From: an uncultured Bacteriovoracaceae bacterium | Lineage (GTDB): Bacteria > Bdellovibrionota > UBA1018 | Assembly: GCA_964407515.1 (NCBI GenBank) | Contig: CAYOWB010000003.1 | Span: forward strand, 1 to 41,745 | Reading direction: 5' to 3' | Length of the DNA: 41,745 bases | Shown: positions 1-41,745 of the stretch, piece by piece | Position numbering within the stretch: position 1 is the first letter of the stretch | Layout of the letters: each line of letters begins with the position of its first letter | The notes under the pieces: model-generated | What the model was told of the DNA's origin: nothing | Seen by the model: the letters and a program-made list of their open reading frames with translations, nothing else | Database searches by the model: none | Translations under genes and position numbers: made by a program

Positions 1-330
1 CGCGCCGAGGGCGAGCTGACGCCGGACGACATCAACGCGCTCTGGATGAGCATCCAGGCCGAAAGCCTGGGCGATGCCTTCGGGTTTGGCCTGCGCGCAG
101 TAGGTAAACTTCAGACCCAGTTCGGATCCATCTCCGAGCAAATCTTCGATGCGGGGAAGATCGCGCGGAGTGCTGATGATGAGCATCTCCCGAATGCCGG
201 CGAGCATGAGAGTCGAGATCGGGTAATAGATCGTCGGCTTGTCGTACACGGGCAAGAGCTGCTTGCTCACGCAACGAGTGAGAGGGTAGAGACGCGTGCC
301 ACTTCCGCCAGCGAGAACGATGCCTTTCAT
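1..330 (-). CDS. rfbA: Glucose-1-phosphate thymidylyltransferase (RmlA/RfbA), 3' end cut by the window edge
   Basis: My own reverse-strand translation from ATG 330 gives [90 protein letters not shown]... This matches the canonical RmlA N-terminal signature ([22 protein letters not shown]). The frame stays open to position 1, so it is missing from the stop-to-stop ORF track. The last ~20 codons ([20 protein letters not shown]) fit the family less well. Confidence 0.85.
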
Positions 331-409
331 AGGTCCTCCCAGCTAAACCTGGTTTTCTGGATTAGGCAAGGCGGAAGACGGGGGCGTTAGGCCGGTTGTC
401 CTTGAGCCC

Positions 410-2173
410 GTGCGCGTGCTATTTCTGAATCCCATGATCAGACGCATGGCCAGTAAGATCAGCCCGTTCGTGGCTGCGCTCCTCGTATTTCTTGTCGCCC
501 TTTTGTTGATCGCCCCCTGGGGGGAATACCCCGTGAACGATGACTGGCAATACGCCTGGATTGCCAAGGTCTTCGGGGAGACCGGAGTTTTCAAAGTCGA
601 TCTTTCGGTCGCACCGGCGCTTTACGGACAATCGCTGATGGTGGCGCCGCTGATTCGCTGGTTCGGATTCTCGCATCTTTCGCTCAGAATTTTCACCCTG
701 GTCTTGAGCGTCGTATTCCTCTGGCTCTTTGACCGCATTTTGCGGCTGGGTGGGGTAGGGCGTGGCCTGCGGACGTTGACGCTCGCTATTCTGGCGCTCA
801 ACCCGCTTTTCCTGCATTTTTCGGCCAGCTTCATGACCGAGGTGTACGGTTATACCTTGGCATTTCTGGCGACCTGGCTTTGGCTGCGGGATCGGTCGCA
901 GCGACAGGAGGGTGCACTCCTTTCATGGCCGATCGCCCTCTTTGCCGGAACGCTCATCGGCGCGACGTTTTGGATCCGTCAGTTCTGCGTGCTGGTCTTT
1001 CCGGCACTCGCTTTCGCGACACTGCTCGCGGCCTTCCTGCGACGCGAATATCACCGGATTGGGCGCACTCTTCCTCAGCTTCTCGCCGCGACCGTGCTGT
1101 TTGTGACGCTCGTCCTGGGCTACTTTTCCTGGGCCAAAAGCACGGGCAATTACCGGCCCGCTTTTGATGGTCCCCTGAGCAATCTCTTGAAGTGGAGTTT
1201 TTCTGGGCTCTTCGGCTCACAGACCGCTTTCTGGATGTACATGACGGCGTTTTGTCTCCCGCTCCTGATTCTGCTGCCGTGGAAGTCGTTCTTCCGTAGA
1301 CGTTTCTGGGGTGGCTATGCGCTTCTGTTCGGTCTTCAAGTTATTGGGCTCGTCTTTCTTTACCTAAAGGGCAAACCGAACTCACATATCTGGGCAAATC
1401 TCCATCCTCGGGCGCCGGTGCTCGGAAATGTCATCTTCGACACCGGAATCGGCCCGATTACGTTGGGAGACGTCTATCAATCCGGCTATCCGTTGAGACC
1501 TTCCTGGCCTGCCTGGGCGTGGTGGTCCGTGCATGTCTTTCTGATTCTCGCGACTCCGTTTTGGTGGGGAGTGGTGCGTGGGTTTGAGCGCGTGAGGGAG
1601 CAAGTCGTGCGTGGCGCAGACCGCGTTCGCTCAGAGGTCCTCTGGTTTGGTGTGACGTTCGCCATCGGCATGGGGATCTTTGTCACGCAAGGATTCAAAG
1701 GGAGCGCTTTCGACCGCTATCATTTCCCGGCGTTGCTGGGCTTCCTGATTTTCCTGCCGACGTTGTTGGAATGGCTGCGTTCGGTCTCGGTAGAGGGTGG
1801 AGAACGGTGGGCCGGCTTATCGGTTCAATCCGCCGTCGTCGCCCTCGTGCCGTTGACTGTCTTCACGGTCTTTGGACTTCACGACTACTTTCGGTGGAAC
1901 GATGTCAGGCTCGCTCTGTTCCAGGAAACCGTCGCCTCCGGTGTCGCTCCCACGGACTTTGACGCCGGCTACGAGATCAACGGCTGGGTGATTCAGGAAA
2001 ATCGCTCGGCGATTGTCGGCCGAGAATGCCCGGAGAACCTGGGTTGGTATTGCTCGCCGAAAGCGTACGCCATCTCCCTGAATCCGTTGCCAGGATATCG
2101 GGAGGTGAAACGCGTGCCGGTGTCTACCTGGCTCGCCGACTTTCCGCCCATGCTGTTGTTGAAGAAAGACTGA
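410..2173 (+). CDS. Polytopic membrane protein, GT-C-fold glycosyltransferase-like (PMT_2/ArnT-like)
   Basis: 587-aa ORF with many hydrophobic helices. The first loop after TM1 reads APWGEYPVNDDWQYAWIAKVF, with an acidic DD pair as in GT-C catalytic loops. The C-terminal part is soluble. The start is uncertain: GTG 410, or ATG 434 or 446. Confidence 0.7.
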   Translation: MRVLFLNPMIRRMASKISPFVAALLVFLVALLLIAPWGEYPVNDDWQYAWIAKVFGETGVFKVDLSVAPALYGQSLMVAPLIRWFGFSHLSLRIFTLVLSVVFLWLFDRILRLGGVGRGLRTLTLAILALNPLFLHFSASFMTEVYGYTLAFLATWLWLRDRSQRQEGALLSWPIALFAGTLIGATFWIRQFCVLVFPALAFATLLAAFLRREYHRIGRTLPQLLAATVLFVTLVLGYFSWAKSTGNYRPAFDGPLSNLLKWSFSGLFGSQTAFWMYMTAFCLPLLILLPWKSFFRRRFWGGYALLFGLQVIGLVFLYLKGKPNSHIWANLHPRAPVLGNVIFDTGIGPITLGDVYQSGYPLRPSWPAWAWWSVHVFLILATPFWWGVVRGFERVREQVVRGADRVRSEVLWFGVTFAIGMGIFVTQGFKGSAFDRYHFPALLGFLIFLPTLLEWLRSVSVEGGERWAGLSVQSAVVALVPLTVFTVFGLHDYFRWNDVRLALFQETVASGVAPTDFDAGYEINGWVIQENRSAIVGRECPENLGWYCSPKAYAISLNPLPGYREVKRVPVSTWLADFPPMLLLKKD

Positions 2174-2174
2174 G

Positions 2175-3203
<1,029 letters not shown>

Positions 3204-3279
3204 GCTTGATGCTTACTGAAGAAAAAGTGTTTTGTCTATCCGGTGGCTTGCGTTTAGGATGACGCGACTAGGAGAAGCT

Positions 3280-4056
3280 ATGAAAGTCGTGATTCTGGCG
3301 GGCGGCTACGGCACCCGGATCAGTGAGGAGTCTCATCTGAAACCCAAGCCCATGATCGACATCGGTCAGATGCCGATTCTCTGGCACATCCTCAAGATCT
3401 ATTCGGCCCAGGGTTTCAACGACTTCGTGATTTGTCTGGGTTACAAGGGCTACGTCATCAAGGAATACTTCGCGAACTATCACCTTCATAACTCGGACGT
3501 GACCTTCGATTTCTCCAATGGAGCGAAGCGCGAAGTGCATCAGCATACCACGGAACCATGGCGTCTGACGCTCGTGAATACGGGCCTCGAAACCATGACC
3601 GGTGGGCGTGTGAAGCGCATTCAGCCCTATATCGGCAATGAGCCCTTCATGCTGACCTATGGCGACGGTGTCGCCGATATCGACCTCAAAGAACTTTTGG
3701 CCTACCACAAGAAACACGGAAAGCTCTGCACGGTCACTGCCGCTCAGCCGCTGGCCCGATTCGGAAAGCTCACGATGGAGCCGGATGGTCTTGTGTCGGC
3801 TTTCAATGAGAAGCCTCAGGACGAACACAACTGGATCAACGCGGGCTTCTTCGTCATGGAACCGAAGGTTTTCGATTACATCTCCGGGGACGACACGATT
3901 CTGGAGCGCACGCCGATGGAAGGGCTCGCCCGGGATCGGCAGCTCATGGCGTACCAGCATGATGGTTTCTGGCAGCCGATGGATACCTTGCGCGACAAGA
4001 TGCACCTGGATGATCTGTGGAAGTCGAATAAAGCCCCCTGGAAGATTTGGAAATGA
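3280..4056 (+). CDS. rfbF: Glucose-1-phosphate cytidylyltransferase (DdhA/AscA)
   Basis: MKVVILAGGYGTRISEESHLKPKPMIDIGQMPILWHILKIYSAQGFNDFVICLGYKGYVIKEYF is the RfbF signature. GGAGA lies 5-9 nt upstream of ATG 3280. The track ORF start at 3232 adds a non-homologous leader. The stop TGA overlaps the next start (ATGA at 4053-4056). Confidence 0.93.
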   Translation: MKVVILAGGYGTRISEESHLKPKPMIDIGQMPILWHILKIYSAQGFNDFVICLGYKGYVIKEYFANYHLHNSDVTFDFSNGAKREVHQHTTEPWRLTLVNTGLETMTGGRVKRIQPYIGNEPFMLTYGDGVADIDLKELLAYHKKHGKLCTVTAAQPLARFGKLTMEPDGLVSAFNEKPQDEHNWINAGFFVMEPKVFDYISGDDTILERTPMEGLARDRQLMAYQHDGFWQPMDTLRDKMHLDDLWKSNKAPWKIWK

Positions 4057-4604
4057 AGCTGACCGCCTGCCGAATTCCCGGGTGCTTTCTCATCGAGCCG
4101 TTTCATGCGCGAGATGTCCGCGGCGGTTTCGTGAAGGTGTTTCAGCGCACCCAGTTCGAACGGCATGGACTGCGCTCCGACTTCACCGAGGAGTACTACA
4201 GCGTTTCCGCTCAGAACGTGCTGCGCGGGATGCATTTCCAGACGCCTCCGCACGGACACGTCAAGGTCGTGCATTGTTTGCAGGGCAAGATTCTGGATGC
4301 GGTGGTGGATCTCCGAGAGGGTTCGCCGACGTACCGGCAGTTCGAGACTTTTGAGCTTGATGCAGCAGAACCGCGGCTGCTTTACCTGCCCGAGGGGCTT
4401 GCTCATGGCTTTCTGACTTTGAGTGAGAATGCCACGGTTCTCTACCGGACCACCACCGAACATGCGCCCGCGAACGACGGAGGGATTCTCTGGAATACGG
4501 CCGGGATTCCATGGCCGGTGGAGTCTCCGATTCTCTCAGATCGCGACCGAGGCTTCATCGCGCTTCAGGAATTCAAGTCGCCTTTCCGGGTGAGTGCTAC
4601 TTGA
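4053..4604 (+). CDS. RmlC-family cupin sugar-nucleotide epimerase; candidate CDP-3,6-dideoxy-4-hexulose 5-epimerase (AscE-like)
   Basis: RGMHFQTPPHGHVKVVHCLQGKILDAVVDLREGSPTYRQF matches the RmlC core (RG-HFQ ... K-V-C--G---DV-VDLR--SPT-). It is translationally coupled to rfbF. Confidence 0.8.
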   Translation: MKLTACRIPGCFLIEPFHARDVRGGFVKVFQRTQFERHGLRSDFTEEYYSVSAQNVLRGMHFQTPPHGHVKVVHCLQGKILDAVVDLREGSPTYRQFETFELDAAEPRLLYLPEGLAHGFLTLSENATVLYRTTTEHAPANDGGILWNTAGIPWPVESPILSDRDRGFIALQEFKSPFRVSAT

Positions 4605-4615
4605 GGAGTTTCGTC

Positions 4616-5515
4616 ATGAAGAACGGAAAGAAAGCTCTCGTCACTGGAATCACCGGATTCATCGGCTCACATCTGGTCAGACGTCTTCTCGCGGACGGCT
4701 GGGAAGTGCATGGGCTGACTCTGCCCGAGGCTGACCGAAGTCTTCTGAAGGGGCTTGCAGACCGCCTGCATCTCCATGCGGTCGATGGAGCGACTGAGTC
4801 GTTGATGGAGCAGGTGCGGGGTATTCAACCCGATCTCACGTTTCATCTGGCGTCCTTGTTCCTCGCCAAGCATCAGTCCAAAGACGTTACGGCGCTGATC
4901 CAGAGCAATGTGCTCTTCGGGACTCAGTTGGCTGAGGCACTCGTCGCTTGTGGATCTCTGAAGCTCGTGAACGTTGGAACGTCCTGGCAACACTATGACA
5001 GCGACGAGTACAGCCCCGTGGCGCTGTACTCGGCCACGAAGCAGGCGTATCAGGACATCCTGAAATTTTATCACGTGGCCAACGGCCTTTCCGTCGTGAA
5101 CCTCAAGTTCTTCGATACCTACGGGCCCGGAGACCCGCGACGGAAGGTACTCAATATCATCCGAAATGCGGCCAATTCCGGAGAGTCGATCGGTATGACC
5201 GGCGGGGAACAGCTCATCGACCTAGTCTACGTGGACGATATCGTCGAAGCTTTGATGACGGCCGGCCAGAGGGCCAGCAGTGGCGAGGCGCGCTTCGAGT
5301 CCTTCGCTGTCGCTTCAGGCCGGGTGGTGTCGATCCGTGAACTGGTAGCCGTTTATGAAGGGGTCACCGGAAAGAAGCTGAAGGCGGAGTGGGGCGTACT
5401 GCCTTATCGTGAGCGCGAGATGATGAGACCGTGGAGTGCCGGTCCGGTTCTCCCGGAGTGGAAGCCGCGCGTGACTCTCGAAGAAGGGCTGAGAAGAGTA
5501 GAGGAGCATGGCTGA
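4616..5515 (+). CDS. Extended-SDR NAD(P)-dependent epimerase/dehydratase family protein; candidate CDP-4-keto-3,6-dideoxyhexose 4-reductase (AscF/RfbS/RfbJ-like)
   Basis: MKNGKKALVTGITGFIGSHLV (GxxGxxG) and YSATKQA (YxxxK). The track ORF begins at 4511, but the homologous protein starts at ATG 4616, 11 nt after the previous stop. Confidence 0.8.
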   Translation: MKNGKKALVTGITGFIGSHLVRRLLADGWEVHGLTLPEADRSLLKGLADRLHLHAVDGATESLMEQVRGIQPDLTFHLASLFLAKHQSKDVTALIQSNVLFGTQLAEALVACGSLKLVNVGTSWQHYDSDEYSPVALYSATKQAYQDILKFYHVANGLSVVNLKFFDTYGPGDPRRKVLNIIRNAANSGESIGMTGGEQLIDLVYVDDIVEALMTAGQRASSGEARFESFAVASGRVVSIRELVAVYEGVTGKKLKAEWGVLPYREREMMRPWSAGPVLPEWKPRVTLEEGLRRVEEHG

Positions 5516-5593
5516 ACGACACAGGGTTGCCATCTGGGTCTGTGGAGTCAATGTTCTCATCACGACGGTGACTTACTTCCTTCATCGGCGTGG

Positions 5594-6721
5594 ATGGCGT
5601 CTCTCCAGGAATTGGAAGCGGATCTTGGGGGAATAGGGGCTTGCGTGATTGATCATACGTTCTGGCAAGGCAAGAAAGTCTTTCTCACCGGGCATACCGG
5701 TTTCAAAGGGAGTTGGCTCTCGATTTGGCTGACGTCGCGCGGTGCGCGGGTCACCGGTTATGCACTTGAACCGCCTACGGAGCCCAGCCTGTTTCGCCTC
5801 TCCGGTCTCGAAAAGAAGATGACCTCGGAGATCGGCGATATTCGCGATCATGAGCGGCTTCGCAGCGCTCTCGAGAAGGCCGCACCCGAGATCGTGATCC
5901 ACATGGCGGCGCAGCCGCTGGTGCGTGAGTCGTACAAGACGCCTCGCGAGACCTATGAGACGAATGTCATGGGCACGGTGAATCTCTTTGAGGCCGTGAG
6001 GTCCACGCCGTCCGTCCGTGCGGTGGTCAATGTCACGACTGATAAGTGTTATGAGAACCGTGAATGGCCCTGGGGATATCGCGAGATCGACCCCATGGGC
6101 GGTTACGATCCTTACTCCAACAGCAAAGGCTGCTCCGAACTCGTGACGGCGGCCTATCGCTCTTCTTTCTTCAATCCGGCGGATTACGGAAAAAAGCACT
6201 CCGTAGCGGTTGCCAGTGCGCGCGCCGGTAATGTGATCGGTGGAGGCGACTGGGCGGCCGATCGCCTCGTGCCCGACTTCTTCAGAGCGGTGACGTCGGG
6301 AAAAGTAGTGCGGATTCGCAGTCCGCGGGCCATCCGCCCTTGGCAGCACGTGTTAGAGCCGCTGAGTGGCTACTTGGCGCTCGCGCAGCGGCTCTTCGAG
6401 GAAGGTCCGAAGTTCGCCGAAGGCTGGAATTTCGGCCCCGAAGACGTCGATGCCAAGCCGGTCGAATGGATGATTCGCTGGCTTTGCTCGCGCTGGGGCG
6501 AGGGGGCTTCCCTTGAGATCGATCGCGGCGAGCACGTCCACGAAGCAAGCTATCTGAAACTGGATATCTCCAAGGCGCGTTCCCAGCTGGATTGGGCGCC
6601 ACGATGGAACCTGGAACGGGCCCTCGATGCCTGCGTGGAGTGGAACAAGGCGTATGTCGCGGGGCAGCCCGCGTTTGAGACCTGCTTGAAACAGATTCGG
6701 GATTACGAAGAGAGGGTATGA
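5594..6721 (+). CDS. rfbG: CDP-glucose 4,6-dehydratase (DdhB/AscB)
   Basis: FWQGKKVFLTGHTGFKGSWLSIWL and YSNSKGCSELV (YxxxK). RfbG proteins that I recall begin at ...IDxxFWQGK, so GTG 5645 (VIDHTFWQGK) is a plausible alternative start. Confidence 0.93.
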   Translation: MASLQELEADLGGIGACVIDHTFWQGKKVFLTGHTGFKGSWLSIWLTSRGARVTGYALEPPTEPSLFRLSGLEKKMTSEIGDIRDHERLRSALEKAAPEIVIHMAAQPLVRESYKTPRETYETNVMGTVNLFEAVRSTPSVRAVVNVTTDKCYENREWPWGYREIDPMGGYDPYSNSKGCSELVTAAYRSSFFNPADYGKKHSVAVASARAGNVIGGGDWAADRLVPDFFRAVTSGKVVRIRSPRAIRPWQHVLEPLSGYLALAQRLFEEGPKFAEGWNFGPEDVDAKPVEWMIRWLCSRWGEGASLEIDRGEHVHEASYLKLDISKARSQLDWAPRWNLERALDACVEWNKAYVAGQPAFETCLKQIRDYEERV

Positions 6722-8031
6722 TGAACGAAGCACAGCTGAGAAAAGAGATTCTGGAAAAAGTCGCGCAGTATACGGCCCTGAAGCACGGAAAGCGGAGCTT
6801 CGAACCGGGAAAGGACCTGGTTCACTACGCGGGTCGCGTGTTTGATGCCGAGGAACTGAAGGCGGGCGTGGAGTCGGTACTCGACTTCTACCTGACGGCG
6901 GGGCGTTTCTCCGAACAGTTCGAAGCCGACTTTGCGGATCTTCTGGGAGTTTCGAGCGCGTTTCTCGTGAACTCCGGGTCTTCGGCCAATCTGGTGGCCG
7001 CGACCGCGTTGACTTCGCCGAAGCTCGGCGACCGTCGCCTCAAGCCGGGCGACGAAGTCCTGACCGTCGCGGCTGGATTTCCGACCACCGTGGCGCCGCT
7101 CGTTCAGAACGGTCTCGTTCCTGTGTTCATCGATGTGGGTTTGGGCGACTACACCGCGCTCCCCGAGCGGATCGAAAAGGCCATCGGCCCCAAGACCCGC
7201 GCCATCATGATGGCGCATACCATGGGTAATTCCTTCGACCTCGACGCCGTCATGGCTGCGGTCAAGAAGCATCACCTCTGGCTCGTGGAAGATAATTGCG
7301 ACGCGCTCGGCACCACGTATCGAGGCAAACTGACCGGTACTTACGGACATCTCGCGACGTTCTCATTCTATCCCGCCCATCACATCACCATGGGCGAAGG
7401 CGGCTGTGTCGTGACGAACGACGAAGAACTCGCTCGCATCGTTCGTTCCGTCCGTGATTGGGGCCGCGATTGCTACTGCAGCGGGGGTGAGAACAACACC
7501 TGCGGTAAGCGCTTCTCGATGCAGTTCGGGACGCTCCCTGTGGGCTTTGACCACAAGTACGTCTACTCGCACATCGGCTACAACCTCAAGACGACCGAGA
7601 TGCAGGCGGCAGTCGGCTGCGCTCAGCTCCGCAAGCTGTCGGGCTTCGTGGCCGCGCGCAAGAAGAACTTCCAGTACCTGCGCCAGGCGCTCGGTAAGTA
7701 CGAGGACCGTCTCATTCTCCCGCACGCCATGCCGAACTCTGATCCGTCGTGGTTCGGCTTCGTGATCACCGTGCGCGAGGACGCCGGATTCAGTCGCACG
7801 GACCTCGTGAAGCATCTTGAGATGAAGAAGGTCGAGACGCGCGCACTGTTCGCCGGAAATCTCCTGCGCCATCCGGCCTATATGAACATCCCGCATCGGC
7901 TTTCCGGGGGCCTCAAGAACACCGACCTCATTACTTCCGGCACGTTCTTCATCGGCGTGTATCCGGGGCTCGATGAGCAGAAGCTCGGCTACATGGTCGA
8001 GTGCTTCGATGAGTTCATGAAGGCGCGATAA
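6718..8031 (+). CDS. rfbH: CDP-6-deoxy-L-threo-D-glycero-4-hexulose 3-dehydrase (E1; RfbH/DdhC/AscC)
   Basis: DegT-fold protein with the E1 hallmarks. SFYPAHHITMGEGG has His in place of the PLP-binding Lys. The Cys pattern DNCDALG ... DCYCSGGENNTCGKRF (C-x-C-x7-C, nt 7471-7503) is the E1 [2Fe-2S] motif. ATGA overlap with rfbG. Confidence 0.92.
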   Translation: MMNEAQLRKEILEKVAQYTALKHGKRSFEPGKDLVHYAGRVFDAEELKAGVESVLDFYLTAGRFSEQFEADFADLLGVSSAFLVNSGSSANLVAATALTSPKLGDRRLKPGDEVLTVAAGFPTTVAPLVQNGLVPVFIDVGLGDYTALPERIEKAIGPKTRAIMMAHTMGNSFDLDAVMAAVKKHHLWLVEDNCDALGTTYRGKLTGTYGHLATFSFYPAHHITMGEGGCVVTNDEELARIVRSVRDWGRDCYCSGGENNTCGKRFSMQFGTLPVGFDHKYVYSHIGYNLKTTEMQAAVGCAQLRKLSGFVAARKKNFQYLRQALGKYEDRLILPHAMPNSDPSWFGFVITVREDAGFSRTDLVKHLEMKKVETRALFAGNLLRHPAYMNIPHRLSGGLKNTDLITSGTFFIGVYPGLDEQKLGYMVECFDEFMKAR

Positions 8032-8862
8032 TTATCCGGGATGGTGCCCCTTCGTCAGCACGTAGAAGACACTTGCCGGCCCGAAACGATGCAGGATGTG
8101 GGTTCGGTGGTAACAGCGATTCCAGGAGAACATCCGGGAGAAAACATCGTCGAAGAACATGGCGCGGGGCGACGAGTAGGTGGGGAGCCCAAGTTTCGAC
8201 AGAAGTTTGGATAAGGGTGAAAAGACGCAGAAGGATCGTTTCACCACCGTGAAGCCAGCCTTCCGGATCCGATCTTCGAAGAAGCTGTAAGGAATTCCTC
8301 GTTCCCGCTTGGTCAGTCCCGCGCGCGGGTGTCTCCAGTCGCCCATTGAGTGCAAAGGCTCACGGATGAGCGCATAGCCGCCTTCTGCCAGGCATCTGGA
8401 GATTTCCGAAAGCACGAACGAGACATTGGGAACGTGATGGAGCACTCCGAAGCAGGTGATCAAGTCGAACTGATTGTCAGCAAACGGAATTCGTCCGGAA
8501 CTCTGCGCCTTAGCGAATTCCACTGGGAAATCAAACGGGCGTTCCCGAACAAAGCTGTCCGATGCGTCGAGAATGGTGAGGTGTTCCAGTCTTGAGGAGA
8601 TGGGCCGGAACTCCTCGCCAAAGGCGCTGCCGAAACCGAGCGCCTTCTTGAAGACGCGGTTCTTTGGGAGATGTCGGAAGCCGAATCTCTCGTTGAGGGC
8701 GTGGTAAATATATACCGGGGACCGGGCATCCTCGTGTTCCAGCTGAGAATAACCCTCTTCCTCGTCGGCGTACCACAGGTCGATTTGCTCCTGGCTGAAG
8801 TCATCGCCGAACAGCGCATGACCGGAAAAAAAGCGATCCATCTTGGAGTGGTCTGTGGACAT
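8032..8862 (-). CDS. Class I SAM-dependent methyltransferase
   Basis: 276 aa. Motifs: KALGFGSAFGEEF ... LTILDASD (motif I/II-like), FDLITCFGVLHHVPN, and LAEGGYALIREP. It lies antisense to, and between, rfbH and the E3-like gene. Confidence 0.8.
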   Translation of the reverse strand: MSTDHSKMDRFFSGHALFGDDFSQEQIDLWYADEEEGYSQLEHEDARSPVYIYHALNERFGFRHLPKNRVFKKALGFGSAFGEEFRPISSRLEHLTILDASDSFVRERPFDFPVEFAKAQSSGRIPFADNQFDLITCFGVLHHVPNVSFVLSEISRCLAEGGYALIREPLHSMGDWRHPRAGLTKRERGIPYSFFEDRIRKAGFTVVKRSFCVFSPLSKLLSKLGLPTYSSPRAMFFDDVFSRMFSWNRCYHRTHILHRFGPASVFYVLTKGHHPG

Positions 8863-8960
8863 GTCAGTTTTAAACCATGTTTAGTTTTCGAATGCAAATG
8901 GCCCCACTGCCCATAGAGATCTCGCTTGATGCCGTCGATGGTTTCGTGGACAAAAGAATT

Positions 8961-9680
8961 ATGGCCACGCCTCGTAAGATCCGCTGTACCGTATCGGAGA
9001 TCCTCTCGCATGGGGAGCGTGTGTACACGCTTCGCCTGGCTCCCGAGAGGCCGCTGCCCGTGTTTCAAGCCGGACAGTTCCTGCACCTGACGATCGACCC
9101 GTTCGACCCTTCGAGCTTCTGGCCGGAATCGCGCGCGTTTTCGATCGCGAGTCATCCTTCGCAGCGGGAGTCCTTGGAGGTCGTGTATTCCGCCGTCGGC
9201 AGTTACACCGCGCGGATGGAGCAGGAGCTCAAGGTCGGCAGCGAGGTGTGGGTCAAGCTCCCGTACGGCGAGTTCATGGTCCAGCAAAACCATGATTTGG
9301 TCCTGATTGCTGGCGGGACTGGATTCTCAGCGTTCACGTCGTTTCTTCGGGATTACGACCCGGCTGCCGCCGACGCCCGCCGTGTGCACCTCATCTATGG
9401 CGCTCGGCGCCCGGAGCTCCTGCTTTATGCCGATGAATTCTTGAAGAAGGCGGCTCAGAGTGGGGGTCGTCTGACGATCGATCTCCTCGCCGAGAACGGC
9501 GCCGAGGGCGCCGTGAGTCCGGGGCGGATTTCCCTGGAACGGATCTGGGCTCGAGTTCCCGATGCCGACGCTCGTGCGTTTTACCTCTCTGGTCCGCCGA
9601 CGATGATCCGCGCCATGTCTTCGGCCCTGAGTGAGAAGGACATCCCGGAAGACCGGATTCGGGTGGATGCCTGGGAGTGA
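8961..9680 (+). CDS. FNR-type FAD/NAD(P)H oxidoreductase, E3 (DdhD/AscD)-like but lacking a ferredoxin domain
   Basis: RAFSIAS (RxYS-type FAD motif), LIAGGTGFSAF (NAD(P)H-binding GGxG) and a C-terminal ...YLSGPPTMI. I chose ATG 8961 because it leaves a 98-nt divergent intergenic region; the track start is 8877. There is only one Cys in the mature sequence, so no 2Fe-2S motif. Confidence 0.7.
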   Translation: MATPRKIRCTVSEILSHGERVYTLRLAPERPLPVFQAGQFLHLTIDPFDPSSFWPESRAFSIASHPSQRESLEVVYSAVGSYTARMEQELKVGSEVWVKLPYGEFMVQQNHDLVLIAGGTGFSAFTSFLRDYDPAAADARRVHLIYGARRPELLLYADEFLKKAAQSGGRLTIDLLAENGAEGAVSPGRISLERIWARVPDADARAFYLSGPPTMIRAMSSALSEKDIPEDRIRVDAWE

Positions 9681-9687
9681 GCCGGAG

Positions 9688-20260: not shown

Positions 20261-20968
20261 ATGGTGTGGCTGCGGCCCGTTTCTGATAAGGAATACTGTC
20301 ATGACCGGCTTGGAGCAGGCTTCTCTGGTGCCTTATCCGATTACGATACTCAACGACGAGTTGAGGTGCTGATCGGAGACTTTTTGGCAGATGAGGACCT
20401 CAATGGAAAAGAGGTGCTCGACGTGGGATGCGGATCTGGCCATTTCAGTCATGCCTTAAAGATGCGCGGTGCTCATGTTACGGCTTGCGATATTGGGCCC
20501 AACCTGGTGGCGCACGTTGCCGCAACGGTAGGTTGCAATGCGGTGGTCGCTGATGCCATGTCTCTTTCGGCCAAGTTCGGTTGTGGCCGGTTTGACTTAG
20601 TGGTGTCTTCGGAGTGTATTGAACACACGCCTGACCCGATAAAGTGTCTTTCCGAGTTTTCAAAGGTACTAAAACCTAACGGACTTCTGGTCGTCAGTAC
20701 CCCAAACCTCCTCTGGCAGCCCGTCGTACGACTCGCTAGTAGGATAAGAGCCCGTAGATTCGATGGACTGGAGAACTTTATCTCGTGGAGTGCGTTCCGT
20801 GATGCGCTCGAAGGGAACGGCGTCGGCATACTTCGCGAGTCAGGCCTCCACCTGTTTCCATTTCAGATTCCGTTCCATGGGGTGTCTCGTTGGTGTGACA
20901 GAAATCTGCAACGCCTTAGCTTCGTCATGATTAACATGTGCATTATGGGACGGAAGCAGGCAGGCTAG
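20261..20968 (+). CDS. Class I SAM-dependent methyltransferase
   Basis: VLDVGCGSGHFSHAL (motif I), FDLVVSSECIEH, LKPNGLLVVSTPN. AAGGAG lies 8 nt upstream of ATG 20261. The track start at 20189 is a TTG. Confidence 0.85.
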   Translation: MVWLRPVSDKEYCHDRLGAGFSGALSDYDTQRRVEVLIGDFLADEDLNGKEVLDVGCGSGHFSHALKMRGAHVTACDIGPNLVAHVAATVGCNAVVADAMSLSAKFGCGRFDLVVSSECIEHTPDPIKCLSEFSKVLKPNGLLVVSTPNLLWQPVVRLASRIRARRFDGLENFISWSAFRDALEGNGVGILRESGLHLFPFQIPFHGVSRWCDRNLQRLSFVMINMCIMGRKQAG

Positions 20969-20976
20969 GGAAAGTG

Positions 20977-22575
20977 ATGAGGTTTTCGGTCCTGCTTTTG
21001 TTCCTTAGTAAAAGAGTTAGAGACCGACGTCTCCTGGTCGTCATTGTAAGCACGGTACTGTTGGCGGCGGGAATATGGGGCGCAAACCTGAAGGCCGAAT
21101 GGTCGATTGTTGATGACCACGAGATTCACCATTTTCTTGGTAAAGACCACAAGATGGGATGGGGAGAAATTCCCGGGACCCTGTTACAGACGGAGGTTGG
21201 AAATGTTGGACATTCAGTGCGATATCGGCCTGCTTACTACCTGCTCCGTCTCATGGAATGTGCCGTATTCGGAGACCATGTCCACAGTTGGTATCTTTTC
21301 CGTATAGTTATATATGCGTTGTTTATTGCAGCATTGTGGCTTGTGCTAAGCCGGTACGGCAGTTTCTGGTATGTATCCGTCACAACGATCTTAGTTGCGC
21401 TACAACCTTTTTGGAAAGACGTCTTCGGAAGACTAGGTCCCGCGGAAATCTATGCGGCCCTTGGAGCGGCACTGTTCCTATTGGGGTGGAGTCTATACGA
21501 CAGTAGTACTGTGCGGCCTCGATCTTTGCTCGATTCTGTTGCTCCTCTGGCGGTTCTTGCCGGTGGAGTTACACTGGTCGGCGTAAAAGAGAACATGGCC
21601 GTAGTTCTTCTTCCTGTGCTGATCTGGCTGTATTTCCTCGGCACGAAAGACAAACGACCATGGGGTATTATTAGCTCGCTTGTTCTCGTAAGTCTTTTTT
21701 CAGTATTTATTGCAGGCGCGATTGCTTATGGGCTCGTTCGTCAGGGCTCTGACGTCTACGGGCAAGATATCTCAATGCTTTCCAGAGTGCGCTCAATGAT
21801 GTCCGGAATCCGAGGTGTCAACTGTGTGCCGATAATCGTGTGGGTTCTGTCTTGTGGACTTGCCTGGGTCGTTTTGAGCTGGCTTAGGAAGGTGCCTGCA
21901 GCCACCGGGCGGCCTCAGTGCGGCAGAAGCATTGCCTGGAGTCATCTAACACTGCAAACAGCTCTTCTGGCGGGCTATCTCATACAGGTACTGTTCTATA
22001 ACGGGCGTATTCCCATTGGTGGCCGTTACGACTTCCCTGGCGTGGTGATTTTAATCGTATCAATGTTCTTTTTTGGGAGCTTTTTGTCGTGGCTCCTTAT
22101 TGCCTGGCTCGGATGTCGGAAGTTGGCTTGGGCAGGTCAGGCGTTGATGCTTGGATGCATAATGTGGCTGTTTCCGCCTAAGCCGGTAGAGCTGCGAACT
22201 GCTGTACAGGAAAATGTGAATACCACTCGCTCGTTCACCCATTCATTAATGGAACTTGTAAATTCGGCTAAAGCTGCCCCGGCGTCGACGGTTATCTTAG
22301 TCAGCCATAGTCAAGGTGATTATGAACCGGTTTTTTCAGTACAGCGGTATCTTACTGCTTTTGGAGTGGCTAATCCGCTTAGTCTTCGGCTTATGGGTTA
22401 TGCCTCAGCAGATATGGATGAGCCATTTTGGCGGAAGCTTGTTGTTGAACTTGAAGGGCTGGCTGGTGGCGGCAAGGGCTTTCTTGCCTTCAGTCATGAG
22501 ATGGAAGAGGACTGTCTGGCGGTTGTGCTATCGAGCGGCAAGAAGTACTGTCGGCAGTCTTGGCGGCTTTTCTAA
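20977..22575 (+). CDS. Polytopic membrane protein, GT-C-like
   Basis: About 532 aa. After TM1: LKAEWSIVDDHEIHHFLGKD ... RYRPAYYLLR, with at least 10 hydrophobic helices and a soluble C-terminal ~130 aa. ATG 20977 follows the previous stop (20968) by 8 nt. Confidence 0.6.
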   Translation: MRFSVLLLFLSKRVRDRRLLVVIVSTVLLAAGIWGANLKAEWSIVDDHEIHHFLGKDHKMGWGEIPGTLLQTEVGNVGHSVRYRPAYYLLRLMECAVFGDHVHSWYLFRIVIYALFIAALWLVLSRYGSFWYVSVTTILVALQPFWKDVFGRLGPAEIYAALGAALFLLGWSLYDSSTVRPRSLLDSVAPLAVLAGGVTLVGVKENMAVVLLPVLIWLYFLGTKDKRPWGIISSLVLVSLFSVFIAGAIAYGLVRQGSDVYGQDISMLSRVRSMMSGIRGVNCVPIIVWVLSCGLAWVVLSWLRKVPAATGRPQCGRSIAWSHLTLQTALLAGYLIQVLFYNGRIPIGGRYDFPGVVILIVSMFFFGSFLSWLLIAWLGCRKLAWAGQALMLGCIMWLFPPKPVELRTAVQENVNTTRSFTHSLMELVNSAKAAPASTVILVSHSQGDYEPVFSVQRYLTAFGVANPLSLRLMGYASADMDEPFWRKLVVELEGLAGGGKGFLAFSHEMEEDCLAVVLSSGKKYCRQSWRLF

Positions 22576-22599
22576 TATTCGAACTGATCATTGGGCGAT

Positions 22600-23568
22600 A
22601 TGATGGAGAAGAAAAAGGTACTAATTGTAGCGCCGGCCTTTAACGAGGTAGCTGTGCTGCCCGCTTTTTTAGATGGGTTTTATTCATTGAGGGAGCAGGT
22701 GGCTGGCGGGGTCGACTTACGGCTCTTGGTGGTCGATGACGGATCGAACGACGGTACAGATCAGCTACTAAGAGACGCGGTCAAGCGGCGCCCAGATGTG
22801 GTTTCCTCTATTTCGCTCTTGGGTAATTTCGGGCACCAGGCAGCTCTTATTGCGGGCATGTACTGTGGCAGGAAGTGGCCAGACGCCATTGTCACAATGG
22901 ATTGTGATCTCGAGCATCCGTTCGCCGTTATCCCGAAGATGATTGAAATCTGGGAGAGAGACCGAGCGGTGTTGGTGAACTCTTTGCGAAGTGTCGATCA
23001 TCGACTCCCTGTTATGAAGAGGTTATTTTCAAAAGCGTTTTACATTGTAGCGAGACGGATGACTGGGATCAGTATTCGCGAGGGGAATGCTGACTTTCGC
23101 CTCTGGGATGCTAGCGTGATCAGGAGCTTGGCAAGAGGCTTGTTCTCTGTTGGATCGCTTCGGATTTTCGCTAGCTGGTTGCCTGGGAAAAAGTCTGAAG
23201 TGCATTACGATCAACATGTGCAAGTCGGGCGCCGAAGCCGGTTCACTCTCGGGAAGAACCTTGAGCTAGCTTCAGTCAGTCTCGTTAGGTTTTCGAGCTT
23301 GCCGTTGAAGGCCATTCTCATATCTGGAGGATTCGGCCTGATTTTCTCAATGGTGTATGCGCATTATGTGGTCTGGATGTTCTATCGGGGGATGGCGTTG
23401 CAAGGCTGGAGTAGTACTGTCCTCCTAATTCTTTTCCTTGGTTCGCTGAATCTATTTGCCCTTGGTATCATGGCTACATACCTTCAAAGACTTGTGTTTT
23501 CTAAAGATTTGCCGATGTTTCTCGTGCGGACTGCAGAGGGAAGCGTTCTTTCGGTCGATGAAAATTAG
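22600..23568 (+). CDS. GT2 polyprenyl-phosphate glycosyltransferase (GtrB/ArnC/DPM1-like)
   Basis: VLIVAPAFNEVAVLPAF, LLVVDDGSNDGT, FGHQAALIAGM, TMDCDLEHP. Two C-terminal TM helices follow (ILISGGFGLIFSMVYAHYVVWMF; TVLLILFLGSLNLFALGIMATYL). This is the GtrB architecture. Confidence 0.8.
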   Translation: MMEKKKVLIVAPAFNEVAVLPAFLDGFYSLREQVAGGVDLRLLVVDDGSNDGTDQLLRDAVKRRPDVVSSISLLGNFGHQAALIAGMYCGRKWPDAIVTMDCDLEHPFAVIPKMIEIWERDRAVLVNSLRSVDHRLPVMKRLFSKAFYIVARRMTGISIREGNADFRLWDASVIRSLARGLFSVGSLRIFASWLPGKKSEVHYDQHVQVGRRSRFTLGKNLELASVSLVRFSSLPLKAILISGGFGLIFSMVYAHYVVWMFYRGMALQGWSSTVLLILFLGSLNLFALGIMATYLQRLVFSKDLPMFLVRTAEGSVLSVDEN

Positions 23569-23831
23569 GAATCTATATGTCATCCATGACAAACATCAGG
23601 AGACAAGCGACTGCGTAGGTTGGTGGCCTCTCCAGAGTAAAACGAGAACTAACTGATGAGTGCCGAGGCCTCCGCTTCTTTCGGGTTGGATGCTGATAAT
23701 GGGGCCTGTCCTGCGGATTTCGGGTATTAGGCAAGAGAGGGTTGTGGCCGTTATGAGGTCTGGTAGCTCTTGTCGACAGATCCCTCTTTGTGTCATGTTT
23801 TCGGCAGCTGAAGTCGTGAGGTAACTAAGGA

Positions 23832-24683
23832 ATGAATAGCTCGTATCTGATGGGCGCTGCAGCAACGGAAGAACTCCATATTGCCAGCGGACACATTGAA
23901 CAGCGTTATTGGAGAGATGTCTGGCGCTATCGGGAGCTATTTATGTTTCTAGCCTGGAGAGACATTCTCGTCCGCTATAAGCAGACCGTTATTGGTCTTA
24001 GTTGGAGCATCATCCGACCACTTATGACTATGGTGGTCTTCTCCATAGTTTTTGGCCGACTGGCGGGGCTTTCCTCTGGTTCGGTCCCATACATCCTCCT
24101 AGTGGGGGCCGCTACGTTGCCATGGCAGTTCTTTTCCAATGCACTTGGTGAGTGCAGTGCAAGTGTCATTGGAAACGCAGGTATGGTTTCTAAGGTCTAC
24201 TTCCCCAGGGTTATCATTCCGGTCAGCGCAGTGATTGTAAGCATTGCTGACTTCCTGATAGGATGTTCGATCCTTTTCTTTGTAATGGCTTTTTATAAGG
24301 TGGTGCCTAGCTGGCGTTTGCTGTGGTTACCCGCCTTTTTTGGAATAGCGGCTCTAGCGGCTCTAGGAGCAGGGTTATGGATGGCTGCTCTTACGGTGAG
24401 ATACAGGGACTTTAGACATGTTGTGCCGTTCTTGCTTCAGATTGGCTTCTATGTTTCACCTATTGGCTATAGCTCCAGCTTAGTTCCGCAGAAATGGCGG
24501 CTGTTGTATTCGCTGAACCCAATGGTTGGAGTAATTGATGGATTTCGCTGGGCGATACTGGGAGGGAATACGGAACTCTACTGGCCGGGGTTCTGCCTGT
24601 CGGTGGCTCTTGTTGTGGCTATTCTTGCCATTGGGGTAAGAGTGTTTAGAAGACTTGAATCGGAATTCGCCGATGTTATCTGA
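23832..24683 (+). CDS. wzm: ABC-2 type polysaccharide export permease (Wzm/TagG/KpsM family)
   Basis: YWRDVWRYRELFMFLAWRDILVRYKQTVIGLSWSIIRPLMTMVVFSIVF is the ABC-2 permease N-terminal signature. Six hydrophobic helices. AAGGA lies immediately upstream of the ATG. Confidence 0.9.
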   Translation: MNSSYLMGAAATEELHIASGHIEQRYWRDVWRYRELFMFLAWRDILVRYKQTVIGLSWSIIRPLMTMVVFSIVFGRLAGLSSGSVPYILLVGAATLPWQFFSNALGECSASVIGNAGMVSKVYFPRVIIPVSAVIVSIADFLIGCSILFFVMAFYKVVPSWRLLWLPAFFGIAALAALGAGLWMAALTVRYRDFRHVVPFLLQIGFYVSPIGYSSSLVPQKWRLLYSLNPMVGVIDGFRWAILGGNTELYWPGFCLSVALVVAILAIGVRVFRRLESEFADVI

Positions 24684-24703
24684 AATGGAGTAAGCTTCCT
24701 TTC

Positions 24704-25912
24704 ATGCGGATAGCGGTAGTTTCCGATTACTTTGATAATGGTGGTGCCGGGATCGCTTGTTCTCGGCTTGTTAAGGGAATGGCATCTGCAGGTCATCGTG
24801 TGGATCATTTTGCCCCTAGTAGCCAGGCAGCGAACTGCGTTCCGTACCACTCTGATGAGACTCCTGAGTACCGGCGGATACTTGTTAGTGGGGGCTTGAA
24901 TTTCCGTGGTGCCTCGCGCTTTTTGCGTACAGTCCCTCCCGACTGGAGGAAGCGAATCGAATGCGGGCTTTGGTCTCGCTCCTTGGCTGAGCTCATCAAA
25001 GACAGAATCGATGACGTAATTTGGATGCACAATATCCATCAATCTCCATGGAGCCTCTCCACTGTGTTGGCATTGAGAAGGCTTGCGCCTGTAGTCTGTA
25101 CCATGCACGATTGCTGGTTCAGTCATGGATATGCATATGAATACCCAGCCTTGAGAGGGCGCAAAAGAATCGTCATCGACCCGTCCTGTGGTGCTTCTTG
25201 GCAGCGAGAAAAGCTGTTCCGCAAGGACTCTGGTGTCCTGTGGGTTACCCCCTCGGAGTGGCTTCGCGGTGAGGTCCTCTTGAAATTTCCGTCAGCTAAT
25301 GTGCAGTGCATACCGAACGGGATTGATCCGGCTAACTATCGCATTGTGGATCGAGGTATTGCCCGTCAGGCTCTTGGGATTCCGGTCGACCGGAGAGTCA
25401 TCGCCCTTTCCTCCGTCGATTTGTCCGACGACCGTAAAGGAGTAGACATTGTAATCGAAGCGTTAAACCGGTCCCGTGAATGCTCGGACGTCCTCCTGTT
25501 GGGGCTGGGAGGCGGCACGACGCCTTCGGAGCTTGCTTCCAGGTATTTCTCCTTTGGATATGTTAAGAACACCGAGCTTCAGTCTTTGATTTATAGTGCC
25601 GCTGATGCGCTTGTTATCCCCAGTAGAGTAGATAACCTTCCAAATGTGGGAATAGAGGCTTTATTCTGCGGTGTTCCAATTATTGCCTCAAATAGCGGCG
25701 GCCAGAGGGAGTTGGCGAGCCATGGCTGCGGTGTGGTTTTTCCAATTGAGAGCCAGCCGGTGAATTTGCCGCTGCTTCTTCAGCAGGCAAAGAAACTCGG
25801 TGAAGACCGAAGTGTCCTTAGAGAAAGGGCCATCAAGAAGTATTCTTTGCAGCAAGCGGTCATGAGGTATTCAGCAGCGTTCACTTCAACTAAGCTGCGG
25901 CAGAACTCCTAA
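24704..25912 (+). CDS. GT-B fold glycosyltransferase, family 4 type
   Basis: MRIAVVSDYFDNGGAGIACSRL at the N-terminus. The C-terminal domain has LVIPSRVDNLPNVGIEALFCGVPIIASNSGGQRELA (E-x7-E region). Confidence 0.85.
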   Translation: MRIAVVSDYFDNGGAGIACSRLVKGMASAGHRVDHFAPSSQAANCVPYHSDETPEYRRILVSGGLNFRGASRFLRTVPPDWRKRIECGLWSRSLAELIKDRIDDVIWMHNIHQSPWSLSTVLALRRLAPVVCTMHDCWFSHGYAYEYPALRGRKRIVIDPSCGASWQREKLFRKDSGVLWVTPSEWLRGEVLLKFPSANVQCIPNGIDPANYRIVDRGIARQALGIPVDRRVIALSSVDLSDDRKGVDIVIEALNRSRECSDVLLLGLGGGTTPSELASRYFSFGYVKNTELQSLIYSAADALVIPSRVDNLPNVGIEALFCGVPIIASNSGGQRELASHGCGVVFPIESQPVNLPLLLQQAKKLGEDRSVLRERAIKKYSLQQAVMRYSAAFTSTKLRQNS

Positions 25913-26612
25913 AACGTCCAAACAGCTTTTGCTTTATGCTTCGCAGATAGGCTGATCGGTGCAGGAAGGAATACTCCCTGCCGGTCCCGGAAACGTGAAC
26001 TAATATAAAGCCCATCTGCCGAAGCTGCTCAAGGGCTGTTTCCGTATCAGACCAGGAGAACCCGTGGAGTCCATGATGAAACTCGACCAAAAGCTGGGTG
26101 ATCGGGACCGGTTTAGAACTTAACTCCGAAATTACGGCGTATTCGGAACCTTCAATATCCATTTTTAGAACGTCGATGTGTTGATGACCGCGCTCCGCCA
26201 GTATGGTTGTGAGTCTTTTCACTGGAAGCTGCATGGGGGCAGTGTCTTTTCTCGAGTACGACAAGCTTACATGCTGGGGGTTCTCCGGCATGAAGAACTC
26301 CAGTGTGCCGTCAATGTTGTGGACGCCGTGCGGGTTCATTACAAATCTGCCCGAAATGCCGGCATTTTTCGCGAATGAGATCGCGCGCGGAGTAGGATCA
26401 AAAGCGTGTACTAAGACGCCAAACTTTTCGATTAATCCCGAATCCCAGGAGATATCCTCCCCAACCCCGAATGAATAGACCACCGAGCCGGAATTAATGA
26501 GCGTAGGGCAAAAGGTCCAACAGCCGTATTCGCTTCCTAACGACATAAGCTCGGGAAGTAATGCCTTTCTCAAGCTGTTCGTTATACGTTGAAAAACTGA
26601 CCGTAGCTTCAT
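25890..26612 (-). CDS. FkbM-family SAM-dependent methyltransferase
   Basis: VVYSFGVGEDISWDSGLIEKFGVLVHAFDPTP and IDVLKMDIEGSEYAVI are the FkbM family motifs. Its 3' end overlaps the convergent GT4 gene by 23 nt. Confidence 0.85.
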   Translation of the reverse strand: MKLRSVFQRITNSLRKALLPELMSLGSEYGCWTFCPTLINSGSVVYSFGVGEDISWDSGLIEKFGVLVHAFDPTPRAISFAKNAGISGRFVMNPHGVHNIDGTLEFFMPENPQHVSLSYSRKDTAPMQLPVKRLTTILAERGHQHIDVLKMDIEGSEYAVISELSSKPVPITQLLVEFHHGLHGFSWSDTETALEQLRQMGFILVHVSGTGREYSFLHRSAYLRSIKQKLFGRFRSSAAA

Positions 26613-26690
26613 AGGGCTCTCTGCTTTCCGGAGAATGACACAGGAACTAAAGGCTTTTCTTCAATCCTGGTAAGAGGATATGGTAATTCC

Positions 26691-27960
26691 ATGGATACCG
26701 TAGTTCAAGTCGAGGCGCTGTCAAAGCGATATCAGATTAGGCACCAGTCTCGGGCTCGGGATGTCACCTTTCGCGAGGCAGTGTCTCAGTCGCTCCGGAG
26801 GGCTTTTACTCGCACTCTAGGTAGAAAGGTTCAGCCGACGCCGAACACAGAAGAGTTTTGGGCGTTGCGTGACGTCTCGTTCAAGGTCCAAGCGGGGGAC
26901 CGCATTGGGATTATTGGGAGAAACGGAGCTGGCAAGTCTACTCTGCTAAAGGTCTTGAGCCGGATCACTCAGCCTACCCTTGGAAGGGTGATCCTCCGCG
27001 GCCGCGTTGCAAGTCTATTGGAGGTCGGGACAGGCTTTCATCCCGAGCTTTCTGGCCGCGAGAATATCTTTCTGAATGGTGCCGTCTTGGGTATGAGTCA
27101 GGCGGAAATTCGGAAGAAATTCGACGCAATCGTTGCGTTCGCCGACGTAGAGAAGTTTCTTGATACGCCGGTGAAGCGCTACTCGAGTGGAATGTATGTG
27201 CGCCTCGCATTTGCTGTTGCCGCCCATCTAGAGCCAGAGATCCTTATTGTTGACGAAGTACTGGCTGTGGGTGACTCCCAGTTCCAGAAGAAATGTATCG
27301 GAAAGATGGAAGAAGCGGGACGCGAGGGTAAGACTATCCTTTTCGTAAGCCACAACATGCTCACAGTAGGAGCTATTTGTAACCGTGGTCTTGTCCTGCG
27401 TAATGGACAGGTGACCTTTGATGGAAAGGCAAAAGCAGCAATCGAGCACTACTTGGATGTCGCCCAGAGTGGAATGTCGCTCGACTTGTCGTCTAGGACG
27501 GACCGCTCGGGGGATGGCAGATTTCGCTTCACTAAGGCTTGGGTGGAGGGGGTCCGGACGGATTACCGAATCGGTCGTAAGTGGAGAGGATGTCAGACTT
27601 GTTGTCGAGTATGAGTCATCTGATGGGAAGCCAGTCATCGATATGCAAACTGCGATTGCTCTGAACGGAGCATATGGGGAGCAAATTGCGGATCTATGGA
27701 GCGCGGCCGCCGATGACACATGGAGTAGTGCTCCTGCCAAAGGGCGGATCGTTTGCACCTTGCCGCGCTTACCTCTAAATGCTGGGCGGTATTCGTTTAA
27801 CGTCTGTGGTAGGGCTCAGCAACAAGTGGCAGATTTCTTGATGTACGCCGGCAGTTTCGAGGTGCTGCAGGGGGACTTTTTCGGCACAGGTAAAATGCCT
27901 GATCCGCATCAGGGTTACTTCTTACTGCAGCAGCGCTGGCTTAATGTGCCGTCGGAATAG
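26691..27960 (+). pseudogene. wzt: ABC transporter ATP-binding protein Wzt with a C-terminal glycan-binding-type domain, frameshifted at a G5 run (ORFs 26691-27614 and 27418-27960)
   Basis: NBD motifs: GIIGRNGAGKSTLLKVL (Walker A), YSSGMYVRLAFAVA (signature), ILIVDEVLAVGD (Walker B), LFVSHNM. After ...RSGDGRFRFTKAWVEG the frame is lost. The +1 frame continues SGRITESVVSGEDVRLVVEYESSDGKPV...GRYSFNV..., which is Wzt_C-like. Confidence 0.85.
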
Positions 27961-27970
27961 CGAGTCAGAT

Positions 27971-29119
27971 ATGGCGAAAACAAGACTTTTGAAAGCTTCT
28001 TCCTATTACGATGTGGTGTTTGACGTGGTTTACGGAAGTAATCCTGAGCTCAGTACGGCTGGGTATCAATCACAGTACCAGAAATTGATGGAGTTCTCTT
28101 TCGCCTCCGCCGATAGCTGGAAACGGTATTTGGAGGCACGCGGTGACTTCGAAGTTATGGAGGTCATCGTGAATGCTGAGAGCCTGCAAAAGGCTTGGGC
28201 TAAAGAGAACGGCATAGCTGTCCGATCGGAGGGCTGGGCTTTGAAGATCTTGGAGGCACAGATTGCCGAGTTCCGACCTGATATCGTTTTTGTTCATGAC
28301 TTCGCTATTGTAAACTCGGCCTTTCGAGTTGCTCTACGTAGGAAGTATCCCTTTATCCGTCTTATGTTCGGATGGGATGGCATAGCGATCAATGACTGTA
28401 AGATGTTTGAAGGCTGCGATCTAATGCTCACGTGTCTTTCCAAGACGGCTCAGTCTTATTCCTCCCAGGGTATGCCTGCTGAGCTATTACACTATGGCTT
28501 CGACGAGACGGTCTTGGAACGTCTTGGGTTGGTCACGCAAGATATAGAGGCTTCTTTTGTTGGGTCTATATTCCTGTGGCAAGGAGCGCATCATCGGCGT
28601 CTGGCAACTTTAGCGGCCCTTGACCGTAAATTTCCTCTCCAGTTCTGGGTTAGCGGAATGGACGAATGGCGTCCATGTTGCTCGGAGCAGCTGAGTCGAC
28701 TGAAACGCTTTCGTCTCCGGCAGTTTTCCGATGTGTGGAGGCTAGGCCAGAAGAACCGTGGAAAAGCATTCGGACTGGATATGTATCGCTTGCTGGCTCG
28801 TTCAAAGGTATCTCTAAACGTTCACATCGACAGGGCTGGAGAAGAGGCTGCAAACATTCGTCTAATAGAGGCCACAGGAACGGGTACTTGTCTCTTGACT
28901 GATTGGAAGCCTAATCTGTCGAATTGGTTTGAAGAAGACAAAGAGGTGGTCACTTTTCGGTCGTCCGGAGAGTGCGCGGAAAAGTTGAAGTGGTTGATCA
29001 ATCATCCAGCCGAGCGAGAGGCAATCGCGACGGCGGGGAGACGGCGCACCTTATCTCAGTTCTCATTTAAGAAGAGAATGAATGAAGTCTTTCCTAAGAT
29101 CTTAAGGTATCTGCCCTAG
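27971..29119 (+). CDS. CgeB-like glycosyltransferase (Glyco_trans_1_2 / DUF3880-type)
   Basis: ASFVGSIF..., SKVSLNVHIDRAGEEAANIRLIEATGTGTCLLTDWKPNLSNWFEEDKEVVTFRSSGECAEKLKWLINHPAEREAIATAGRRRTL. This fits the CgeB-family C-terminal pattern. ATG 27971 follows the wzt stop by 10 nt. Confidence 0.7.
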   Translation: MAKTRLLKASSYYDVVFDVVYGSNPELSTAGYQSQYQKLMEFSFASADSWKRYLEARGDFEVMEVIVNAESLQKAWAKENGIAVRSEGWALKILEAQIAEFRPDIVFVHDFAIVNSAFRVALRRKYPFIRLMFGWDGIAINDCKMFEGCDLMLTCLSKTAQSYSSQGMPAELLHYGFDETVLERLGLVTQDIEASFVGSIFLWQGAHHRRLATLAALDRKFPLQFWVSGMDEWRPCCSEQLSRLKRFRLRQFSDVWRLGQKNRGKAFGLDMYRLLARSKVSLNVHIDRAGEEAANIRLIEATGTGTCLLTDWKPNLSNWFEEDKEVVTFRSSGECAEKLKWLINHPAEREAIATAGRRRTLSQFSFKKRMNEVFPKILRYLP

Positions 29120-29878
29120 TTATAAACTCGACTTTGTGAGGTAGATGCGTTCACCGTTATATTCAAAGTACGGCCTTTCAAATCCTGGCATATCGAGTGC
29201 GCGGACATACCGGTCAATTTTCTCTAAGGGCCACGCGGGGTCAAGGCGCTTGACCTCCGCAATGTCTCGCTTTCGATAGAAATGCCTCGGCTTGCCCGGA
29301 AGAATATCCTCTTGATTAGTAGTCTTAACCGAACCCGAGATGAGCTCGGGTAAGGTCTGTTTGAATAGATGTATTGACTGCTCGACCGTGAAGTCCCTGA
29401 GTTCTTTGACGGTCCATCGGGGAGCAATGGGAAAGCGCTTTTGGGCAATAATTGGACCGCTATCCGCCTTGCTTGGTTCCATCAGGTGGAGGGTGGTTCC
29501 GAATTCCTGATCGCCGTTGATGATCGCGAACGAGAATTGGTTCGCTCCGCGGTACTCGGGGAGAGGAGCCATATGCAAGTTTACTGAATATCGAGACGCT
29601 GACAGTAGCTCGCTAGCGGTAAATAACCGGTGATATTGTACTGAGATTAAAATGTCGCAAGAGCCATGAGCTGTCGGCGGATCATCGAGAAGAGAGATTC
29701 CCAGGCTTCGCGCTAAGGAACGGATGTCGTGCTCTCGGACTAAATCGGCGTTTCTTGCGATGCCGGGAACTACGCCAATAACTTCGATATTAAGCTGCGA
29801 GCGACGCGAACACAGCTCTTTCAAGCATTCGCAAGCGACGTCCTTTGCTCCGCAGAACAATACGCGAACTGGACTCAC
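29120..29878 (-). CDS. Sugar N-formyltransferase (formyl_trans_N family; VioF/WbtJ/WlaRD/ArnA-N-like)
   Basis: 252 aa. ILISVQYHRLF, SVNLHMAPLPEYRGANQ (the N-x-H ... LP-YRG catalytic motif) and KADSGPIIAQ (catalytic Asp region). The GTG start overlaps the aminotransferase stop (GTGA). Confidence 0.8.
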   Translation of the reverse strand: MSPVRVLFCGAKDVACECLKELCSRRSQLNIEVIGVVPGIARNADLVREHDIRSLARSLGISLLDDPPTAHGSCDILISVQYHRLFTASELLSASRYSVNLHMAPLPEYRGANQFSFAIINGDQEFGTTLHLMEPSKADSGPIIAQKRFPIAPRWTVKELRDFTVEQSIHLFKQTLPELISGSVKTTNQEDILPGKPRHFYRKRDIAEVKRLDPAWPLEKIDRYVRALDMPGFERPYFEYNGERIYLTKSSL

Positions 29879-30978
29879 GGATGGGCCACCTCAAGAAACG
29901 CTGCGATCACTTGTGTTGCTGCTTGGTCGCTCAATTCAGGACAAAGTGGAAGGCTAATGGTCCGTTCTGCAAGTCTTTCGGCAACAGGAAGAGAACCGGC
30001 AGGCAGGCCCCACGGTGAAAATGCGGGCTGCCGGTGCAAAGGAATTGGATAATGGACGCCTGTCTGGATTCCTTTGTTGAGCAGATGCCCGGTAATCTCG
30101 TCTCGATTGGATACCTCGACTGTATAAAGGTGGTAGACAGGGGTGGCCCCGCATGCGGGCTGAATTGTTTTATACCCAAGCTTCTCCAGTTGAGAGTTAT
30201 AGAATCGAGCCAGCGCTTGTCGTCTTTCGGTCCATTCCTCTATGTATTTCATTTTAACGGAAAGAATGGCTGCTTGGACCGCATCCATTCTTTGATTGGA
30301 CCCGACGATATCATGGACATACTTCTTGCCGGTTCTTCCGTGATCGATCAGCGCTCGTACTTTGGGTGCGTCTTCTTCTTTTTGAACAAGGATGCAGCCT
30401 GCGTCGCCGTAGGCTCCAAGGTTTTTTCCGGGGTAAAAGCTAAAGGTTGCCGCGTCTCCAAAAGTACCTATCGGCGTTCCGTTAAATTGTGCCAGGTGAG
30501 CCTGGGCACAATCCTCAAGAAGCAGTACTCCTCGGCTGGCACAAATGGCCTTAATTAGGTTGAGTTTGGCTGGGGTGCCATAGATATGTACTGCAATAAC
30601 TGCCTTGACGTCGGGGCTAAGTGCCTGTTCGATGGCTGCAGGCGAGATGGTGTAGTCGTCCGGGTCGATATCGACAAATACTGGTTCCGCACCTACGTGG
30701 ACGACCGCCTCAGCCGTCGCTGCAAAGGTATTTGCAGGAACTATAACTTTGTCATTCTTCCCTACGCCAAGGGCAGCTAAGGCAATAGAAAGAGCCGAAG
30801 TTCCGTTGCTACATCCAATGACCGATTTGGCCGGATGGAAGCGTTTCAGTTTCTCTTCAAAGTTAGCGACATATTTGCCCTGAATGAAGGCCGAAGACTG
30901 GAAGACTTCGTCTACAGCAGCCAGTATTTCCGGACGTAACTTTGAATACTGTGATTGCAGATTAACTAATGGGATCAT
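29875..30978 (-). CDS. DegT/DnrJ/EryC1/StrS family PLP-dependent sugar aminotransferase (WbpE-like)
   Basis: MIPLVNLQSQYSKLRPEILAAVDEVFQSSAFIQGKYV, NGTSALSIAL, and ATFSFYPGKNLGAYGDAG (the PLP Lys is present). The homologous start is ATG 30978; the track start at 31062 adds a basic leader that overlaps the upstream gene. Confidence 0.9.
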   Translation of the reverse strand: MIPLVNLQSQYSKLRPEILAAVDEVFQSSAFIQGKYVANFEEKLKRFHPAKSVIGCSNGTSALSIALAALGVGKNDKVIVPANTFAATAEAVVHVGAEPVFVDIDPDDYTISPAAIEQALSPDVKAVIAVHIYGTPAKLNLIKAICASRGVLLLEDCAQAHLAQFNGTPIGTFGDAATFSFYPGKNLGAYGDAGCILVQKEEDAPKVRALIDHGRTGKKYVHDIVGSNQRMDAVQAAILSVKMKYIEEWTERRQALARFYNSQLEKLGYKTIQPACGATPVYHLYTVEVSNRDEITGHLLNKGIQTGVHYPIPLHRQPAFSPWGLPAGSLPVAERLAERTISLPLCPELSDQAATQVIAAFLEVAHP

Positions 30979-32053
30979 TTTCTCTAGTCCTTTGTATTCC
31001 CAAACGGCATCTCTTCGGTCGAAACCGTAGGAAGACCTCTTCGCCTGTCTCGATCGACTCATAGATCGCAGTGATTAGCTCCAAGGACTTGCGGCCTTCC
31101 AGTCCGTCCACAAGGGCAGCTTTTCCCGTCTTGACGCAGTCCACTACGTGGGTAAGGTATTGCTGGTGTCCGAATCCATACACCGTGGGTGGATTCTCGG
31201 AAAAGAGACTTAATGCTGCTCTGTCGTCTTCCGTTTCCTTATCGAATCTCCATGTCTTCAGGCTATTCACTGCAAAACCGCCGATTTCGACGGTACCTTT
31301 TTCACCTAAGATTGAGAGAGAGCCTTCCAAATCCTTTGGACGAGTGGCTGTAGTGGCCTCGATAACCCCCAGAGCTCCATTCGAAAATCTAAGAATAACG
31401 ACGCCGGTGTCCTCGGTTTCGATGTTGACCAAGGCGGTTGAAGATTTCGCGAAGACGCTTTCAACGTCCCCCATCATCCACTCAAGCAAATCTAGATGAT
31501 GGCTCGCTTGGTTTGCGAATACACCTCCGTCTAGAGACCAGGTGCCTCTCCAACTGTCTTGGTCATAGTAGTCTTGCCTACGACACCAGCGTACCCGTAC
31601 GGTTCCAAGTACCAATTTACCGAGGCGGCCAGCGTCTAATGCTTTCCTGAGTCGCTGTACTGGAACGTTATAGCGGTTTTGCTTGACCACGAATAGCCGC
31701 ACGCCAGCTTCATCGCATTCGCGGATCATGCTGTCCGCGTCTGCCAATGTTAAAGCCATCGGCTTCTCCACTACGACGTGTTTTCCGTGTCGGGCCACAG
31801 CGATACAATGTTTGGCGTGGTGTCCGCTTGGGGTCAGAACGCAGACTACATCAATGTTGTCGCCCATCTGAGAAAGCATTCGTTCCAAATCTGTAAAATG
31901 TGGAACGTTATACTTGTCTCCAAATTTCTGGGCCCGCTCTGGCACTATGTCACATACTGCTACTAGTGTGGCGTCGGGAATCCCTTTTGAAGAAAGCAGG
32001 TCGGCGTGTTTAGGAGCTATGCGGCCGCAGCCAATCAGGGCGAAGCGAAGCAT
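30962..32053 (-). CDS. Gfo/Idh/MocA family NAD-dependent sugar-nucleotide dehydrogenase (WbpB/WlbA/GnnA-like)
   Basis: MLRFALIGCGRIAPKH (Rossmann), VVVEKPMALT (EKP motif), WRGTWSLDGGVFANQASHHLDLLEWMMG. Confidence 0.88.
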   Translation of the reverse strand: MLRFALIGCGRIAPKHADLLSSKGIPDATLVAVCDIVPERAQKFGDKYNVPHFTDLERMLSQMGDNIDVVCVLTPSGHHAKHCIAVARHGKHVVVEKPMALTLADADSMIRECDEAGVRLFVVKQNRYNVPVQRLRKALDAGRLGKLVLGTVRVRWCRRQDYYDQDSWRGTWSLDGGVFANQASHHLDLLEWMMGDVESVFAKSSTALVNIETEDTGVVILRFSNGALGVIEATTATRPKDLEGSLSILGEKGTVEIGGFAVNSLKTWRFDKETEDDRAALSLFSENPPTVYGFGHQQYLTHVVDCVKTGKAALVDGLEGRKSLELITAIYESIETGEEVFLRFRPKRCRLGIQRTRENDPIS

Positions 32054-32116
32054 GGGGTTTCCTCTTAGTTGAGAAATATCACAGATTCTTCCGGGAAGTA
32101 ACTCATGAAGGGCCGA

Positions 32117-34057
32117 TCAGCCCTTTAAGAAATTATGTTCGTACCAGAGACCATGAAGAATCGGCCAGGTACGGCAGACGACCGTCCATGCCTCCACCGG
32201 AGTCGATGTTTTCCTGCTTAGGATTTTTTGGAGCTTCTTCGAGTCAACATCAATGTAGTCCGATTTCTTTGATATCTGTTCGAGAAGCCAGGGGCGTAAT
32301 GGACCTGAGAGCCACTCTGGCATTGGGGAATTAAAGCCTACCTTGTTACGGTTCAGCCTAATAGTGTCTGGCACAACGTTCTTGGTTGCTTGTCTTGCGA
32401 TCCACTTGGTGTAGCCATCTCTAAACTTTACGTCGCTTGAGAGTGACATGACAAAGCAGACCAGTCTCCAGTCCAAGAAGGGCATTCGCGATTCCACTCC
32501 ATGAGCCATTGAAAGGCGATCAAAGTTCCTCAAGATTGTAGGCAGTGTGTCAGCGTGAAACATCTTATAGTAATTGATGTTCGCTTGGCTCCAATGCTCA
32601 GGAAGTGTGTCGCAGCTTGCGAATGGTAGAGGAAAGTCGTTATTGGGCTGCCTAAAGCTAAAGAGGTCGGAGTAGGGGTCCTCATTGTGGAGGTTTATGC
32701 CGAACCTCTGTAGCTTGTGCGCTAGACGATTTGTATTGGAACGAACGGTTTGAAGGGAGCTATGATTTCTCCAAAACTCCTTGGCGGCGCTGTGCAGTCC
32801 TATCTTATGAGTCAGGCTCATAAACAGGGATGCATTTGATAAGGGGGCACGCAACAGCGAAGGGGCACTCTCTAAGAGGCACCGCTCTTCAGTCTTGTAT
32901 CCTCCCATGAGCTCGTCGGCGCCATGTCCATCTAGGCTGACCACTGTGCCTGAAGTCCTGAGCGTGCGATAGGTGCGCCAGATCGCTGTTGGGAGCGATA
33001 TGTATATTTCCTCAAAATCGTGCAAAACCTTGTCTATCTCGGTCACTGCGTCTGCTTCTGTGATTGGAACTAAGTGTGGTTTGGCGCTGGTGTGATGCAC
33101 GACTCTCATTGCGTCTTGTGTTTCGTCGTTTGCGGCGCCAGGAAAGGATGCAATATAGGCATTATGCCAGTTTTCCTGTGATCGTGAGTTGTGCTCCCTC
33201 GCCACTTCTGCGACGGTGCAGAGGATTGCGCTGGAGTCGAATCCTCCGCTCAGGCAAGTCCCAATCGGGACGTCACTTCGCATCCTCAGTTTGACTGCAT
33301 CAAAGAATAGCTCCTTAAAATGGAGGATTTGCTCCTCGTCGCTCAGTGTGGTCGTGTCTACGAGATGCTCTGAAGTGTTCCACCATCTCCAAAGCCTTGT
33401 TTCATGCTTGCTGACGAGAAGATTGTGTCCCGCTGGAAGTCGTTTCACGCCATTTAAAAGAGTCCGTTCTGTCCCCTCAATCGAGAATGGGTTTATGATT
33501 GCCTGCGTGAAAGTATCAGAATCGATACTTAAGGCTAGGGATCGACATTTCCGGAATGCCTTTGTTTCTGACGCAAAATAGAAGCTGTTCGGAGAGTTAA
33601 CATAGAATAGTGGTTTAATTCCGAAGCGATCTCGACTTAGAAATAAGTTTTCTTCCACAGAATCGTAGATCGCAAAGGCCCACATTCCATTGAAGCGGTC
33701 CGTCATGGCTGGGCCCCATTCCCGGTACGAGGCAAGAATAACCTCCGTATCGGAGTCGGACAAGAAAGAGTGACCTTTCTTCTTTAGAGCTTCTCGGATT
33801 TCGATGAAGTTGAATATTTCGCCATTGAAGCAGATATGGTGGCGGTAGTCCTTGCTGTGCATGGGCTGAGCGCCTGAGTCTGATAGGTCCAGAATGGAGA
33901 GGCGCCTATGACCCAGTCCTGCGTTGCGTTTGGTGGGCGAGATCCAATAGCCGGCTGCGTCCGGGCCCCGATGACTTAGGCTATCTGTGAAACCTTGTAA
34001 GTGAAGAAGATCGATGGGGCGGCCATCGAAATTCAATATTCCTGTGATGCCGCACAT
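32117..34057 (-). CDS. asnB: Asparagine synthase (glutamine-hydrolysing) family amidotransferase (WbpS-like, glycan-locus paralogue)
   Basis: MCGITGILNFDG (N-terminal nucleophile Cys2), HRGPDAAGYW, and CLSGGFDSSAI (SGGxDS PP-loop). 646 aa. Confidence 0.9.
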   Translation of the reverse strand: MCGITGILNFDGRPIDLLHLQGFTDSLSHRGPDAAGYWISPTKRNAGLGHRRLSILDLSDSGAQPMHSKDYRHHICFNGEIFNFIEIREALKKKGHSFLSDSDTEVILASYREWGPAMTDRFNGMWAFAIYDSVEENLFLSRDRFGIKPLFYVNSPNSFYFASETKAFRKCRSLALSIDSDTFTQAIINPFSIEGTERTLLNGVKRLPAGHNLLVSKHETRLWRWWNTSEHLVDTTTLSDEEQILHFKELFFDAVKLRMRSDVPIGTCLSGGFDSSAILCTVAEVAREHNSRSQENWHNAYIASFPGAANDETQDAMRVVHHTSAKPHLVPITEADAVTEIDKVLHDFEEIYISLPTAIWRTYRTLRTSGTVVSLDGHGADELMGGYKTEERCLLESAPSLLRAPLSNASLFMSLTHKIGLHSAAKEFWRNHSSLQTVRSNTNRLAHKLQRFGINLHNEDPYSDLFSFRQPNNDFPLPFASCDTLPEHWSQANINYYKMFHADTLPTILRNFDRLSMAHGVESRMPFLDWRLVCFVMSLSSDVKFRDGYTKWIARQATKNVVPDTIRLNRNKVGFNSPMPEWLSGPLRPWLLEQISKKSDYIDVDSKKLQKILSRKTSTPVEAWTVVCRTWPILHGLWYEHNFLKG

Positions 34058-34222
34058 TCCTGACGAGAGTTGAATAGCTGATGGCGGAAGTCAACAGGAA
34101 AGGACGGCTCCGCAGAAGCTAGCTGGCAGCCTGGCCAGAGGCCACTATTCATCTTGAAGAGTAACAACGGAGTCGCTAGCTTTCAGGTCTTAGACTTCAG
34201 AAACGCGGATGTGCGCTTAGTT

Positions 34223-35152
34223 ATGATGCCTATTTGTGGAGGGCGTAAATATGGGGCTGATCCTGTGGAACCAACAGTAAGCGTTGTTTTAGCTTCATAT
34301 AATAGGAAGGCTTTCTTGAAGAGGACCCTGCAGAGTATTCGCTCGGAAGCTGGCGGACTAGTAAGGGAGATTATCGTCGTTGACGGAGGATCTTCCGACG
34401 GGTCAGTCGGCTGGCTCGCCTCGCAAAGGGACGTCATAACGATCATTCAACACAATCGTGGGAGATGGCGTGGACAACCATTGCGGAGAAGAAGCTGGGG
34501 TTATTTCATAAACCTCGCTTTCAAGGCTGCCTCCGGCAAGTATCTTCTGATGGTGAGTGACGATTGCTTAGTGCAGTCGGATGCAGTTACGGGTGGGGTT
34601 GAATTCTTTGAGAAGGAGCTGGCGGCTGGCAATAAGGTAGGAGCAGTTCCATTCTATTGGCGAAACTGGCCGGAAATGTCCGACTATTGGGTAGGGCGAA
34701 CGCTTGGTGGTGTGCATTTTGTAAACCATGGCTTGTATTTGGCACAGGCTATTTCAGAAGTGGGTTATGCAAGTGAAGAGCCTTATCAGTTCTATTGTGC
34801 TGACGGTGACCTTTGTTTGAAAATGCATCAGCGAGGATGGCTAATAAAGCCGTGTGGAGATGCATTCATTGATCACTACAGTCATGCAAATGTCAGTGTA
34901 AGAAAGTCTAACGACTTGTTTGAGGCTGACTATGCGGCCTATCTGGAGCGCTGGAGTGGAATATACGATCCGGCCGGGCAGGGGTGGGATTGGCGGAAGG
35001 TCGATTCAGGACTTGAGGCGTGCATGAGCGAAAGGACGGCGCAGTCGTGGTGCTGGTTGCACCGTTTCAATGTGGGAAGGCTAACCGAACAGGGAAAAGA
35101 CTGGCTGCAGAATAAGCTGAATCGTTTACGATATCGCGTGAGGGGACGCTGA
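34223..35152 (+). CDS. GT2 family glycosyltransferase
   Basis: VSVVLASYNRKAFLKRTLQSI, IIVVDGGSSDGS, LLMVSDDC. I prefer ATG 34223 over TTG 34154. Confidence 0.8.
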   Translation: MMPICGGRKYGADPVEPTVSVVLASYNRKAFLKRTLQSIRSEAGGLVREIIVVDGGSSDGSVGWLASQRDVITIIQHNRGRWRGQPLRRRSWGYFINLAFKAASGKYLLMVSDDCLVQSDAVTGGVEFFEKELAAGNKVGAVPFYWRNWPEMSDYWVGRTLGGVHFVNHGLYLAQAISEVGYASEEPYQFYCADGDLCLKMHQRGWLIKPCGDAFIDHYSHANVSVRKSNDLFEADYAAYLERWSGIYDPAGQGWDWRKVDSGLEACMSERTAQSWCWLHRFNVGRLTEQGKDWLQNKLNRLRYRVRGR

Positions 35153-35155
35153 CTC

Positions 35156-35845
35156 ATGTCGTTTGTTCATCCAAAGATTGTTGAGCTGAGAAAAATACAT
35201 TTGGGATGCGGCCAGAAATATCTGTCTGGTTACGTCAATATCGACTTTCCCATTTCAGAGCACACGGTTCAGGAGAGGTCGCTGGCTGATGTACATCACG
35301 ACTTACTGGAGCTGCGCCTTAATGCCGCTAGTCTGGATGAGATTCGCCTTCATCACGTTTTTGAACACTTTCCTCGTCCCGTCGCTTTGGCTCTGCTCGC
35401 TGCTTGGGCACGTTGGTTAAGGCCGGGCGGAAAGCTTCATGTAGAAGTGCCTGACTTCACAAGGACTGCGTTAAGCGTTTTGAATCCACTGAAAAGTGAT
35501 CGAGCTAGGCGGACCGGATTGCGGCATTTGTTCGGATCGAACGAGGCTGAATGGGCGACCCACTATGAGGGTTGGACGAGAAGGAACTTCGTGGAGGCAG
35601 CGAAGTTCATGGGCTTCCCCAAGATTTCGGTGCAGAGGTCTTGTTGGCAGAATACGTTTAACATTGAGTTCTTCGCCGTTACCTCGGACGTGTTGCCTTC
35701 CCGCGATGGGGCAGTTCGAAATGCACGGCAATTTCTCAAGGGGTTCACCCTCGATGATTCTGTGGGCGAGCTAAGATTGCTAGACATATGGATTAAGGAG
35801 TTCCAACAGCAGTTAGAGAAGTCGTGGCCCGAAGAGAGTCACTGA
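35156..35845 (+). CDS. Class I SAM-dependent methyltransferase (Methyltransf_11/23-like)
   Basis: KIHLGCGQKYLSGYVNIDF, IRLHHVFEHF, LRPGGKLHVEVPDF. Confidence 0.75.
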   Translation: MSFVHPKIVELRKIHLGCGQKYLSGYVNIDFPISEHTVQERSLADVHHDLLELRLNAASLDEIRLHHVFEHFPRPVALALLAAWARWLRPGGKLHVEVPDFTRTALSVLNPLKSDRARRTGLRHLFGSNEAEWATHYEGWTRRNFVEAAKFMGFPKISVQRSCWQNTFNIEFFAVTSDVLPSRDGAVRNARQFLKGFTLDDSVGELRLLDIWIKEFQQQLEKSWPEESH

Positions 35846-37008
35846 TTGGTCTGCTGATAGAGCTTCAGGTATTGCTCGGCAATCTTCTGCCATGTGAATC
35901 GCTCTTGCCATGCTTTGTATCCTGATTCCGACAACTGCTTGAGCTGCTTTGTGTCGTCTTTCAACTCTCTCAGTTTTGCGGCCGACTCGTCAATGATGGC
36001 ATGGGCCTGTCCGGACTTGTCCGTTACCGTTGGAAGAATCTGCCCGCCCCTGGACCACTCGACGATTTCGGATGCGTTTCCCACATCCGTCGTTAGGAAA
36101 GGGGTTTTTGATGCCATGGCCTCGAAGAGCACAATCGGGGAACACTCAATATTGGATGGGAAAAGAAACAGGTCGGCAGCCAAGTATGCCAACACGGTCA
36201 TTTCGCGGTCGAGTTCCAAATTTCTAATGGAAATGCCTCTTCCCGCAATACGTGCCGATAAGTTGTGCCAGAACGCTTGCCAATGGCATCGTCGGGCGCA
36301 GCCGTCCTGGAAACCGTTCCCCACGACCAGCAGTGTCGCTTCTCTAATCTCCGAAGCCATGAGGATCCTCATGGCGTCTTCATGCCCTTTGGCTCCTGTG
36401 TGTGAGCCCACGTGAAGCAATAGGAAGTGGTTTTCGGGTACCCCAAGCTTCTTTCGGAAGTCGGCCGCCGGCTCCCGTAGGAACTCCTCTTCGGCGGCTC
36501 CGTTTGGAATGATCGTGATGTTTCTAGCCCCGTGTTGACGCGCAAAGTCGATGTCCCGGTATGAATTCGAAAGGTAAACCGATGCATCGAAGGCCCGAAT
36601 CCAGCCTTTCATCTTTTCGAAGTAATCTCTAAACTCAGCCCGATACAGACCAGAGAAGCCACACGGAACGAAAACTTTTAGCGACGGTAAACGGGGCAGA
36701 ATGTCGAGAAGAGCGTCCGTGGTCCACTGCTGAGCGGCGTAGCACATAACAACGTCGAAACCCTGGCTAAGAACATATTCCCGGAATTCGTTTATTTCAC
36801 CCTGGAGGCCAAAAGTTAGATTGCCGCTCGCTTTGAATTGACGGATTTTTACTCGGTTCAGTTCCGTGAAGGTACGTTCGGGCAACCAGGAGGTAGCCAC
36901 CGTGACATCGTGCCCTTCGCGAGCCAATCGTTCCGAGATCTGCCGAACTACTTCTTGTGCTCCGCCCTTGGAGGGATGATAGAACTCGACGCAATGAAGG
37001 ACTCTCAC
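35839..37008 (-). CDS. GT-B fold glycosyltransferase, family 4 type
   Basis: VRVLHCVEFYHPSKGGAQEVVRQISERLAREGHDVTV, and FLFPSNIECSPIVLFEAMASKTPFLTTDVGNASEIV. GTG 37008 overlaps the upstream stop (GTGA), with AAGGA 8 nt upstream. The track start at 37125 would overlap the upstream gene by 120 nt. Confidence 0.85.
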   Translation of the reverse strand: MRVLHCVEFYHPSKGGAQEVVRQISERLAREGHDVTVATSWLPERTFTELNRVKIRQFKASGNLTFGLQGEINEFREYVLSQGFDVVMCYAAQQWTTDALLDILPRLPSLKVFVPCGFSGLYRAEFRDYFEKMKGWIRAFDASVYLSNSYRDIDFARQHGARNITIIPNGAAEEEFLREPAADFRKKLGVPENHFLLLHVGSHTGAKGHEDAMRILMASEIREATLLVVGNGFQDGCARRCHWQAFWHNLSARIAGRGISIRNLELDREMTVLAYLAADLFLFPSNIECSPIVLFEAMASKTPFLTTDVGNASEIVEWSRGGQILPTVTDKSGQAHAIIDESAAKLRELKDDTKQLKQLSESGYKAWQERFTWQKIAEQYLKLYQQTNQ

Positions 37009-37865
37009 AAAGGTTTCCTTCGGTGCGAAAGCTGTCCTCTGAGCTTTGCCCGCAATGCTTGCAGATGCCGGCCGCTCCACCAAATAAAATAAACCAAACC
37101 CGGTTTTCCGAAGATCTGCCGGCAATGTCGTCTAATAAGCCACCGCCAGAAGTCTGTCATGACCGCCCACTCTTGGTCCCGCGAGTCGGTCAGGCCTTCT
37201 GTCCGGATGCTGGTGGCCGGCGTGTCTCGATATTTGAGCTCCGGTGACTCCAGGCAGACGAAGGGGGACATCGTTGATATTCGTAACCAGAGGCCGTAGT
37301 CCTCGAGTGCTTTTAATTCCGGTGATTCAGGAAAGCCTTCTACTCGTCGCAGGAGGGACCGGTGAATGAGGGCTGAACTACAGATTACGAGGTTAGAGCG
37401 GACTAAGGCCCATGTGGTGAGCGTTGACGGAAGCGTAGGCAGCAGGAGCGTTTCTGCCGTCGTGCCTGGTATCCATCTCCACGCATTGGTGCAGCAGGCC
37501 AGCGCTCTGGTGCCGCGTAGACGCTCCAATTGTCGTTCGATCTTCGTTGGAAGCCATTCGTCATCGCTATCGAGAAATGCCAGCCAATCGCCCTTCGCAA
37601 GCATGATTCCCCGATTTCTGGGGATGGCGGGACGCCCGGCTCTGGGGCCAGTGACCCAAATTACTCGGGGATCGTGAATCGCCTCGACCACTGCCTTGCT
37701 GTTGTCCGTGGATCCGTCGTCACAGACAAGAACTTCAGCCACTGAGACAGTCTGTTTAAGGACGCTGCGGATCGCGAGTTCCAAAGTGTCCGCACGATTA
37801 TAGGTTGGGATAATGACCGAAATCGTAGGGTGGTCTTTGAGCTGATTCACGGAATGAGTAGACAT
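37005..37865 (-). CDS. GT2 family glycosyltransferase
   Basis: ISVIIPTYNRADTLELAIRSVLKQT, VLVCDDGSTDNS, AFLDSDDEW. Confidence 0.88.
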   Translation of the reverse strand: MSTHSVNQLKDHPTISVIIPTYNRADTLELAIRSVLKQTVSVAEVLVCDDGSTDNSKAVVEAIHDPRVIWVTGPRAGRPAIPRNRGIMLAKGDWLAFLDSDDEWLPTKIERQLERLRGTRALACCTNAWRWIPGTTAETLLLPTLPSTLTTWALVRSNLVICSSALIHRSLLRRVEGFPESPELKALEDYGLWLRISTMSPFVCLESPELKYRDTPATSIRTEGLTDSRDQEWAVMTDFWRWLIRRHCRQIFGKPGLVYFIWWSGRHLQALRAKLRGQLSHRRKPL

Positions 37866-37909
37866 GAGATGATTGGATATTGCAAGCAGGGCTCGGTAAG
37901 CCTGGACAG

Positions 37910-41745: not shown

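Follow-up and report, generated by a model that had tools for sequence, protein, structure and literature searches.

A frame break inside the binding domain of Wzt in a Bacteriovoracaceae draft genome, and its possible origins

The closest described systems are those of Aquifex aeolicus and Escherichia coli. The full-length Wzt of A. aeolicus WzmWzt (7k2t, 8dku; PMC9445017) is organised as an NBD, a hinge helix, an NBD-CBD linker (residues 241-249) and a jelly-roll binding domain. Export of the capped O antigen requires the binding domain, which can also be supplied in trans: expressed separately, it restores export by a truncated WzmWzt (PMC9445017). For Wzt of E. coli O9a/O8, the structure of the cap-binding C-terminal domain (2R5O) is cited in both PMC6286764 and PMC9445017, and the E. 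coli domains have been split experimentally at the domain boundary.

Here we describe a wzt gene from an uncultured Bacteriovoracaceae bacterium whose product, once its two reading frames are joined, has the same domain order as A. aeolicus Wzt and, like the E. coli proteins, belongs to the Pfam Wzt_C family. The comparisons gave no direct sequence match to 2R5O itself. As in A. aeolicus, a Wzm-type ABC-2 permease is encoded in the locus, and the methyltransferase genes found there could supply a terminal cap comparable to that of E. coli O8. Unlike in A. aeolicus, a GT4 gene and an antisense methyltransferase gene stand between wzm and wzt, and the wzt ORF breaks past strand 1 of the binding domain. 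This break therefore lies inside a domain, whereas the E. coli protein was divided at the domain boundary.

The wzt gene and its surroundings

The window, that is the whole stretch of DNA analysed, is the first 41,745 nt of a 59,119-nt scaffold (C3) in the draft assembly. It is the longest N-free stretch in that assembly, where the median piece is 3.5 kb and the next longest 30 kb. We also see that it ends exactly at a run of 168 N. Around the wzt region, the rest of the window codes for sugar-nucleotide enzymes, glycosyltransferases and methyltransferases. The features nearest the frame break are as follows.

23832..24683, + strand: wzm, the ABC-2 type permease partner (Pfam ABC2_membrane, 5.5e-19)
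24704-25912: GT4 glycosyltransferase, between wzm and wzt
25890..26612, - strand: FkbM-family methyltransferase, between wzm and wzt (Pfam Methyltransf_21, 1.8e-14)
26691..27551, + strand: wzt upstream frame, with the ABC NBD, hinge/linker and first Wzt_C β-strand (frame A residues 1-287 plus Gly288 at 27549-27551)
27548..27552, + strand: G5 run and frame-change site, read from the sequence; the homologue alignment brackets the junction at ...AWVEG|SGRITES...
27552..27614, + strand: out-of-frame tail of frame A, 20 codons and then a stop
27553..27960, + strand: wzt downstream frame, the rest of Wzt_C, 135 codons and then a stop
27944..29119, + strand: glycosyltransferase-like gene, from the ORF list (Pfam Glyco_trans_1_2, 2e-29)

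The permease partner that belongs with a Wzt system is present, at 23832-24683. The two genes wzm and wzt do not lie side by side within 23832-27960. Methyltransferase genes with a putative cap role occur at 25890-26612, 20189-20968, 8032-8862 and 35156-35845, and the FkbM-family gene among them might be considered, as a candidate only, for the chain-terminating cap enzyme.

As given, the sequence does not encode the NBD and the binding domain in one uninterrupted ORF, owing to a +1 shift at 27548-27552. Frame A (26691-27614) runs as far as ...DRSGDGRFRFTKAWVEG and then into 20 unrelated codons, which translate as VRTDYRIGRKWRGCQTCCRV*. Frame B (27418-27960) reads ...WRGSGRITESVVSGEDVRLVVEYESSDGKPVIDM...GRYSFNVCG...FEVLQGDFF..., also includes ...WRGSGRITESVVSGEDV..., and has its stop codon at 27958-27960. 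The five Gs lie inside GAGGGGGTCC with the codon layout GAG GGG G|TCC. The span 26691-27960 is 1270 nt long, or 3n+1, and with one G fewer wzt becomes a continuous ORF of 422 codons. The initial annotation had described these frames, the G5 run and the 1270-nt span, and all of its sequence statements hold on re-reading; its view that wzt carries a single-base lesion is likewise upheld, as the G4 read-through is continuous and aligns to intact homologues.

Neither side of the junction shows decay. The upstream end, ...GDGRFRFTKAWVEG, aligns to the homologues and to positions 2-19 of the Wzt_C profile. The downstream frame has no internal stop in its 135 codons and is conserved against the homologues, with GDFFGTGK and W416 kept in all of those aligned. 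An alignment of the frame A tail (27552..27614) gave no similarity to the homologues. The start of the glycosyltransferase-like gene overlaps the frame B stop by 17 nt, which preserves the operon geometry in that frame.

The identity of the protein is supported by several comparisons. Frame A matches Pfam ABC_tran (4e-22, residues 59-190) and contains GRNGAGKST (Walker A), YSSGM (signature), ILIVDE (Walker B) and SHN (H-loop), and the best PDB matches are Wzt, TarH/TagH and RfbE. Frame B by itself scores 28.0 bits against Pfam Wzt_C (PF14524), which is under the gathering score of 30.4 bits. That score is passed only by the read-through with one G fewer, which reaches 34.6 bits over residues 270-394 (profile 2-132), spanning the junction at residue 288; a search of the fused translation against this profile had been proposed with the initial annotation, and it comes out above the cut-off. 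Among 5.8 billion clustered proteins the nearest relatives found are two intact, uncharacterised homologues, P0003 (414 aa) and P0004 (436 aa), both from metagenomes and both single ORFs with the same PF00005 + PF14524 architecture. They are 54-57% identical to the joined Wzt overall and 46-47% identical over residues 230-422 (the C-terminal 193 residues), and their alignment crosses the junction without a gap in register: at this point ...GDGRFRFTKAWVEGS-G-RITESVVSGEDVRLVV stands opposite ...GSGALRFVEAWIEDSAG-RPVETVRTGEEIRIVL. The best solved relative, full-length A. aeolicus Wzt, aligns over residues 50-371 in one stretch (E 2e-63). The assignment of the gene as wzt, with an ABC NBD and a Wzt_C domain, is thus one on which Pfam, the homologues and A. 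aeolicus Wzt agree. Because the joined Wzt_C match, the intact homologues and A. aeolicus Wzt all span the junction, frames A and B are parts of one ancestral 422-codon wzt ORF and not a chance overlap.

Other copies of the locus were also sought. The pattern AAGGCTTGGGTGGAG N{2,6} TCCGGACGGATTACC, which allows any run length, has no match in the genome or metagenome contig collections, and the 307-aa frame A product is found on no other record. The genome collection searched includes no genome of the same genus, and the best relatives there match only the NBD, at ~49%. Over the C-terminal part, the protein search gave no match above 47%, and no copy from the same species turned up.

Position of the break within Wzt

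In the alignment with A. aeolicus Wzt, the counterpart of the junction G288|S289 is S267|E268, ~18 residues beyond the NBD-CBD linker; on the Wzt_C profile the junction corresponds approximately to position 20. By this alignment the break is inside Wzt_C, after the first β-strand, and not in the linker that joins the NBD to the binding domain. The initial annotation had placed it between the NBD and the binding domain, a placement that has to be revised given the PDB alignment and the published linker (PMC9445017). It had also mentioned reports of the two modules working when expressed separately. The experiments in trans bear this out (PMC9445017), but they are a poor guide to this gene, as neither of its two fragments would include a whole binding domain.

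Frame breaks across the assembly

The assembly comprises 280 scaffolds (3.63 Mb, N50 17 kb, 79.8% completeness) and contains 466 N runs, including 150 of exactly 10 N. Its gyrA places it in the Bacteriovoracaceae, with 80-81% identity to other MAGs of that family. For a survey of frame breaks, 2.4 Mb of a genome of the same family (G005; gyrA 78% identical) served as the yardstick. Its ORFs were compared with this genome by tblastn, and for 737 ORFs the best match reached 45% identity or more. In 52 of the 737, neighbouring aligned pieces lay in different frames, with 35 of the changes at N runs and 17 away from N. Inspection and an exhaustive single-edit test indicate that ~13-15 of these 17 are repaired by a single edit of 1-2 nt. 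The detectable frameshift rate is ~1 per 50 kb of conserved coding sequence. Matches at C107 (nuoC/nuoD, which are fused in the relative) and at C113 (an ATGA overlap) were rejected as gene-boundary effects. The affected genes include those listed here, with scaffold and approximate position.

C71 ~11500: frameshift in trpS (tryptophan-tRNA ligase), NCBIfam, single copy
C30 ~23438: frameshift in leuS (leucine-tRNA ligase), NCBIfam, single copy
C81 ~12240: frameshift in mrdA (PBP2), NCBIfam, single copy
C255 ~1075: frameshift in lpxA, NCBIfam, single copy
C23 ~24575: frameshift in transketolase (tkt), NCBIfam, single copy
C166 ~585: frameshift in relA/spoT, NCBIfam, single copy
C8 ~4623: frameshift in hemC, NCBIfam, single copy
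C37 ~14360: frameshift in rne (RNase E/G), identified by alignment only, single copy
C1 ~23950: frameshift at a C10 run in a PBP1-like gene, identified by alignment only

Copy number was checked for eight of these genes (trpS, leuS, mrdA, lpxA, tkt, relA, hemC and rne). Among the core-gene lesions, some alter a single base of a homopolymer (C10, T3, A3) and so belong to the same class as the wzt lesion. In the relA lesion, a segment of ~35 nt occurs twice in a row as diverged copies, an arrangement typical of a wrongly resolved strain bubble. After a flank-identity filter there are 2-3 credible in-frame stops in conserved genes, and a stop codon is found in the conserved GCTHYP motif, which reads GCTH*PW (C43 ~4770). 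Most of the raw in-frame stops in the tblastn matches were discarded as artefacts of over-extended query ORFs. Because a free-living bacterium cannot carry all those lesions, the assembly contains indel and substitution errors.

This conclusion is based on inspection of individual lesions and on gene essentiality, and not on the reverse survey, in which ORFs of this genome were compared with G005. The reverse survey gave 15 frame switches in 581 genes and is not a clean control, many of the switches lying next to A/T homopolymers of G005, which is probably an incompletely polished long-read assembly. Switches of this type in G005 occur at C4 ~637597 and ~619139, and include homologues of the window genes 2175-3203 and 6718-8031.

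The window itself contains 4-5 indel lesions including that in wzt, mostly at short homopolymers. At least three genes besides wzt are affected.

13084-13100, - strand: lesion in gmd (GDP-mannose 4,6-dehydratase; gene 13084-14043), which ends ...GWKLP*
10748-10752, - strand: lesion at a G5 run in a GT39-like GT-C gene (9688-10917), where four homologues are continuous, ...YYLD..VC.GEWG|GGDP.R.P...
19549-19581, + strand: perfect 16-bp tandem duplication (GGAAGTGTATTTATTG x2) in a DUF6056 membrane-protein gene (18679-20110)

The conserved C-terminus of Gmd is picked up in a different frame, which extends as far as an ATGA overlap with fcl (12082-13017). The two halves of the DUF6056 gene correspond to successive stretches of the Pfam profile (58-271 and 288-438), and removing one copy of the duplicated unit restores the frame; elsewhere in the genome there are ~8 other perfect tandem duplications that disrupt ORFs. 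The GT39-like gene probably has a second shift near its N-terminus, at a T4 run (10857-10860). Short homopolymers account for 4 of 5 lesions in the window, as against ~3 of 14 in the core genes. In terms of density, the window has 2-3 survey-detectable lesions where ~0.7 would be expected from the core-gene rate, a modest excess (Poisson P ~0.03-0.15). Counts of repeated 14-mers, used as a test for possible contig joints, are within the control range at the window lesions.

Origin of the extra G

We lean towards the extra G in wzt being a consensus or assembly error. Error is favoured over biology because the draft genome also has frameshifts in essential single-copy genes, and because both halves of wzt are undecayed and the operon overlap is kept, the shift would be either very recent or not real. 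Sequencing error had been one of the options in the initial annotation; it gains from the genome-wide frameshifts, and it is from these lesions that we infer it for the wzt site, where it is more likely that this particular G is one of the assembly's errors. The organism would then most likely have an intact 422-residue Wzt, consisting of an ABC ATPase and a C-terminal carbohydrate-binding domain. That domain would recognise the capped end of the glycan, and Wzt would act with Wzm to export an undecaprenyl-linked polysaccharide, the deposited G being an error in a low-quality scaffolded MAG. Several points count against this. The longest N-free stretch in the assembly argues against especially poor local coverage, the lesion density and homopolymer-rich spectrum of the window differ from those of the core genes, and a consensus error from G4 to G5 would be unusual if the data are Illumina. 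Short homopolymers are, moreover, natural hot spots of real frameshift mutations too. A serious rival, which we consider plausible though on balance doubtful, is a real and recent +1 frameshift, whether fixed in the population or polymorphic, that destroys the binding domain of Wzt while the surface-glycan cluster is being switched off. Decay of a glycan cluster would be biologically coherent: after a failure of export or synthesis, further lesions in the pathway would be tolerated or even selected, as blocked late steps sequester undecaprenyl phosphate. Independent indels in gmd, the GT39-like gene, the DUF6056 gene and wzt fall within 18 kb of one glycan locus, at ~3-4x the core-gene rate, in the best-assembled region of the genome, and short-homopolymer slips and a tandem duplication are typical of spontaneous mutation. 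However, the locus has ~33 other genes that are intact, and nonsense codons, deletions and decay are absent downstream of every lesion. Duplications like that in the DUF6056 gene recur genome-wide, and the presence of impossible lesions in essential genes of the same assembly makes a frameshift here weak evidence of biology. The better assembly of the glycan locus could reflect a different depth, less strain variation or a gap-closing step.

The remaining explanations give the extra G a function, and we consider each of them far less probable than loss or error. Surface-glycan genes are often phase-variable in other bacteria, and a single-G lesion in a homopolymer within such a gene would be compatible with a slipped-strand contingency tract that reversibly turns glycan export on and off. 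We regard this as very unlikely, given how common such runs are: with 3,340 G/C runs of 5 and 800 of at least 6 in the genome, the G5 in wzt is unremarkable and not an unusually long simple-sequence tract, and the phase-variation option of the initial annotation loses ground accordingly. Known contingency tracts usually have at least 7 units, and the homologues, which have different residues here, reveal no conserved G tract by alignment. Continued export of the glycan despite a real frameshift deserves scarcely any credence; it would call for a jelly-roll rebuilt by strand complementation between two polypeptides, or for full-length Wzt made by a +1 slip on GGG-G. Least probable of all is a functional arrangement of either kind as such, be it a split into an NBD with strand 1 and a binding domain minus strand 1 that reassemble, or a programmed +1 shift on GGG-G beside the Shine-Dalgarno-like GGAGG (27545-27549). 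The rescue of export by an isolated binding domain (PMC9445017) speaks for the split, but the cut here is inside the jelly-roll domain and not in the linker, and none of the candidate start codons of the downstream part (TTG 27418, ATG 27457, ATG 27514) has a spaced ribosome-binding site; ATG 27514 directly adjoins a GGGGG. For a programmed shift, GAG-GGG-G would permit perfect re-pairing of the Gly tRNA after a +1 slip. It is nonetheless unlikely because the homologues are single ORFs, so that the shift is not conserved, because GGAGG overlaps the slip codon where the prfB element lies ~3 nt upstream, and because the next (A-site) codon, GUC, is an ordinary one, neither a stop nor obviously slow. 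The hallmarks of prfB-like +1 frameshifting, namely conservation, a slow or stop codon and a spaced Shine-Dalgarno-like element, are thus lacking at this site.

If strand complementation or a +1 slip did operate, export would be tunable in a predatory Bacteriovoracaceae bacterium. A real lesion would represent an ordinary loss of surface glycan by frameshift, unusual only in cutting into the cap-binding domain of Wzt and not between modules; neither this outcome nor an error raises a new question. In either case the locus is a useful catalogue entry for a Wzm/Wzt-type, probably cap-controlled glycan export system in Bacteriovoracaceae. Should the G be an error, the MAG calls for polishing at the read level, and its frame breaks, including the other lesions of the glycan locus, should not be taken as pseudogenes or switches.

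As a minor observation on the same assembly, many scaffold ends carry a tandem-repeat family with units of 25-31 nt and a core like CGCTGGCGAAG(T/G), examples being C154:689-920, C81:1-55, C122:48-139, C155:8566-8698, C123:10945-11049 and C211:1-77. Perfect tandem repeats with a period of 10-64 are located at scaffold ends in 38 of 105 cases.
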